Assembly (NCBI GenBank): GCA_963804165.1
Contig: CAWDPO010000043.1
Location: forward strand, 192,001 to 256,000
Reading direction: 5' to 3'
From: an uncultured delta proteobacterium
GTDB taxonomy: Bacteria > Desulfobacterota > Binatia > UBA9968
Length of the DNA: 64,000 nucleotides
In this document: positions 1 through 64,000 of the stretch, in pieces
Layout of the letters: each line of letters starts with the position of its first letter
Position numbering within the stretch: the first letter of the stretch is position 1
Made by a program: the position numbers and the translations under genes
Notes under the pieces: model-generated
The model's input: only the letters and a program-made list of their open reading frames with translations
What the model was told of the DNA's origin: nothing
Databases searched by the model: none

Positions 1-1401
1 CGTGCCGGCCTCACGGTGGCCGTTGCCGGTATCTTTGACGCCGCCGAAAGGCAGATGAACTTCGGCGCCGATGGTCGGTCCATTGATGTAAGTAATGCCC
101 GCTTCGATGTCGCGCATGGCGCGAAATGCCCGAGCGACATCCTGAGTATAAATCGAGCTCGACAAACCGTACGACGTGCCGTTCAACACCTCGATCGCTT
201 CCTCGAAGCTTGTGACCTCGATAATCGACAGCACCGGACCGAAGACTTCTTCCTGCGCGATGCGCATGGTCGGCTTGACCTGGTCAAAGATCGTCGGTTG
301 GAAGAAGTAACCCTTCCCGCAAGAGCCGGCGTCGTGAATGGCGCCGCCGATCAGCAATCGGGCGCCTTCCTGCTTGCCGATATCGATATAACGCAACACT
401 TTCTCCCGCGCCGGGTGGTTGATCAACGGCCCCATGTCGACGCTTTCGTCGAGGCCGTCGCCGATCTTGATTTTCTGCGCGCGCGCTACCAGAGCACCGG
501 TGACCGTCTTCGCGACATCGCGATGCACGATCAATCGGCTCGTCGCCGTACAACGCTGGCCGGTGGTGCCGAAGGCGCCCCACAGCGCACCTTCGACGGC
601 GAGCTCCAGGTCGGCGTCTTCCATCACGACCTGCGCGTTCTTGCCGCCGAGCTCCAATGAGACGCGCTTCAAATGTTGACCGCATACCGCCGCGATCTCC
701 CGTCCGACGGCAGCCGAGCCGGTGAATGACACCAGTTGAACGTCCGGGTGGCGCACCAGCGCCGCGCCGACTTCTTCGCCGCTTCCATGCACCAAATTCA
801 CCACGCCGGGTGGGATGCCCGCTTCGGCGAGAATCTCGACCAGCCGCTGTGCCGTATGCGGCGTGTCCTCCGCCGGCTTGAGCACGACGGTATTGCCGCA
901 AAGCAGCGCGGGAAACATTTTCCAGGTCGGTATCGCCATGGGAAAGTTCCAGGGCGTGATTAGCGCGCACACTCCGATCGGCATGCGCACGGACATGGCG
1001 AATTTGTTCGGCAGCTCCGCCGGCGTCGTCTCGCCGAAAAGCCGCCGGCCCTCGCCGGCGACGTAGAACGCGGTGTCAACACCTTCTTGCACGTCGCCGC
1101 GGGTCTCTTTGAGAATCTTGCCCATCTCGCGTGTCATGCCGCGCGCGATGTCTTCCTTGTACTTGCGCAACAAATCACCCACGCGGTAGAGAAGCTCACC
1201 GCGTTTAGGCGCGGGCACGAGACGCCAGGAGGCGAATGCTCTCTTTGCCGCTTGCACCGCTAGGTCGACATCGTCCGCTGCCGAAGCCGGGAAAAGACCG
1301 ATCAAATCGTCGCGGTTGGCGGGATTGCGATTTTCAAACGTCTGTCCCGCTGAAGCCGCAAGCCATTTGCCGTCGATATAATTTTTGCAGAGCTCAGCCA
1401 T
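1..1401 (-). CDS. NAD(P)-dependent aldehyde dehydrogenase (3' end runs off the window)
   Basis: Hand translation from ATG 1401: [13 protein letters not shown]...ITPWNFP...KPAE...FTGSAAVG...LELGGKNA...GQRCTA...EEVFGPV...[11 protein letters not shown], all canonical ALDH motifs. Absent from the ORF track because no stop lies inside the window. Confidence 0.95.
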
Positions 1402-1601
1402 GATGACCTCTCCGTGTTCGGTTTTGATCATTGCTTCGCGCGGGGCAAAGATAGCGATATTCTAAAGGTCCCCCATCGAGAACACAACGCGAACTGTCCC
1501 GTAACGGGTAACCCTAACGTTCGTCACAGGAGCTCCGCTGCGTGATCTACCTAGGTCGGACCGCCCACGTTCCACCGCGGTCAACCGGCCGAAGGATACC
1601 C

Positions 1602-1630
1602 TTTACAACCACGGCCACCGCTGATATTTA
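1602..1630 (+). promoter_or_regulatory. sigma70-type promoter for the TctA-TctB gene
   Basis: TTTACA-N17-TATTTA with TG extended -10, about 40 nt upstream of ATG 1673; GGAGG RBS lies between them. Confidence 0.5.
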
Positions 1631-1672
1631 GCGTCGAACGCGGTGCCGCGCCGGCTGGAGGTTTGGATCGTC

Positions 1673-3706
1673 ATGGACATGTTAAATGCATTAGTTTCCG
1701 GTTTTCTGCAGTGCTTCAACTTGTCGACATTCAATCTGATGATAGTCGGAATTGCCATCGGCTTTGTCGTCGGAATCTTACCGGGACTGGGCGGTCCAAC
1801 AGCGATGGCTCTCATGCTGCCGTTCGTATTCAAAATGAATGCGGTCGAGGCATTTGCGTTCTTGCTCGGCATGACCGCCGTAACATCAACTACGGGCGAT
1901 ATCACGTCCGTGCTCTTCGGCGTTCCCGGCGAACCGACCACCGCGTCGACCATCGTTGACGGCCATGCCATGGCGCGAAATGGAGAAGCGGGACGGGCTT
2001 TAGGAGCGGTGCTGATGAGCTCGCTCGTAGGCGCCGTGTTTGCCGGCGTCGCGCTCGGCATCGCAGTGCCGGTCATTCGACCGTTGGTGCTTTCCTTTGG
2101 CTCGCCGGAGTTTTTTATGCTGGCGATTCTTGGCATCTCTTTCGTCGCTGCTCTTAGCGGTGAAGACGTCCTCAAAGGCATTGTCTCCGGCGGTATCGGG
2201 CTGATGCTCGCGACCATTGGATTGGACCCGATTTCCGGGATTCAGCGCTATACTTTTGGTCAACTTTTTCTTTGGGACGGCGTTGGTCTCGTGCCGATCA
2301 CCATTGGCTTTTACGCCATTCCGGAGACCATCGAGCTTGCTGTCCTCGGCACCAGTATCGCCAAACAGGAAGTGGGCAACTTGGGTGGAGTTATGGAAGG
2401 CGTCAAGGACACCTTTCGTCATTGGTGGCTGGTCATCCGCTGCAGCGCGCTGGGCACCTTTACGGCGATCATCCCTGGGATGGGCGCGGCGACGACGCAG
2501 TGGCTGGCGTACGCCCACGCCGTCCAAAGCTCGCCGGATAAAGAACGGTTTGGCAAAGGGGATGTTCGCGGGGTACTGGGGCCAGGCGCGGCCAACAATT
2601 CCACCTTGGGCGGCAGCTTGATCACCACAATCGCCTTCGGCGTTCCGGCGAGCGTCGTCATGGCGATCCTGCTCGGCGCATTTATCATTCAGGGGATCGT
2701 GCCCGGCCCCGATATGTTGCTTCCTCCGCCCAAAGGCAAACTTGATCTTACGTATTCTTTCGTCTGGGTCATCATTATTTCCAACATGATTACGGTAGCG
2801 GTTTGCTTTCTGTTCCTGAAACCCCTCGCCAAAGTTACTCAAGTGCGCGGCAGCATTATCATCCCGATCATTCTTGTGCTGATCTATCTGGGCGCGTTTG
2901 CCGAAAAAAACGCCTTTGAAGACATGATCATCGTGCTCTTCTTCGGCGCCCTAGGCTGGATCATGGAAAAGATGGACTGGCCGCGCCCGCCGGTGCTGTT
3001 GGGACTGGTACTCGGACCACTGGCGGAGAACCGGCTTTTTCTATCCACGGATAACTACGGCTTGGCGTGGACTTCTCGGCCTGGGGTTATAGGAATTTTT
3101 GTTCTAACGCTGTTCGGTATCTTCTATCCCATATTCAAGAATCGTAGACAAAACCGGGAAAAGGCGAACGCAGAAAAAACTCCCGGGAGCGCGGCAAAAG
3201 AATCAACCGAACGTCAGATGCACTTTGGGGCTGCGGCGCTTTTTACAGTTGCCGTTATCGTTCTGCTCGCATTGGCACTATGGCAAAGCCGGAATTTCGG
3301 TTATCGCGCTGGACTTTTTCCTTGGGTTATCGGTATCCCGACGCTCATCTTGGCCATCGCGCAGCTTGGCCGGGATCTATATGGGAAAAAGGCAAGAAGA
3401 ATACGCGGACTGGCGGAGTCGGTCGAAGCCAAAGTCGATGTAGAGCCAAGGATTGTCAGACAAAGAACCACTTCGATCCTCTGCTGGACTGTCGGTTTCT
3501 TCCTGGCGATATGGCTGCTCGGATTTAGTTACGCCGTGCCGCTCACGATCCTGCTTTATCTAAGGTTCGCCGGCAAGGAAAAATGGCCGATGACGATTGC
3601 GGTTACGTTTTTCTCCTGGTTGTTCTACTGGAGCCTATTCGAAAAATTATTGAAAGTTCCTTTCCCCGAAGGTTATCTAATTAGTTTGTTCATGGGAAGC
3701 CAATAA
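1673..3706 (+). CDS. tctA: Tripartite tricarboxylate transporter TctA fused to a C-terminal TctB-like domain
   Basis: GILPGLGG, GVPGEPTT..TIVDGHAMA, PGAANNS, GIVPGP and PVLLGLVLGPLAE are TctA motifs; an extra ~160-aa TM domain ending LFEKLLKVPFPEG is TctB-like. Confidence 0.9.
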   Translation: MDMLNALVSGFLQCFNLSTFNLMIVGIAIGFVVGILPGLGGPTAMALMLPFVFKMNAVEAFAFLLGMTAVTSTTGDITSVLFGVPGEPTTASTIVDGHAMARNGEAGRALGAVLMSSLVGAVFAGVALGIAVPVIRPLVLSFGSPEFFMLAILGISFVAALSGEDVLKGIVSGGIGLMLATIGLDPISGIQRYTFGQLFLWDGVGLVPITIGFYAIPETIELAVLGTSIAKQEVGNLGGVMEGVKDTFRHWWLVIRCSALGTFTAIIPGMGAATTQWLAYAHAVQSSPDKERFGKGDVRGVLGPGAANNSTLGGSLITTIAFGVPASVVMAILLGAFIIQGIVPGPDMLLPPPKGKLDLTYSFVWVIIISNMITVAVCFLFLKPLAKVTQVRGSIIIPIILVLIYLGAFAEKNAFEDMIIVLFFGALGWIMEKMDWPRPPVLLGLVLGPLAENRLFLSTDNYGLAWTSRPGVIGIFVLTLFGIFYPIFKNRRQNREKANAEKTPGSAAKESTERQMHFGAAALFTVAVIVLLALALWQSRNFGYRAGLFPWVIGIPTLILAIAQLGRDLYGKKARRIRGLAESVEAKVDVEPRIVRQRTTSILCWTVGFFLAIWLLGFSYAVPLTILLYLRFAGKEKWPMTIAVTFFSWLFYWSLFEKLLKVPFPEGYLISLFMGSQ

Positions 3707-3712
3707 TTTCGA

Positions 3713-6016
3713 TCATTTAGTAGGGCGAGGGCGTACTTGTTGTAATCCCAGCCACACTTTCTCGGGCGTTAGCGGCAAACTATAGAGCCGCAACCCGGTG
3801 GCTTGACAAAGCGCATTACCGATCGCCGACGCGACCGGCAACAATCCACCCTCCCCGGTCCCTTTGGCGCCGAAAGGGCCTGGGCCATTATGACTCTCGA
3901 CGAGAATCGACTCGAAATGTTTCGGCAGCTGGTCAAACGTCGGCACCCGATAGTCGACGAGATTGGGATTTAGGAGTTGTCCATCCTTATAGACCATTTC
4001 TTCAAAAAGACTGTGACCGATCGCATTCATTACGCCACCCTCGTCCTGCCCTTCGCAAAGCACCGGATTGATCGCCTGGCCAACGTCGGCGAGCGAAACA
4101 TATTTTGTCAGTTTGATTTCGCCGCTGTCGCGATCCACTTCGACTTCCGCCGCGCCCCAACTGATCTCCCAGAAAGTCGTCGGCGACCCGAGCGCGGCTT
4201 TCTTGCTCTTGATGTCCTGATAGGCGCCGCGTCCGATGAGTTCTCCGGTTTTGGACAAGAAAATTTTTTGCATAAGCTGTTCAAACGATAGGCTCAGTCC
4301 CTTGAGTCCGTGAATTTTGCCGCCGCGCAGTGACAATCTCTCCGGCTTGGTCTTTAAAAATCGCGCCGCGTAACGCAGCAGCTGCCGTTTCAAATCCTGC
4401 GTCGCGCGTTGCACTGAAAGGCCCATGACCACGGTCGAGCTGCTCGCGTTCGTGTTGACGTCGTAGGGCGTGACGTCGGTATCGAGTTGTGCCACGGTCA
4501 CAGCTTCGAACGGCAGACCCAATTCTTCGGCGACCACTTGGCTCAATGCGGTACGCGCTCCTTGACCGACTTCGACGGTTCCGGTCAAAAGGACGACGCT
4601 GCCGTCGGCGTTCATCTTGACGGCCGCAGACGAAACTTTGTAAGTGCCGCCGCCGTCTTTCATACAGACCGCGAGACCTTTGCCGCGGTTCGGCTTATTT
4701 TTGTCGCTCCAGCCGATTTCTTTCGCCGCGCGCAGCAAACCCGCTCTGAGATCGCAATCCACGGGAGTATCGCCCGCAGTGTAGGCTTCGCCTTTTTTTA
4801 AGAGATTTTTCAGACGGAACTGCAACGGATCGAGTCCAAGCTTCGCAGCGATGATATCCATTTGCGATTCGTACGCCCAGGTCACTTGCAGCGTGCCGAA
4901 GCCGCGATAGGCGCCCGCCGGAACCGTGTTCGTGTAGACTGTATAGGCATCGGTTTGCATATGCGGGAAACGGTAAGGGCCGAAACATCGGTAACCGGCC
5001 TTTTGTGTTACGCGCGGGCCGGCGTCGGCGTAGGCGCCGGTCTCCATGTAAATCAGGCATTGACGCGCTACCAGCTTACCGTCATTCATCACCCCGGTCT
5101 TGATCGTGACCCGGGCCGGATGGCGCGAAACCGTCTTGAAACTGTCTTCGACGCTATGAACCAAGCGCACCGGCCGTTTCGCTTTCAACGACAGGGCGGC
5201 CGCCAGCGGCTCCGTCTTGACGGCGAGCTTTCCGCCGTAGCCACCACCGAGGTATGGCACAATGATGCGAATCTTATTGAGCGGCAAATGAAATATCTCG
5301 GCCAGGTGCTCGCGCAGCGTAAACGGCTCCTGCGTGCCGGCCCAAAGCGTCAGGCGGTCGCCTTCAAAATGGGCGACGGTCGCGTGCGGCTCCATGGAAA
5401 AATGTTGCACCCGCGGAAAAGTAAATGTGTTTTCAAAAACACGATCGGATTTTTTAAATCCCTCTGCCACACTTCCCTTGGTATAATTGAAACGGTAACA
5501 GAGATTGGTACCGCTGAACTCCTTCGGAGGCTCGTAGCGTTGTCCCATGAGTTCGCCGCCGCTGGCCGAGGCATCGTGCACCAGTGGCGCGCCCGGCGCC
5601 AGCGCCTCGTCTATACTGGTCACCATGGGCAACTCATCATAGTCGACTTCGATCAGGGCTAACGCCTCTTCTGCGATCGCCTCATCCACGGCGGCCACGG
5701 CGGCGACCGGATCGCCGGCATATCGAACCTTGTCGACGGCGACGATCGATTGATCCTTGTAGGCCGCGCCGAACATCCGCAGACCCGCCTGATCCGCGCG
5801 GGTAATCACGGTGAAGACACCGGAAAGTTTTTCCGCCTTACTCGCGTCGACGCGGACTAAACGTGCGTGGGCGTACGGGCTGCGCAGGATTTTGCCGTGG
5901 GCCATTCCCGGCAGCTCCACATCCACGGTATAAATCGCCTTGCCAGTGACTTTGTCATCCCCATCCGAGCGCGGTTCCGCGTGTCCGATCACTTGATAGG
6001 TGTGTGCCAGCTTCAT
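3713..6016 (-). CDS. Xanthine dehydrogenase family molybdopterin-binding large subunit
   Basis: KVTGKAIY, LRSPYAHA, GGGYGGK, AYRGFG, EVGQGART, GAKGTGE motifs; 767 aa. Confidence 0.92.
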   Translation of the reverse strand: MKLAHTYQVIGHAEPRSDGDDKVTGKAIYTVDVELPGMAHGKILRSPYAHARLVRVDASKAEKLSGVFTVITRADQAGLRMFGAAYKDQSIVAVDKVRYAGDPVAAVAAVDEAIAEEALALIEVDYDELPMVTSIDEALAPGAPLVHDASASGGELMGQRYEPPKEFSGTNLCYRFNYTKGSVAEGFKKSDRVFENTFTFPRVQHFSMEPHATVAHFEGDRLTLWAGTQEPFTLREHLAEIFHLPLNKIRIIVPYLGGGYGGKLAVKTEPLAAALSLKAKRPVRLVHSVEDSFKTVSRHPARVTIKTGVMNDGKLVARQCLIYMETGAYADAGPRVTQKAGYRCFGPYRFPHMQTDAYTVYTNTVPAGAYRGFGTLQVTWAYESQMDIIAAKLGLDPLQFRLKNLLKKGEAYTAGDTPVDCDLRAGLLRAAKEIGWSDKNKPNRGKGLAVCMKDGGGTYKVSSAAVKMNADGSVVLLTGTVEVGQGARTALSQVVAEELGLPFEAVTVAQLDTDVTPYDVNTNASSSTVVMGLSVQRATQDLKRQLLRYAARFLKTKPERLSLRGGKIHGLKGLSLSFEQLMQKIFLSKTGELIGRGAYQDIKSKKAALGSPTTFWEISWGAAEVEVDRDSGEIKLTKYVSLADVGQAINPVLCEGQDEGGVMNAIGHSLFEEMVYKDGQLLNPNLVDYRVPTFDQLPKHFESILVESHNGPGPFGAKGTGEGGLLPVASAIGNALCQATGLRLYSLPLTPEKVWLGLQQVRPRPTK

Positions 6017-6019
6017 CCG

Positions 6020-7345
6020 TCAACCTCGGTCGCCATAGTTTCGCCGAATCCAGTCAATCGCCTGCTCGCGGTCTTCCAACTCGCCGCCGAGCTGATGATC
6101 CTCCACTTGCCGTAGGATGTCCGCGAAGATCGGTCCCGGAGTGAATCCCAGGGCGATCAAATCATCGCCGCGCACCAGCGGTGGCGGACGAATTTCTCCT
6201 TCATTCAGTTCTGCCAAGCGGGCTTTGCAAAACTGATAGTATTGCAAATCGCCGTTGGACGCCAAAGCGTCGATCCGCGTCAGTTCCAGAAGCTCCTCGA
6301 TGCCCTCTTCGCGCAGGAAACGCTTGAGGGTGGTCAAGCGCATTTGCGGCGCCTGGACATGGCGCAGATGATTGCGTACCAAGTAAGCGACTCGTTCCCA
6401 AGTGGCGCGGCCACGCTTGAGACGTTTGAGAATTTCTTCGGCCATGACCGCGCCCTTCTCGGTATGGCCGTAGAAAGTGATGCGCTCCGCCTCTTGTCGG
6501 AAACAGACCGGTTTTGCAACGTCGTGCAATAAGCAGCCATAAGCCAGGGTTTCCGAAGGCGCCTCCAGGTGGCCGAGAAGCAACAACGTATGGTTGAAGA
6601 CATCGCCTTCAGGATGGTAGTCCGGACTTTGCCGGGTTCCTTTCAGTGCCACGATCTCCGGCAATAGAACTTGCAGCAAACCGCTCGTATCCAACAGCTC
6701 AAAGCCGCGGCGCGCGCCGCCTTCGGTCAGGATACGCGTGACTTCGTCGCCGATGCGCTCCCAGGCAATCTGCGTAATTGTGGCAGCTGACTTTTCAATC
6801 GCGGCAAACGTCGCCTCGTCGATTGCGAAACCAAGACTGGCAGCAATACGCACGGCACGGATCATGCGTAGCCGGTCTTCTTCGAATCGTTGTTCGGCGT
6901 TGCCAATGGCACGGACGAGACGCCGTTCGATATCCTTTTTGCCCTCGACCAAGTCGATGACGCGGTCATCGACGGGATCGTAAACCATGCCGTTGATCGT
7001 AAAATCGCGGCGGCGGATGTCCTCTTCGAGACTACCAAAGCGCACGTTACTGGGATGACGCCCATCCAAATAGGGCCCGTCATGGCGATAGCTCGCCACC
7101 TCAAAAGGGTGTCCGTCGAGCAGCACCAAGATCACGCCGAATTGAACGCCGACCGGAATCGTGTCGGGAAAAATTCTCTGGACGTCTTCCGGCCTGGCAT
7201 TGGTTGCGATGTCATAGTCCTGCGGCGCTTTGTTGAGCAACATATCGCGCACGCAACCGCCGGCGAAAAAGGCCTCATAGCCTGCGGCACGCAGACCGCT
7301 AACGATGGAAATAGCTCTATCCTGTGCAGACACAAGCGTGCTCAC
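6020..7345 (-). CDS. cca: CCA tRNA nucleotidyltransferase / poly(A) polymerase family with HD domain
   Basis: GGCVRD, DYDIAT, RRDFTIN, EDRLRMIRA, HPEGDVFNHT, LLHDVAKP. Confidence 0.9.
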   Translation of the reverse strand: MSTLVSAQDRAISIVSGLRAAGYEAFFAGGCVRDMLLNKAPQDYDIATNARPEDVQRIFPDTIPVGVQFGVILVLLDGHPFEVASYRHDGPYLDGRHPSNVRFGSLEEDIRRRDFTINGMVYDPVDDRVIDLVEGKKDIERRLVRAIGNAEQRFEEDRLRMIRAVRIAASLGFAIDEATFAAIEKSAATITQIAWERIGDEVTRILTEGGARRGFELLDTSGLLQVLLPEIVALKGTRQSPDYHPEGDVFNHTLLLLGHLEAPSETLAYGCLLHDVAKPVCFRQEAERITFYGHTEKGAVMAEEILKRLKRGRATWERVAYLVRNHLRHVQAPQMRLTTLKRFLREEGIEELLELTRIDALASNGDLQYYQFCKARLAELNEGEIRPPPLVRGDDLIALGFTPGPIFADILRQVEDHQLGGELEDREQAIDWIRRNYGDRG

Positions 7346-7393
7346 ACCTGAAATGATGTTCGAATGTCGTTGAGAAGTCGAACGCGCAGCGAA

Positions 7394-7780
7394 TCAGAGC
7401 GGATAGGTCGTGCTCGCTGAGGGGATCAATTCCCGCACCTTGCCTTGAAGTTCTTGGAAAGTAAAAGGCTTGACAAGGTAACCGTTGCATCCAGCTTCGA
7501 TACAGCTCTTGAGATCGGAATCGCGAAACAGCGCCGTGGCAGCCAAAATCGGAATGTCTTTCGTCTCGGAATTCGCTCGAAGTTCGCGCGCCGCCTCCCA
7601 GCCGTCCATGCCGGGCATCATGATATCCATGATGATCAGCTCTGGCTTTTCGCTGAGCGCCTTTTCGACGCCTTCTTTGCCGCGCCGAGCGGCGATCGGC
7701 ACGAAACCCATCAGCTCGATTTGCCAAGTGAGCAATTCACGCATATCCGCATGGTCTTCGATGATCAGAACTTTCTTCAT
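7394..7780 (-). CDS. Single-domain response regulator (CheY/DivK-like)
   Basis: VLIIED, MDIMMPGMDG, ATA, YLVKPF. Confidence 0.92.
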   Translation of the reverse strand: MKKVLIIEDHADMRELLTWQIELMGFVPIAARRGKEGVEKALSEKPELIIMDIMMPGMDGWEAARELRANSETKDIPILAATALFRDSDLKSCIEAGCNGYLVKPFTFQELQGKVRELIPSASTTYPL

Positions 7781-7976
7781 CAGTTATCAGTATCTGCTCG
7801 GGTGAATCTTCCAAGCGGCCAAGACGACAAAACAGCGTAAACTATGCCGCAGCAGGTCGGCGACTGTCAAGCAGTTCGTGCCCGGTAGGCGCGTTTACGG
7901 CTCGATTCAGGAAAGGTGACCGGGCAAGATCTATGGCCATAGCGCACCGAACCCCGAGCGCCGTTTCTTGGCGCTG

Positions 7977-9299
7977 CTATTTTTCGCCAATTTTCTTCAT
8001 GTTTCCAACGATTACCGTTGTAAGGCTTTCAGGTTGCAAGTATTGCTTGGCGACGCGCTGAACATCTTCTCGAGTGACTTTACGGACCAGTTCCGGGTAG
8101 CGGTCGGGATAGTCAAGACCGAGCTGAAAATATTCTACTTGCGCAAGAAAACCAGCCACTCTGCGATTGGTGTCAAATCGCAGAGGAAAGCTTCCGATCA
8201 AGAAGTCTTTGGCGTCGTTTAACTCTTGCTCACTGACCAGCTGCTCTCGGATACGCTGAATCTCGTCGCGGGCGATGCGGATCGCTTCCAGCGCAGTCTC
8301 ATTCTTGGTCTGCATGGCCAATTCGAAACTGCCGTGACTTTTTTCCGCGGCAAAGTAGCTATAGACGGAGTACGCGAGGCCCCGTTCGTTACGAATGGAG
8401 TCCATCACCCGTGACGAAAATCCGCCGCCGCCTAAAATATAATTCGTCACTTGAAGGGCATAGTAGTCCGGATTGCCGCGCGTCACACCGTTGTGGCCGA
8501 GAATGATATTCGCCTGGGTCAATTCCTTATTGACGCGGACATTCTGCGACGCGCCGGTCCGTGTCGGCACCAGGGTTTTACCACCGGGCTCGCCTTTGCT
8601 CCAGTTCCGCAATGCAGTGTTGAGGGCCTGAGCGATTTCCTGTTCCGACACGTCGCCAACCACCGCGATGATCGAACGGTTGGGGCGATAGTAGCGTTTA
8701 AAGAATTCTTGGAGACTTTTTTGTTGCAGCGTTTTAACCGATGCTTCGGTTCCCTCCACGGGTCGTCCGTAAGGGCTCTGCGGAAACAGCGCTGATGAGA
8801 AAGCCTTGCTGGCCAGCGCGCCGGGTTCTTCTTCCGAAGCCTTTATCGAAGCGATGATCGCCTGCTTTTGTCGATCGATCTCGGGCTGCGGAAAGGTCGA
8901 TTGAGTCAAAACTTCGGCCAGCAGTTCCAAACCCGCAGTCAAGTCTTTTTTGAGCACTGTCATGCTTACGTTGGCAACGTTTTGGCCGCATCCCGTCTCC
9001 AGACTGGCGCCCATAAAATCGAGGGTATCGCTGATTTGCAAAGCCGTGCGGCGCGTCGTCCCATAGGTCAGCAATTTTGCCGCCAAATTGGCCAGCCCGG
9101 CTTGGCTGGCGGGCTCATAGCGCGACCCGGCGTCCATCATCAATGCGATTGAAACCATCGGCAGCGCGCGCTGCTCCGAAGTCAACAATACCATGCCGTT
9201 GTTGAGCACCGTTCGTTTGGGCGTCATTCCTCCCTCAGAAGACATCGGGCCGCACAGCATCGCCAGCAAGACGAACAGGCTAAGACGAAGCGCTTTCAT
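7977..9299 (-). CDS. M16 (pitrilysin) family peptidase, non-catalytic subunit
   Basis: Signal peptide; HxxEH replaced by NLAAK; LGGGGFSSR..IRNERGLAYSV; overlaps its catalytic partner by 4 nt. Confidence 0.9.
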   Translation of the reverse strand: MKALRLSLFVLLAMLCGPMSSEGGMTPKRTVLNNGMVLLTSEQRALPMVSIALMMDAGSRYEPASQAGLANLAAKLLTYGTTRRTALQISDTLDFMGASLETGCGQNVANVSMTVLKKDLTAGLELLAEVLTQSTFPQPEIDRQKQAIIASIKASEEEPGALASKAFSSALFPQSPYGRPVEGTEASVKTLQQKSLQEFFKRYYRPNRSIIAVVGDVSEQEIAQALNTALRNWSKGEPGGKTLVPTRTGASQNVRVNKELTQANIILGHNGVTRGNPDYYALQVTNYILGGGGFSSRVMDSIRNERGLAYSVYSYFAAEKSHGSFELAMQTKNETALEAIRIARDEIQRIREQLVSEQELNDAKDFLIGSFPLRFDTNRRVAGFLAQVEYFQLGLDYPDRYPELVRKVTREDVQRVAKQYLQPESLTTVIVGNMKKIGEK

Positions 9300-10612
9300 T
9301 GACCTTTTGTCGGAATCAGAGTCCCGACGGTGCGTTGGTCCGGATTGAGATATTGACGTGCGACGCGGCGGATGTCTTCGCGCGTCACCTTCCGAATACC
9401 GTCGAGGTAACCATCCATCTGCCGCCAGCCGCCCCCTACCTCGTAGTAGCCGATCTTCATCGCTTGGCCGAAGATGGAATCTTGCGCAAAAACAAAACCC
9501 GCTTCGATCTGATTCTTGGCTTTTTGTAATTCCCGGTCGGTAATCAACTCGGATTTCACTTTTCCGAGTACACGGTCGATTTCACCCTCGACTTTTCCCG
9601 GCTCGACACCAGGAAGGAGCTGCGTCGTGACCGAAAAGCCCATCGGGTCGACCGACACGCCGCTGTAGTCGGCGTCGACGCTGCGAACCAAGCGCTTCTG
9701 ATAGACGAGCTCGTGATAGAGCCGGGAGCTGCGCCCGCCCGCAAGCACCACCGACAAGAGGTCGAGGGCGAAGCTGTCGGGGCTTTTGTGATTTGGCGCC
9801 CGATAAAACGTGAGGATGAACGGCAGCTCGGCTTCTTTTTTGAAAGTTAACCGACGCTCGCCGCGCTGCGCCGGCTCTGCGACGCCCACCTGCGGCGGCT
9901 CGGCGCCGCGCGGGATCTTGCCAAACGCGCTGCGGATTTTCGGCATGATCTCGGCGCTGGAGAAATCTCCGACGACAACGATAAACGCGTTGTTCGGCTG
10001 ATAGTAAAGCTTATAAAAATCGACCAGGTCTTGGCGCGTGAGCCCTTGAATGTCTTCCATCCATCCGACCACGGGGCGCCGATAGGGATGAATCGTAAAA
10101 GCGATCGCGCTCGCCACTTCGCTAAGGGCCGACGCCGGATTGTCTTCCGTGCGCAACCGGCGCTCTTCTTGAATCACCTTCTTTTCGGGCTCGAAATAGG
10201 TGTCGCCCAGCAAGGCATTGGCCATCCGATCCGCTTCCAGCCCGAGCTCAATCTCGATCTTGTCGCGGCTCATGGTCGCGAAATAGACAGTCATATCCGA
10301 TGTCGTGAACGCATTCGAACGACCGCCGTTTTTAGCGATAATACGGGAATACTCCTCGGGTCCGGTTGTCGGCGTCCCTTTGAACATCATGTGTTCGAGA
10401 AAATGGGCGAGACCGCTCTTGCCGTCTTTTTCATTGCGCCCGCCGACGCGGTACCAAACTTGAAAAGTGACCGCCGGGCTCTTGTGGTCTTCCAACAGCA
10501 GGACCTTCAGGCCGTTGTCGAGCACAAATTCTTGAACCTGAGCGGCATGTACAGTGGGTCGATGAATAGTCAAGATAAGAATTGTAACAAGCAGAACCCG
10601 GCGATGCCACAT
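9296..10612 (-). CDS. M16 (pitrilysin) family zinc peptidase, catalytic subunit
   Basis: HFLEHMMFKGT, NAFTT, EERR motifs; signal peptide. Confidence 0.93.
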   Translation of the reverse strand: MWHRRVLLVTILILTIHRPTVHAAQVQEFVLDNGLKVLLLEDHKSPAVTFQVWYRVGGRNEKDGKSGLAHFLEHMMFKGTPTTGPEEYSRIIAKNGGRSNAFTTSDMTVYFATMSRDKIEIELGLEADRMANALLGDTYFEPEKKVIQEERRLRTEDNPASALSEVASAIAFTIHPYRRPVVGWMEDIQGLTRQDLVDFYKLYYQPNNAFIVVVGDFSSAEIMPKIRSAFGKIPRGAEPPQVGVAEPAQRGERRLTFKKEAELPFILTFYRAPNHKSPDSFALDLLSVVLAGGRSSRLYHELVYQKRLVRSVDADYSGVSVDPMGFSVTTQLLPGVEPGKVEGEIDRVLGKVKSELITDRELQKAKNQIEAGFVFAQDSIFGQAMKIGYYEVGGGWRQMDGYLDGIRKVTREDIRRVARQYLNPDQRTVGTLIPTKGQ

Positions 10613-10649
10613 GATGTTTCAAGTTAATGGATGAGACCTTAAAGTCAAG

Positions 10650-11909
10650 CTAAGCACGTGCTGGCGCGTGCGGGCGCCGCGCCAGAAAGATCAGCAGCGC
10701 GGAGAGCAGATAAGACACTGAAAAGATCGTGAAGACAGTTCGATAACTGCCGGTAGAATCAAAAGCGATTCCAGCGAAGAGCGCGCCGAGACCGAGTCCG
10801 CCTTTGTGAAAAGGGTCGAGCACGCTGCTGATGGCGCCGAAAGAACCGCGCCCGAAGTAGCGGGCAATTAAAATTTGCATAAGCACGGCGGCGCCGCGCG
10901 CGTTTAATCCGAAGAGCAAGGCAAATAAATAAGCAGCGCCGGCCGTGCTCACTTGCATCAGCAACCCGACCGATGCGGCGGAAACGATCATCGTCGCGAC
11001 GCTCAAGCGGCGCGGATGAAGGCGTTCGGCGAGCGCGCCCCAAAGCCCGTTGCCGAATGCGCCGGAGAGCGCCATCAGACTCACCGCTCCCGCGGCAACC
11101 GTTGGAGCAATTCGAGCATCGGTAAAATAGGCAGCGGTATGAAATGCCACGCCGCCGGTGCCTATAGAAGCGAGAAACGTACTGCTCACGAGCAACCAAA
11201 GCGTCGGGTTGCGCACCGCCGCAGCACGACTCCAGCTTTGCTCGGCAACACTCCCAGAGTTGTGTCTGTCCATCGATGCGGTCGGCCGACTCGGCGGCAC
11301 GGCAAGTCCGTCGGGATATAGGCCTAGATCTTCCGGCTGGCGACGAAGAAAAATGAGCCCGGGGATAACCACAAACACCCACAAAGCAACACCCAAAGCG
11401 AAGAACGCGCTACGCCAGCCGTAGTGCACAACGAGAAATTGATAAACCAGCGACAAAGCCGCTGATCCAAGCGGTGTCGACATGGCGACCAAACCCATCA
11501 CGCGCGGCCGTTTTAGATAAAACCAATTGGCCGCGGTGGTGAATGCGATCATGCCGCACAAGAGGAACTCGGTCAGCGCTCGCGCTGGCACGAAAGTCAC
11601 GTAAAACTGCCACGGCTCCGTGCTGAGACTGACGCCAAAAGCGAGCAGACCAACTAAGGCGCCGCCCGCCGGCAAGAGAAGACGCGGGCCTAAGCGGTCC
11701 GCGATGGGCCCAAACAGTGGTGATAATAGACCGCCGAGACAAGCTCCGAGCGTAATCGCCGTCGCCGTCAACGTGCGGCTCCAACCTAAGTCTTCGCTGA
11801 TCGGCTTGAGCACCACGGCCATGGTAATATTGCTGACGCCGGCAGCCAAAAAGCCCGCCACCATTGTGATCGCGACGATCAGCCATCCGTAAAAGAATGG
11901 CAGGATCAC
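10650..11909 (-). CDS. MFS transporter
   Basis: About 12 hydrophobic segments; motif A GPIADRLGPR; N-terminal FFYGWLIV. Confidence 0.9.
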   Translation of the reverse strand: MILPFFYGWLIVAITMVAGFLAAGVSNITMAVVLKPISEDLGWSRTLTATAITLGACLGGLLSPLFGPIADRLGPRLLLPAGGALVGLLAFGVSLSTEPWQFYVTFVPARALTEFLLCGMIAFTTAANWFYLKRPRVMGLVAMSTPLGSAALSLVYQFLVVHYGWRSAFFALGVALWVFVVIPGLIFLRRQPEDLGLYPDGLAVPPSRPTASMDRHNSGSVAEQSWSRAAAVRNPTLWLLVSSTFLASIGTGGVAFHTAAYFTDARIAPTVAAGAVSLMALSGAFGNGLWGALAERLHPRRLSVATMIVSAASVGLLMQVSTAGAAYLFALLFGLNARGAAVLMQILIARYFGRGSFGAISSVLDPFHKGGLGLGALFAGIAFDSTGSYRTVFTIFSVSYLLSALLIFLARRPHAPARA

Positions 11910-12153
11910 GCATCGCCCTTCGACCGCGGACAGCTCACGGATGCCAGTTCCACCCTTGAGGTCGTCATCATCTTCGTTGTCATGGCGTCGATGAGTTCAA
12001 TCGTGAAGCATCATAACCAGCGGGCAACGTTTCGCAGGTTCAAAAGAGCCCGCGCCAGAGATGGCGAAAATAGATTTTAGTCACGTTGTCAGAAACGGTG
12101 GCAGTTTATGGAAAACTCGCCGAGTCCGATCCGGAGCTGTAAATCCATTTCGT

Positions 12154-12369
12154 TTAGTTTAGGAACAAGCGCGCGTAGGTCTCTATCCCCAAACCGAGCA
12201 ACACCAGGGCGAGCCCACGGAGAAAGGCTTTCAATGCGGGACTTTCCGGTTCACGGCCAATCATCTTGAGCTCCGGCTGCTCTCTGCATTCGCGCATCAA
12301 GTTCATTGAGATCTTCAGCCAAATTGCGCCGATCAAACCAATGATAAATCCCGCCCCTTCGATATCCAT
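12154..12369 (-). CDS. Small hypothetical membrane protein (2 TM)
   Basis: 71-aa ORF 4 nt downstream of the GFA gene on the same strand; two hydrophobic stretches. Confidence 0.55.
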   Translation of the reverse strand: MDIEGAGFIIGLIGAIWLKISMNLMRECREQPELKMIGREPESPALKAFLRGLALVLLGLGIETYARLFLN

Positions 12370-12373
12370 GGCA

Positions 12374-12823
12374 CTAATCCCCTATGCTCGGTTTTGTCGG
12401 CGCAGCCGGATACGGATTTTCGACGGACAAATGAGCAAGCTCGCGCGCGCTCTCTTCCCAATGCCGCCCATCGAACCGTTTTATTTTGATCTCTCGGACG
12501 GTGCTGGGTTCGAGACAGTGCACGTTCACACTGTAGCCGTCAGGATTGGAGCGCGGCACGTAGAAAGACTTGATGCCGCAACTTTGACAAAACAGATGCC
12601 GCGCGACGCCGGTGTTAAAAGTGTAGGTGGTTAGAGCTTCAGAACCTCGAAGCAACGTGAAGCGTGACTTGGGGACAATCAAATGAAGAAATCCGCTCTT
12701 GCTGCAAATCGAGCAGTTGCACTCGGTGGCTTCGATGTCGGCGGGCGCTGTGACCGCAAATTTCACGCGGCCGCAATGGCACCCACCGACATGCCTAATC
12801 AAGGGTTGGTTTGCTTGTGCCAA
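12374..12823 (-). CDS. GFA / CENP-V family Zn-binding protein
   Basis: GGCHCG..V, CNCSIC, HLFCQSCGI, VNVHCLE. Confidence 0.92.
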   Translation of the reverse strand: MAQANQPLIRHVGGCHCGRVKFAVTAPADIEATECNCSICSKSGFLHLIVPKSRFTLLRGSEALTTYTFNTGVARHLFCQSCGIKSFYVPRSNPDGYSVNVHCLEPSTVREIKIKRFDGRHWEESARELAHLSVENPYPAAPTKPSIGD

Positions 12824-12840
12824 GACAGTCGAGGATTAAA

Positions 12841-13860
12841 CTACGCGGCTGATTCCAGCTGCGCTGTATAGCTGCCGCTGCGCGCTGCGCTGTTCATCTT
12901 GGCTCGGTGATAGAAGATCTTCTGCGCTGCCGCGACGTTGGCGGCTTCGCCCTTCCAAGCTTTCAGCGCCGGATCCTGCAGCGCCCGGGCATAAGAAAAA
13001 CTCACCTGCCACGGGTGCGGACCGATTTTGTTCATGGCGTTTAAATGCTCAGTGGCGCTCACCGCGCTCTGACCGCCGGACAAAAATGCGATACCGGGAA
13101 CCGCCGCGGGTACGGTGCGCTTGAGACACCGGATCGTGCGTTCGGCGACCTCTTCGACGCCCGCTTGTCGGGGATTGTCTTTTCCGGAAACCACCATGCT
13201 CGGTTTGAGAATCATGCCTTCAAGATGTACGCGGTGCAAAAAAAGCGCCGTGAAGGTTATTTTCAGCGTCTGCTCGGTGACTTCGTGACAGCGCTCAATG
13301 GTGTGATTCCCGTCGAGCAAAACTTCCGGTTCGACGATCGGCACGATGCCGCCCTCCTGGCAGAGCGCGGCGTAGCGCGCCAACGCATGCGCGTTGGCTT
13401 CTAAACAAGTGTAGGTCGGAATGCCGTCCCCGATGGTAATCACGGCACGCCACTTGGCGAATTTGGCGCCTAATTCTTTGTATTCTTTCACGCGCGCGCG
13501 CAAGCCGTCCAATCCTTCGGTGACAACTTCGCCGGGGAAACCGGGAATATCCACCGGCCCCTTGTCGACTTTAATGCCCGGCATAATGCCTTTTTTGGCA
13601 AGCAATTGGGAAAACGGCGTGCCATCGCTCGCCGCCGTACGGATCGTTTCATCAAAAAGAATTACGCCGCTGATCGCTTCTTCGACGCCTTTAGTGGAAA
13701 AAAGCATCTCACGGTAGGCGCGGCGGTTGTTGTCGTTGGATTCTATTTTGATGCTGTCAAATCGTCGTTTGATGGTGCCCATACTCTCATCGGCAGCCAG
13801 GATCCCTTTGCCTTTGGCGACCATCGCTTGAGCGACTGATTCGAGTTCTTGTTTAGACAT
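12841..13860 (-). CDS. fba: Fructose-bisphosphate aldolase class I (eukaryotic/glycolytic type)
   Basis: GKGILAADES, GIKVDKG, FAKWRAV, PIVEPEV, LKPSMV, FLSGGQS; start moved to ATG 13860 behind an AAGGAGG RBS. Confidence 0.95.
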   Translation of the reverse strand: MSKQELESVAQAMVAKGKGILAADESMGTIKRRFDSIKIESNDNNRRAYREMLFSTKGVEEAISGVILFDETIRTAASDGTPFSQLLAKKGIMPGIKVDKGPVDIPGFPGEVVTEGLDGLRARVKEYKELGAKFAKWRAVITIGDGIPTYTCLEANAHALARYAALCQEGGIVPIVEPEVLLDGNHTIERCHEVTEQTLKITFTALFLHRVHLEGMILKPSMVVSGKDNPRQAGVEEVAERTIRCLKRTVPAAVPGIAFLSGGQSAVSATEHLNAMNKIGPHPWQVSFSYARALQDPALKAWKGEAANVAAAQKIFYHRAKMNSAARSGSYTAQLESAA

Positions 13861-13983
13861 GCGTTCATTCCTCCTTATGAGTTGTTGAACGCATCCATAT
13901 TTGCATTCCGCCCATTCCTTCGCAAGCTTTGCCGGCGACTGCCATTGTCTCATCCATGGCCCTTTGATAGTTTGTGATTCGTT

Positions 13984-14322
13984 ATGCTGGACCTGCTGAT
14001 GCACTGGTTCATCAGCGCCGCGAGCCTGATGATCGTCGCATATCTTTTCCCCGGCATCGAGGTGCGCGGCTTCGGTACGGCGCTGCTTGCGCCGATCGTC
14101 ATCGGGTTCATCAATGCGACCATCGGGTTTGTCATGAAAATATTGACCTTACCGCTCACGTTGCTCACGTTGGGACTTTTTTGGCTGATCATTAACGCGC
14201 TGATGCTTCAGCTTGCCGCTGCGCTTGTCCCGGGATTCTTCATCGCTGGTTTTTGGTCGGCTTTTTTTGGCGCCATCGTGCTGAGTATCGTCAGCACGCT
14301 TCTCGGCGCGCTGATCGAGTGA
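13984..14322 (+). CDS. YvlD/DUF360 (phage holin 4 family) membrane protein
   Basis: Four TM segments with LTLPLTLLTLGLFWLIINALML and GFWSAFFGAIVLS signatures. Confidence 0.88.
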   Translation: MLDLLMHWFISAASLMIVAYLFPGIEVRGFGTALLAPIVIGFINATIGFVMKILTLPLTLLTLGLFWLIINALMLQLAAALVPGFFIAGFWSAFFGAIVLSIVSTLLGALIE

Positions 14323-14331
14323 CGCGGTGTC

Positions 14332-15216
14332 TCACTTTGTAAATAACCCCGTCGCTTCCGACCAATAAGTCGTATCGTAGAATCTCTCCGGCGGATCGAA
14401 GGGTGGCTTGTACACGCCCATTTCCTTGCGCAAGTCTATGACCGTTTGCAATGCCACCGGGTTGATCCGCGCTTTCGGCACCACCTTATGATAAGCATCC
14501 TCCGCTGCCTCGCGCTTGAGCTTTTCGTTTTCCATCACCAACGCAATGGTTTCGTCGCGGTTCTCCGGCAACAAGAGCCAGTCCGTGGCCGCCGCCCAGG
14601 CGCGAATGAAGCGGACGACGAGCTCACGATGATCGAGCAACCACCGCCTGAGGGTCCAACCACAGGTGAGCGGCCAGCCGGGAACGTATTTTTCAGAATC
14701 GGCCAGCAACACACCGCCGGCGGCCAATGCCTTATCCGAAGCCGGGGGCGTGAGCATCGCGGCGGCGACGCGCCGTTGAAGAAACGCTTCCAACCGCACC
14801 GGCGAACTGCCGATGATCTCGATGTTGTAGTCGGTGTCGTCAATGCCATGGGTGCGAAGAATTTTTTTCCGGATAAGATCCAAATTGGAATCACCGGGAT
14901 CGCCGGCGAGTAATTTATCCCGGAGTTTTTCGATGGAATCGACGCCCGGCTGGCCGATCAGATACGCGCTGAGCCCTTCCTCGGCCTGCATGAAAAGCAT
15001 GTAATCGACGCCGTCGGTGGTTGTGCGCGCGATCATCGTATCAGCGCTGCTCAAAGTAAAATCCCAGCGCCCTTCGGCCATGCCACGATTGTGATCCGGC
15101 GCGTAGGTGGTGTGATGAAATTTCACTTCGAGGTTTTCCTTGGCGAAAAATCCCTTGTATTCTGCAACGACATGCGGCGTTCTGCGCTGGTAACCGGTCA
15201 CGCTAAGTACGTCCAT
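14332..15216 (-). CDS. NMT1/SsuA-like ABC substrate-binding protein
   Basis: VAEYKGFFAKENLEV, AAAMLTPP, VRFIRAWAAA; no obvious signal peptide. Confidence 0.75.
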   Translation of the reverse strand: MDVLSVTGYQRRTPHVVAEYKGFFAKENLEVKFHHTTYAPDHNRGMAEGRWDFTLSSADTMIARTTTDGVDYMLFMQAEEGLSAYLIGQPGVDSIEKLRDKLLAGDPGDSNLDLIRKKILRTHGIDDTDYNIEIIGSSPVRLEAFLQRRVAAAMLTPPASDKALAAGGVLLADSEKYVPGWPLTCGWTLRRWLLDHRELVVRFIRAWAAATDWLLLPENRDETIALVMENEKLKREAAEDAYHKVVPKARINPVALQTVIDLRKEMGVYKPPFDPPERFYDTTYWSEATGLFTK

Positions 15217-15353
15217 AATGTCCTCCCCGTCACCTCCCTTTTATCGCCGCGGGCTTTTCGGCTCAAGTGCCTTCGCCTTGGCTTGATCGACGAATCGATG
15301 TAGAAATCAATAGCATTGTTTCTCCGGTGCTCGATCATTCCAAGGAATATTTC

Positions 15354-16055
15354 ATGAACTTGAAAGACAAAGTAGCTCTCATCACCGGTGGCGGCAGAGG
15401 TATCGGCAAAGCGATCGCGGTGCATTACGCCCGCGAAGGCGCGAAGCTCGCCCTATGCGCGCGCACCGCAACGGAGCTGGATCAGACCGTGCGCGAATTA
15501 CGAGCCATGAACGTCGAAGCCGAAGGCTGGAGCTGTGACGTTTCGTTGGAAGAAGCCGCGCGGGAATTCATCGGCAACGTGGACAAAAAATTCGGCCGCA
15601 TCGACGTTCTGGTCAACAATGCCGGCGTCATGACCCGGCCGACTCCGATTGCCGAACTCGACGTAAAAAAATGGGATTACACGATCGCGGTGAATCTGCG
15701 CGGACCCTTCCTGATCACGCAAGCGGTTTTGCCGATCATGACGAATCACAAAAGCGGCTCGATTATCAACGTCTCATCGATGATCGGCCGCGGCGCGTAC
15801 GCCAATTTCATCGCCTACGCGACGTCGAAATGGGGGTTGGAAGGATTCACTCAAACCCTTGCGGCGGAAGTGCGCTCGAGCAATATCCGAGTGAACTCCG
15901 TCGAGCCAGGCTACGTTGCCACCAAGCTCACCGGCTTTCACGGCAGCAAACCGGAATCGGTGACCGATGTCTTCGTATTTCTGGCTTCGGATGAATCCAA
16001 GGGAGTTACGGGGAAGATGCTCAGCGCCTCGGGCTGGAAATCGCAAGTTAAGTAA
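15354..16055 (+). CDS. Short-chain dehydrogenase/reductase (SDR)
   Basis: TGGGRGIG, NNAG, YATSK, VNSVEPG; ATG 15354 after AAGGA. Confidence 0.93.
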   Translation: MNLKDKVALITGGGRGIGKAIAVHYAREGAKLALCARTATELDQTVRELRAMNVEAEGWSCDVSLEEAAREFIGNVDKKFGRIDVLVNNAGVMTRPTPIAELDVKKWDYTIAVNLRGPFLITQAVLPIMTNHKSGSIINVSSMIGRGAYANFIAYATSKWGLEGFTQTLAAEVRSSNIRVNSVEPGYVATKLTGFHGSKPESVTDVFVFLASDESKGVTGKMLSASGWKSQVK

Positions 16056-16344
16056 TACCCAGCTCGGTAAAATGAGACTCATTACCATGTTCTGCGTCGC
16101 GGCCCTCGGGTCGGACGGTGGTCTCGGCGACAATTGGCGCGGCCACATTCTCGGGCGACGCGTCGGCAATCCAAAGCTCCACCACCGCGTCCGGCGGGAG
16201 AGCGATGCGCTCGCGGTAAGCCACGGACCCAGTGACCACGCCTGCGCCGGTGGAAGTCAGGGAGTTATACGTGCACCCAGAAAAGCCCGTGAGGATGAGC
16301 CACAGCAGCCCGAGCATCGGGCGCGGCGAATAAAGTTTCATCAT
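16048..16344 (-). pseudogene. YbaY-family lipoprotein, C-terminally truncated
   Basis: Lipobox FSGC, then VTGSVAYRERIALPPDAVVEL...IVAETT..EGR; similarity ends after EGR. Confidence 0.6.
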
Positions 16345-16381
16345 GTCATGCTCCGTTGCCCGGGGGGTCGCGGACGAAGCG

Positions 16382-17065
16382 TCAAAACGCCGCGTTCGCG
16401 GCGCCGCGAAAATCAGACGGTTCCGGCTGCTGCTTCTTTCGCGCGCTGTTTCGAGCTTTTTGGTGATTCATGTCGGCCGGAATGAAGCGAACCTTTTTTC
16501 CTAACCGCTTTGCTGAGATGAGCTCATCCCGAGCCACTTCCCCGCCGCCGATACCGACGATGATGTCGCTGTTTTCGACCATGGCTTTGGAGGTCGGCGA
16601 TAATTCCTTGGTTCCGCCTACGAATCCGCCCCAAGTCGTGTCCTCCACGTAAAAAACGTGATCAACGAAAGGCGATAGCTTGACATTGTGCCCTCTTGCC
16701 TGAGACGACACGATTCCCGTCGTCATGAAGCCTTTCCGTTTCGCCATTTCATAGATCGCGCCGATGCCTTCCGGCGTAGCGCCGATGTTCACGATGGTTT
16801 TGGCCGGGTCAAATTCGCCGAGAATGACCTCCGCGTGTTTGCGCAGCAAAACGTCATCCTCGTATCCGGCGCCCGAATACCCGACAAAGGTAAGTACGGT
16901 TTTCCCTGTGCCTTTGAAGAACGCCTTGATGTCTTGTTTGACCGCATTTTTGACCGTGGCGGTGTGCGCCGGGCCAGCAGCAGCAAGAACGAAGAGACAC
17001 AGATACAGAGGGAAAAACGGCGTGCCGGAAAAACGCAATGATTGGCCGTGCTTTAATATCATCAA
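16382..17065 (-). CDS. Putative exported SLOG-superfamily (LOG/DprA-like) protein
   Basis: Signal-like N-terminus; LTFVGYSG, NIGATPEGI, SKAMVENSDIIVGIGGGEVARDELISAKRLGKKV. Confidence 0.6.
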   Translation of the reverse strand: MMILKHGQSLRFSGTPFFPLYLCLFVLAAAGPAHTATVKNAVKQDIKAFFKGTGKTVLTFVGYSGAGYEDDVLLRKHAEVILGEFDPAKTIVNIGATPEGIGAIYEMAKRKGFMTTGIVSSQARGHNVKLSPFVDHVFYVEDTTWGGFVGGTKELSPTSKAMVENSDIIVGIGGGEVARDELISAKRLGKKVRFIPADMNHQKARNSARKKQQPEPSDFRGAANAAF

Positions 17066-17211
17066 GCGATCCCCTTCTATTCACGTTCTCGCACGAAAAG
17101 CTGTGTGGCCAAACGCCCCGCATCAGTGAACCACAGCACGCGATTGATAACGCAGGCGCGTGCCTAAGCACCAGGCGGAAGCACGTTGGGTCTCAGCCGC
17201 ATGAGATCGAC

Positions 17212-17637
17212 CTACTTCGACATCGGGCGCGATTCGACCGGGATGAGCGTTGTCTCTACTGGCTGCCCGGGATTGTTGCTTCTGATCTTGAACTCGCCCG
17301 CGCTCAATCGAAGTATTTCGGCCTTGTAGGAGAGACCCTCCTCGACCATCGTCAGCGCTCCACCCTCGTACTTCCAAGTCCCGAGCGTAGGCTTGGTATT
17401 AGGTGACGTGATGAGCAGCGTTCCCTCTGACAGGAATACATAAAGCGTGCCCGCCGCTACGCCGGACGAACTGCTCACTTGCCAGACCTTGTTGACGAAA
17501 CCGGCGGAAGCGCTACCGGCGTGGTCAAAATCCTGCTTTGCCGCGTCACCTTTATTGAGGCAAGCACCGAGACACAGAGCAAACGTAAAAATCAGGGTGG
17601 ACTTTGGAAATTTGATGTTGAGCCGCCTAGATTGCAC
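17212..17637 (-). CDS. Hypothetical lipoprotein
   Basis: Lipobox LGAC; beta-rich mature part (VNKVWQV..YVFLSEGTLLI..GTWKY). Confidence 0.7.
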   Translation of the reverse strand: MQSRRLNIKFPKSTLIFTFALCLGACLNKGDAAKQDFDHAGSASAGFVNKVWQVSSSSGVAAGTLYVFLSEGTLLITSPNTKPTLGTWKYEGGALTMVEEGLSYKAEILRLSAGEFKIRSNNPGQPVETTLIPVESRPMSK

Positions 17638-17778
17638 GGAAATAATACTAGCTTATCTCACCGTCACACTGGACGCGCGCTTTGCTCGACTACCACGCCT
17701 GAGCCAACGTGCCGAAAGTCACGTCGGATTCCCAGCGGCAGCCCCGGTTCGTCCGTTATCGACATTCTCCGTCGATCA

Positions 17779-18012
17779 CTAAAGACCTAGTAATTCCATT
17801 ATCTTGACTTGGTCGAAACCGACCACCGATTGGCCGTCGATGATCGTTACCGGCGTGCTTTGAAATCCTTGATCGAGTAATTCCTTTAATGCCGCTTTAT
17901 CCGCCCGTACATTTTTCTCCACGAACTGAACGCCTTTTTGAGATAGAAACTCCACCTCTTTATGACACGGGCCTCACCCAGGTTGGGTATAAACAACGAC
18001 CGATTTAGCCAT
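17779..18012 (-). CDS. Glutaredoxin/NrdH-like selenoprotein (UxxC; in-frame UGA at 17974-17976)
   Basis: Hand translation MAKSVVVYTQPG-UGA-GPCHKEVEFLSQKGVQFVEKNVRADKAALKELLDQGFQSTPVTIIDGQSVVGFDQVKIMELLGL; GAGGAG RBS; the UGA occupies the first Cys position of CxxC. Confidence 0.88.
17940..17958 (-). promoter_or_regulatory. Putative bacterial SECIS hairpin
   Basis: mRNA GAGGUGGA-GUU-UCUAUCUC: 8-bp stem including two G-U pairs, loop starting GU, 23 nt after the UGA. Confidence 0.6.
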
Positions 18013-18068
18013 TCTTTCTCTCCTCTAATTTTTTTAAAGCTTAACACTTCGCCATAAAGCGCGCAAAA

Positions 18069-18105
18069 GTGACGCGTTCCCAGTTTAAAACTGGGAACGC
18101 GTCAC
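18069..18105. repeat. Perfect inverted repeat with 18-bp arms
   Basis: GTGACGCGTTCCCAGTTT-A-AAACTGGGAACGCGTCAC, between divergent genes. Confidence 0.9.
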
Positions 18106-18127
18106 CCTGAGCAACGCGAAGGGTCTC
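18101..18127 (+). repeat. REP-like element (GTCAyCCTGAGC..GCGAAGG.TCT type)
   Basis: GTCACCCTGAGCAACGCGAAGGGTCTC, overlapping the right arm of the palindrome. Confidence 0.6.
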
Positions 18128-18220
18128 GACTGAAATAGCGAGTAAATGCCCAAGGCCTTTCCGATTTGGTCCACGATCTTAAACAACGACCGATAAGCAT
18201 GCTAAGGTAAGCTTCATACG

Positions 18221-20080
18221 ATGCCGCATAGGGATCAATTCAAATTCAAGCTTAGATTTTTCCTCAGCGCTCTAACGCTTGGCCTGACGGTTTTCGCCGC
18301 TCTTTCAGGTTGGACCGATGAGCTGACCAACCGGGACTCGAGCGCGACCGAGGCGCTGGCGCGCCACGTGAAATTCCTATCCGCCGCTGAGCTTACCGGA
18401 CGGGGTGTCGATACTCCCGGGATCAAGCTCGCGAGAGACTATGTCGCCGCCGAATTCGCCAAATCCGGCTTGAAGCCGGGCGGCGATAACGGTAGCTTCC
18501 TGCAACCTTTCGATGTTGCCGTTGGCGTCACCGTAGTCGAGCCGACCAGCCTCACTCTTGGAACCGACGCTCCCCTCCAGCTAAACGAACAGTGGATTCC
18601 GCTTGGGCTATCGACATCCGACAAAATAGCGGCGGAGGTGGTTTTCGCCGGTTACGGGATCACGGCCAAGGACTACGGTTACGATGACTATGCGGGCATC
18701 GACGCCAAGGGCAAGATTATTTTAATGCTCCGCTACGAGCCGCCGCCTTCGGAGACTAAAAGCCCATTCAGAAAACTTCCCGACTATTCGACCCACGCGG
18801 CGCTGCGCAGCAAAGCCAATAACGCGCGGGATCATGGCGCGCTGGGCATGATCTTGGTCGATATGAGCGATTCGAGTCGTGAGAAACGTGAATTGATCTC
18901 GACGCAAAGTAGTTTATGGCGCGGCGGCAATCGCCTGACCGCCGCCCAGGTGAAGCGCCAGGTTATCGAAAAATGGCTCGCCGCCCGGGGAATTTCGCTT
19001 AGGTCGCTCAAAGAACAGATCGACACCAGCGGCAAACCCGCTTCAACGGCCATTCCCAACGCTATTGCCACCTTGCAAGTTAACTTGAGGGAAAATCGCC
19101 AGCACACAGACAATGTCGTCGGTATACTGCCCGGCGCGGATCCGACGCTGAGCGCCGAATCGATCGTCATCGGCGCCCACTATGATCACCTTGGATTGGG
19201 GCATTTTGGCGCGCGAGACTCGGCCTCGGAAGGGCAGGTTCATCCTGGCGCCGATGACAACGCGTCGGGAACCGCAGTGATTATCGACTTAGCCCGCCGC
19301 CTCAGCCTACTGGCGCACAAACCGGCCAGAACGATCGTATTCGTCGCATTCTCGGCCGAAGAGCTCGGTCTTTTCGGTTCGCGCCATTATGTCGATCATG
19401 CAGTGTCCATCTCGGCGATAAAGGCCATGATCAATTTGGATATGGTCGGACGCTTGCGCGACGACCGTGTAACCGTGTTTGGCACACGCTCAAGCACGGA
19501 TTTTAGCAAAACGGTGCTGGCCGGAGCTCAGCAATTGGGCCTCAAGATCGGCGAATCCGACGATGTCGGGCGCAGCGATCACATGTCCTTTTATAGCAAG
19601 AAAATTCCGGTGCTCCATTTCTTTACGGGCATCCACAATGACTATCACCGATCCACCGATACTTGGGAGAAACTTAACATCGACGGTATGGCAAAAGTCG
19701 GCGACCTTGTCATGCTGACTGCGTTGCAGATCGCCAATATTAAGGAACCGATCAATTTTGTCAGCCTGCCGGCACGCCCGCCGGCCGCGGGCGCCGCGGC
19801 GGGTCGAGGATTTCGCGTTTATCTCGGCACCATCCCTGACTACGGCGCACCGGCGGCGGGCGTACGACTTGCCGGAGTTTCCAGCGGCAGCCCGGCGGCG
19901 CTCGCCGGCTTGCAGGAAGGCGACGTAATCATTCGCTTGGCTGACAAAAAAATCGAAAATATCGAAGACCTGACTGGCGCTCTGAGCGACCGCAAAGCCG
20001 GCGACGAGGTCGAAATAGCGATTCTGCGCGCCGGTACGCCGCTCACGTTGAAAGCGACGTTGAAAAGTCGCGGTCAGTGA
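18221..20080 (+). CDS. M28 family metallopeptidase with PA and C-terminal PDZ domains
   Basis: GAHYDHLG, GADDNASG, AEELGLFGS, NLDMVG, RSDH, YHRSTD; PA insert VVFAGYGI; PDZ YLGTIPDY..GSPAALAGLQEGDVI. Confidence 0.93.
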   Translation: MPHRDQFKFKLRFFLSALTLGLTVFAALSGWTDELTNRDSSATEALARHVKFLSAAELTGRGVDTPGIKLARDYVAAEFAKSGLKPGGDNGSFLQPFDVAVGVTVVEPTSLTLGTDAPLQLNEQWIPLGLSTSDKIAAEVVFAGYGITAKDYGYDDYAGIDAKGKIILMLRYEPPPSETKSPFRKLPDYSTHAALRSKANNARDHGALGMILVDMSDSSREKRELISTQSSLWRGGNRLTAAQVKRQVIEKWLAARGISLRSLKEQIDTSGKPASTAIPNAIATLQVNLRENRQHTDNVVGILPGADPTLSAESIVIGAHYDHLGLGHFGARDSASEGQVHPGADDNASGTAVIIDLARRLSLLAHKPARTIVFVAFSAEELGLFGSRHYVDHAVSISAIKAMINLDMVGRLRDDRVTVFGTRSSTDFSKTVLAGAQQLGLKIGESDDVGRSDHMSFYSKKIPVLHFFTGIHNDYHRSTDTWEKLNIDGMAKVGDLVMLTALQIANIKEPINFVSLPARPPAAGAAAGRGFRVYLGTIPDYGAPAAGVRLAGVSSGSPAALAGLQEGDVIIRLADKKIENIEDLTGALSDRKAGDEVEIAILRAGTPLTLKATLKSRGQ

Positions 20081-20218
20081 CTTTCCTTCTCGCTTCCGAG
20101 CTCCGAGATGTCTGTCCTGGTGAGTCCAACCCCCCGAAATTTAGAAATAATGCTCGCAGCTAATACGCTGTTATGTTAAGATAGCTGCAGTGGTGAAGGT
20201 TAAGGAGGACTGCTGTCG

Positions 20219-20827
20219 ATGATCAAGTTGTATACTTTCCCGCCCTCGACCAACTCTCGCAAAGTTCGCATTGCTCTCTTAGAGAAGGGGCTTGAGTTCC
20301 AGCGTATTAACGTCGATCTTTCCAAAAGGGAACAGAAAAATCCCGAATATCTCAAAATTCATCCGTTCGGACAAATCCCCGCATTGGACGATGAAGGATT
20401 CATCATTTACGATTCGACGGTGATTAACGAATATCTCGAAGACGAATATCCCTATCCTCCATTGATGCCAAAAGATTCGGAAGGACGGGCACGGGTGAGG
20501 CTGATGGAGGATTTTCGCGATACTCACTTCAATCTCTACTGCGTTCATCTGATCCAAGAAATGCGTAAGCCGGAAGGGGAACGCGACGCGCAGCGAATCG
20601 ACAACGCTAGAGCGGCGATCACGCAGGCATTTGACAGAATCGAAACCGAACTTAACGGCAACGAATACTTGGCCGGCTCGTTCAGCCTTGCTGATATTGC
20701 CTTCATGGCCAACCTCGAGCTGTTGGATCGATTCGCGATCCCGGTGGACCCCAACAAATTTGGAAAAACCGTCGCCTGGATTGCCCGGCTCAAGGCGCGA
20801 CCAAGCTTCGCCGCCTCCGCCACATAG
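20219..20827 (+). CDS. Glutathione S-transferase family protein
   Basis: HPFGQIPAL, DSTVINEYL, FSLADIA; AAGGAGG RBS. Confidence 0.93.
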   Translation: MIKLYTFPPSTNSRKVRIALLEKGLEFQRINVDLSKREQKNPEYLKIHPFGQIPALDDEGFIIYDSTVINEYLEDEYPYPPLMPKDSEGRARVRLMEDFRDTHFNLYCVHLIQEMRKPEGERDAQRIDNARAAITQAFDRIETELNGNEYLAGSFSLADIAFMANLELLDRFAIPVDPNKFGKTVAWIARLKARPSFAASAT

Positions 20828-20836
20828 ACCGGCCGG

Positions 20837-21550
20837 ATGTCCAGGAGTCTGATCCTCGCCTGGCTCGTCCACCTTTATACCGCCCTCGGCGTCATCGTCG
20901 GTTTCTTTAGCATCCTCGCCATTGAACAAGCGTCCTTCCGCGCTGCCTTTTTGTTGATGGCCTTCACGGTTGTGATCGACGCCACGGACGGCACATTGGC
21001 ACGCGCCGTCCACGTGAAGGAAGTGATCCCCTGGTTCGATGGCAACCTGCTCGACGCGATCGTCGACTATTTGAACTATGTCATTGCACCATGTTTTTTG
21101 CTGATCCACGCCCGTCTCTTGCCACCTGAAGACTCATTGTGGCTCGTTTCACTGCCGTTGCTCGCGAGTGCCTACGGCTTCTGCCAAAAAGACGCTAAAA
21201 CCAGCGACAATTTTTTTCTCGGCTTCCCGTCCTATTGGAATATCGTCGTCTTCTATTTCTATGTCTTGAAAACGCCCGTGTGGGTCAATGCCTTTGTAGT
21301 CATCGCGCTGTCAGTCTTAATTTTCGTTCCGATCAAGTTCATTTATCCAAGCAGGAGCCCGCGGTTTCGCGTACAGACAAATGTTTTAGGCGCGCTGTGG
21401 GGCGGCGCCGTCTTATATATGATCTACCGGCTGCCGCAGAGTGATCGGGTACTTGCGTTTGCCTCCTTGCTCTTTCCAGCTTACTATACGGCGCTATCGC
21501 TTTGGCTGGAGTATCGTCGCCTGACGAATCAAACATCGCTGCGAGGTTAA
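20837..21550 (+). CDS. pcs: Phosphatidylcholine synthase (CDP-alcohol phosphatidyltransferase)
   Basis: VHLYTALG, DATDGTLAR, FDGNLLDAIVDYLNY, FLGFPSYWN, KFIYPSR. Confidence 0.85.
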   Translation: MSRSLILAWLVHLYTALGVIVGFFSILAIEQASFRAAFLLMAFTVVIDATDGTLARAVHVKEVIPWFDGNLLDAIVDYLNYVIAPCFLLIHARLLPPEDSLWLVSLPLLASAYGFCQKDAKTSDNFFLGFPSYWNIVVFYFYVLKTPVWVNAFVVIALSVLIFVPIKFIYPSRSPRFRVQTNVLGALWGGAVLYMIYRLPQSDRVLAFASLLFPAYYTALSLWLEYRRLTNQTSLRG

Positions 21551-21552
21551 AC

Positions 21553-22998
21553 ATGCGCAAACGGGTCCGCCCCACTTCCGTCACTCACCTATGCGAGACT
21601 TTAATCGTTTTCTTACTTGTTTTGTTTCCCACGTCGGCGCCCCTCGGTCAGCAGCGCGCGGAATCCGGAGTCCCTAAGTACGTGTTTCTTTTTCTTTCCG
21701 ACGGCGGCGGCATGTCCCATCTGGAGATCGCCCGGCAATACCGCCGGCAAGTTCATAACGAGGGCTTCGTCATCGTCGATAAAATCATCAAACAAGGCAG
21801 CGTCGGAGTGATGACGACCCACGCCGCCGACGCGCTTTCAACCGACTCCGCGGCTGCCGCCACCGCGCTCGCCGGGGGATGCAAGGCCAATGTCGGCGCG
21901 CTGGGAATGTGCGCCGATGGCACGCCCACGATCAGCGCCATGGAAGTCGCCCGCCGCCGCGGCATGCGCCTCGGCCTGGTTACCAACGCGACGATTTACG
22001 ATGCCAGCCCGGCGGCATTCGTTTGCCATGTGCCCAATCGGCGCGACTACGCTGCGATCCTTGATCGCTATCTCGACTTGGCGCCGGATGTTCTCTTGGG
22101 CGGCGGCAAGGACCAGTTCTTACCGAAGGACAAGCCCGGCAGTCGGCGCTCGGACGACACCGACATGGTCGCCGCCTTTGAGAAGAAAGGCTATCGTTCC
22201 GTCGCCACCAAGCCGGATCTCGACGCATTATCGCGAGGAAAAGTTTTGGGGCTATTCAGCCTTAGAGACATGAGCATGGAGATCGACAGGGATAAGAGCA
22301 GCGAGCCATCGGTCTACGACATGACGCGCACGGCAATCCGCGTGTTGCACGACCAAAACCCCAAAGGGTTCTTTGCTTTTATCGAATCGGAGAATATCGA
22401 TAGCGCCGGTCATCTCTCCGACATCGCCTCGGTCATCCACGACTATCGCGAATTCGATCGCGCCGTCGGCCTCGCATATGAATTTTACCGAAAGTATCCG
22501 CGCGAAACTTTGATCATCGTGACTTCTGATCATGATACCGGCGGGGTGGGGTTTACGCTGGCTTTAAAGGATATGACCAGCACCAAGGGTGACAACCAGT
22601 TGGTGGGGACAGGCGAAGATTTTAAAAAGATCCAATCCATTGGCATCTCTTTCCGAAAGGCCTCGGAGCTTTTAGGCCGCAATCCCACCGGTGATGCGGT
22701 CGACAAGCTGATGAATGAATATTTTCGCGGCTTCACGCTTGCGCCGGAGTACAAAGACGCAATCGTCAAACGGCAGCCGATCTCGCGCACGCTGTTTACC
22801 GATCCGACGGCGCAAGCGCTGGGCGCCATGATCGCGAACAATACCCAGATTTATTGGCTGACCTCGGCGCACACCAACCAGCCGGTGCTTGTCGCCGCGC
22901 TCGGCGCCGGCGCGGAACGCTTCAAAGGTTACTACGACAACGCCGACTTCGGTCAGAAGCTCAAGACACTCCTGGAAGGCAAGAATCACCAGCGCTAG
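21553..22998 (+). CDS. phoA: Alkaline phosphatase (PhoA family)
   Basis: FLSDGGG, TDSAAAATAL (Ser nucleophile), IDSAGH, TSDHDTGG, SAHT. Confidence 0.88.
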   Translation: MRKRVRPTSVTHLCETLIVFLLVLFPTSAPLGQQRAESGVPKYVFLFLSDGGGMSHLEIARQYRRQVHNEGFVIVDKIIKQGSVGVMTTHAADALSTDSAAAATALAGGCKANVGALGMCADGTPTISAMEVARRRGMRLGLVTNATIYDASPAAFVCHVPNRRDYAAILDRYLDLAPDVLLGGGKDQFLPKDKPGSRRSDDTDMVAAFEKKGYRSVATKPDLDALSRGKVLGLFSLRDMSMEIDRDKSSEPSVYDMTRTAIRVLHDQNPKGFFAFIESENIDSAGHLSDIASVIHDYREFDRAVGLAYEFYRKYPRETLIIVTSDHDTGGVGFTLALKDMTSTKGDNQLVGTGEDFKKIQSIGISFRKASELLGRNPTGDAVDKLMNEYFRGFTLAPEYKDAIVKRQPISRTLFTDPTAQALGAMIANNTQIYWLTSAHTNQPVLVAALGAGAERFKGYYDNADFGQKLKTLLEGKNHQR

Positions 22999-23238
22999 AT
23001 TATCGATCGATGTCGCCTTTGGACTCGATCGACCTCGCCGGTGACCTACTCAGCGAGTCGAGTCTTACTCTACATGTGCCGGCCCTGCGCTTAAACGCAT
23101 TATTGACTGCAAAGTAGGTTCTCAATGCTTCCTGGGCGAGAACAGTGAGCCCGGCGAGCCGTCGGCTAACTTGCGCCTTTCCTCTTTCACCTGCAAATCA
23201 TCTGGAGTGAAAACGATAAACTTTCCCGTGTTCCGGAA

Positions 23239-24348
23239 TCAACTCGGGTTTAGGGCAGTCATCAGCTCAACCACGTGGATAGCGGCCGGGCTGACTGATG
23301 CTACAACGTCGTCTCCTTCGCGTAAACATAGGGCCGCGAAACGAGACTCGCTCGCCAGCGCCGTCACATAACCACATTCTGCCTGTATCATAATTCGATA
23401 GCGTGCCGTCGATGGCGAAATTCTCCGTACCTTTCCTCTGATGCAGATATTTTCCTTGGCGCATGTCCGGTCGCCAAAGTCGCGATCAATATCGAGGTTC
23501 TCCGGGCGAATACAGAGGATCACCGGCGCGCCACTCCTAAAATCGCCCGACACGGTTGCGATTCCGCCTTGAAACCGCACCGAGATCTTTTGACCAAGAC
23601 TTGCGTCAACGATTCCAGGGATTCTCGTTTCCATGCCAACCATGATCGCGACTTCTTCGTTCGCAGGATGAGTAAAAATCTCCCGCTGTGGCGCGCATTG
23701 TATTAACTTGCCACGACTCAAAACGCCGATCCGTTTGGCCAGCGCCGCCGCCTCATGAAGTTCGTGAGTCACCATGATGGCGGTGATGCCGGTTTGCGCC
23801 AAAATGTCCCGCAAATCCGCTAGGAGAGTCTCGCGGGTGGGAGCATCAAGCGCGGAGAAAGGCTCATCCAAGAGGAGCACCTCCGGATCCAGGACAAATC
23901 CGCGGGCCAAACTAGTCCGCTGCGCCTCGCCGCCCGAAAGTGTGCGAACTTGGCGTCCGGCTAAATGGGCGATGCCGAGTCGCTCAACCCAAGGCCACAG
24001 TTTTTTGTCGATTTGATCACGACTCAATCCGCGGAGCTTCAAGCCGAGGGCGGCGTTCTCGTAAACCGTCGCATTCAACAGCAGAGGCTCCTGAAACACA
24101 CTCGCCATTCGGCGACGTAGCGCTAGAGAGTTTTGCGACGTCGCCCGTTCGCCGCGAAAGTATACGCTTCCGGAAGTCGGCCATTGGAGCAAGCCCATCA
24201 CTCGCAGGAGAGTGGACTTGCCGGCTCCATTGTCGCCGATGACCGCGACGACTTCACCGGCGTGGACATCGAAAAACGAAAGATCGAGAGCCGTAGCGGC
24301 TCCATATTGAACGCAGATATCCCGTAACTCTAGGAGAGTCTCGGCCAT
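23239..24348 (-). CDS. tupC: Tungstate ABC transporter ATP-binding subunit with TOBE-like tail
   Basis: GDNGAGKST, LSGGE, LLLDEP; last gene of the tup operon. Confidence 0.85.
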   Translation of the reverse strand: MAETLLELRDICVQYGAATALDLSFFDVHAGEVVAVIGDNGAGKSTLLRVMGLLQWPTSGSVYFRGERATSQNSLALRRRMASVFQEPLLLNATVYENAALGLKLRGLSRDQIDKKLWPWVERLGIAHLAGRQVRTLSGGEAQRTSLARGFVLDPEVLLLDEPFSALDAPTRETLLADLRDILAQTGITAIMVTHELHEAAALAKRIGVLSRGKLIQCAPQREIFTHPANEEVAIMVGMETRIPGIVDASLGQKISVRFQGGIATVSGDFRSGAPVILCIRPENLDIDRDFGDRTCAKENICIRGKVRRISPSTARYRIMIQAECGYVTALASESRFAALCLREGDDVVASVSPAAIHVVELMTALNPS

Positions 24349-25043
24349 TTGACTCGGTCGTGCTGCTGGATGAGAGTCAGAAAAAAATTCAGCGCAAAAC
24401 AGAGAATGAGAAGAATCAATCCCAATGCGATGGCGATCTCAAAATTACCCTTGCCGGTTTCCAGCACCGTCGCGGTCGTTAGAACCCGGGTTTGTCCGCG
24501 AATATTGCCGCCGACCATCATCGATGCTCCCACCTCGGAGATGACGCCGCCGAACCCCGCCATGACGGCCGCCAGCAGCGGCAATCGCGCTTCTTTGCAA
24601 AGAAGCCAGAGCACCTGGCGCTTCGAAGCGCCGATGCCGAGCAATTGCAGCGCCAGATTCGGATCGAGGCTTTGAAAGCTCGCCATCGTCAGCCCGACCA
24701 CGATCGGAAATGCGATGACGACCTGGGCGATGATCATTGCGCTCGGAGTGTAAACGAGTTCGAGAAAACCCAACGGTCCGCTGCGCCAAAGCAGGATCGA
24801 GATAAAAAGGCCGACAACAACGGGCGGCAGCCCCATACCGGTGTTGACCAGCGCCACAGCGATCGACCGTCCCGGGAAACGGCTGAGCGCGAGCGCAATG
24901 CCCAAAGGTATTCCGAGCAGAAGAGAAATGAATGTCGCGCTGCCGGAGATTTTAATCGACAGCCAGGTGATGGACCAAACCTCGGTATCACCGCTAAATA
25001 CGAGCTCGATAGCCTTGGCCATCCCTTGCCAGATCAGCTCCAC
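24330..25043 (-). CDS. tupB: Tungstate ABC transporter permease
   Basis: MGLPPVVVGL, RSGPLG, ISEVGASMMVGGNI..TRVLTTA. Confidence 0.92.
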   Translation of the reverse strand: MELIWQGMAKAIELVFSGDTEVWSITWLSIKISGSATFISLLLGIPLGIALALSRFPGRSIAVALVNTGMGLPPVVVGLFISILLWRSGPLGFLELVYTPSAMIIAQVVIAFPIVVGLTMASFQSLDPNLALQLLGIGASKRQVLWLLCKEARLPLLAAVMAGFGGVISEVGASMMVGGNIRGQTRVLTTATVLETGKGNFEIAIALGLILLILCFALNFFLTLIQQHDRVKWPRLS

Positions 25044-25045
25044 GG

Positions 25046-25903
25046 TTAAACTCCCAGCTCCTCCTCGCGCTTGCCCGCGACGGGCACGAACAAAGATTGA
25101 CCAAACTTTTCCGCTCCGAAAGTCTTAATCGCCGCCTGCGTTTGCGGCGAGACCATGAAATCTGCCAACGCCTTGCCGCCGGCGGCATTGACTCTCGAGC
25201 CGCTGGCGGGATTGACCTCGAGAACAGAGTAGATATTCAGCAGCGCTTTGTCTCCCTCCACCAGGATCGGCAGTACAACTCGCTTTCCGAGGGCCAGGTA
25301 TGTGCCGCGGTCGGTGATCGTGTAAGCATTCCGCTCGTTGGCGATGCCAAGCGTCGCGCCCATGCCCTGACCGGACTCGATGTACCAATCGCCCTTCGGT
25401 TCGATGCCCGCCTCTTTCCACAACGATTTCTCGAGATTGTGTGTGCCGGAATTGTCGCCGCGGGAGACAAAGCGGGATTTTGACTGCTCAATCAACTTCA
25501 GAGCCGCAAGCGCCGTCTTCGCCGACTTGATTTTCGCGGGATCATCTTTCGGACCGATGATCACAAAATCGTTGTACATGACGAGCCGGCGGTTGAGCAA
25601 CTTTCCTTCGCTGACGTATTGCTTTTCCAGGCTGGGCGCGTGGACTAGGGCCACATCCGCATCCCCCTTTGCCGCCAGCGCAAGCGCCTGGCCCGTTCCC
25701 ACCGAAACGGTCTTGACGATGTAGCCGGTTTGTTTTTCGAAAAGCGGGATCAAAACATCCAATAAACCGGAATCCTGTGTGCTCGTCGTGGTCGATAAAA
25801 TTATATTTCGACTTTTGGGTTCGGCGCCGGAAACGAGCTTCAAAGCGAGAACAAAGGTCAAAGCCGGCGCCAGACCGAAGATCAAAATGTTACGCGTTCG
25901 CAT
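25046..25903 (-). CDS. tupA: Tungstate-binding periplasmic protein
   Basis: TTTSTQDSGLL, GTGQAL, VHAP, SRGDNSGTH, GQGMG; start set to ATG 25903 after GGAGG. Confidence 0.93.
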   Translation of the reverse strand: MRTRNILIFGLAPALTFVLALKLVSGAEPKSRNIILSTTTSTQDSGLLDVLIPLFEKQTGYIVKTVSVGTGQALALAAKGDADVALVHAPSLEKQYVSEGKLLNRRLVMYNDFVIIGPKDDPAKIKSAKTALAALKLIEQSKSRFVSRGDNSGTHNLEKSLWKEAGIEPKGDWYIESGQGMGATLGIANERNAYTITDRGTYLALGKRVVLPILVEGDKALLNIYSVLEVNPASGSRVNAAGGKALADFMVSPQTQAAIKTFGAEKFGQSLFVPVAGKREEELGV

Positions 25904-26519
25904 GACTCCTCCCTCAATATGGCTTTCATCTGACGATGAGGCGGTGCTTTTTTGCAGCCTATTTCCTCCGCAGACAAGCGTCAAGTTCCTAACCAACATA
26001 AGTGGCAGTACTCGCCAACGACAATGGCGTGAGTTAGCAAAGCAACTTCAGAATTGATCGCTTATTCATTGCTCCCTCATCTAAACAGGTCAGCGCACGG
26101 CGCGACGTCGTTCGCGGAATTGCTTGAGGGCCCGCTTCGACGTGCGCGCATATTGGGATCGGAAGAGCGTCGGATTCTTCGACCCGCGATGGGTCGCCGC
26201 GTGCCCGGCTGTCTATTACTTTACGGCGGTACTGAGAACCATCAAATAGTTTGACCGACTCGCGCTGGGACCTTACAATCAGATAAATAACGACCGAATA
26301 GCACCGATCTACTCTGTACCGAGACGACCACAAAGCGCCGACGGTTTGTAATCCCTGGGTCTTCACACGCGATTGGACGCTGGCTTCAAGGTAATTGCAT
26401 CCTATGCAGCGCATGACGCGTCGCCAACGAGCGAAAATGAAAATTGCCGTTGCTGCTTTTGCAATAGGCCCGCACCACTATGACCGAACCAAATCTCGGG
26501 ATGTGACGGAGCCCACCTA

Positions 26520-29057
<2,538 letters not shown>

Positions 29058-29103
29058 CGATTCGCAGGATATTGAAAATATTTGTCCGTGTTTCTTAAAT
29101 TTT

Positions 29104-29240
29104 TCATTCCCTATTAAGTTTTTCCGCAGCGACATCCGTGCCCAAATCGCCGGCGATCTTGCGGAATTGTTCAAGGGCGGCTTTGAAATCCTCGTCGAGT
29201 GCTGCGCAAGGACTTCGGCTCGCAACAATTTTCTGAACCG
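29104..29240 (-). pseudogene. Remnant resembling the C-terminus of a type I R-M methyltransferase HsdM
   Basis: Minus strand reads ..AEVLAQ / frameshift / LDEDFKAALEQFRKIAGDLG..stop, like the HsdM tail PEVLAQEIVEDLEAALEQFR.IA.DL. Confidence 0.5.
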
Positions 29241-29299
29241 AGTGTTGTTGCGACTCAATGACCTGAACGACGGTTCTTGCTGTTCCTGTTGCCTAATTC

Positions 29300-29545
29300 T
29301 GCCCTTGCTTCCTTCTGCGACGCGCACCACGAAATGGGTTCACTCAGCGGCGCCGTCTCGATCGTCGCCCCCTGAGAGACCGCCCTCCGCGCGTCGCTCG
29401 TCGCTTCACCTAATGCGATGGCGAGAGTCGCGGTGCGGCCCACACCGCCCGCGCAGTGAATCAGCACGCTTCTCCTGCCCGCAATCGCTTCGCTACGTCG
29501 CTCGCAAGCGCCCGGAAAGCATCCTGGTCTTTCACTCTCTGTAAC
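29300..29545 (-). pseudogene. Degraded Cys-based protein-tyrosine/dual-specificity phosphatase fragment
   Basis: VLIHCAGGVGRT (HCx5R loop), preceded in another frame by DAFRALASDVAKRLRAGE; no intact N-terminus. Confidence 0.65.
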
Positions 29546-29733
29546 GTTTTGAACTAAGCAATAGCGATTGACACTGGAACGATTGGCACGGCCTTCGGTT
29601 CTAAAAGCGTCCCGGCATACTATGGAGTAGCGGTTGCCCAGGAACTCGCGCGGGAGGATCGACGCGACGAAACAACTATTCTCCGTTGCAAGCCACCAAC
29701 CGATGGTCACTCATTAAAAATATGTTTCCGACT

Positions 29734-29776
29734 GTTATCGCGCGGCGAAATGAAGCTGTGAAGAAACCGCGAAAAA
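29734..29776 (-). promoter_or_regulatory. Copy 1 of a duplicated ~43-bp sigma70-like promoter motif
   Basis: Minus strand TTCACA-N17-GATAAC; about 80% identical to 35621-35662. Confidence 0.5.
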
Positions 29777-29862
29777 AAGAGGAATTCGAAAGATCGCTAT
29801 GATGGGTACGCCGGATACTTGACAGCCGAGACCGGTGACAATCCACATTTGCCAGTCGCGCT

Positions 29863-30876
29863 TTAGCGTGTGAGGGTTCCGCTGGGATAAAGCTGCTTCA
29901 TGAAGCCTTCGTCGCTGAGCTGTTTCATGAACCGGTCATCGATAAACTCGGCGAGAAACGTCTCGGCGGGACGGCCCGAGACTCCCAACTGATCCAATAT
30001 CGTTTTCGTGCCTTCGACAGTCGGAGACGGCACCGGCTCCATATAGCGAGTGTCGGAGTCGTAGGCGTGTTGCAAAATTACCGGATCCGAGACGCGGGTA
30101 TACTTCTGCAGCGTCGCCTTGGCTTCGTTGGGCCGCCTTCGGATATGCGCGATCGCCTCCATAACGCCGGCGACAAAGCCGCGCATCCGCGCCGGCTGTT
30201 TGGCAATGTAAGGACGCATCGCCGCGGTGCAGTTACCGGCGTAGGGGATATTGAGATCGCCCAATTCCAGCAAAGGTTTGAAACCCGCCTGAGCAGCCTG
30301 CAGATCGTTCGGCGAGGTCGCGAAAATCGCCTGTACTCTGCCGTTGACCAGCGCCGCGAACGCCGCGCTGGTCGAACCGCTGTAGATAATGGAAACATCC
30401 TGGCCGGGTTTCATGCCTTGGCGCGAGAGAAAAAGCTTCGCGGCAAAATCGCTGGCGGACCCTGGGTTGGCCACGGCCAACACTTTGCCGCGCAGATCCG
30501 CCACTTTTTGAATAGCCGGAATCACCATGATCTTCGAGGTGAGCTTGTGGACCACGCAAGAGGTGATGGCCACATCTCCGCCGCTCAAATGCATCTGCAC
30601 CAAAGGCGGACCCGCCGAAAAATAAACTTGTATGTCGCCGCTGAGCAGAGCGGGCCTCCCGGCGGCGCGAGGTAAATAGATCGGCCTGACCTGCAAGCCG
30701 TGTTTCTCGAAGAGCTTGGCGTCGGCACCGACCCAAAGAGGTAGTATCGATGCGGACAGAGTCCCATGCCCGGCGAGAATCGTCGGCCGTTCTTGGGCTT
30801 GGGAAAACGCCGCCGAAAGAATAACGAGGCTCAACAGGACGAGCTGGATTTTCAAGAAGCTGCGGTCAGGTTTCAT
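29863..30876 (-). CDS. NMT1/SsuA-like ABC substrate-binding protein
   Basis: Signal peptide from ATG 30876; LFEKHGL, ADLRGKVLAV, AALVNGRVQA. Confidence 0.85.
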   Translation of the reverse strand: MKPDRSFLKIQLVLLSLVILSAAFSQAQERPTILAGHGTLSASILPLWVGADAKLFEKHGLQVRPIYLPRAAGRPALLSGDIQVYFSAGPPLVQMHLSGGDVAITSCVVHKLTSKIMVIPAIQKVADLRGKVLAVANPGSASDFAAKLFLSRQGMKPGQDVSIIYSGSTSAAFAALVNGRVQAIFATSPNDLQAAQAGFKPLLELGDLNIPYAGNCTAAMRPYIAKQPARMRGFVAGVMEAIAHIRRRPNEAKATLQKYTRVSDPVILQHAYDSDTRYMEPVPSPTVEGTKTILDQLGVSGRPAETFLAEFIDDRFMKQLSDEGFMKQLYPSGTLTR

Positions 30877-30886
30877 TGTCCTATGG

Positions 30887-31846
30887 TCATTTGGTAGAGG
30901 CCAGCGCCTCCTTGAGGATCGACCAATCGGCAAGTTTGTCCAACGGCGTGTTTTCTGGAACGCTTCCCAATGCGGCGACATTTCTTAGACCATCGTCGGA
31001 AGTCAGACCGTTCTCTGACCAAAGCCCTCTATACGCGTCAAAAGCGGTGCGAGCCGCTTCCACGGACGGCAGATTCATATACTGTTTCATCAACGCGGGC
31101 AGATCGGCGGCGCGCGATTTAATGTAGCCGTTGGCTTTCAGAATCGCCAACAGCATCTTTCGAACTTCAGTTCTCTTCTCTCGAATCCGATCGTCGTGTG
31201 TGGCTAATCCGGTCGCAGGCAGCTCGGTGATATCTTTTACAAACACGAGTTGCTTGTACCCTTCCTTTTCCAATCGTAAACCGGAAAAGACATCCAGCAC
31301 CGCGGCATCAACGATTCCTTCCTTCACGGCTAGTATGCGATTCGGGGTCTCCCGTAGGCTCACTACCTTCACCTCCTGCGGATCTATTCCGTATTTCTTC
31401 AGAATCAGCAGGAGAAAGCGATGCTCGGTCGCGCCGGATTGAGTAACGCCGACACTGTGGCCGCGCAATTCTCCGACTGAGCGAATCTGTGAGCGAGAAA
31501 CCAAGACTTGGGGAGAATGGGCCATAAACACCATGACAAGCTTTACCGGCAGTCCCCGTGCCGCTCCCGACAAGACCGAGCCAAGCCCCGTGACGTACGG
31601 TATTTCTTTGGCTGTTAACGCCGGAATCTGCACCCGTGGCACCATATAAACGGGAGCAATATCGAAACCCTGCTCTTTGAACATGCCCTTCTGTTCGGCA
31701 ACATAGAGCGGGAAGAGTGTCGGGCTGTGGATTGCCGAGGTGCCTACGTAAATCTTCGGTCGATCTTGGCTGATTGCGTCAAAGGCGGAACCGAAGAACA
31801 AAGCAGCGGTCGATAAGAAGAAAATGAACAAGTGTTTGAGAGTCAT
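30887..31846 (-). CDS. NMT1/SsuA-like ABC substrate-binding protein
   Basis: Signal peptide; YVAEQKGMFKEQG, ELRGHSVGV, GIVDAAVL. Confidence 0.85.
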   Translation of the reverse strand: MTLKHLFIFFLSTAALFFGSAFDAISQDRPKIYVGTSAIHSPTLFPLYVAEQKGMFKEQGFDIAPVYMVPRVQIPALTAKEIPYVTGLGSVLSGAARGLPVKLVMVFMAHSPQVLVSRSQIRSVGELRGHSVGVTQSGATEHRFLLLILKKYGIDPQEVKVVSLRETPNRILAVKEGIVDAAVLDVFSGLRLEKEGYKQLVFVKDITELPATGLATHDDRIREKRTEVRKMLLAILKANGYIKSRAADLPALMKQYMNLPSVEAARTAFDAYRGLWSENGLTSDDGLRNVAALGSVPENTPLDKLADWSILKEALASTK

Positions 31847-31903
31847 ACTCTGTGCCGTCGTAAAACAAATTGACCCACGGAATCGTCATTTCGCCCAAGC
31901 CGG

Positions 31904-33025
31904 TTATTTTGCGTGATCTGAAGACCGCATCTCGGCGAGTTTTTGTGACCTGCCCCATTTCTTTAGCGGGCGTCCCTCGGCAAGCGCTTTGATTTCTCGT
32001 TCCCAGAGCTTGCGTTGCAAGATAATGATCTCATCGGTATCGCCGAGACATTCGCGGCGCTGCGCTAGCGAGCTCTGGCCGACCTGAACGACATAGTCCT
32101 GGATCCAATGAATGTTGGACTTGTCTTCGATATCCGGAATTCGAACATCGCCGCGCAAAACCGCCTTCGCCAGCTCGTTGAGCCGTTCGGCCTGTGCGGT
32201 GCGAGCAGCATGCCGTTCCTTATACAAACGCCCGCGTTCCCCCTCCATCACATGTTGGGCGTCCACTTGAAAACTTGCATGCTTCTCGTCATCGATGGGA
32301 ACCCGCCAGGCCAAATGATCGCGATCGCCCTCCTTAAAACAAAGCACATTCGGCATGCCATGATGGCTGATGTGCACACGTCCACTCTGAAATCTGGATG
32401 TCGTTAAAACTCCCCAGTCGCTCTCCTCGGGGACCACTTCCGGAATTTCGACGGGGCGTTTCAAATATTGCTGCGATTCACGGTGAGTGAAAGGAATATG
32501 GAACGGTTCATTCTCCAGGTTGTTAAAAAAATTGCAGGGCCTGACATAAGTCTCCACCCAGACTTCCTTGTTTTCGAAGTCAGGGAAACGCGGCAACGGC
32601 GGCGCTTCGCCCTCGCCCAGGTAGGCGAATATCAATCCAAGATATTCTTCGGTTGGATAGCTGGGGATCCGGACGCTCTCAGCGAATGATTTTTTCTCCG
32701 CCGGCTGTTCGAGACATTGTCCGGCAGCGTCGTATTTCCAGCCATGAAAGCGGCAGCGAATGCAATCGTCCTCTACCCATCCAACGGACAATTGCGCGTC
32801 TCTATGGGCACAGCGAAACCCCACCAAGTGCGGCTTACCCGACTCGCCGCGGTAAAGTGTGAAGTCCTCGCCCATGATGCGAATCGGTTTTGCCCAACCC
32901 ACCTTCAGTTGCTCAGCCGCGTAAATGGGATGCCAGAACATTCTCATGAAACGGCCGGCGATGGTTCCCGGCCCCGTCCGGTAAAGATCATGATGAAGAG
33001 TTCCGCCATTACTGTTCGTAGTCAT
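31904..33025 (-). CDS. Rieske non-heme iron oxygenase alpha subunit (phthalate 4,5-dioxygenase-like)
   Basis: RTGPGT.AGR.MR.FWHP, CAHR, CRFHGWKYD, mononuclear site ENEPFHIPFTH, VPIDDE, QD..VQVGQ. Confidence 0.9.
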   Translation of the reverse strand: MTTNSNGGTLHHDLYRTGPGTIAGRFMRMFWHPIYAAEQLKVGWAKPIRIMGEDFTLYRGESGKPHLVGFRCAHRDAQLSVGWVEDDCIRCRFHGWKYDAAGQCLEQPAEKKSFAESVRIPSYPTEEYLGLIFAYLGEGEAPPLPRFPDFENKEVWVETYVRPCNFFNNLENEPFHIPFTHRESQQYLKRPVEIPEVVPEESDWGVLTTSRFQSGRVHISHHGMPNVLCFKEGDRDHLAWRVPIDDEKHASFQVDAQHVMEGERGRLYKERHAARTAQAERLNELAKAVLRGDVRIPDIEDKSNIHWIQDYVVQVGQSSLAQRRECLGDTDEIIILQRKLWEREIKALAEGRPLKKWGRSQKLAEMRSSDHAK

Positions 33026-33263
33026 GATTTTCCCTCCACGTCGCAAACATGACAGCGGCGTATCACGAGCGATTAAATCAAGTCAATCTCGCTGTCTGCG
33101 GCTTTATTCAGTCGATGCACCTGGGCGGACGCCGATGACGTGTCACTGTTCGTAGGCGTAGGCGAGCTTGATCCTATTGCCATGGTCGTATCACAGTCCA
33201 AAAAAATAACGGAATCGAAAGATTGTACTGATTGTTATTCGGGACCATGCCTACGTGAATCCA

Positions 33264-34265
33264 TTACACATCTTCAAAGCGATGATTGTGCCACCGTGTA
33301 ATCGTATGCGGCCCCGGTTCGAATCGCCCGTTGTGATTATCGCGGCTGAAACAACAAGCACCGCTGGCGCCGTCCAGCGTTATGCCTGATTCCAGATAAT
33401 CGATGGCGCGCAACGGATCGCTCCCGGCAGCCTTCAAGGCCGCAGCGCAATGTGCCAAGCCATCCCAGCCAAAGGCATGATTGGCGGTCGGTATTTTCAC
33501 GCCTTTCGCCGTCATCACTCGGAGAAACTCCCGTTGCGCCGGCGTCTGTTGGCCGTTTCGATGAAACATATCGACGAACCAGCACTCGCTGGTAGGATCG
33601 CCGAGCGACAGCAAAAAACTCTCTCTCAAGAGCGAGCGGCCGAAGAGAATAGGAATATCCATCGCGACGTTTCGGATCATCTGCACCACACGCAAAGCTT
33701 TTTGCTCGCTGGAAAAGATCGCGTAAATCAAATCAGGCTTCCACCCGGTTGATAGTTGAACCCCTTCTTCGAACAACACCGGCTGGGATCTCCCGTCCAT
33801 TCCGCGGGTTCTTAACGCACTCTCCATAGTCGAAGCCACACGGCTTTGGAACTCTGTCTGGTCATGGAGCAGAAGAATATGTCGTCGATTCGTTTTCGCG
33901 ATGAGCGCTGCCACAGCGGCGGTCGTCTGGCGGGTCGGCAGTCCGATGTGAAATACCTGCCGGCGACCCTGGCAAACCACAGGATTATTGTTGGCAACGA
34001 AGCACAGGAGATTCATCTTTGCGGCCAATTCGCCAAGGCGAGTTGACTCAGGAACGTTGGTTGCCCCGATCACGGCCGAAACCTTGCCATCTTGCCCGCG
34101 CGTGAGTTTTCTTTCGAGATCGGCGTCGTCATCGCGCTGGAAGATTTCTTCCGTAAGGACAATTTCGTCCCCATTGACTCGCATCTGCGCCGACAACCGG
34201 ACGCCAAGGGACTGATCTATCGGGGAAGGATCATCGCTTTCCGGCCGCAATAGAAGAATACGCAT
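33264..34265 (-). CDS. Periplasmic-binding-protein type 1 (LivJ/AmiC-like) domain protein without signal peptide
   Basis: VSAVIGA, QVFHIG, AFGWDG, LDGASGACCFSRDNHNG tail typical of LivJ-like proteins. Confidence 0.65.
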   Translation of the reverse strand: MRILLLRPESDDPSPIDQSLGVRLSAQMRVNGDEIVLTEEIFQRDDDADLERKLTRGQDGKVSAVIGATNVPESTRLGELAAKMNLLCFVANNNPVVCQGRRQVFHIGLPTRQTTAAVAALIAKTNRRHILLLHDQTEFQSRVASTMESALRTRGMDGRSQPVLFEEGVQLSTGWKPDLIYAIFSSEQKALRVVQMIRNVAMDIPILFGRSLLRESFLLSLGDPTSECWFVDMFHRNGQQTPAQREFLRVMTAKGVKIPTANHAFGWDGLAHCAAALKAAGSDPLRAIDYLESGITLDGASGACCFSRDNHNGRFEPGPHTITRWHNHRFEDV

Positions 34266-34283
34266 AGTCTCCCAAAGCCTCCT

Positions 34284-35370
34284 TCACCGCCCGAGCAGCT
34301 CTTTAAACCGGAGTCGGATTTTTTCTTTTTCCGTCACGGTAAATTGCCAATCGTAAGTGTCGAAGTATTTGATTCCTTCCTTGGGCCTTTCCTCGTCTGA
34401 GATGAAAGATTCGTCGGTATCCGTGCGCAACGCCGCCCGACCCTCGGCACGGGCATAGACCTCCAACCCCTCCTTTGAAACAATCCAATTCAAAAAGACC
34501 CGCGCCGCGTTCGGGTGCGGCGCTTTGTTCATAAGAGCCAGCAACCAAGGCGAGCCGGTCAAAGCCGGCGGCATGTCGGGAAACCCATAAACTTCCCTGA
34601 GCGGGAATCCCTCTTTGATCATCCTGCCCACGTCCGAACTTTGCGCGCCAAAGGCAATCGGGTAAGTTCCCCGCGCCAGCCAATCGGTGAGTTGACGCCG
34701 CTCTCGGGTAAGGACCACCTTCTGACCGAGGTAAAGTCTTTTGACGAAATCCTCTCCCATTTGAAGATAGATCCGCGCCGCCGTGTTGCTGCCGCTCCCT
34801 GCAACCGTCGGATCCTCGGTCGCAATCTTGCCGCGCCATTTGGTTTGCAGCAAATCGGTGGCATTGGTTAATTCATCCGCCTTCACATGATCCGCGTTTA
34901 TGTGCAGCAGGCCGGTGATCGTGCTGTAGACTCTCAGTACGTATCGTTCTTCCGGATCGACGAACCAAGGCTTTCCTCGCTTCCACCTTTTTTGATCCAC
35001 GACTTCTGGAAGGATCAATGCCGGCTTGAGCGGATCGAGCATCTTTTCCGCGTAAAGAATATTGGCCACCGTCTGGATACCGCCGAGAAAAACATCGACG
35101 GTACTTATCCCCGCCCGTCGCTCGATCCCTAACCGGTCGGCCAGTTTGCTCGACGACCCCGCCAAATGCTCCACGGTGACGCCATAACGCGCTTTAAACT
35201 TAGCGCGCGATCTCACGCATGACCGGGTCCGGCGACGTCGCGACCACCAACTTGCCTTCTTTCTTCGCGCCTTCCAGCGCATCGGTCCATTCCTTTTCCC
35301 ATCCCTTCGGCTGCCCATAGACTGAAAGAGGTAAAATCAAGAGTGCAATCATCACCAACGTTTGAATCAT
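34284..35370 (-). pseudogene. Extracellular solute-binding protein (Fe3+/thiamine-like), frameshift near 35205
   Basis: MIQTLVMIALL..WEKEW..LEGAKKEGKLVV in one frame continues as KFKARYGVTVE..KWRGKI..APHPNAARVFLNW in another; shift lies in a GCGCGC run. Confidence 0.8.
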
Positions 35371-35620
35371 TTCACGGCTCCTTGATGAATGAATCAGCGA
35401 GAAAATCAAAATACTATTGTCCGGTCCGTCGCACAATAATTTACACTATGCGGCCATCCTGAACGGGACCAGAGATATGCTGAAACTCGGCGCCGCTATG
35501 TCGACCGCTGCGCTCTAGCCGTTTGCCGGTAACGGAAACCCCACGACTAAACCCAATCCGCCGTTACATGTGCTCAATTACTTATCCTTCCTACAGACTA
35601 TCGCCAAGACTTTGCTAGCC

Positions 35621-35662
35621 GTTATTGCGCGGCGAGATGTGGATGTAAAAAACCGCGAAAAA
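35621..35662 (-). promoter_or_regulatory. Copy 2 of the duplicated sigma70-like promoter motif
   Basis: Minus strand TTTACA-N17-AATAAC, upstream of the solute-binding protein gene. Confidence 0.5.
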
Positions 35663-35713
35663 GCATGATGTCATGAATATGCTGCACCCCTGCCGCGCCG
35701 ACCCCTTGGCTTC

Positions 35714-36030
35714 CTAAGTTTGCTTCCGAACTGTTTCGGCGATTTTTTGCAGGCCGTAGCCGGCGATCATGAACCGGTCACGCAGATTCGTGTCCTCGAT
35801 TCCCGGAGGCGGCGGCGCAACGGCGGCATCCTCGAGGGACATGGGCAGGATAGTATTCAGTCCCGGTTTGACTTGCGCGATCTGGAACTCCCCAAGCACC
35901 CGTTTCGACGCGTTCGCATTGCGCGACCAGAAGAGCAAGAAGACGTCGCGCGCCAGCAATCTCTTGCGCAAGCTGAGGTTTGAATGCGTCATTGGTTTTC
36001 AGGTCGAGACAATCCTGAAAGATGTTTCAC
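35714..36030 (-). pseudogene. Truncated, frameshifted TIR-domain remnant
   Basis: IFQDCLDLKTNDAFKPQLAQEIA / shift / RDVFLLFWSRNANASKRVLGEFQIA..ILPMSLEDAAVAPPPP matches the TIR_2 pattern. Confidence 0.7.
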
Positions 36031-36063
36031 TAGAGACTCAACCGAAAGCCCAGCGGACCAGAT

Positions 36064-37869
36064 TTACACCGACTCCCTCGAGTTGGCAATTTCGGTTGGG
36101 ATCGTGACGGTGAAGATTGAGCCTTTTTCCGGCTTGCTTTCAACGGCAATTTGTCCGCCCAGTAGCGCGGAAAATTCCTTGACGATATACAGTCCGAGCC
36201 CGACGCCTTCGAAGGAGCGAGTCTGCGAGCTATCGACTTGGTGAAATCGCTCGAAGATGGACTGCGTCTCCTCAGGCGCGATGCCAATCCCCGTGTCCGC
36301 CACAACGAACTCCACTCTCTTGTCACTGGGAAAATAACGCACCGAAGTAGTGACGGTGCCCCTTTCGGTGAACTTGATGGCGTTGCTGATAATGTTTTGA
36401 AGAATTTGTTTCAGTTTCGCAGCGTCGGTTTCGATGGTTGGCAGTTCTGGAGGATAATCCCAAATAAGACTAAGCTCTTTTTTGGATTGAGCTCGATAAT
36501 CCGTCTTCAATTCGTCCACCAATTCTGTCAAGCTGACTTCGCCTGCTTCGAGCTTGGCGCCGTTGCCTTCCAGCGAAGTTGCATACAGCAAACTGTTGAT
36601 CATATTCAAAAGATCCTTCGACCGCGCGGCTATCGTATCGATCGCCGCGGCTTGTTGGGAATTGGTGTCGCCCAACATTCCGTCTTTCAGCAATTGGGCA
36701 TAGCCCATGACCACGTTGACCGGCGTGCGGAGCTCGTGCGACATGACGTTCAGGAACTCATCCTTAGCTTTGTTTGACCGGCGCATTTCCTCGTAGAGTT
36801 GGGAATTATGTATCGCTATCGCCGCTTGACTTGCCAGCGTGGTAAGAAACTTAACCTCCTCGGCGTTAAATGCGTGCTCCTCCTTGGTGAAGAACGTCAA
36901 AAACCCCGACACTTCGCCCTTGGCGACCAAGGGAACTCGCAGATAAGAGACTAAACTATTCCTGCGCAAAAACTCGGATTGTTGAGATCGCGGGTCGGTT
37001 TGCGCGTTGAGAATCATCACCGGCGCATGGTCATGCTCTGAAATCTTATCTAAACGCATGCGTCTCGCGATCACCGCTTTCCACTCGCTTTCGTCCAGGT
37101 TCCGGCAGGCGACGGGCTCCAACTCGCCGGTTTTTTTATTCACCAGGGTAACGGTAACGACGGCATAGGGAAGAAAGACATCGATCTTTTCGAGCAGCAC
37201 GTCCAAGACGGCGCGCAGATCCAGCGAAGAAGTGATAGCCATCTCAATTTCACGCAGGGCCTGAATGCGCTCTTCTCCGATCTTCTTCTCCTTGCCCACC
37301 TTTTCCGCGAGATAACCGTAAAACAGCGACACGATAAACATGAACGGGATCCGGACCAAGGATTGGGACGTCCAGATCGTCGTCCCGTCGCCGCCTGGGA
37401 GGATGAATAGAAAGAGGTCAATGGCACTCAACACAACGCTGGCGCAGATTATAAGGGAGAGGCTCTGTCCTACCCCGGCGAGAAACAGGATGAGGAAGTA
37501 AAGTAGGAACGTGCCGCTGCCGAAAACGCCTTCGTGCCAAAGTCCCAAAGTGATCCAGATTATATCGAAACAGATGACGGCTCCCACGCTTACTGGACGC
37601 ATTAGGCGATGCTGCGAAAACTGCGAGGCGATTACGTTGGAGAGGAGCGCCATGGCGATCAGGAGGATCGCCACCGTGGAGGCACCGAGCTCCCCACCGA
37701 AGAGGAACAGATAGGCCGCCGCGATGATCAGAACGTATCTGAGGAGCAGGAAGGTCGAGGCCTCGTCGTCGGTACGCAGCTTCTTGCCGCGCTTCGCCGG
37801 CGCCTCAGTCTTTGCAAGCAGCGGAGCTCCGCCCAGTACAGTTTCCATTTGAGGGCTATGAGAAGTCAA
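36064..37869 (-). CDS. Membrane sensor histidine kinase with GAF domain
   Basis: Multi-TM N-terminus, GAF (YLRVPL..LASQAAIAIHN), MSHELRTP, NAIKFT, DTGIG, GVGLGL; start may be ATG 37848. Confidence 0.92.
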   Translation of the reverse strand: MTSHSPQMETVLGGAPLLAKTEAPAKRGKKLRTDDEASTFLLLRYVLIIAAAYLFLFGGELGASTVAILLIAMALLSNVIASQFSQHRLMRPVSVGAVICFDIIWITLGLWHEGVFGSGTFLLYFLILFLAGVGQSLSLIICASVVLSAIDLFLFILPGGDGTTIWTSQSLVRIPFMFIVSLFYGYLAEKVGKEKKIGEERIQALREIEMAITSSLDLRAVLDVLLEKIDVFLPYAVVTVTLVNKKTGELEPVACRNLDESEWKAVIARRMRLDKISEHDHAPVMILNAQTDPRSQQSEFLRRNSLVSYLRVPLVAKGEVSGFLTFFTKEEHAFNAEEVKFLTTLASQAAIAIHNSQLYEEMRRSNKAKDEFLNVMSHELRTPVNVVMGYAQLLKDGMLGDTNSQQAAAIDTIAARSKDLLNMINSLLYATSLEGNGAKLEAGEVSLTELVDELKTDYRAQSKKELSLIWDYPPELPTIETDAAKLKQILQNIISNAIKFTERGTVTTSVRYFPSDKRVEFVVADTGIGIAPEETQSIFERFHQVDSSQTRSFEGVGLGLYIVKEFSALLGGQIAVESKPEKGSIFTVTIPTEIANSRESV

Positions 37870-38194
37870 ACCATGGGGTAAAAAGATCTTTGCCGGCGGG
37901 GTGCCCGCGATTTCTTAGGGGCTTTCAAACAAACCCGGCCTCGCCGGTCATAATGTAGCCAATGACACGAGCGCTCCAACGGAGTACCAAAAGCGCCATT
38001 ATTAGGTGACCTGAGCAATCTTTCTACCTCTCCTTCACTGCTCCGTTGAACGCATTCACACACACCCATCCCAGGTACAAAATTCTAAGCGATTTAGGTG
38101 CGCGCGCCAAGGAAGATTTCCGTAAGGCCGTGATCTTGGATACCGCACGCACTTAGCGCGCCGCTGGAACGTTTGCAATCGGCTTCCGTATTAC

Positions 38195-38224
38195 TTTGAA
38201 CGATTGAACCTTGAACTTTGAACC
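38195..38224. repeat. Short tandem TTGAAC(n) repeat, 4 units
   Basis: TTTGAACGA TTGAACC TTGAACT TTGAACC. Confidence 0.7.
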
Positions 38225-38315
38225 GCCGTTCAAGCGAAGAAACGACGACGCTCGCAAATGAAAACGCTGCAGGTGAGTGAGTCCGCAATGAGACAACAGG
38301 AAAGTAGCGATGAAT

Positions 38316-38567
38316 CTAGGCGCTGATAGAATCGATCGCTTTGGCGATGTCGGGGATCGCTTTGGGATAGACCCTACTCGCAAGGTTAAGAAGCATTTTC
38401 GCTTCGTCCAGTTGGCACAACAGTTTCGTTGTGCGCACGAAGTGATCGTCGGACAGGCCGGGTTCTATACTGGCATTCTGCATGATCTCGTAGACTCGCG
38501 AGAATTTGCTCACTTTCCACATCAACCGGTCATACCGATCGAGAGGCATCGTGATCAACAACGGCAT
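38316..38567 (-). CDS. Small hypothetical protein (paralogue of 44033-44269)
   Basis: 83 aa; shares Y.RL......SR.Y....N..I and C.LDEAK.L...AS with 44033-44269. Confidence 0.65.
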   Translation of the reverse strand: MPLLITMPLDRYDRLMWKVSKFSRVYEIMQNASIEPGLSDDHFVRTTKLLCQLDEAKMLLNLASRVYPKAIPDIAKAIDSISA

Positions 38568-38724
38568 CTCGTAAGGCTAGCCCAACGAGCGCACAGACGC
38601 AATAATAAAACATCGCCGACTTAAATGCTTCAGTCCAACTTCCGGCAGTTTCTTCTGGGGCTTCTCGACCGCGCGTTTCGCCGGCTGACGGTTTTGCGTC
38701 AGACCGTCCCCTTTTTTTCAAAGA

Positions 38725-39699
38725 TTAGGGAGCGGGTTTCCACTTTCTCGTATCGAGATCGGCGCGAATTTTTCTCACCGGTGCGAAGTCATAGATTTTC
38801 TCCGCCATGGCAGGCTCCTTGATTCCCTGAACCTTAAACATAAATTCGAGAACTTTTTTTTGAAGGTCCGGAGTAATCGTCCCATCCGCCGTGAGTCCTG
38901 GCAGAACCAGGTCATAAATCTTTGCGGCCATGTCCTCCTGGATTTTCATGAGTCGCGCCAGGATCGGAATCGTGCCAGCGCGGTTCTGCCGGATGTGCAG
39001 CAAACCTTTCAGCGTCCCCCTGATCATCTTTTCCATCAGGAGCGGGTCGGACTGAAAAAGATTTTCCCTAACCACGATGGCTCCCGCAGGCTCTGTGAGA
39101 TAGTCCTGTTTGACGAAAGCGACAAGCTCGCGCAAGCCGGATTCCTGCGCTCTGAAATTAAAGGGGGGCGTAAGATTGGTCGCGTCAATAGTGCCGCTTT
39201 GCAACGCCGCGAAGCGGTTCGCCGTCGTTCCCACACCGAGGATAGTGACGTCGCGGGCGGAGTCCAGCCCGTGCCGCTTTAAAATCTCTTGAACGAGAAA
39301 TTGGGTGCTCGCGCCAATCGCGCTGACGCCGATCTTTTTTCCCTTGAGTCCTTTGACGTCTTTTATTTCCGGTTTCGCATATAGCCAATGCATGGGCCGG
39401 TTAAAGCAAAGGAAAACAAATTTAAGCGGAGCGCCGCGGGCAATGGCGCCAACGACACTGGGGCCGCTCGAGATGAAGTCGACGTTTCCCCCCAGCAACG
39501 CCATATTGGCCACCGCCGCGGTCATCAGAATAAGCTCCACGTCTAAATCTTCCTCTCGGAAGTAGCCTTTCTCCTGAGCGATCACCATGGGCAGCACAGA
39601 CTGGCTAAAAGTCGCAACCGCCATCTGCACCTTCCTAGCCTCTGCGACAGTCGCAAAACTAACCAGTAAAACAAAAATCGAGAAAATCTTAACTCCCAC
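38725..39699 (-). CDS. NMT1/SsuA-like ABC substrate-binding protein
   Basis: Signal peptide; IAQEKGYFREEDL, LKGKKIGVS, ALQSGTIDA. Confidence 0.88.
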   Translation of the reverse strand: MGVKIFSIFVLLVSFATVAEARKVQMAVATFSQSVLPMVIAQEKGYFREEDLDVELILMTAAVANMALLGGNVDFISSGPSVVGAIARGAPLKFVFLCFNRPMHWLYAKPEIKDVKGLKGKKIGVSAIGASTQFLVQEILKRHGLDSARDVTILGVGTTANRFAALQSGTIDATNLTPPFNFRAQESGLRELVAFVKQDYLTEPAGAIVVRENLFQSDPLLMEKMIRGTLKGLLHIRQNRAGTIPILARLMKIQEDMAAKIYDLVLPGLTADGTITPDLQKKVLEFMFKVQGIKEPAMAEKIYDFAPVRKIRADLDTRKWKPAP

Positions 39700-39971
39700 G
39701 AAGCGCTTCTAACATATGCGAAGACGCGAGCTCAACGGAAACTAGCCTGTCCCCCCTTTTCTTTCCCAAGCGAGAAAGATCGGAAGACCAGTCGTTCTAA
39801 CTTTTCCAGTCGGAAATTTCCGGACGGTTAGCTAGCTAATCCCCTACATAAATTGCGAACGTCACACCAAAAATCCTCGGTTAGACTCATTAAAAGCGTA
39901 TTGTCGCTCAGCGATCGAGGCAAAAGGCCCTGTTTGTGCCAATTTCCTGTAGTCATTCTCCTGACTACCCA

Positions 39972-39988
39972 GTGGTACGTGTTTTGCC
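39972..39988 (+). promoter_or_regulatory. sigma54 (-24/-12) promoter for the AsmA-family gene
   Basis: TGGTACGTGTTTTGC (GG-N10-GC), about 45 nt before ATG 40033. Confidence 0.65.
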
Positions 39989-40032
39989 CTTGTAGATACT
40001 ATTGCTGAAGTATTCGGCGAACCGGGGGCACT

Positions 40033-42147
40033 ATGACAAAGCGAAAACGTCGCGCTTTGATCTGGACGGGGTCGATCTTTGGTGTTTTTGCGGTTCTTGC
40101 GATCGCGTTGCTGATCTTCATTTCGACTCTCGATCAGAACAAGGCAAAGAAATACATATCAGCAGGAGTCCACACAGCAACCGGCCGGCAACTGAGCATC
40201 AATGGGGATATCCGCTTAGATCTCGGCTGGGTCTCCAGACTGAGCGCCAGCGAAATACAATTTCAGAACGCGGGCTGGAGCAAACACCCGCAGATGGCCG
40301 AAATCGGACTCTTCGACGTCGAGATAGATCTCTGGCAACTCGTTCGACATTTTCGCGTGGTTCTCCCCACGGTCACCATATCCCAACCCAAGGTGGTGCT
40401 CGAAAAAAATGCTGAGGGCTCGGCAAACTGGGAGTTTCGCGCAGCGCCCGCAGTGACCGAACCCGTGGTACCGGAGAACCGCAGTAATTTTCCTGTCATC
40501 GAAAAAGTAATTATAAAAGACGGTACGCTCCTGTTTGATGACCAGGAAAGCAAAACCCAGATTGAATTGAAGGTAACTGCGGAAGGTGCGGGATTTTTAG
40601 AGGCGCCGGTCAAGCTCAAAGCGGAAGGGACCTATCAGAAACTGCCGCTGACTCTATCCTTGGATGGCGGTTCTTATCAAAACCTGAGAAGCTCAAAGGA
40701 GCCCTACCCTCTGCTTATCAACCTCGGCGCCGGTAAGCTGAAAGCAAAAATCAACGGTAATCTGACCGAGCCATTGGCGATGAAAGGGGAAGACGTCACG
40801 CTCGATATTCAAGGCGACGACATGGCGAATTTATACCCGCTCATCCGCCTCGTGTTTCCATCGACGCCGCCTTACCGCCTCAAAGGTCACTTAAAGCACG
40901 ACGGTAAAGTCTGGTCATTTTCAAATTTTTCCGGCCGCGTGGGTGATAGCGACCTATCGGGCAACATCCGGGTTGATACAGCGCCGAAGCGCCCGTTTAT
41001 GAAAGCCGATCTTGTTTCTAATTTACTCGACTTCGACGACTTGGCCGGTTTTATCGGGGGCAAGCCTGGAACAGCTCCGGGCGAGACGGCTTCAGAGGAG
41101 CAAAAAAAGCAAGCTGCCGCTGAAAAGGACGGTGATCGACTATTTCCGGATCAACGCTACGACTTGGAGCGTTTGCGAGCCATGGATGCGGACGTTCGGC
41201 TGCGCGCCAAAAAAATCCTCGCGCCCAAACTACCGATCGACGACCTCAACGCCACATTAAACTTAAACGACGGAGTTTTGCGCTTCGCGCCGGCGGCATT
41301 CGGCGTCGCCAATGGCCGCATGGAGATCTACAGCACCTTCGACGGATCGAAACGGCCCTCGGAAGTGAAGATCGACGCGCGGCTCCGGCACCTGGATTTG
41401 AAACGATTCCTCGGCGACAGTTCTTTCGCACAAAAAACCCTCAGTCCCATTGGGGGCCGAATCGTTCTTACGGGTGCCGGCGAATCCTTTCGCGACCTCA
41501 TGGCTACTGCCTCCGGCAATACTTTCTTCGCCATGTCGGGCGGAGAGATCAGCGAGTTGCTCGTTCGGTTGGCTGGACTCGACGTTGCTCGTGCGTTGGG
41601 CGTCGCTGTTCGGGGTGATAAGCCAATCCCTGTCCGCTGTGCCCTACTAAATCTCCAGGGACAGGACGGACAGATGGGCGTTCAAACGCTGGTATTCGAT
41701 ACCGCCAATTCCGTCATTTCCGGTGAAGGCAACATCGACCTCCGAGATGAGAAGGTCAATATTGTGGTATTGCCGGTGCCGAAAGGTTTCAGCCCGCTGA
41801 GCCTGCGTTCGTATATCCGCGTGACGGGCGCTTTTAAGAACATTTCTGTTTTTCCGGATCCGATCAAGACCGGGACGGATTCCCTGTTTAAAAAACTCTT
41901 CAATGTTCTGACGATGCTCGTAATGACTCCACTCCAACCCAGAGATCTCGGCCAGGGGAAGGACGTGGACTGCGATGCCCTGATCGCCCAGGTGCAGAGC
42001 CAAGATCCGCAGGGACTGGTCCTCAAAGACGTGCAAAAAACCAGCGGTGAAAAAACAGTTCCACCCAAGCGAGTTTCCACGGACCAACCTCCTGAAATTA
42101 CCCAGGCTGCTCCGGCCCGCAGCTTTGAGGACAACAGGACCGAGTGA
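40033..42147 (+). CDS. AsmA family (YhjG-like) envelope/lipid-transfer protein
   Basis: N-terminal TM, ATGRQLSINGD, STPPYRLKG, VGDSDLSG, IPVRCA, LVFDT, FSPLSLRS. Confidence 0.88.
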   Translation: MTKRKRRALIWTGSIFGVFAVLAIALLIFISTLDQNKAKKYISAGVHTATGRQLSINGDIRLDLGWVSRLSASEIQFQNAGWSKHPQMAEIGLFDVEIDLWQLVRHFRVVLPTVTISQPKVVLEKNAEGSANWEFRAAPAVTEPVVPENRSNFPVIEKVIIKDGTLLFDDQESKTQIELKVTAEGAGFLEAPVKLKAEGTYQKLPLTLSLDGGSYQNLRSSKEPYPLLINLGAGKLKAKINGNLTEPLAMKGEDVTLDIQGDDMANLYPLIRLVFPSTPPYRLKGHLKHDGKVWSFSNFSGRVGDSDLSGNIRVDTAPKRPFMKADLVSNLLDFDDLAGFIGGKPGTAPGETASEEQKKQAAAEKDGDRLFPDQRYDLERLRAMDADVRLRAKKILAPKLPIDDLNATLNLNDGVLRFAPAAFGVANGRMEIYSTFDGSKRPSEVKIDARLRHLDLKRFLGDSSFAQKTLSPIGGRIVLTGAGESFRDLMATASGNTFFAMSGGEISELLVRLAGLDVARALGVAVRGDKPIPVRCALLNLQGQDGQMGVQTLVFDTANSVISGEGNIDLRDEKVNIVVLPVPKGFSPLSLRSYIRVTGAFKNISVFPDPIKTGTDSLFKKLFNVLTMLVMTPLQPRDLGQGKDVDCDALIAQVQSQDPQGLVLKDVQKTSGEKTVPPKRVSTDQPPEITQAAPARSFEDNRTE

Positions 42148-42464
42148 AAATACGTCTTGGGGTTGGCTTCCTAGTGCTTTCAATGCCGAACTTACTAACT
42201 TGAAAGACTAGTCTAAGAGGACATCGGTAGGGGTAAAACCGCCATTTCCAATAAGTCAGAGTAGGAAAGTCGCTACATACGGGCTCGCTTCAAGCAGTTG
42301 TGGGTTGGGGATTATCATTCTCGCCTGGACAAAACTTTTTTCCCGCTGTACGGACCAATTTCATTAATTCATACACGATACCGCACACTTCGCGTTTGCA
42401 GTATGAGCCGTACCCCAGCGCCAAGGAATGACGCGGGCTGGTCAAGTCGATCGCAGGCGGAAAT

Positions 42465-42480
42465 AGGTATGGCCCTTGCA
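42465..42480 (+). promoter_or_regulatory. Possible sigma54 promoter for the mlaC-like gene
   Basis: AGGTATGGCCCTTGCA (GG-N10-GC). Confidence 0.45.
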
Positions 42481-42608
42481 GTTCTTACTTACTACTTCGA
42501 ACCGGTAGGCAAAGTCATCCAGTATTAACTCCCCGTATTTGAGTGCCAGGGTTCATGGCTCGACCTCGTGTTTGTGCCTAGATCACGGACCATAGAGAGG
42601 GGAGACTT

Positions 42609-43203
42609 ATGAAAATCTTCAGATTTGGACTTGGTTTATGGATTTTTGTCTTTTTTATTGCCTTCGCTTCTCAGCGCAGGCGACGCCACCAAACAACTAA
42701 GCACGACGATTGATGGTTTTGTACCCATCATCAGCAACACCCCGCGCGAGGAATTGCAGGCAAATGGGATGCCTGAGAGCGCGCGTAAATTGGTGCTCGC
42801 TCGTTTCGATTTTTCTGAAATGACGAAGCGCTCGTTGGGTCAGCACTGGAAGTCGCTGAATCGGGGGGAACAGAAGCAATTTGTCGACGCCTTTACACAA
42901 TGGCAATTGATTTCTTATGGCAGAATCGTGCGCTCCTCTCGAGGCGATGAAGTTCAATTCAACCGTGAACTTCAGGATGGTAAGGATGTGAGCGTCGAGA
43001 CCAAGGTCGTGCGCCGCTACAGTGAGGATTTACCGATCGACTACTGGCTGCATAACGTCAACGGGCAGTGGAAAGTATACAATATGGTGATCGATCATGT
43101 GGATATCGTTAAAAATGTTCGCGCTCAATTTGAACGTGTAGTTGCCAAATCGTCACTTCAAGAGCTGCTCCAAAGGGTCAAAGATCAGAACCCGCGTTCA
43201 TGA
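42609..43203 (+). CDS. mlaC: MlaC/Ttg2D phospholipid-binding protein; frameshift in a T-run near 42645
   Basis: RFDFSEMTKRSLGQHWK..QFVDAF, IDYWLH..WKVYNMVID; the RBS-backed ATG 42609 is one base out of frame with the body. Confidence 0.78.
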
Positions 43204-43510
43204 ATGCTGGAGTCGACTCTACGACAATCGCTCCGCATGGCGCTATCGGTACAGAGATCGTTATGACGACTAAGAATAGCGCGTCTTAAGCTGAAACATT
43301 TTTGATGCCCAAGGAGCAGGAGGCACCTTGATCCGACAATAATGGCAGCCTGGATCTAAATCCCAGAAAAAGAAGCCGAAGAAACCGAAGAAGCGCTAAC
43401 TTCATATCCTCCGCGCCTCCTTGCGCGTACAGTGCGTCGGGCGAGTGAACCAACGCGGGTAAGGTGCGCCCGCCGAGGCGAGATCCTGATCCGCGACCAC
43501 TGAGGAGAAC

Positions 43511-43738
43511 ATGAATAACAACGAGATAGGGCGGATTTGGGCGGAATATTACCCGAAGTCGGGGGACAACAGAGATGCTCTTCAATTATGCGGGATGATC
43601 TGTCGCCTGATCCGAGCCGAGACCAGACGCGGTTTTGTTCTTACTAGGTCCGGTAGACTACAGCGTGTTCTAGATACCTGTGGCATTCCCAAAGCCGACT
43701 TTGACCAGGTCGAAAAATGGTTGTTTAAGGAGATGTGA
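43511..43738 (+). CDS. Small hypothetical protein
   Basis: 75 aa with GAGGAG RBS; no family recognised. Confidence 0.55.
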   Translation: MNNNEIGRIWAEYYPKSGDNRDALQLCGMICRLIRAETRRGFVLTRSGRLQRVLDTCGIPKADFDQVEKWLFKEM

Positions 43739-44032
43739 GTAAGCGCCCGCCTCAAGCGCCGGTCGACGTAGTAAGTGATGTCGCAGCGCAAGACCTGACC
43801 ATCGAGGTCTTGTGACGCTACACGCTCCGATTGTTCTCCCCTCTTGTGCTCCTCGATACAAGCAGCCATTAGAATACCAAACTCGGCAGATCCCTTTCGC
43901 ACGCGCGGAGCAATCGATCATACTGATCCGCCGGCATCTCGATCCGGATCTTCATGATACGCTCGGGACGGTGACTTTCACCCGGCGACGCTATCCCTCG
44001 ACGTAGTCGAACACAAGAACGAAACCGCACTC

Positions 44033-44269
44033 TCAGAAGGGACCGGCGGAGGTCATGATTTCTAGAGCGGCTTGACGATCAATCGGGCTCGCAAAGTCGT
44101 GCAGCTGTTTTGCCTCGTCCAGCTCGCAGACGATCTGAACGCAAGAACCGCCGCTCTGCTGGCGAACAATGCAGCCATTGCTGAGGACGGCGTACAGGCG
44201 AGACGACGTCGGACATCTATTGCTCAATCGAATGTAGCTGACAGGAGACAGTTCGATCGTCACCTTCAT
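44033..44269 (-). CDS. Small hypothetical protein (paralogue of 38316-38567)
   Basis: MKVTIELSPVSYIRLSNRCPTSSRLYAVLSNGCIV..VCELDEAKQLHDFAS. Confidence 0.6.
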   Translation of the reverse strand: MKVTIELSPVSYIRLSNRCPTSSRLYAVLSNGCIVRQQSGGSCVQIVCELDEAKQLHDFASPIDRQAALEIMTSAGPF

Positions 44270-44832
44270 TGGGGGTGCCAAGATATTCCGGCGTTTCGAA
44301 AAAAACAAATGGCCTAACAATGGCTGACGTAACCATGTTCCAACTCCGGTCCGACGTCTGGGAGTTTCTCCTGGAGGCGCTTCCCAACGGTTCCAGCGAG
44401 TACTTTTTAATACGGACCGTCACGGTCGTCGTAGCAGTCTCGGCGCATTTCCTCGTCGATCTGAGCGTGGCGCCGGTTATTAAACCCGACTGCAAGTACC
44501 GCGGTGGATGTTTCTGGTGATTGGCTAGGCTACGTTTCGGAGTCGTCGCAGCGATCATTCACGACGCATTCGTTGCAGAGAGCAGCGGCACTTTACCAGC
44601 CACGCCTATGACTCAACGTTCGTTACAGAAGCCGATCGTCATTTCGGGCACGCTGGCGATAACTAGCGCGACCCGGAATCTAGGAATTTCAGTTACCTCT
44701 GGATACCGGCTTCGCCGGTATGACGGCAAAGAGGCGCACGAGATATTTAACGAACTTCGGATACAGGACACTAGCGAGAGTCGCGAAACCACTGCAGCTA
44801 CTTTATTAGCGAGTGAGAATATCCGCCGGTCT

Positions 44833-45282
44833 TCACGCCGCCGTGTCGCCGCCCCTTCTTCCAGTTGGAAACATCGACTCCAGATATTCACCGAGGATCC
44901 GGCAGACGTCGATCGCGGATAAAATGCCCGCGAGTTTGCCCTGGCGTTGCACGATGACCGAGCCGATGCGCCGCTTGGCCATTTCAAACACGACCTCGTT
45001 CAACGGCGTGCGAAACGGCACGATGTAAGGATCGGGGATCATGATGCGGCGCGCCTGGATCGTCTCTTTCTCCGCCTCCGGGGCGTCGCGCTTGACGTAG
45101 TGATGCAGGTCCCGCTCGGACACGATGCCGACAACCTTGCCCTTGTTTTGGACAGGCAAATGACGGATACCGTGCTCGTCCATCATGCGTTCCAACTTAC
45201 TCGCCGTGTCGTCGGCCTCGACGAAGTAGGGAAAGGACGTCATCACCGCGCCCACGACCGGCATCTTTACGCTTTTCTTCAT
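44833..45282 (-). CDS. CBS-domain pair protein
   Basis: IRHLPV..VVGIVSERDL and IGSVIV..LAGILSAIDV. Confidence 0.9.
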   Translation of the reverse strand: MKKSVKMPVVGAVMTSFPYFVEADDTASKLERMMDEHGIRHLPVQNKGKVVGIVSERDLHHYVKRDAPEAEKETIQARRIMIPDPYIVPFRTPLNEVVFEMAKRRIGSVIVQRQGKLAGILSAIDVCRILGEYLESMFPTGRRGGDTAA

Positions 45283-45324
45283 CTACACTGCTCCCGCGTC
45301 TCTTTCTCCCGCCAAACCAAATCT

Positions 45325-47695
45325 TTACAAATTCGTCCAGCGCCAATCGCGAATCTCCGGCAAATCATCGCCGTGCTTCGTGATGTATTCCTTGTGCTCG
45401 ATCAGCTTGTCGCGAATCGCTTGCTTGGCGTAGGCCGCGTGATAGCCGAGCTTCGGCACGCGGTCGATCACGTCCGCGACCAGATGAAACCGGTCCATGT
45501 CATTGCGCACGACCATGTCGAACGGCGTCGTCGTCGTGCCCTCTTCTTTGTAGCCGCGCACGTGCAGATTGTTATGATTGGTCCGGCGATACGTCAGGCG
45601 GTGAATCAGCCAGGGATAGCCATGGTAGGCGAAGATAATCGGCTTGTCGGTGGTAAACAGCGCATCGAAATCCTTCGAAGACAAGCCGTGCGGGTGCTCT
45701 TCCGCCGGTTGCAGCGTCATCAGATCGACGACGTTGATGAAGCGAATTTTCAAGTCGGGCATGGTTCGGCGCAGCAGGTGCACCGCCGCGAGCGTTTCCA
45801 ATGTCGGAATATCGCCGGCGCAGGCCATCACTACGTCGGGCTCCCCGTCCTTGTCGTTGCTCGCCCACTCCCAAATGCCGATACCGGCGGTGCAATGCTT
45901 GATCGCGGCTTCCATGTCTAGATATTGCAATGCCGGCTGTTTTCCCGCGACGATGATGTTGATGAAGTTGCGGCTGCGCAAACAGTGATCGGTGACTGAA
46001 AGCAAGCAGTTTGCATCGGGCGGCAGATAGACGCGGATGATGTCCGCTTTCTTGTTGCAGGCATGATCGATGAAGCCGGGATCCTGGTGCGAAAAGCCGT
46101 TGTGGTCTTGGCGCCAGACATGGGAGGACAGCAGATAATTGAGCGAGGCGATGGGCGCGCGCCAGGGAATTTCCTTGCTCGTGGTCTTGAGCCATTTGGC
46201 GTGCTGGTTGAACATCGAGTCGACGATGTGAATGAAGGCTTCGTAGGAGGAAAACAGGCCATGGCGTGCCGGTGAGCAGATAGCCTTCGAGCCAGCCCTG
46301 ACAGGTATGCTCGCTCAAAATTTCCATCACCCGCCCGTGCGGCGATAGCGTGATATCGTCCGGCGGCCGTATCGGCGAGCCAGGTTTTGTCGGTCACTTC
46401 GAACAGCGCATCGAGGCGGTTGGAGCTGGTTTCGTCGGGACCGAAGACGCGGAAATTTCGCGCGTCCAGGTTGAGCTTCATCACGTCGCGGAGCAGTTTG
46501 CCCATGACGCGCGTCGCTTCGGCAAATACTACGCCGGGTTCTTTAACCTCCACCGCGTAGGCGCGAAAGTCGGGCATGCGCAAATCTTGAAGCAACAGAC
46601 CGCCGTTGGCTACGGGATTGGCGCCCATGCGGCGCTGCGCCCTTGGGCGCCAACGTCTTTGCAGCTCGCGGCACCAGCGCGCCGCCTTGTCGAAAAGCTC
46701 TTCGGGCCTGTAACTTTTCATCCAGTCTTCGAGAATCTTGAGATGCTCCGCCGATTCCATGTTCCCCATCGGTACTTGATGCGAGCGCCAGGTTCCTTCA
46801 ATCTTCTCGCCGTCGACTTCCTTCGGGCCCGGTCCAACCTTTGGGCGTGCGCAGGACGATCATCGGCCAGCGCGGCCGCTGAGCGATGCCGTTGTTGCGC
46901 GCGTCTGTCGTGGATCGTCTTGATCTCGCCGATGACCGTATCGAGCGTCGCCGCCATCGCCTCGTGCATCGGATCGGCTCGTGCGCCTTCGACGAAATAA
47001 GGATGATAGCCGTAGCCGCTGAAACAGGCTCTCCAGCTCTTCTTTACTGATCCGCGCCAGCACCGTCGGATTGGCGATCTTGTAGCCGTTTAAATGCAGG
47101 ATCGGCAGTACCGCGCCGTCACTCGCCGGGTTGAGAAACTTATTCGAGTGCCACGCCGTCGCCAGCGGGCCGGTCTCCGCTTCGCCGTCGCCGATGACGC
47201 AGGCGACGACCAGGTCGGGGTTGTCGAAGGCCGCGCCGTAGGCATGGGAGAGCGCGTAGCCCAACTCTCCGCCTTCATGGATCGATCCGGGAGTCTCCGG
47301 CGCGACGTGGCTCGGAATCCCTCCGGGAAAAGAGAATTGTTTGAAGAGATTTCTGATGCCTTCTTCGTCCTGCGAGATATTGGGATAGACTTCGCTATAG
47401 GTTCCTTCCAGATAGACGTTGGCGACGATGCCCGGGCCGCCGTGGCCGGGACCGGCGATGTAGATCATGTTCAAATCGTTTTTGCCGATCACGCGGTTTA
47501 GGTGGACGTAAATAAAGTTCAATCCCGGCGTCGTGCCCCAGTGGCCGAGCAGCCGCGGTTTGATATGCGCGGTTTCAGCGGTTCTTTGAGCAGCGGATTA
47601 TCGAGCAAATAAATTTGTCCGACGGAGAGATAATTGGCGGCGCGCCAATAAGCGTCGAGGACTGGTGATTTCGTTTTCCGATAAACGTTCGCCAT
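45325..47695 (-). pseudogene. xfp: Xylulose-5-P/fructose-6-P phosphoketolase with multiple frameshifts
   Basis: [86 protein letters not shown] spread over at least five frame segments. Confidence 0.92.
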
Positions 47696-47714
47696 GGCAT
47701 CCTCCTCCTTGTCG

Positions 47715-48947
47715 GTATAACCCGCCGCGGATTGAAACAAACTTGTCGTCTCGCGCGCAATGATCGCTTCTTCATCGCTCGGGATCACATAGACGTGAAT
47801 GCCGCGTCCACAGCCGAGAAATAAGACTTTCCGCGCCGACTGCGATGGAATTATTCTTGTCCTGATCCAGCCGCAAGCCGCACCACTCCATGCCCGCGCA
47901 GATTTTTCCCGGACCACCGGCGCGTTCTCGCCGATACCGCCGCTGAAGACCACGGCTCGGCGCCGCCGAGCGCGCCAGGTAGCGCCCAAATATTTGCGCG
48001 CCCGATAGCAGAACACATCGACGGCCAGCCGTGCCCGCGCATCGGAATCGTAAGCGGAGATCAGTTCGCGCATGTCGTTGGAGCGCCCGGACAAGCCGAG
48101 CAGGCCGGAACGATGGTTGAGCCAGCGTTCGACCTCGGCCGCACTCGACCTTTTCCTTGCGCGCAAGATAGTTCACCAGCGCCGGATCGAGATCCCCGGA
48201 GCGCGTGCCCATCACCAAACCTTCGAGCGGCGTGAAGCCCATCGATGTGTCCACCGAGCGGCCGGCGCGGATCGCACACGCGGAACAGCCATTGCCCAGA
48301 TGCAGCGTCACGATATCGATCTCGCGCCCGGCCGGCCAGTCAGCTCGCCATAGCGCAGCAGCGAATATCGATGCGCCATACCGTGAAAGCCGTAGCGGCG
48401 AATATGGCGTGTTTTTTGGCAAGCTCGACAGTCGATGGCATAGGTCGCCGCGGTCGCGGAGATCGTGTGCGTGAAAAGCGGTATCGAATACCGCCGCCAT
48501 CGGCAGTGCCGGACCGAAAATTTTCCGCGCCGCGTGAATGCCGTCTACCGCCGCCGGATTATGCAGTGGCGCCAAGTCGTTCAACGATTCGATGCGCGCG
48601 AGCACATCATCGTTGATTGCCACCGCCGAGGTGAAAAGATCTCCGCCGTGTACCACGCGGTGGCCGACGGCGTCGACCTGCCGCTCGCCGGCGCCACTGG
48701 ACGTCGTCAAACCAAGGCGCTCGATGATCGCGCGCACTGCGATTTCGTGGTCCGCTGCGGCGAGCTTTTCTTCCGGTGGTGAAATCTTATCCCCGGCTTT
48801 CAGTTTGAAGACGGCAGCATCGCCGAGACGGTCGATCAGTCCCACCACGAGCTTGCGGTCTCGAATCGTCGCGGCTGAATCCTCGGCAGCTTCTATGAGT
48901 TGAAACTTCACCGAAGAGCTGCCGCAGTTCAGCACCAGAACATTCAT
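47715..48947 (-). pseudogene. ackA: Acetate kinase with multiple frameshifts
   Basis: [73 protein letters not shown]; 3' end uncertain. Confidence 0.92.
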
Positions 48948-49030
48948 AAGATTATTTTACGAGAAATCGCGTGGAAATCGACCTCGGGCAACGAATCGTC
49001 GCGAGTCAATTCGATAGCAACGGGGAATTT

Positions 49031-49056
49031 GTAGGGGCAGACCCCTGTGTCTGCCC
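49031..49056 (+). repeat. GTAG-family REP hairpin
   Basis: GTAG + GGGCAGAC-CCCTGT-GTCTGCCC. Confidence 0.75.
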
Positions 49057-49085
49057 TCTTCGAATATATTGCTGTCTATTGGCGG

Positions 49086-49102
49086 AGCAATCGATATGCC
49101 AC
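49086..49102 (-). promoter_or_regulatory. sigma54 promoter for ackA-xfp-CBS
   Basis: Minus strand GTGGCATATCGATTGCT. Confidence 0.7.
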
Positions 49103-49236
49103 GAACCCAGCCGTGAGAAATTGTAAATATCTGAAGTTCCCGACACCTTTCGCGGCGAGACCTAGTTTGAGATTGCGTGCAAGCTGTGCAGGGCGACGTT
49201 TTTATGCAGCCCTTTGATGAATGGTTGAGAGAGACC

Positions 49237-49959
49237 TTACGGTCCTACGGGCGATGTTTCGAGAAACTCCACCGGCAACGGCACCTCCTGCACCGAACCG
49301 TAGACCGCGCGCATGCTGTAGGCCCGTGGCCCCCGCTTCGACGTGATGACTTTATGAATTTCCGTGCCGATGAAATGCACGCCGGTCCAGTCCTCGATCG
49401 CGACCCCGGCGGCGAGTTCCCCCGAGGCCAAAAGCCGATGATACGAAGGCCGGCGCTGCGCCTCGCCGTCATAGTGCGGGCAGCAACTGCCCGGGAGAAA
49501 GCCCAGACAATCGAGCGGACGCAGCGCATCCGAAAAAGAATCCGTCAAGCCTTGCTCGAACCAGCAGATCGCACCCGCGCTCACGCCCGTGAGCACGACG
49601 CCCGATTGCCAGGCCTCGCGGAGGATTTCCACAACACCCCAATCGCGCCATAGGGCGAGCAAACTCTTGGTATTGCCGCCGCCCACATAGATCACGTCTT
49701 GATTGAGCAGGAACGAGCGCAGATCCGGCGTGCGCTTGAAAAAAGTGAGCACCGACGGTCGGCAGCCGAGCTTCAGAAACGCCGAGTAAAAACTGGCAAC
49801 GTAATGATCCGGCTCGCCGCTTGCCGTCGGCACGAAGGCGACGCGCCCATTTTCCGCGCCGCTTTGGCGAATGATGTATTTCTCAAGCTCAAGATTTTCC
49901 GGGTCACGATAAAATCCGCCGCCGCCGATGGGAATGATCTGTTGAGGTCGGTCCGCCAT
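49237..49959 (-). CDS. pepE: Peptidase E (S51 family)
   Basis: FVPTASG, YVGGGNT, GVSAGAI, CPHYD. Confidence 0.9.
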   Translation of the reverse strand: MADRPQQIIPIGGGGFYRDPENLELEKYIIRQSGAENGRVAFVPTASGEPDHYVASFYSAFLKLGCRPSVLTFFKRTPDLRSFLLNQDVIYVGGGNTKSLLALWRDWGVVEILREAWQSGVVLTGVSAGAICWFEQGLTDSFSDALRPLDCLGFLPGSCCPHYDGEAQRRPSYHRLLASGELAAGVAIEDWTGVHFIGTEIHKVITSKRGPRAYSMRAVYGSVQEVPLPVEFLETSPVGP

Positions 49960-50047
49960 TGTTCTGCCCGTCTCGTTGATGATTCGCGAACATAAAGCAG
50001 TGTTGTCATCAACACAAGACTATTTAATCGCTCAGGGCTTCCCAAAA

Positions 50048-50080
50048 CCCTCGCCCCCTGGGAGAGGGTTTGGGTGAGGG
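50048..50080. repeat. REP-like CCCTC..GGGAGAGGG..GGGTGAGGG element
   Basis: CCCTCGCCCCCTGGGAGAGGGTTTGGGTGAGGG. Confidence 0.6.
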
Positions 50081-50152
50081 TACAGACTGGTAATTTGTTT
50101 TACGGAAGTTCATTTAGGAAGTCATAGCGATGGCAGCGCTAAAGTCGAATTC

Positions 50153-50240
50153 AAATCCCCCTTTGTCCCCCTTTTTCAAAGGGGGATTTTTCTCCGTGGA
50201 ATTCTAACCCCTCTTTGGAAAAGAGGGGAAGGGGAGATTT
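50153..50240. repeat. Nested double-hairpin repeat (MITE/REP-like); may also terminate the CHAT gene
   Basis: Outer AAATCCCCCT...AGGGGAGATTT enclosing TCCCCCTTT-TTC-AAAGGGGGA and CCCCTCTTT-GGA-AAAGAGGGG. Confidence 0.7.
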
Positions 50241-50321
50241 TCGGACGGGATGACGGGAATTATGCGAAAACTTCTGAGACAGGAACTAGTACATGGTTTC
50301 CCGTGTCAACAGAAAAACAAA

Positions 50322-53300
50322 CTAGCGCCTGCGGCGCGGCGACCGACCGCGCGCACTCGGTTTTTTCGACGGAGGTTTCTGCTCAGCTCTTTTTGGCCTC
50401 GAATTATTCGCCGCCGTGCAACTTCCCGGTCGAATCGTATCCGCCAGCCGGCGCAATCGTTGCGCGATCGCCGTATCCGCCTTCACTCGGCTTGTCCCGA
50501 TTCGAGTCGCAGCCTTGGCATCGAATAAAAGGGCCAGCAGACACAACTGCTGAGTGACGGAGTCGAGATCCTTGGGCACGATTTGAATATGGGCGAGCGC
50601 CTCCGTGTAGTGTCGGCTCACTTCCTCGAAGGCTTTCTCGCTTTTCCCGTCCTCGTTAGCCAATGCTCCGGTACACAACGATTCAACTAGATACGCGTCT
50701 GCTGCCATGACCGCGTTCCAAACATCGGGTGACTGCTTGAATCTGTCGTTCGCTTTGCCGGCGCACACAGCGCACTCCTGAACGCCTTCTTTATAAATTC
50801 CTTCGAGTGCCCTCAGCGCCAACCCGTTGAGCGCCGGATAAGGATCGAAGCGCTCGTCGGTCGCTTTCCCCGACCCGATCTCGTAGGCCTCGATGCTCGC
50901 CTGCACCGCGTCGTTGAACTCTTTCACCGTGGCTGCGGCGGTGTCGCCGGCGATGATCCTGTTTGCAAAGATTGCCGCTTTGCGTTTGTATGCGCTGCCG
51001 ATAACGGCTGCGCGCTCGACGTTCGCCGACAAACCCGCTTTGTCCGTTTTTGCAGAGCCGTCATCCGCCGGCCCGGCGGCAATGTGATTTAGATTTTTCA
51101 GGCGCGCGAGCGCGCGCTCGGCCAATTCGGCATCTCCGCTGCTTTCCGCAAGCCGAGATTCCAAGTTAGCCAATTGCTCGATGGCGGCGATCGGCACACG
51201 GCCGACTTTGTCCTCCGCGGCGATAGCAAATCTATAAAACTTGCGCGCATCTTCAAAATGTTCGACGCCGAGCAACGCGTAGGTCTGCGCCAGCTCGAAA
51301 TTCACGGCGGGTTTGCCCAGCCAATTTCTTGGACAACGGCTGAGAAGCTGTTTAAGTTCTGCGCCGATGCTCTTGGCGTCCGAGGGGGTCATCGACTCGC
51401 GGCGCCGGTAGATGTGAATGCGCAGCCGTTCGATTTGATCGATCAATTCTTCTGGCGCGATAAATCTACCGACATCCTCGCCACCGCCGTTGGACTCGGC
51501 GCGCGGATCCACGCGCCATCCCGGATCGCCGTAGGCTTGATAGGCGCCCCACGTGATGCTGCTGCCGTGTTTGCGGTAAGTCTCTCTGCGAGCTTCGAAT
51601 ATGGCGTCGCCGAACTGCAATTTGTCCTGCAGAATGCAGCGATAAAAAGTATCGGCGAAGCTGAGCGCAGCATCGTCGTCGACCGCCCATCCTGCCGCGA
51701 TCACACAGCGCACGCCGATCTCGATCAACTCGCGCGAGATGCTGTAAGCCAAACGATTGTATGCGATGGGCGTAGGATTCGCTTTTGCCAGATGACAGCA
51801 ATTGAGAAATACCAGGTCCGGAACGATCTCCATTTGGCCGATCTCGGCGGCTCCCAGCAACAGTCCATCGGACAGCACGACGCCGGTGCGAGTCACGCCG
51901 TCTGCCGCCGGCTGTTCGAAAAGGCCGTGCGCCGCGATGTGCACGATACGATACGGTTTTTGGTAAAGCGGCGTGATCACGTCTAGCGCCTTGCGCCCTT
52001 GGCCGATCGATGACTCGACCTGATAACCGTGGCGATTCAAGGCTTCCACGACCGCGCCCGCTTCTTCTTCCGCGCCGGCCAACGAATCCAATCCCTCGGT
52101 GGGTTGTCGATTCGGAAACGGAAACATCTTGAAGAAGTTTTCCGTTGACGGGTTCCCGATCACGTAGGCGAGAGGCTGCAGCGACTGGCGCACTTGGCGC
52201 CGAAAACGGCTGGATGAGAGTTGCCTGATCATGTGCGCGCCCACGGCGAGCGGTTCTTGATCCGCGAGCATCAGCTCCCAAGGCAAATTAGCGGTGTAGC
52301 CGTCGAGCACGAGCACGATGCGGTCGAGCTGGCGCGCCGCGTCTTTGAAATCCTGCGGCACCATCAGTTGAAACAGCGTCCGGCAAAACTCCGGTTGATA
52401 GCTCTGCGCACGAATCTGTTGTGCTATCAGCGACTCCACCAAACCGGGCTGGCGCTGCTGTACGATGGTTTCAGCGCGGGCGCGCTGGCCGACGTGCACG
52501 AAGCGCAAGCGCTCGGCGATCTTCGTCGGTTGCTTCGATCGATCCCCTTCGGCTCGCGGCGACTCGTCGACAGTCGGCTGGGACGAACCGTCTTCATCGC
52601 CGTCGGCGTTCGTGATGATCATGCGCGGCCAGTGGGCAACAGCCCGGCTATCGTCGAGTCGTTGCCGAACACCGATGCCTCGATCCAGTTCCTCGGGCAC
52701 TTCCAGGCGCACGCCGAGCTGACGGATGTCCGCGTTCATCTCTGCCGCAAAATCCGTCAATGAGTGCATCGCCGAGATTGCGCTATCGAGATACAACTCG
52801 ACGATTTCCAATGAGGATATCCTTAAAGAGCCGGCAGTCGCCTCGTTAAATTTAAGATTGCCCTCGACGACGCCGCGGATCAGCGCTTCAATGGAGGCAG
52901 CGACTGTAAGGTTTGCCGTGGAATTATAGCCCAATATCAGAGTGGACAGAGCGATTTCACCGCTGCGCCCGCCGCTGCAGTCGGCGTACTGGAGAAGGTA
53001 GCGAACGGCGCCTGTCCGCACCGCTTCGGTCAGCGTATTCGCTGACAGCGTGCCATCGTATTGCCCTAACCCCGTGACCACTGCCCCGCAAAAACTCCCG
53101 CGCAACCGCTCGGCGTCGTTGGGCAAGCGCAACACGACCACCGCGGTGCCGACCGGGCCGGCGTAAAGGCCCATGTTGTAGCGCTCGCTCAAGGCGCGGT
53201 CGACCACATCACGATCGATAATCGATTCCGCGCCGGAAATGGCGTCCTGTTCATAGTGGCCGACCATGATCGGCTGGGTCACGAAACGAAGATCCATCGC

Positions 53301-56291
53301 CTTGACCTTGACCCTCAGCGTCTCCACTTGCCGCGTTTTCATACGTTTGCGCTTCGATTTACCCATGAGCGGATGAGCGGCCTCTTCGGGCAACGGATAG
53401 CGCGGCGGCCCGGCCTCGTAGGACATCGGCTTCGCCGCTCTCACGTCCCGCACTGCGGGCGGCTTATCCGTCAAAACTCCAGTCACGCCGCTGCGAAGCA
53501 ATTCGGTCACGGCGCTGAAATATTCATCGGTGTTCGCCAGATCGCCGTGCACCGCCGGCATGTAGTAGCGCCTGCCGATTCCGCCGATCGCACCCGACTT
53601 CCACGTGACCGTGCCATCCCCTTCGGCGGTACCGATCATTTTCCAGCGGCCCCCAACTTTCTCGATACCGCAAGCCGTAACGGGAGCGCAGCCATGCACG
53701 TAAATGGTTTTTTCTTTGTGCGATTCCGGCAAAGCCGGCGTCAAACCATCGCGATCCCACAGCCATTTGCCTTGATTGAGCGCTGCATCGCTCGGCACCG
53801 CTGCGACCTTGTCGCCAAACCAGAAATCTTTCATGTCCTGTTTAAACGCTGTCCATCGGCCAGCGCTAAAATAATCATCGAACTGCGCGCCGCCGATGTC
53901 TTGAAAGCCCGGTTTCGGTAACAGCTGCAATGCACCGCGAAATTCACCGATGATATCGAGAATGGTTTGCAAGTCTTGCGCGATATCCAGGCGTGCGAGA
54001 GTGCGCAGCGTGTCGGATTTGCCGATCAGCGCTTCGACCATCGAGTGTGCGCCCTGGTTCGGCGTGCCGAGCATGATGAAGCGCGCGCCGTCGCGAGCCA
54101 TCAGCTGATCCCAGAGCTGAGGATTTTTGTGAACCAGCGAGCGCACGACCAAACCGCCCATGCTATGAGCGAGAATGCGAATCGGGCGCTCGGGATCCTT
54201 CGTAGCGTCGGCCAATCCGCGTAAAAACTTCTCTAGTTGTTCGGCTAGAATATCGAGAGGCAAGCGCCAGTCGTAAGGAAACCGTTCGACCCGGTGCGAG
54301 TCCATGAGATGCTCGCACAAATCGCCGTACGACATATCGAAGAGCTTTTCCGCGGCGATGCCGTCGCCCGCCGCTGATCCTGTGGCCACAGTCCAGCGCA
54401 GATCGTCGAGTCCGCCGGCCGCGATATCGGGAACGTCGAACCAGACACGGTCACTGTTATTTTTCCACAGATGGGAGCCCATGATTCCCGGCAACACGAC
54501 AACGACGGGCAGTGTGGCTTCCGCCGCCTCGCCGCCGCGGCTTCGGCGCAGAGCTGCGGTCCGGCTTATCTCTTCGGCCAGACTGGGTTCTTGCAAATCG
54601 CCGGGCAAGGTTTTGAAAAGCTCGAGGCGCTCGACCGCGTCCGAAAGCAGCCATTCGCGCAGCGCCGCGCGCGTGCTGTCATTCTGAAAATAGTGAAAAT
54701 GCGACGTCGCCGGTCCTTGATCGAGCAGCGCGCGCCCGCCGGCCTGACGTGCAATGCCGGCATACATCGAATCGGTATCGACGACCAGATCGTTGTCGAT
54801 GCCGCTGAAAAGAGCATAGTCCGTGAACAACACCCCCAACCTTTTGAGCAGGCCGCCACCTTCGATGTCACCGGCGATAACGGCCATTTGCGTGGACTCT
54901 TGCGGCTCGGCAACGGCTAAAAAACGCGCCATCGGCGAATCCGGCAGCATCGCCTCAATACCGGGAATGAGCTTGGCGTCCGTGCGGTTCTTGGCGATCT
55001 CAAGGACGATGCGCTTGAACGCGTAGTAAAGCGGGTTGCCGTAAAGATAGGGCACGCGACCGATCAACGTGAGTAAAGCCGAGAGGAAGATGTCGAGATT
55101 TCCCGAAGCGAGCAGCGTGCCGCGCGCCGGGCAGCCCACACGCACGTAACGTTGCATGACGAATTGCTTTTCCTGCAGCAGAGCGCGCAAATCGCGTAGT
55201 CTTGCTCGGAGTTCCGCGTGGGCATTGGCGACTTCGCTCTTTATGCGTTCCCGCTCCTCTTCGGAAACATCGCCGGGCTCCGGCAGATCGCTCTTGAACC
55301 CCTCGATCAGGTCGTCGCTAAAATTCTCCAGGCACAACAGATCGCCGATCAATCCGCCGCGCGAATGCGCGACCAGATTAATTTGCGCACCTTTGGGCAA
55401 CTTGGCCGCGAGCTCGATGGCGTTCTGAATCGGGCTCTCCGACAAGGTAGGATGTTCGAAGCCGTAGATCCGATCGTCGAACTTGGTTTCCAGCGCCTGC
55501 CAATCGCCTGAGGAACTTTTTTGCAAGTCGCCGAAGCTTCCGCACGTGGACGAACCGGTACCGTGAATAAAAACCAGCAGCGGCCCTTCCCTGGCATCCT
55601 TCGCCAGCGCCTCGTCGTCGATATTCACCAGATCGACCGCTTGTCCCGTGCCGCGCGGCCAGCGATATAGCCCCGGCTTTCGGTCGAGGCGATTTTCGAT
55701 CGCCCACATGAGCGCCTTGGTGCCGAGCCATGTGACACCCAGTCCGGCGTATCCCCGGATTTTTTCCTCCGCCTTCTCGCCCAGCCACTCTGCTGCTTTG
55801 CGTTTGGCCGCATCGATGATCGGATCGGCGACATCGCCCACCGTCAAGGTAAACACACGTGCAACAAGGTCACTGACCGCGTCGCCGATGATACCGCGGC
55901 TCTCCTCGGCGCGCTCATGCAGCGCATCGAGCTTTAACGTCCCGTCCGCTTCCACCGCCTCGGGATTGACCCGCTTCAGCGACTCTCGAAGCTTCGCCGC
56001 GCTGGTGATAACGGTCACGCCATCGGACATTTCCAAGACGACGACTTCGTCGTCGGCCGCTTGGATCGTTTTCTCGATAACGCCTTCGGCGCTTGAACGG
56101 GACCGCCGTCCGACTTCGAAAGCCGAGTTAATTTTCAAGTAGCCGTCTGGAAAAAACTCATCTGGCCTGGCGTCACCGGACGCGCGCGTCGCCCGACGCA
56201 AAGCATTGGGCAAAGCAGGATTGGCGATCGGAGTACCGGTAAGTTTAAGCGAAATGCTAACAGTCATCTGCCTCTCCTTAGGTATCGGCAT
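50322..56291 (-). CDS. Giant CHAT (caspase-like) polyprotein: two alpha/beta-hydrolase domains, middle domain, CHAT, helical TPR-like tail
   Basis: FIHGTGSS..AHSRGG; LPGIMGSHL..PYDWR..AHSMGG..LGTPNQG..GDGTV..HGDL; CHAT LPWELM, VHIAAHG, VFLNCC, AGWAVDD, TWGAYQAYGDP. Start may be ATG 56267. Confidence 0.88.
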   Translation of the reverse strand: MPIPKERQMTVSISLKLTGTPIANPALPNALRRATRASGDARPDEFFPDGYLKINSAFEVGRRSRSSAEGVIEKTIQAADDEVVVLEMSDGVTVITSAAKLRESLKRVNPEAVEADGTLKLDALHERAEESRGIIGDAVSDLVARVFTLTVGDVADPIIDAAKRKAAEWLGEKAEEKIRGYAGLGVTWLGTKALMWAIENRLDRKPGLYRWPRGTGQAVDLVNIDDEALAKDAREGPLLVFIHGTGSSTCGSFGDLQKSSSGDWQALETKFDDRIYGFEHPTLSESPIQNAIELAAKLPKGAQINLVAHSRGGLIGDLLCLENFSDDLIEGFKSDLPEPGDVSEEERERIKSEVANAHAELRARLRDLRALLQEKQFVMQRYVRVGCPARGTLLASGNLDIFLSALLTLIGRVPYLYGNPLYYAFKRIVLEIAKNRTDAKLIPGIEAMLPDSPMARFLAVAEPQESTQMAVIAGDIEGGGLLKRLGVLFTDYALFSGIDNDLVVDTDSMYAGIARQAGGRALLDQGPATSHFHYFQNDSTRAALREWLLSDAVERLELFKTLPGDLQEPSLAEEISRTAALRRSRGGEAAEATLPVVVVLPGIMGSHLWKNNSDRVWFDVPDIAAGGLDDLRWTVATGSAAGDGIAAEKLFDMSYGDLCEHLMDSHRVERFPYDWRLPLDILAEQLEKFLRGLADATKDPERPIRILAHSMGGLVVRSLVHKNPQLWDQLMARDGARFIMLGTPNQGAHSMVEALIGKSDTLRTLARLDIAQDLQTILDIIGEFRGALQLLPKPGFQDIGGAQFDDYFSAGRWTAFKQDMKDFWFGDKVAAVPSDAALNQGKWLWDRDGLTPALPESHKEKTIYVHGCAPVTACGIEKVGGRWKMIGTAEGDGTVTWKSGAIGGIGRRYYMPAVHGDLANTDEYFSAVTELLRSGVTGVLTDKPPAVRDVRAAKPMSYEAGPPRYPLPEEAAHPLMGKSKRKRMKTRQVETLRVKVKAMDLRFVTQPIMVGHYEQDAISGAESIIDRDVVDRALSERYNMGLYAGPVGTAVVVLRLPNDAERLRGSFCGAVVTGLGQYDGTLSANTLTEAVRTGAVRYLLQYADCSGGRSGEIALSTLILGYNSTANLTVAASIEALIRGVVEGNLKFNEATAGSLRISSLEIVELYLDSAISAMHSLTDFAAEMNADIRQLGVRLEVPEELDRGIGVRQRLDDSRAVAHWPRMIITNADGDEDGSSQPTVDESPRAEGDRSKQPTKIAERLRFVHVGQRARAETIVQQRQPGLVESLIAQQIRAQSYQPEFCRTLFQLMVPQDFKDAARQLDRIVLVLDGYTANLPWELMLADQEPLAVGAHMIRQLSSSRFRRQVRQSLQPLAYVIGNPSTENFFKMFPFPNRQPTEGLDSLAGAEEEAGAVVEALNRHGYQVESSIGQGRKALDVITPLYQKPYRIVHIAAHGLFEQPAADGVTRTGVVLSDGLLLGAAEIGQMEIVPDLVFLNCCHLAKANPTPIAYNRLAYSISRELIEIGVRCVIAAGWAVDDDAALSFADTFYRCILQDKLQFGDAIFEARRETYRKHGSSITWGAYQAYGDPGWRVDPRAESNGGGEDVGRFIAPEELIDQIERLRIHIYRRRESMTPSDAKSIGAELKQLLSRCPRNWLGKPAVNFELAQTYALLGVEHFEDARKFYRFAIAAEDKVGRVPIAAIEQLANLESRLAESSGDAELAERALARLKNLNHIAAGPADDGSAKTDKAGLSANVERAAVIGSAYKRKAAIFANRIIAGDTAAATVKEFNDAVQASIEAYEIGSGKATDERFDPYPALNGLALRALEGIYKEGVQECAVCAGKANDRFKQSPDVWNAVMAADAYLVESLCTGALANEDGKSEKAFEEVSRHYTEALAHIQIVPKDLDSVTQQLCLLALLFDAKAATRIGTSRVKADTAIAQRLRRLADTIRPGSCTAANNSRPKRAEQKPPSKKPSARGRSPRRRR

Positions 56292-56480
56292 GGCTAGACT
56301 GAACGCAGACTGCGCGGCGACACGCTTTTACGCTATGATTCAAAACACATCCTGCAATAAAATAGTCAACGCGAAGTATTATAAATGAAGACTGGCGCTT
56401 ACGGGTACAAAGATTTTTACGGTCCGTGAGAGCCGGTCGTGCAGCAGGACGCAGCATTGGCTCTGCGGTAATTTTCTCGG

Positions 56481-56497
56481 AGCAATACGAATGCCAA
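56481..56497 (-). promoter_or_regulatory. sigma54 promoter upstream of the CHAT polyprotein gene
   Basis: Minus strand TTGGCATTCGTATTGCT, close to the TGGCAC-N5-TTGC consensus, about 190 nt before the start. Confidence 0.65.
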
Positions 56498-56675
56498 GAA
56501 CTTCAGTCAACCGCCGTCGTGAGCAAGCTATCGAAGTTACGTGACTAGCCGCCCGGATCCTGATTTTACTGTTGAGATAGCCGGGGATTCGCCTCCGGGC
56601 TTGAGTGCTGTGTGAGTCCTGCCCGGTGTTGGAAATAAATTCGCGCGAGATCCGTTTCCTGATTCAGAGCCAATT

Positions 56676-57026
56676 TCAAAGCGGTAAGAAGCTGACCCGA
56701 TTCACCCATTCTTCAGCCTCGGTTGCTACCCAAATCAACCGCAGATCATCTACCACAGTCGCAACCGCAAGGTGCTGGGGAACAATCAGCAATCCCGGGG
56801 AAGTAGTTCCAGAAATAAATTCCGAGAAATGCCACGGCATGGTCTTGTGATCGTGTGTTACAAGTACCCGTCCCTCGCGAGCGGCCATTTCTAATACTTC
56901 TCGATCGTCTAATGACTTCAGACTGGCAGCGGCTGCCGTCTGGAAATCTATAGACGGTTCACGCCGCACTGTTGCCAACACAATTATCTGGTTCAGGTCG
57001 GCATCCGCCTGAAACCGAATTTTCAT
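56676..57026 (-). CDS. DUF5615 family PIN-like toxin
   Basis: RFQADADL, DDREVLEMAAREGRVLVTHD, SPGLLIV. Confidence 0.88.
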   Translation of the reverse strand: MKIRFQADADLNQIIVLATVRREPSIDFQTAAAASLKSLDDREVLEMAAREGRVLVTHDHKTMPWHFSEFISGTTSPGLLIVPQHLAVATVVDDLRLIWVATEAEEWVNRVSFLPL

Positions 57027-57340
57027 GGGTGTGAGATTTGAATCGTTCGGCGTGCGTCGGCTAGTTTCACATAGAACATCGGATCAGCGTCGCGGGCGGC
57101 TTGCCTCGCGATTTCATAATCCGCTTGAGCTTGAACGAGGTAGGCATCGATATCCGCCCGGTTGGATAGATAGAAAGCGACAGCGCCGTAAACTTGTTCC
57201 AATGTGAGCGCCGGAAAGGACTGTGCGATACTTTCAGCAGACTGGCCACTGAGAAAAGCGTAGACGACCGAGTCTAGCGAAACGCGAGTGTTGGAGATCC
57301 AATATCCTCCGTCTCGCTTTTCAACATATTCTTTGTTCAT
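57023..57340 (-). CDS. DUF433 family antitoxin
   Basis: ISNTRVSLDSVV..GQSAESIAQSFPALTLEQVYGAVAFY; ATGA overlap with the toxin gene. Confidence 0.9.
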   Translation of the reverse strand: MNKEYVEKRDGGYWISNTRVSLDSVVYAFLSGQSAESIAQSFPALTLEQVYGAVAFYLSNRADIDAYLVQAQADYEIARQAARDADPMFYVKLADARRTIQISHP

Positions 57341-57551
57341 AGGTGTACGTCTCTCCCAACCAACGCCCAATTATTAACCATGGCGCACACCAGATCAAGT
57401 CGCCGAGTGCATGCCATATGAGTCTTACTTAACGCGAGCAAAAATCCATCTAACCCTTTGGCTTGAACAGAGTTCAACTATATTAGATTGTGACGGCAGT
57501 GGATTCTTCAAATAAGGATTCGCAAAACTCTTGACGTCGATTGATCTGACC

Positions 57552-58613
57552 ATGAAACACTCACCGCCGTGGCTGATTTTCCTATGTCTATTGATCGCTT
57601 TCAGTTCGCTGCTGGTGCACGCACAAGACCCACGTCCCCGGCCGGAAGTGGAAACTCAGGAGCCGCATCTGCAGAACCTTAAGCAGTTAACTTCTGGTGG
57701 ACAGAACGCCGAAGCATACTTTTCGTATGACGGCACGAAAATCATCTTCCAATCCACTCGTCCGCCTTACCAGTGCGATCAGATCTTTAGCATGAACGTG
57801 GACGGCAGCGACGTGAAACTTTTAAACAGCGGCAAAGGCCGTACGACCTGTGGGTTCTTTTTCCCTGACGGCAAACGGGTCATTTATGCCTCGACCCACG
57901 TGGCAGGCGATGCCTGTCCGCCGGCGCCGGATCGAAGCCAGGGTTACGTCTGGCCGACTTATCCCTCGTATGAAATCTTCAGCGCCAATGTCGACGGCTC
58001 CGGATTGAAGCGCTTGACCCAGAACCCCGGGTACGACGCCGAGGGAACCATTGCGCCGGATGGGAAGAAAATCGTTTTCACCTCGATGCGCTCCGGCGAT
58101 CTCGACATCTACACGATGAACGCCGACGGCAGCGGCACAAAGAGACTTACAAGCGAAAAAGGCTATGACGGCGGCCCATTCTTCTCGTGGGACGGGAAAA
58201 CCATCGTCTATCGAGCATACCATCCTAAAACCAAGGACGAAGTAAAGGAGTACGAAACGCTCCTCAAGCAAAATCTGATCAAACCGACGCGCGCGGAAAT
58301 TTTTCTCATGTCGGCCGACGGCTCGAACAAGCGGCAACTCACCGACAACGGTGCGGCCAACTGGGCGCCGTTTTTACATCCCAACAATCGGCAGATAATT
58401 TTCTCCTCCAACCTGCACGATCCCGAACGGCGCAGTTTTTCACTTTACATGATTAACCTCGATGGCACCGGTCTGGTGCGCGTTACCTACGGCGCGCGTT
58501 TCGATAGCTTTCCGATGTTCTCGCGGGACGGCAAGAAACTCGTCTTCGCGTCGACGAGAGCTGAGAAAGAGGCGCGAGAGTTCAATATCTTTGTCGCTGA
58601 TTGGGCGCCGTAG
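57552..58613 (+). CDS. TolB-like PD40 beta-propeller exported protein
   Basis: Signal peptide; GQNAEAYFS.DG, GYDAE, GYDGGPFFS, NWAPF, FDSFPMFS repeats. Confidence 0.88.
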   Translation: MKHSPPWLIFLCLLIAFSSLLVHAQDPRPRPEVETQEPHLQNLKQLTSGGQNAEAYFSYDGTKIIFQSTRPPYQCDQIFSMNVDGSDVKLLNSGKGRTTCGFFFPDGKRVIYASTHVAGDACPPAPDRSQGYVWPTYPSYEIFSANVDGSGLKRLTQNPGYDAEGTIAPDGKKIVFTSMRSGDLDIYTMNADGSGTKRLTSEKGYDGGPFFSWDGKTIVYRAYHPKTKDEVKEYETLLKQNLIKPTRAEIFLMSADGSNKRQLTDNGAANWAPFLHPNNRQIIFSSNLHDPERRSFSLYMINLDGTGLVRVTYGARFDSFPMFSRDGKKLVFASTRAEKEAREFNIFVADWAP

Positions 58614-58757
58614 AAGCGCATCACTATTGCTGCATTTCGTTCAAGAACCGGCGCAACGTTAGGTGGTGACATCCACCGCCTTTTTGAGTAGAGTCCTAGA
58701 GTCGGCCAAGCCCCATAATACTAATCGCGGGCGCGTCGACAATCGGAGGTAACTCTC

Positions 58758-60035
58758 TTGGAAACTGCGGCGCGCGAATTTCAGATCATGGTGAAAACGA
58801 TCGGGGCGATATGCAACCTCGATTGTCACTACTGCTATTACTTAGAGAAAGAGAATCTTTACCCCAAGGGCTCCAATTTTCGCCTCGACGACGAAACCCT
58901 CGAACGTTACGTCCAGCAGCATATCCGGGCGACCCCCGGCGAGATCGTCAGTTTTTCCTGGCACGGCGGCGAACCGACGTTGCTCGGCGTCGATTTTTTT
59001 CGAAAAGCGGTGGCGCTGCAGGAGAAGCATTTGCCGGACGACAAAAAGATCATCAACGGCATTCAAACCAACGGCACCACCATTGATGACGAATGGTGCG
59101 ATTTTCTCGCCAAGGAGAATTTCTACATCGGCCTCAGTCTCGACGGGCCGCGCGAACTGCACGATCACTATCGCGTCACCAAGGGACAGAAAACCACCCA
59201 CAAACAAGTCGTGCAGGCGTTCCAGATGCTCCGGCGCGCCAAAGTGCACGTCGATCTCCTCTGCGTCGTCCACGACGTCAACGTCAAGTATCCCACGCAG
59301 GTATATCGCTACTTCAAAGAAATCGGCGGGCAGTACTTACAATTCCTTCCACTGGTCGAGAAAACCGGCGAGCCGAACAACCCGGTGCACCAGCGCTCGG
59401 TGCCGGCGGCGGCTTACGGAAAATTTCTCAATACTATTTTCGACGAATGGATGCGCAACGACATAGGGAAGATTTTTATTCAACTTTTTGACGAGTCCGT
59501 GCGGCCGTTTCTCGGCATGGAGCACGCGCTCTGTATTTACCGTGAGACCTGCGGCGACGTGCCGGTGGTCGAACACAACGGCGATTTCTACTCCTGCGAT
59601 CACTATGTGTTGCCGGAATACAAGATCGGCAATATTCACGACCGGCCGCTGGCGGAGATGGTCGAGGACCCGAAACAACGCGAGTTCGGCCAGAAGAAGT
59701 GGACGAGCCTGCCCAAGTACTGCCGTGAGTGCGAAGTGCTCAGCATGTGCAACGGTGGCTGCCCCAAAGACCGCATCGTCAAAACCCCGGACGGCGAAGA
59801 AGGCCTAAATTATCTTTGCGCCGGATTAAAGGGTTTCTTCACGCACAGCAAGCCGTATTTTCAAAAATTCGCCGAGTTGGTCGGCGCCGGTGAGCCGGCG
59901 GAAAAGCTGATGGAAATCGTCCGCGCCGCCGACGCCAAGACCTCGGTTCGCCAGGCCGGTCGCAACGACCCTTGCCCCTGCGGCAGCGGCAAAAAATACA
60001 AACGCTGCTGCGGCGGCGCCCGTCCCGGAGTCTAG
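58758..60035 (+). CDS. Anaerobic sulfatase-maturating radical SAM enzyme (SPASM) with SEC-C tail
   Basis: CNLDCHYCYY, WHGGEP, QTNG, GDFYSCDHYV, CRECEVLSMCNGGCPK, GRNDPCPCGSGKKYKRCC. Confidence 0.92.
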   Translation: METAAREFQIMVKTIGAICNLDCHYCYYLEKENLYPKGSNFRLDDETLERYVQQHIRATPGEIVSFSWHGGEPTLLGVDFFRKAVALQEKHLPDDKKIINGIQTNGTTIDDEWCDFLAKENFYIGLSLDGPRELHDHYRVTKGQKTTHKQVVQAFQMLRRAKVHVDLLCVVHDVNVKYPTQVYRYFKEIGGQYLQFLPLVEKTGEPNNPVHQRSVPAAAYGKFLNTIFDEWMRNDIGKIFIQLFDESVRPFLGMEHALCIYRETCGDVPVVEHNGDFYSCDHYVLPEYKIGNIHDRPLAEMVEDPKQREFGQKKWTSLPKYCRECEVLSMCNGGCPKDRIVKTPDGEEGLNYLCAGLKGFFTHSKPYFQKFAELVGAGEPAEKLMEIVRAADAKTSVRQAGRNDPCPCGSGKKYKRCCGGARPGV

Positions 60036-60165
60036 GGCAAATCGTGCTCGTTTGACGTGTTCGTGAGCGGAAAACACGCATCACGATCACGCCCACGCGT
60101 CTTACCCTTGCGTCCCTTGCGTTCGCTGCGGTAAATCTCTTTCGTCTTAATCTACCGAGGAGCAA

Positions 60166-61059
60166 ATGATGACCCTGTACGACGACATGATGGAAGGCGT
60201 CATCGACGTCCACTGCCACATCGACTTCGAATTTTCCGCCAAGGAGCGTAAGCGTGAACCGGAGTTTCTCTGGTTTCCCAAGGCTGAGGCGATGGGCATG
60301 CGCGGCGTCGTGCTGAAATCACACTGGTGGCCGACCACCAACGTCGTTCCGTATATTCTCGCTTCGGTAGAGACCAAAGTCGCGGTCTGGTCGAGCGTCG
60401 CGCTCAACATCACCGCCGGCGGACCGAATCCTTGCATCGTCGAAGCCTGCGCCGAGCTCGGCGGCAGGATGATTTTTCTACCGACCTGGAGCGCGCGCAA
60501 CGACGTGGAGCGCAAGGGCTTCAGCAGCCGAATCAAATCTTACTACAGGAGCCACGCCAAGCTGGAGAACCCGAATTACTATTTCCTTGATGACAAGGGA
60601 AAACTGATTCCGCGCGGATATGAAATCATCGAAGCGTGCAAGTCCCACGATTTGACGCTCGGCATGGGTCACGTCTCTTGGCAGGAATCTCTAGCCTTCA
60701 TCGAAGCGGCGCGCGACATGGGCTACAGCCACAGAATCGTCGTCAACCACGTGCAGAGCCACATGATCGCCATGCCGGTCGACGCGATGAAGCGCGCCGC
60801 GGAAATGGGTGCGTTTCTCGAAGCGTGCTGGAATGCGCTGGCTCCCGGCCGGATGGATTCGCCGGATCTCGTCAAACAGTTTCGCGAAGTGGGTCTCAGA
60901 CAGATTATCGCGAGCACGGACTATTTCCGCCCCTACAGTCCAAATCCCGCTGAACTTTTTCGCATGTATCTCGGCATGCTGCACGAAGGCGGCCTGAGCA
61001 AAGGCGAAGTGAATCAAGTCGCGGCGATCAATCCGGCGCGTCTGATGGGCATGGCGTGA
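60166..61059 (+). CDS. DUF6282-like amidohydrolase-fold metalloprotein
   Basis: IDVHCH, GMRGVVLKSH, GGPNP, MGHVS, VNH, STD, NPARLMG. Confidence 0.8.
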   Translation: MMTLYDDMMEGVIDVHCHIDFEFSAKERKREPEFLWFPKAEAMGMRGVVLKSHWWPTTNVVPYILASVETKVAVWSSVALNITAGGPNPCIVEACAELGGRMIFLPTWSARNDVERKGFSSRIKSYYRSHAKLENPNYYFLDDKGKLIPRGYEIIEACKSHDLTLGMGHVSWQESLAFIEAARDMGYSHRIVVNHVQSHMIAMPVDAMKRAAEMGAFLEACWNALAPGRMDSPDLVKQFREVGLRQIIASTDYFRPYSPNPAELFRMYLGMLHEGGLSKGEVNQVAAINPARLMGMA

Positions 61060-61075
61060 GAGATTGGCGGACGAA

Positions 61076-61955
61076 TCAGGCCGCCCGAAATAGCGAGCTT
61101 TCTTCGGTGAAAGCGTCACGCAGCTCCTGCACCAACTGCGTCAGCGCTTCTTCATCTTCGCAGCCGGAAGCACGGATCATGGCGATGCCGGGATCGGGAC
61201 ATTCACTGAAAAAACCGATGTCCGCGCGCGCACACAGGTAATCGGCCATGTCGATGATCGCCGCCAACGATCCGGGCGCGTTGGCGCTACCTTTTATGAT
61301 GGATCAGTACCGCCTCGCTCACTTCCTCTTCGATGTTCCAGAAATCCAAGAGCGCGACGCCGACCGCAGCGTGATCGAAGCCGTAGCGCTTTGCTTCTCC
61401 AGCTACGATCACCTCCTGCGCTTGCTGCGCTTCGTCGACGAGCTGCTCGAAGCCGCGCGGATCACTGTTGAAAAGAACCATTTCACCTATATCGTGCAAG
61501 AGCCCCGCTAGGAACGCCATTTCCCCGTCCGCAAAGCCGACCCGTTTCGCAAGCATGCGCGCGGCAAGGGCCGCCCCGAGCGAGTGACTCCACAGTTTTT
61601 CGGAAATTTTGTTCTTGCGCGATAGAAAGCTTTCGGCCGCCGCCGCAACCACGATGCTGCGAAGCGTCTGCAGCCCCAGCACGAGGATCGCTTGATGGAC
61701 CGATTGAGGCTGAAAACGCTGCGCGTAGCGCGGCGAGCGGGACATCGACAGAGTCTTCGACGCCAAGGAGGGATCGTCGGCGATCACCCTCGACAGCTCG
61801 CGGACGTTAAAATTCGGGTCTTTCAGGATGTTTAGCACCTTGGTCACCACCGCCGGGGGAGACCGCAATTTGTGGCGTTCCTTGATTTCACGGATGTGCA
61901 GCCGAAGTGTTTCCTGATTGGGTCTGCTTGGGGCCACTCCTTGAGACGTTTTCAC
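61076..61955 (-). CDS. HDOD domain protein, frameshift near 61292
   Basis: LRSPP.VV, DDPSLASKTL, LWSHSL, FLAGLLHDIG, GFDHAAVG; removing one base of the A4/GG run joins HHKGSANAPGSLAAIIDMAD; GTG start after GGAGG. Confidence 0.85.
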
Positions 61956-61975
61956 GGGAATTCCTCCGAGGTACA

Positions 61976-62002
61976 TTATCGGCGAAAATACTGAATTCTT
62001 TA
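61976..62002 (-). promoter_or_regulatory. sigma28 (FliA/SigD-type) promoter
   Basis: Minus strand TAAA-N15-GCCGATAA, an exact consensus match. Confidence 0.85.
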
Positions 62003-62139
62003 CCGCTGCGTCCGGCGCCGAATCCCGCCAATTTCCTCTGGAACGGGACGACTCCACTCGGCTAAGCTAACAATCGAATTGGGACAGCGCGGCTCATCGC
62101 CTCATCGGCCCTGCCAGACTCGGGCCGTTGACATCCTTC

Positions 62140-63020
62140 TTATGCCGGCTTAAAAAGCTCGCTCTCGGCTTGGTACGCTTGCTGAATCTCTTCGATGGCC
62201 TGGCTCGTCGCATCGTCATCGGCACACTTGCACATGGCGAGCGCTTCAGCGGCAGGCGGCGCGGGCTCTGTGAAAAAACCCAGGTCGCACTTCGAACACA
62301 GATAGTCGGCCACCGTTAAAATCGCGCTCAATCTGTTGCCGCCGTCCATCTGTAAATCGCTATGGTGATTGAGAGCCGCCTGGGCGATCTGCGAGTCCAG
62401 GTTCCAGGAGTTAAGTAACGTAAACCCCATCAGCGTATGATCGAGCCCGTAACTCGCCTGTTCTTTATCGACAATCGCGCAAGGCGCCTGTTGTAATTCG
62501 CGGCCGAGTTTTTCATACGCCGCGGGATCGCCCTGAACCAGGATCATCTGTCCGACGTCGTGCATCAGCCCGGTGAGAAAGCCCAGCTCGCCGTCCCGCA
62601 CCCCGGCGCGCTCGCATAGATTTCGCATCGCCAATGCAACACCGAGCGAATGCTTCCATAGTCGCTCCGAAGTTTCATTGCCCTTAGTACAGAGACTGTG
62701 CGTCGCTTGCATCACGACAATACTTCTCAAGGTTCGCAAGCCGAGGACCTGCACGGCACTCAATAGAGTCGTCGGGAGATTACGCTGGGCATATTGGGGC
62801 GAGCGGGAAACGGTCAATACCCTAGCCGAAAGCCAACGTCGTCGGCCAACACACGGCTAAGTTTTTGGATGCTGATACCCGGATCCTGGATCATCTCCAA
62901 AACTTTGCTCGCCACCACCGGCAGTGACGGGAGCTTATGATTGTCGAGAACTTCCCGGTAATAATTCCGCACATTTTGTTCACCCGAAGCAGCCGTATCG
63001 GACACCATGTTGGACGCCAT
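62140..63020 (-). CDS. HDOD domain protein, frameshift near 62833
   Basis: LPSLPVVASKVL..DDVG / shift / SARVLTVSRSP..LWKHSL..GLMHDVG..GLDHTLMG; ATG 63020 after GGAGG. Confidence 0.85.
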
Positions 63021-63041
63021 ATCTACATCCTCCAATTCAGG

Positions 63042-63068
63042 AGATCGGCGAAACAATACAGAGCTTTA
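63042..63068 (-). promoter_or_regulatory. sigma28 (FliA/SigD-type) promoter
   Basis: Minus strand TAAA-N15-GCCGATCT. Confidence 0.75.
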
Positions 63069-63122
63069 GCGTCTATTTCCGGCAAAAAAGCTCCCGCGGC
63101 GGGAGTCGGCGGGTGAGTAAGC

Positions 63123-63542
63123 TTACTTCTTCGCGCGCGATGTGACGTTTACGTCAGGCATGCCGGGCAGGCGACAGGCGCGCGAGATCCGATGACGATT
63201 ATTGGCAAAGGCACGGTAACCGGCATCGAACAATTGTCGCAAGATCGGCAGGATCGAAAGATAATACAGCGGCGTCGCCCACCAGACGCGTCGCATCAAG
63301 TATCGATAGACGTCCGCGCCGGCCAGTCTGTCGCCGTCGGCAAGCAGCAGGCGAAAATCGGAGGCTAGTTCTCGCTCGGTCAGAGCGAACTTGCCCGCCA
63401 CCCAATCGGCCTGCAGTGGCGCGATACGAAATCCGCGCTTGTGAAGCGTGTTCTCCCAAAATGGCACCCAGCGGCTGCAGAAACCGCAGGTTCCATCGTA
63501 AAGCACCCAACCCTTTATGGGCGGGTTTTCGGGGTCCATCAT
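63123..63542 (-). CDS. DCC1-like thiol-disulfide oxidoreductase (DUF393)
   Basis: VLYDGTCGFC, FRIAPLQ, YRAFANNRHRIS. Confidence 0.88.
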   Translation of the reverse strand: MMDPENPPIKGWVLYDGTCGFCSRWVPFWENTLHKRGFRIAPLQADWVAGKFALTERELASDFRLLLADGDRLAGADVYRYLMRRVWWATPLYYLSILPILRQLFDAGYRAFANNRHRISRACRLPGMPDVNVTSRAKK

Positions 63543-63548
63543 AACAAA

Positions 63549-64000
63549 TTATTCAATTCTTTTGCCGCGATATACAGTCACTTCCGACCCTTCCGCGAGA
63601 AACGCCGATGAAGGCGCCCCACTCAGCGCTCGCGTGAATTGCTTGCCATAAAATTCTTCCACATCGCAGTCGAGACGGCAACTTCGCGCTTGCCACACAC
63701 GCCAAAGCGGATGCTCGACGCGATACTCGACGGTGCCACCGTCTTTTTGAACAGAATACCCCCAATAATGCTGCGCGATAAACTCTTCTTCGGTTCCCGC
63801 GGCAATGGGAATCGGCACGCCGCGCGTCACCAGCTCGATGAAGTGACCTCGGTTACGAAAGGTCCAATAGTATTTCACCGATTCGACTTGGGTAGAGTTG
63901 TCCGGCGATCGAAGAATCTCATTGCTAGTCGGCAAAGTCACGTAGTTTTCATTGTATAGCCAGCGCGCGGTCAAAGCGATCGCCGCCCGCGGCACAATCT
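63549..64000 (-). CDS. DUF2071/YqjF family protein (5' end outside the window)
   Basis: ARWLYNENY, EEFIAQHYWGY, EYRVEHPLW, PSSAFLAEGS. Confidence 0.85.
   Translation of the reverse strand, partial: IVPRAAIALTARWLYNENYVTLPTSNEILRSPDNSTQVESVKYYWTFRNRGHFIELVTRGVPIPIAAGTEEEFIAQHYWGYSVQKDGGTVEYRVEHPLWRVWQARSCRLDCDVEEFYGKQFTRALSGAPSSAFLAEGSEVTVYRGKRIE

Follow-up and report, generated by a model that had tools for sequence, protein, structure and literature searches.

An in-frame TGA almost certainly read as selenocysteine in a glutaredoxin-fold gene of an uncultured deltaproteobacterium

Layout of the gene and its surroundings

The window, i.e., the whole 64-kb stretch of DNA that was analysed, carries on its minus strand, from 18012 down to 17779, a frame of 77 codons closed by a TAG stop and interrupted by one in-frame TGA. 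The strand, the start, the stop and the ribosome binding site were read from the sequence itself. The features of this locus are the following:

17779..18012, minus strand: full coding sequence of a predicted glutaredoxin-fold selenoprotein (translation with TGA as U; PF00462; PDB 7c10; orthologues in 53/61 relatives)
18020..18023, minus strand: Shine-Dalgarno sequence GGAG, with a 7-nt spacer to the ATG
18012-18010, minus strand: ATG start
17974..17976, minus strand: in-frame UGA, codon 13, predicted Sec and first residue of U-G-P-C (conservation and alignment with 7c10)
17965..17967, minus strand: TGT, codon 16, predicted resolving Cys of UxxC (Cys in 49/49 distinct orthologue sequences)
17940..17958, minus strand: predicted SECIS upper hairpin, 8-bp stem, GUU apical loop at 17950-17948 (folds, covariation, frozen synonymous sites)
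17781-17779, minus strand: TAG stop
17779..17955, minus strand: 58-aa ORF, truncated, which starts with GTG (codon 20 of the full frame) (mechanical ORF list; public gene calls)

Translated with TGA as U, the frame gives MAKSVVVYTQPGUGPCHKEVEFLSQKGVQFVEKNVRADKAALKELLDQGFQSTPVTIIDGQSVVGFDQVKIMELLGL, that is, 77 residues with one internal stop. A preliminary description of this DNA had pointed to a ribosome binding site, an ATG, a 77-codon frame with a single internal stop and several glutaredoxin-like motifs; all of these were recovered at the right coordinates, and the one thing that it had not given was the minus strand. Indeed, a plus-strand reading of 17779-18012 was discarded because it contains nothing but stops, which places the gene on the minus strand. 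The product matches the Pfam Glutaredoxin family PF00462 with E = 1.7e-12 and 47.8 bits against a cut-off of 22.9, the match extending from residue 5 to residue 63 over profile positions 1-60 of 60, with the TGA inside it.

For this region, the mechanical ORF list holds solely the 58-aa, GTG-started ORF that follows the TGA. This internal GTG is directly abutted by AAAGAG, with zero spacer, whereas GGAG stands well spaced before the ATG. Codon usage upstream of the TGA was compared in 49 distinct orthologue sequences (locus L071, which has an indel, was left out). Over codons 2-12 the amino acids are kept while the synonymous positions are free, Ala2, Val5 and Gly12 being each encoded by four different codons. 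The region before the TGA is therefore translated, since these codons show protein-level selection in frame. It could nevertheless be argued that the real product is a 58-aa protein initiated at codon 20, the 19 upstream codons being either an untranslated leader or what is left of a gene that a nonsense mutation has inactivated, as this short form is the one given by the ORF finder and by many public calls, some of them with a Pfam Glutaredoxin match. Such a protein, however, would be devoid of strand beta-1 and of the entire redox motif, its GTG has no properly spaced GGAG, and codons 2-12, which it leaves out, are under selection at the protein level. In the sister family this GTG is absent (the calls there are 47 aa long), so that it is the ATG frame which is conserved and not the truncated start. 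Besides, if the TGA were a nonsense mutation, it would not have been kept in 53/61 genomes belonging to three families. The 58-aa product is thus very unlikely.

In the window as in close relatives, the gene keeps as neighbours a divergent M28 peptidase-PDZ gene (29/39 loci) and a GST gene (30/39), and beyond them an SDR gene and an NMT1-like gene. This order is synteny among close kin and no operon, and it is lost in distant loci. The view that two downstream neighbours are split by frameshifts in the window was rejected, the SDR and NMT1-like genes being intact and lying further away. No tRNA was found in the 64-kb window, and a scan of 17000-18400 for promoters and terminators turned up no terminator and a single promoter-like site, which is on the strand opposite to the gene.

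Conservation of the TGA and its fate in public annotation

The Cys-substituted protein was searched against 61 genomes, i.e., the source genome and 60 relatives from 3 families and 11 genera. In 53 of them there was a full-length match (at least 75 of 77 residues, 62-99% identity) that contains a single TGA. Among the remaining eight, one genome (65% complete) gave no match at all and four gave weak paralogue matches only; in the last three, the match was either cut by a contig end with the TGA still visible, masked by N at its start, or affected by indels with the TGA kept (one genome each). No orthologue with a Cys codon at position 13 was detected among the 61 related genomes. At the level of individual loci, TGA was codon 13 within U-x-x-C in 50/50 fetched loci, a set in which the window locus itself, two paralogues and two loci of unpublished genomes (L040 and L049) are counted. 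The motif reads UGPC in these loci, with UPPC in the sister family and UGAC, USAC or UGSC in the paralogues. A scan of a named genome collection yielded 53 loci, with TGA at codon 13 in 48, a masked codon in one and TGC or TGT in four; these loci overlap in species with the 61-genome set and the two counts are not independent. One relative holds a decayed second copy with CGA at the TGA position.

The TGA was also encountered far from this group, in nine loci of other phyla (L111-L119), among them MAGs labelled Methylomirabilota, Armatimonadota and Planctomycetaceae, the Armatimonadota-labelled copies having a ULFC motif. True Cys forms exist as well. Two public proteins, P0012 (78% identical, PSCGPC) and P0014 (75% identical, PSCVPC), have a Cys at this position, and four distant loci (L121-L124) have TGC or TGT. 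Because such Cys homologues as P0012 and P0014 exist, the Sec/Cys pairing that accompanies a selenoprotein family is present here. The earlier expectation that relatives would share the TGA, and that homologues with Cys in its place would be found, is thereby borne out.

The gene is poorly served by public annotation, genes of this kind being as a rule shortened by automatic gene callers. The query has 462 relatives in the protein collection searched; among the best 120 of these 462, 58-aa forms lacking the active site are the most numerous, one of them (P0021) being 100% identical to the window's 58-aa ORF. Several short relatives among these best 120 are named "glutaredoxin" or "glutaredoxin 3", and some 58-aa calls carry a Pfam Glutaredoxin match. 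Nineteen full-length entries (77-95 aa) were read at position 13, where W occurs in 14, G in one, Cys in two, R in one and L in one, the R and L forms being two 77-aa entries (P0004 and P0009). The W entries are TGA translated as Trp (NCBI table 4), and the G entry is TGA translated as Gly (table 25). The sister family is represented by 47-aa pieces and a few W forms, some of which are named "hypothetical protein". The preliminary guess that the gene would be unannotated or called a pseudogene was therefore roughly right, the gene standing in this collection as 58-aa "glutaredoxin 3" calls and as 77-aa entries with W or G.

In the collection searched, the gene was thus found solely in wrong forms, with the reservation that U-bearing records are not findable by identity in such a search and that a correct Sec annotation elsewhere, e.g., in RefSeq, is possible. 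Since it appears only truncated, with W or G, or as a hypothetical protein, the selenoproteomes and redox inventories of these lineages are undercounted.

The downstream hairpin and the selenocysteine machinery

A hairpin, GAGGUGGA-GUU-UCUAUCUC, lies at 17958-17940, and its loop begins exactly 23 nt past the UGA. A hairpin with a GU-starting loop at this distance had been proposed from the letters only, and folding confirmed it. In isolation, it folds at -7.0 kcal/mol with z = -3.98, and none of 200 dinucleotide shuffles did as well; the UGA plus 43 nt, i.e., with flanks, folds at -10.0 kcal/mol with a z of only -1.0. The bSECIS model, as given in the legend of Fig. 2 of PMC13188914, comprises a loop of 3-9 nt, an upper stem of 4-16 bp and a spacing of 16-37 nt from the UGA; the same source adds a G in the first two loop positions and a minimum free energy of -7.5 kcal/mol or lower. 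All four geometric features are found here, with three nucleotides in the loop, the first of them a G, eight base pairs in the stem and 23 nt between the UGA and the loop. The energy depends on the segment chosen, -7.0 kcal/mol for the hairpin alone and -10.0 kcal/mol for UGA plus 43 nt standing on either side of the -7.5 limit. Hence, in the bSECIS prediction called for earlier, the loop, stem, loop G and spacing agree with the model and the energy of the hairpin alone is borderline. No Rfam family reached its gathering score in the window.

Evidence for the helix also came from its conservation. In a first alignment (A1; 50 sequences, 46 distinct), 99.7% of the cells of the helix are paired. 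Compensatory change is seen at pair 26-36, where 24 sequences have U-A and 22 have A-U, and at pair 23-39, where A-U becomes C-G in a single paralogue, so that few independent events underlie these two compensatory pairs. The observed covariation score or percentage of pairing was reached in 0/500 shuffles, and shifting the pairing partner by 1-3 columns brought pairing, which was 88% in register, down to 44-66%. RNAalifold chose this helix alone on the alignment. It passed over a lower helix that had been considered as a candidate (columns 8-13/44-49, in the post-UGA region with AAAGGC), which is only 72.5% paired and was discarded. When distant Sec forms were added (alignment A2, 22 sequences), pair 23-39 was C-G in 4 of the 22 sequences. 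Three Armatimonadota-type copies have another stem, GGUGAAGG-AGUU-CCUUCACC, shifted by one column and with the loop GU in the same place. In the Cys-form loci, folding gave no comparable hairpin in three of four, while in the fourth a hairpin with a CGAA loop forms at another distance.

The same stretch is constrained at its synonymous sites. Synonymous variation vanishes over codons 19-25 and is normal before and after, the frozen codons being GAG (49/49), GAG (49/49), TTT (34/35), TCT (49/49, one of six Ser codons) and CAA (48/49). A codon in this stretch that alternates between CTA and CTT covaries with the opposite strand of the stem. Judged from folding, covariation and these frozen codons, the hairpin is a predicted SECIS element under constraint at the RNA level.

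The source genome (7.5 Mb in 46 contigs, 81% complete) encodes the machinery that would read such an element. In a profile search of the genome, selA (610 bits), selB (357 bits) and selD (385 bits) were all above cut-off and lie side by side on contig C16, and selD has an in-frame TGA of its own. A tRNA-Sec on contig C24 scored 76 bits in Rfam (gathering score 47) and was called tRNA-SeC, anticodon tca, by ARAGORN. The earlier proposal that the organism decodes Sec is accordingly upheld by the presence of selA, selB, selD and tRNA-Sec, with a selB gene that the assembly breaks into two ORFs (423 aa and 177 aa) lying in different frames. In the same-genus genomes searched, the C-terminal part of selB belongs to one uninterrupted frame, 625-660 aa long (5/5), and other genes of this assembly show apparent frameshifts, a TrxR-like gene (C11) and msrA (C1) being matched in two or three frame pieces. 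Because relatives are intact and other genes here look frameshifted, the split of selB is likely to be an assembly indel; it may alternatively be a real lesion in the organism. At 33 nt downstream of the UGA of selD stands a hairpin with an identical A-GUU-U apex, which fits with one SelB reading both the selD and the glutaredoxin hairpins.

Whether the UGA could be decoded as something other than Sec was weighed against the use of TGA elsewhere. Of the 43 stop-to-stop frames of at least 250 codons in the window, 13 are terminated by TGA, including those of the Pfam-supported peptidase and NMT1-like neighbours, and the genetic code is therefore standard. A reading under code 4 or 25 (Trp or Gly), or by a near-cognate tRNA inserting Trp or Cys, would have in its favour the W or G found at position 13 in public 77-aa entries, which arose where some pipelines chose code 4 or 25 on short contigs. 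Against it stand the TGA-terminated frames just mentioned, the selA, selB, selD and tRNA-Sec genes, and the conserved hairpin with its frozen synonymous sites, for which leaky read-through gives no explanation. Moreover, this position is occupied in the fold by the catalytic Cys/Sec, and a protein with Trp or Gly instead would be inactive. Decoding as an amino acid other than Sec is hence highly improbable.

The letter itself was controlled in public sequencing runs, in the form of assembled contigs from four runs and not of raw reads. The best shares of the window's words recovered in a run were 0.32 and 0.30, no run reaching half. A DNA contig (X2) covers 17888-18150 with no difference and may come from the source sample. 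A second DNA contig (X3), obtained in a different study, spans 17940-18103; the single difference that it shows is not listed at the TGA. An RNA-library contig (X20), with 13 differences over 17782-17993, stops 17 nt past the TGA; it is a relative's, and as RNA libraries can hold DNA, it establishes neither transcription of the window gene nor, with certainty, the letter at its TGA. The preliminary description had named reads with TGC or TGT as a possible objection, and neither codon was seen in the DNA contigs of the two studies, which list no difference at the TGA. A sequencing or assembly error in place of a true TGC or TGT would be conceivable in an assembly with apparent frameshifts in selB, the TrxR-like gene and msrA. 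The errors seen are, however, indels and not substitutions, the identical TGA occurs in 50/50 loci from other assemblies, and the contigs of two studies cover the TGA with no difference listed there, which makes such an error a negligible prospect.

From these comparative data, the internal TGA is almost certainly read as selenocysteine, with a probability of about 0.93, and the predicted product is a 77-residue Sec-containing protein of the glutaredoxin fold. The gain for biology is modest, i.e., a well-supported clade of Sec-glutaredoxins from uncultured soil and sediment bacteria in a family that is already catalogued and studied biochemically. The RNA signature is very clean, with frozen sites over exactly the 8-bp hairpin and the same apex after the UGA of selD, and could be used to train or benchmark methods that detect SECIS elements. 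The chief value of the locus thus lies in the correction of annotation and in a clean example of a SECIS element.

Predicted function and comparison with known systems

According to the established bacterial pathway, SelD would make selenophosphate and SelA would convert Ser-tRNA-Sec to Sec-tRNA-Sec. SelB-GTP would then carry the Sec-tRNA and bind the GU-containing apical loop of the hairpin 23 nt downstream, allowing a ribosome at the UGA to insert Sec instead of undergoing release. The resulting protein is most likely a selenol/thiol-disulfide oxidoreductase, as suggested by its fold and motif. It would cycle between a selenolate/thiol form and an intramolecular selenenylsulfide between U13 and C16, and would pass electrons on to oxidised proteins or to low-molecular-weight substrates. 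Regarding the reductant, glutathione synthetase (389 bits) and thioredoxin reductase (410 bits) are both encoded in the genome, and gene content therefore does not decide between them.

The distant loci offer another view of function. In L118 and L119, a gene resembling the catalytic subunit of ferredoxin:thioredoxin reductase (FTR) lies 16-19 nt downstream of the Sec-glutaredoxin gene, while the latter stands directly before a DCC1-like oxidoreductase gene in L113 and directly before the gene of an AhpC/DsbD_N protein in L114. These thiol-redox neighbours in distant phyla support a redox-relay role in general and suggest non-glutathione reductants in some lineages. If the FTR-like gene encodes a true partner, a ferredoxin-driven selenoprotein redox relay would result; an FTR-like partner (PF02943) was not found in the present genome, which is 81% complete. 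It is conceivable, though rather unlikely, that these proteins form a distinct subfamily of the glutaredoxin fold that always contains Sec, with a thioredoxin-type motif (UGPC/UPPC) and perhaps with non-glutathione reductants. Proteins that would fall into such a subfamily are spread from soil and sediment lineages labelled Deltaproteobacteria or Syntrophobacter to MAGs labelled Methylomirabilota, Armatimonadota and Planctomycetaceae. On this view, the absence of Cys reversions among the orthologues of the 61 genomes would suggest that Sec is indispensable for a particular substrate.

Profile models of related families place the protein near several groups without assigning it to any. The best NCBIfam match is the YruB family TIGR02196 (69.5 bits, below its cut-off of 88.55), followed by NrdH-redoxin TIGR02194 (49.9 bits against 85.75), UXX-star NF041212 (44.8 against 66), NF041211 (34.3 against 100) and NF041114 (24.0 against 72), so that no NCBIfam model is at or above cut-off for the window protein. 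Unlike NrdH, whose name had been attached to the frame at the outset, the gene has a peptidase, a GST and an SDR as neighbours and does not adjoin ribonucleotide reductase genes. It also differs from UXX-star proteins, in which Sec is near the C-terminus according to the family names and the table of a review (PMC13188914), whereas here Sec is residue 13 of 77, in an N-terminal active site.

Among solved structures, the next best match after 7c10 is PDB 3zij, a glutaredoxin-fold "thioredoxin" with a CPPC motif (E = 9.3e-13). The window protein shares with 3zij/3zit the patterns VYTQP-C-PPC and STP...DG..V.GF, and the sister family has the corresponding UPPC. The proteins of 3zij/3zit and of the YruB family TIGR02196 are, in contrast, Cys proteins. 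The 3zij protein is presumably reduced by thioredoxin reductase and not by glutathione.

The closest solved structure is PDB 7c10, matched end to end with E = 2.8e-19 and 41/77 identities in the printed midline (about 53%), the first Cys of its CPHC standing opposite residue 13 of the window protein. According to PMC7642778, 7c10 is glutaredoxin-1 (cGrx1) of Clostridium oremlandii, which is naturally a selenoprotein, of motif U(C)PXC, and whose catalytic Sec was exchanged for Cys for structural work. The window protein resembles cGrx1 of Clostridium (Alkaliphilus) oremlandii (7c10, 7c12 and 7c13) in length, in fold and in having Sec/Cys at position 13 in U-x-x-C; both also have the N-terminus MAK.V.VYT, the cis-Pro region and the C-terminus VVGFD...ELLGL. 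The motif differs, UPHC in cGrx1 being replaced by UGPC here (UPPC in the sister family and ULFC in the Armatimonadota-labelled copies), as do the hosts, a clostridium for cGrx1 and uncultured soil and sediment MAGs labelled Deltaproteobacteria or Syntrophobacter for the present family. The same source proposes cGrx1 as the reductant of the selenoprotein MsrA, re-reduced by glutathione (PMC7642778). By analogy, a cGrx1-like function as a glutathione-regenerated reductant of MsrA may be envisaged for the window protein. The "tandem Sec" pairing of Grx and MsrA known for cGrx1 is, however, absent here, the msrA match of this genome having no in-frame TGA.

Sec-containing glutaredoxins are an established family. 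The entry "Glutaredoxin (Grx), PF00462, UxxC, 1 Sec" stands among the experimentally verified prokaryotic families in Table 1 of a 2026 review, which cites Kim et al. 2011 for it (PMC13188914), and a 2006 survey records selenoproteins of the glutaredoxin type in Geobacter sulfurreducens, Alkaliphilus metalliredigenes and Moorella thermoacetica (PMC1794560). The window protein has the same domain (PF00462) and the same UxxC motif as this catalogued family. The gene is almost certainly a true selenoprotein gene, of an already known kind, namely a UxxC Sec-glutaredoxin.

Selenoprotein signals and translated entries

The selD gene of the window's own genome (locus L010, contig C16 of G000) contains an in-frame UGA in the context VKAAG-U-AAKLG, with a hairpin 33 nt beyond it; this hairpin has a triloop of GUU and an A-U closing pair, an apex identical to that of the hairpin of the Sec-glutaredoxin (Grx) gene. 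In the 19 full-length public protein entries matching Grx (P0002-P0020), the residue at the Sec position is tryptophan in 14 and glycine in one. These 15 entries originate from short metagenome contigs bearing the Grx gene, on which TGA was translated as Trp or Gly. Apparently, a selenoprotein gene located on a short contig is able to sway the genetic code chosen by the gene caller.

Additional copies and frame splits

Further Grx-like sequences were found in the genomes of relatives:

G012:C313:29380-29720 (locus L133), second, decayed Grx copy
G015:C6:281898-282119, second glutaredoxin-like match (example)
G025:C36:93566-93784, second glutaredoxin-like match (example)

The decayed copy carries CGA instead of TGA at codon 13, together with frameshifts and a degraded hairpin, and the same genome (G012) also retains an intact copy with TGA. 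The second glutaredoxin-like match, present in many relatives, shows 30-40% identity and one internal TGA, and lies within open frames of 250-300 aa, i.e., much longer than the match itself. These matches of the relatives probably correspond to a fused glutaredoxin-domain selenoprotein. For the window's own genome, the only such match was weak and contained no stop. Three other genes of this genome are split between frames:

G000:C16 (L001:830-2610), selB, 423 + 177 aa in different frames
G000:C11:24785-25679, TrxR-like gene, three pieces in different frames
G000:C1:67903-68351, msrA, two pieces in different frames

Because each of these genes matches in different frames, the data suggest that the G000 assembly is indel-prone. 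In all five relatives searched (5/5), selB is a single frame of 625-660 aa.

Surroundings of the Grx gene in the window

One symmetrical element lies between the divergent Grx and M28 peptidase genes, 56 nt 5' of the Grx ATG:

18069-18105, perfect palindrome of 37 nt, 18-nt arms and one central base

It occurs once in the genome and was not found in the 215 nt upstream of the Grx gene at any of the 28 related loci checked. In the closest relative (G020, locus L132), the palindrome is present and its arms carry mirrored substitutions (G>A and C>T), hence its symmetry is maintained. It may act as an operator or, within the 5' leader, form an RNA hairpin.

On the other side, about 1.7 kb (16056-17778) separate the Grx stop from an SDR gene, which immediately follows the Grx gene in a relative (L072). 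A Pfam search of three ORFs within this stretch (141, 227 and 111 aa) gave no hits. The stretch may have been inserted here, or it may be what is left of a decayed gene.

Thiol-redox neighbors in distant phyla

In distant phyla, thiol-redox genes are located 3' of the Sec-glutaredoxin gene at five loci:

L112:3726-4919, class-I pyridine nucleotide-disulfide oxidoreductase
L113:3370-3675, DCC1-like oxidoreductase
L114:3506-4270, AhpC/TSA + DsbD_N protein
L118:2643-3065, FTR catalytic-beta-chain-like
L119:3251-3670, FTR catalytic-beta-chain-like

At the last two, the FTR catalytic-beta-chain-like gene lies 16-19 nt downstream of the Sec-glutaredoxin gene.

Follow-up and report, generated by a model that had tools for sequence, protein, structure and literature searches.

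In the DNA of an uncultured delta proteobacterium of the class Binatia, we find a gene for a typical, intact member of a protein family in which an N-terminal segment, two lipase-type hydrolases, a macro-fold domain, a CHAT protease and a TPR-S tail are joined in one chain, and whose caspase partner has been relocated elsewhere in the genome. This reading starts from what is observed in the family, namely its domain anatomy, the conservation of its catalytic residues and of single arginines in its linkers, its pairing with a caspase gene, and the separability of its modules. We consider it moderately probable that these are latent cytoplasmic multi-enzyme proteins which, with a Peptidase_C14 (C14) caspase, would form a two-protease cascade that licenses lipase zymogens carried in cis to attack membranes. 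The features of the gene are as follows, numbered by position in the window, by which we mean the whole 64,000-nt stretch of DNA that was analysed.

50322-56291, minus strand: whole open reading frame (P0001), open over 1,989 codons
55587-56267, minus strand: N-terminal segment, residues 9-235 (AlphaFold model ma7b7ba9a1317), with RRSR at residues 62-65 and ESRG at residues 130-133
56097-56099, minus strand: codon of R65, candidate cleavage site 1, Arg in 64 of 65 aligned homologues
55896-55898, minus strand: codon of R132, candidate cleavage site 2, R-G, present in the loop of about 62 of 65 homologues
54612-55586, minus strand: hydrolase 1, DUF7379 (Pfam PF24096), residues 236-560, with the nucleophile elbow AHSRGG at residues 308-313
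54510-54611, minus strand: linker 1, residues 561-594, with RRSR at residues 582-585 and R585, candidate cleavage site 3
53457-54509, minus strand: hydrolase 2, LCAT/PGAP1-like (Pfam LCAT), residues 595-945, with the nucleophile elbow AHSMGG at residues 708-713, GDGTV at 891-895 and HGDL at 915-918
53325-53456, minus strand: linker 2, residues 946-989, containing R948
52602-53324, minus strand: macro-fold domain, residues 990-1230 (AlphaFold model m5cf3165f48dc), with VGHYEQDAISGAE at residues 1010-1022 and VVTGLG at 1071-1076
51507-52505, minus strand: CHAT caspase-like protease (Pfam PF12770), residues 1263-1595, with HIAAHG at residues 1451-1456 and FLNCC at 1495-1499
50322-51506, minus strand: helical tail, residues 1596-1989, with a TPR-S match at residues 1679-1826 (50814-51257), GSAYKRKA at 1765-1772 and YPALN at 1818-1822

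An earlier note on this DNA had described a single open frame at 50322-56291, and the frame is indeed uninterrupted for all 1,989 codons on the minus strand, with every motif that the note cited present in its translation. The true start is probably the ATG at 56267 (M9), giving a protein of 1,981 aa; M9 is invariant across 31 homologues (alignment A1), and a Shine-Dalgarno sequence, AAGGAG, lies 6 nt 5' of this ATG. The N-terminus of the translation has no hydrophobic stretch resembling a signal peptide, in agreement with the note. Pfam and two AlphaFold models divide the protein into six parts (N-terminal segment, DUF7379 hydrolase, LCAT/PGAP1-like hydrolase, macro-fold domain, CHAT and TPR-S tail), and Pfam and fold matches uphold all the domain assignments of the note, its macro-like middle included. 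The catalytic residues, on whose conservation in homologues the note had staked its proposal, are found in 60 to 65 of the 65 relatives, and the enzymatic domains are 50-56% identical across phyla. The only match of the protein in an NCBIfam search was HetF (E 0.0072, 14.6 bits against a cut-off of 1200).

Hydrolase 1 is, by its modelled fold, a lipase/phospholipase-like alpha/beta hydrolase. It matches DUF7379 with an E-value of 9.4e-32 (110.9 bits, cut-off 33), and its predicted triad consists of S310 in AHSRGG (64 of 65 homologues, one having Cys), D501 and H531 (65 of 65 each). In a wide VIA search with the AlphaFold model its matches included the lipase BlEst2 (Z 18.8, rmsd 4.2, 242 aligned) and the phospholipase PlaB (Z 18.6, rmsd 3.1, 245 aligned), and Foldseek returned family I.5 lipases (E 7.6e-7); further fold neighbours are the T6SS lipase effector Tle4 (Z 14.6) and PHA/PHB depolymerases (Z 14.5-15.7). 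The resemblance to secreted lipases, Tle4 and PlaB would suit an exported anti-competitor lipase toxin, for example a secretion-system effector that the proteases process for delivery, but we regard this as very improbable, given that no signal peptide is visible, that sensor and protease domains of cytoplasmic type make up half of the protein, and that no secretion-system, immunity or chaperone gene recurs among 136 neighbour ORFs.

Hydrolase 2 matches LCAT (E 5.4e-8, 32.9 bits, cut-off 21) over profile positions 88-173 of 392 only; the PGAP1 score of 19.8 falls short of its cut-off (24.3), and DUF676 and Abhydrolase_6 are also weak. Its predicted catalytic residues are S710 in AHSMGG (60 of 65 homologues), D892 in GDGTV (65 of 65) and H915 in HGDL (64 of 65). 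Four cyanobacterial loci and L056 have Gly instead of S710, and because the serine is thus absent from 5 of 65 homologues, hydrolase 2 is not always catalytic.

The middle domain is, by predicted fold, closest to the N-terminal domain of M17 aminopeptidases, as the earlier note had supposed. In the AlphaFold model (pLDDT 86.4, pTM 0.87), residues 989-1193 (model residues 5-209) match the N-domain of the M17 leucine aminopeptidase 8pz0 with Z 15.3 (rmsd 3.1, 181 aligned; VIA), followed by PepA (1gyt, Z 15.2) and the macro domain of macroH2A1.1 (Z 14.9); Foldseek returned YmdB (1spv, E 4.9e-5, TMt 0.63). Searches by sequence gave little: neither PF02789 nor PF01661 matches the ORF protein at E<=1, a PDB sequence search with residues 960-1300 returned nothing at E<=10, Peptidase_M17_N (PF02789) matches 3 of 65 relatives weakly (best E 0.0053), and an ESM Atlas cluster with PF02789 at a score of 0.88 serves as a lead only. 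GHY..D, G-L-G, N-S and E-x-Y-x-D are near-invariant in the domain, and the G-L-G resembles M17. The fold is shared with the M17 N-domain (PF02789) over 172-181 residues at Z 15.2-15.3; in leucine aminopeptidase, however, a catalytic domain follows, whereas the ORF protein has no M17 catalytic domain.

The CHAT match covers the whole profile (E 3.3e-31, 109.3 bits, cut-off 24; residues 1302-1589). The residues of the predicted His/Cys dyad, H1455, C1498 and C1499, are each present in 65 of 65 homologues, within the conserved pairs H1455-G1456 and C1498-C1499. The modelled domain matches separase (Z 22.1, rmsd 3.9, 294 aligned; VIA), Csx29 (Z 20.4), DdvA (Z 19.1), gingipain R (Z 18.5-18.8) and, at Z 15.4, the SAVED-CHAT filament structure 8tl0. 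Two of these relatives, separase and gingipain R, have proteolytic specificity for Arg. We propose that the helical tail is a sensor or regulatory part. Of the folded regions it is conserved least (31% mean identity), and it has a basic, Pro/Arg-rich C-terminus beyond the TPR-S (PF20308) match, which is marginal in the ORF protein (E 3e-6, 28.2 bits, cut-off 27.6), is precomputed on most homologues and reaches E 3.4e-14 in members of a distant subfamily.

For the N-terminal segment we propose a zymogen or inhibitory role. The model of the N-terminal 592 residues (pLDDT 86.8, pTM 0.90) shows it as beta-rich and helical and packed against hydrolase 1. Both fold searches with this model returned matches to the hydrolase domain, leaving residues 1-204 without a fold match, and a PDB sequence search with the N-terminal 235 residues found nothing at E<=10. 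Mean identity of the segment to relatives is 38%. Its conserved R36, R65 and R132-G133 sit in loops modelled with low confidence (pLDDT 67 and 53 for blocks 61-70 and 131-140). The context of R65 is F-[DE]-[LV]-[SG]-x-x-A-R, then S, G, D or A, and the mean column conservation of its flanks (share of the commonest residue) is 0.43. Between the hydrolases, R585 (codon 54537-54539) is Arg in 63 of 65 homologues, within a linker of 21% mean identity that has low pLDDT over residues 571-592; R948 (codon 53448-53450) reaches about 94% conservation, its flanks being weak. The linkers around the conserved arginines are 16-33% identical. The RRSR/ESRG-type motifs that the earlier note had picked out resolve into single arginines, R65, R132-G and R585, conserved amid variable linkers whose overall identity is 16-21%, and, judged from the alignment, these could be processing sites. 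A complex prediction, run without controls, of the N-terminal 592 residues (A3) with the orphan caspase described below (A4) gave ipSAE values of 0.01 and 0.00 (mark 0.32), which count neither for nor against an interaction.

As far as the available text of one report goes, LcCaspase of Lysobacter capsici cleaves an alpha/beta-hydrolase zymogen at two sites at which Arg is followed by Gly, Arg73 and Arg117, and the toxicity of LcHydrolase needed junctions exactly at the scissile bonds (Evans et al. 2025, 10.1101/2025.11.14.688446). Within what that text describes, the likeness extends to a caspase-family gene paired with a lipase-like alpha/beta hydrolase, to two conserved arginines N-terminal to the hydrolase core (Arg73 and Arg117 there, R65 and R132-G here) of which at least one is followed by Gly, to the position of these arginines within or beside a short helix and loop, and to lipases as the closest structural relatives of both LcHydrolase and hydrolase 1; it is a likeness known from motif and fold. 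LcHydrolase has about 295 aa, whereas the N-terminal segment plus DUF7379 comes to about 560 aa, roughly twice the length, and here a second hydrolase, a macro-fold domain, the protein's own CHAT and a TPR-S tail are fused to it. The Lysobacter genes are paired, whereas the caspase is unlinked in the window's genome.

Gene order and co-occurrence show that a caspase is the partner of this family, and the 'single-gene' part of the earlier proposal has to be given up. Among 75 related loci whose upstream sequence extends for at least 900 bp, 53 carry a stand-alone Peptidase_C14 caspase gene immediately upstream in the same orientation and 22 have no adjacent caspase; the gene is also found in 8/8 metagenome loci with room upstream, and in 3/6 loci of the distant subfamily (about 33% identical). 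Each of five tested genomes that lack the caspase at the locus has a homologue elsewhere. In a sample of 201 genomes of the window's class, a C14 match occurs in 6/6 genomes with a family CHAT match vs 9/195 others, and in the window's genus three genomes have both and two have neither; these are few and related genomes, and the co-occurrence at class level is suggestive of the partnership. The catalytic motifs of the caspase, His-Gly and D-x-C-H-S-G, are invariant in 32 sequences. Equally invariant are C-x-x-D and further acidic residues at several positions, which resemble the S1 pocket of Arg/Lys-specific metacaspases. At the window's own locus DUF433 and DUF5615 genes lie upstream and there is no adjacent caspase, but the same genome contains one on another contig:

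G000:C46:88305-89114, minus strand: orphan caspase homologue, 270 aa

We consider this homologue the likely partner of the ORF protein. It is 45-48% identical to caspases that neighbour family members from other lineages (L102, L103 and L126, of the distant subfamily) vs 31-39% to those next to genes of the window's own subfamily, a pattern of identities by which it may originally have belonged to another family member.

The window and the 22 loci without an adjacent caspase could be taken to mean that the polypeptide is self-contained, with the CHAT protease alone cutting the linkers in cis and freeing the lipases, and the caspase acting as an optional amplifier or serving a separate function. 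An invariant CHAT dyad, a CHAT fold like that of separase and gingipain R, and candidate cut sites in the same polypeptide are consistent with this. We nevertheless think it unlikely, as the caspase is directly upstream in 53 of the 75 loci, is present elsewhere in 5/5 tested genomes without it at the locus, and is retained by a short form that lacks the lipases; moreover, the R-G sites of the published two-gene module are cut by the caspase, according to the available text (10.1101/2025.11.14.688446).

For the cascade that we favour, we infer the following course of events, including the cleavage itself, the pairing of proteases with sites, the trigger, the kind of lipid attacked and the biological purpose. 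A trigger would be sensed by the variable C-terminal TPR-S tail, possibly aided by the macro-fold domain, and sensing would switch on the CHAT protease. CHAT and the partner caspase would then act as a two-protease cascade that cleaves exposed loops immediately after conserved arginines, at R65 and R132-G in the N-terminal segment, at R585 between the hydrolases and at R948 ahead of the macro domain. Cleavage would strip away the inhibitory N-terminal segment and liberate both lipase-type hydrolases, which may attack membrane lipids and so kill or arrest the cell, most plausibly as abortive phage defence or as another regulated cell-death response. The strong conservation of the domains (50-56%) is unlike that of many fast-evolving immune genes and counts against such a cascade. 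If the model is true, two principles of bacterial immunity that were described not long ago, a CHAT-to-caspase cascade and protease-licensed hydrolase zymogens, are united in one very common polypeptide family, with membrane lipids as the target. The conserved single arginines are precise, testable candidate cut sites, and natural lipase-less and hydrolase-only forms are ready-made controls.

The family has at least 521 relatives in species genomes, and a representative-library search with alignment A3 gave 1,095 clusters (50% identity) at E<=1e-30; the 150 matches listed were all family members or fragments, and none of them led to small LcHydrolase-like proteins. Its members occur in Burkholderiales, Rhodocyclales (including Accumulibacter), Thiotrichales, Pseudomonas, Cyanobium, Binatia and others, as a single-copy chromosomal gene of free-living soil and water bacteria, Accumulibacter among them. 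A full middle-plus-CHAT match is found in 2/201 genomes of the window's class and in 34/401 of a sample of the order Burkholderiales. The modules also occur apart. Macro-CHAT-tail proteins of about 1,005 aa start at residue ~991, and proteins of about 520-606 aa made of the N-terminal segment and DUF7379 are present on long contigs; a 400-genome class sample yielded two small matches only to stand-alone relatives. One of these, a 442-aa DUF7379 protein (G824), lacks a neighbouring caspase and is overlapped upstream by a 759-aa gene without annotation. In the short form L145 the upstream caspase is kept and the lipase region is absent within 21 kb; since this lipase-less form retains the caspase, the core is the caspase plus macro-CHAT-TPR-S.

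A bolder view of that core, to which we give little credence, is a three-tier, ligand-gated death machine. The macro-fold domain would be the receptor for a small nucleotide-derived signal, or an oligomerisation switch; CHAT, as initiator, would activate the trans-encoded C14 caspase, and this executioner would cut the R-G sites to yield two active phospholipases. The caspase and macro-CHAT-TPR-S would form the ancient core, with lipases a later addition and one among several outputs, and the Binatia loci would be unlinked and sigma54-controlled. If true, bacteria would possess a pathway of the type 'apoptosome plus executioner plus membrane-lysis'.

Literature searched for the fused architecture yielded no paper on the family and no experiment on any member, and to our knowledge no example has been characterised. 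Two-gene relatives of the cascade logic are already published, in so far as the available texts describe them (Evans et al. 2025, 10.1101/2025.11.14.688446; Steens et al. 2023, 10.1101/2023.06.23.546230). In the available part of the latter, SAVED-CHAT cleaves and activates PCaspase; this Haliangium type III-B CRISPR/CBASS pair resembles the family in having a sensor-fused CHAT with a separate small caspase, and offers an initiator-executioner logic for the ORF protein and its caspase. The ORF protein differs in having no SAVED (Pfam) and no cyclase or CRISPR context, neither kind of gene recurring among the neighbours, and in that its sensor candidates are the TPR-S tail and the macro-fold domain and its candidate effectors are fused lipases. 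Csx29, the TPR-CHAT of type III-E Craspase, and separase share with it the CHAT fold, the His/Cys dyad and helical repeats in the same protein; here, however, the repeats are C-terminal and belong to the TPR-S type, a Cas7-11 or Csx30 partner is absent, and the proposed substrate lies in cis. To the extent covered by the available portions of three sources (10.1101/2024.10.24.620036, PMC11204291, 10.1101/2024.01.03.573942), type IV Thoeris likewise uses a caspase-family protease as death effector, and type II Thoeris has a macro-type domain, a possible receptor for an ADP-ribose-derived signal. In contrast to Thoeris, no TIR gene recurs here (2/136 neighbour ORFs match the TIR model), and the macro-fold domain resembles the M17 N-domain more closely than it does ligand-binding macro domains.

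Two features upstream of the gene had been read in the earlier note as signs of a regulated stress or defence role:

56481-56496, minus strand: sigma54-like -24/-12 element TGGCATTCGTATTGCT, one mismatch to TGGCAC-N5-TTGCW, a consensus match only
56676-57026 and 57023-57370, minus strand: DUF5615 and DUF433 pair, adjacent to the ORF

The element is present, about 190 nt upstream of the ORF, but it is rare in the family: a similar element occurs in 1/75 related loci (Binatia L039, at -225) and was not found when looked for in the closest relative, L006, and with up to two mismatches the window holds 30 matches to the consensus vs 27.2 expected from shuffles, which is no excess. Similarly, the putative toxin-antitoxin pair does adjoin the ORF, but this neighbour is not conserved; L006 has a glycine-reductase gene in its place. 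Downstream, Peptidase S51 and acetate kinase genes follow in both the window and L006. The link to defence neighbourhoods that the note had suggested turned out to be weak. The ORF protein matches no system model in PADLOC-DB v2.0.0 (best BovA, E 0.034, 11.1 bits), and PADLOC matches are a minority of the 136 neighbour ORFs (mad2 5, mad3 2, mad8 2, TIR 2, the rest singletons), which are mostly housekeeping genes; apart from the caspase, the one partner that recurs is a TPR-S protein in Accumulibacter.

These surroundings bear on a further alternative, a regulated housekeeping or developmental enzyme, for instance for stress-controlled remodelling of lipids or storage polymers, with the proteases as maturation factors. 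Besides the housekeeping neighbours, the synteny shared with L006 and the lack of a PADLOC match, it would accommodate the strongly conserved enzymatic domains, the single-copy chromosomal gene in free-living soil and water bacteria, a possible sigma54 promoter and the PHA/PHB depolymerases among the fold neighbours. We judge it rather improbable, however, as the gene is patchy across phyla (the 2/201 and 34/401 genomes given above), its tail is variable, and caspase, CHAT and TPR-S sensor are combined as in known death and defence modules; some loci also adjoin Cas6, IetA, TIR, PtuB, AriA or ThsA-like genes. RlpA-like DPBB/SPOR, PAS-GGDEF-EAL, acyl-CoA dehydrogenase, ABC ATPase and SDR genes, each found at 4-8 loci, were considered as partners and are read as local synteny.

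The minus strand of the window between 50322 and 56291 is a single uninterrupted frame of 1,989 codons, in whose translation we found every motif that the earlier note had quoted for a protein with two hydrolases, a middle domain, a CHAT protease and a helical tail, and in the order stated. The true start of this giant gene is probably M9 (ATG at 56267, eight codons further in), because this methionine is invariant in an alignment of 31 full-length homologues and its ATG is preceded, at a distance of six bases, by an AAGGAG ribosome-binding site. The G+C content of the gene (0.55–0.61) is near that of the flanking DNA.

Pfam assigned DUF7379 to hydrolase 1 (E 9.4e-32), LCAT to hydrolase 2 (E 5.4e-8; PGAP1, DUF676 and Abhydrolase matched the same stretch more weakly), CHAT to the protease (E 3.3e-31) and, barely above cut-off, TPR-S to the tail (E 3e-6). 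Two pieces of the protein, residues 1–592 and 985–1600, were folded using 65-sequence alignments from related loci. The first model (pLDDT 86.8, pTM 0.90) is an alpha/beta hydrolase with an N-terminal beta/alpha segment packed on top. The top structural matches of hydrolase 1 were lipases and phospholipases (BlEst2, Z 18.8; PlaB, Z 18.6; CALB; PPT; PGAP1; Tle4), and Foldseek matched it to lipases of families I.5 and I.2; for the N-terminal 200 residues no fold was identified by PDB sequence search or by fold searches with this model. The second model (pLDDT 86.4, pTM 0.87) has two domains. In fold searches its CHAT part matched separase (Z 22.1), Csx29 (Z 20.4), DdvA (Z 19.1), gingipain R (Z 18.5–18.8) and SAVED-CHAT (Z 15.4), and residues 989–1193 matched M17 aminopeptidase N-domains (Z 15.2–15.3) and the macro domain of macroH2A1.1 (Z 14.9), as well as, by Foldseek, the macro domains YmdB and AF1521. 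As far as the fold is concerned, the earlier description of this region as a macro-like M17 N-terminus thus holds, although the Pfam M17_N match is weak and found in only 3/65 family members.

Conservation of the catalytic residues was counted over 65 aligned full-length proteins:

Hydrolase 1, S310: kept in 64/65 (one Cys)
Hydrolase 1, D501: kept in 65/65
Hydrolase 1, H531: kept in 65/65
Hydrolase 2, S710: kept in 60/65 (Gly in four cyanobacterial loci and in the related locus L056)
Hydrolase 2, D892: kept in 65/65
Hydrolase 2, H915: kept in 64/65
CHAT, H1455: kept in 65/65
CHAT, C1498 and C1499: kept in 65/65

The relatives are on average 50–56% identical to the window protein over the four enzymatic or macro domains, 38% in the N-terminal segment, 31% in the tail and 16–21% in two of the linkers.

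This twin-hydrolase, macro, CHAT and TPR-S architecture is common. A word-indexed protein search scored 7,999 candidates, of which 905 matched at E<=0.001. Of the 120 matches listed, 115 are 1,928–2,111 aa long with a Pfam set identical to that of the window protein, and those with a name carry no annotation beyond 'CHAT domain-containing protein'. When one genome per species was scanned, at least 521 family loci were obtained, in Burkholderiales, Rhodocyclales, Thiotrichales, Pseudomonas, Cyanobium, Desulfobacterales, Gemmatimonadaceae, Devosia and Binatia. A profile of residues 1–592 matched 3,447 clusters (50% identity) at E<=0.001, of which 1,095 also pass E<=1e-30. All five proteins checked from a more distant subfamily (about 33% identity) share the architecture. 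The distribution is patchy, with family matches in 34/401 genomes of a Burkholderiales-order sample (one unpublished genome, G031, included), in 12/400 of a class sample (one unpublished genome, G649, included) and, for the full middle-plus-CHAT match, in only 2/201 genomes of the window's own class.

Clustering of the ORFs around 80 related loci to find neighbours revealed a protein of 265–290 aa directly upstream of the giant gene on the same strand, which was a Peptidase_C14 caspase in 5/5 cases scanned (E 6e-24 to 4e-27). Upstream sequence of 900 bp or more was available at 75 loci, of which 53 have this adjacent caspase: 52 by tblastn, plus L036, which was counted in because an ORF break there had misplaced the start used by the adjacency rule. 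Five loci whose upstream sequence was too short were excluded, one of which (L035) has a partial caspase at its edge. Culturable non-pathogens with the caspase beside the giant gene include Roseateles albus (L023) and Variovorax (L031/L033). The caspase also adjoins 3/6 distant-subfamily loci and 8/8 metagenome loci with room upstream, and is kept by the short form L145, a 21-kb locus without any lipase region. The gene in the window, an intact and typical member of the family, has an unlinked caspase: it and its Binatia relatives L006 (the closest) and L039 have no adjacent caspase, and the one C14 gene of the window's genome lies on another contig. The L006 and L039 genomes, like two genomes of the window's genus that have a divergent family member, carry orthologues of that gene (79–87% identical), and the gene is 45–48% identical to caspases adjoining family genes elsewhere. 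A C14 match was found in 6/6 genomes with a family CHAT match versus 9/195 others in a 201-genome class sample, a co-occurrence which is suggestive only, since these genomes are few and related. In the caspase alignment the His and Cys motifs of the active site are kept and several acidic residues are invariant, a pattern which we take to resemble the pocket of Arg/Lys-specific metacaspases.

Within variable, low-confidence loops, single arginines are conserved in the 65-protein alignment: R36, R65 (64/65, preceded by A and followed by S/G/D/A), R132 (with Gly next to it on the C-terminal side in about 62/65), R585 (63/65) and R948 (about 94% conserved). These positions split the protein into residues 1–65, 66–132, 133–585, 586–948 and 949 to the end. 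Two of the pieces so bounded correspond to natural stand-alone proteins: proteins made up of the macro domain, CHAT and the tail (about 1,005 aa) start at residue ~991, and proteins of about 520–606 aa consisting of the N-terminal segment and DUF7379 are found on long contigs.

The closest published systems are two protease modules. In the module of Evans et al. 2025 (bioRxiv 10.1101/2025.11.14.688446), a lipase-like alpha/beta hydrolase is made as a zymogen and is cleaved by a caspase-like protease encoded next to it, at Arg73 and Arg117, both R-then-G sites; the exact cuts are required for toxicity. Steens et al. 2023 (bioRxiv 10.1101/2023.06.23.546230) describe a separate PCaspase cleaved and activated by a sensor-fused CHAT protease. 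Because the giant-protein family unites parts of both, we propose a protease-cascade/lipase sequence. Alongside the anatomy, conservation, caspase partnership and modularity observed in the family, we infer cleavage, protease order, substrate, trigger and role as follows: a trigger would be sensed by the tail, perhaps together with the macro-fold domain; CHAT would be switched on; a CHAT/caspase cascade would lead to cleavage at the conserved arginines; and the lipases so activated would damage membranes. Literature searches for the fused architecture found no paper, and the family, large and widespread, appears to be a variant, in fused form, of protease-effector logic already known, and a candidate system of this kind.

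A link to defence neighbourhoods, also suggested earlier, is weak, neither clearly present nor clearly absent. PADLOC has no model for the window protein, and few of 136 neighbour ORFs matched defence models (mad2 five times, mad3, mad8 and TIR twice each, and Cas6, IetA, TRIP13, PtuB, AriA and a ThsA-like protein once each). These ORFs, of 179 eligible, were at most two per side at 40 loci, identified with a simple longest-ORF rule and restricted to 100–800 aa; no Pfam partner recurred among them except TPR-S proteins (3 cases). The genes flanking the giant gene in the window, by Pfam, are:

45325–47522, minus strand: phosphoketolase (XFP), split, downstream
47772–48947: acetate kinase, downstream
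Peptidase S51 gene, downstream
56676–57026, minus strand: DUF5615, directly upstream
57023–57370, minus strand: DUF433, overlapping DUF5615 in a toxin-antitoxin-like pair
57531–61059, plus strand: three-gene run beyond the pair

The S51 and acetate kinase genes also lie 3' of the gene in L006, where the upstream gene differs; the adjacent toxin-antitoxin-like pair, which had been taken to fit a stress or defence role, is therefore incidental. A sigma54-like element lies about 190 nt upstream of the giant gene; of 75 related loci only L039 has a counterpart, at -225.

Several variants were seen among the relatives. In Accumulibacter/Propionivibrio a separate TPR-S / MAP3K_TRAF_bd protein of about 656 aa is encoded directly downstream of the giant gene (L067:10178-12148 and loci L014, L015, L036, L063 and L073), and could be a second sensor component. 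Two Cyanobium loci (L019:16199-18211 and L058:16303-18390), in which the nucleophile Ser of hydrolase 2 is replaced by Gly, have a second caspase fusion protein of 670–695 aa just downstream. In several loci of Rhodocyclales type (L043, L049, L074, L077, L081) a large PAS-GGDEF-EAL (c-di-GMP turnover) protein is encoded 2–6 kb upstream of the caspase and giant genes, and another lies beside the lipase-less short form (L145:3796-6903); this may reflect synteny or a signalling link. Loci L126 (genome G544) and L125 (genome G563) hold reduced variants, one a 1,491-aa DUF7379-CHAT-TPR-S protein that lacks the LCAT-like hydrolase and whose caspase gene is convergent, the other a form of 1,355 aa that has no TPR-S match and has a caspase gene upstream. 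At L143:5192-8789 (genome G824) a stand-alone 442-aa DUF7379 hydrolase is overlapped by an upstream gene of 759 aa to which Pfam assigns no family, and no caspase gene lies close by; this looks like another DUF7379 module. The window's own genome encodes further shorter CHAT proteins on contigs C37, C3 and C20 (open frames of 773 and 740 aa), one CHAT gene on C3 being split in two.

Within the window, the phosphoketolase is spread over three ORFs, owing either to a pseudogene or to assembly frameshift errors:

46860–47522, minus strand: XFP_N 56–225
45918–46769, minus strand: XFP_N 311–363 and XFP 2–49
45325–46215, minus strand: XFP 98–177 and XFP_C

The acetate kinase beside it covers only profile positions 2–256 of 392, and a second, one-mismatch sigma54-like element, TGGCATATCGATTGCT (49086–49101, minus strand), lies about 140 nt upstream of it. 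The three-gene run on the strand opposite the giant gene encodes a PD40 beta-propeller, a radical SAM/SPASM protein carrying a C-terminal SEC-C motif and a DUF6282/amidohydrolase-like protein, and may be a peptide-modification cluster.
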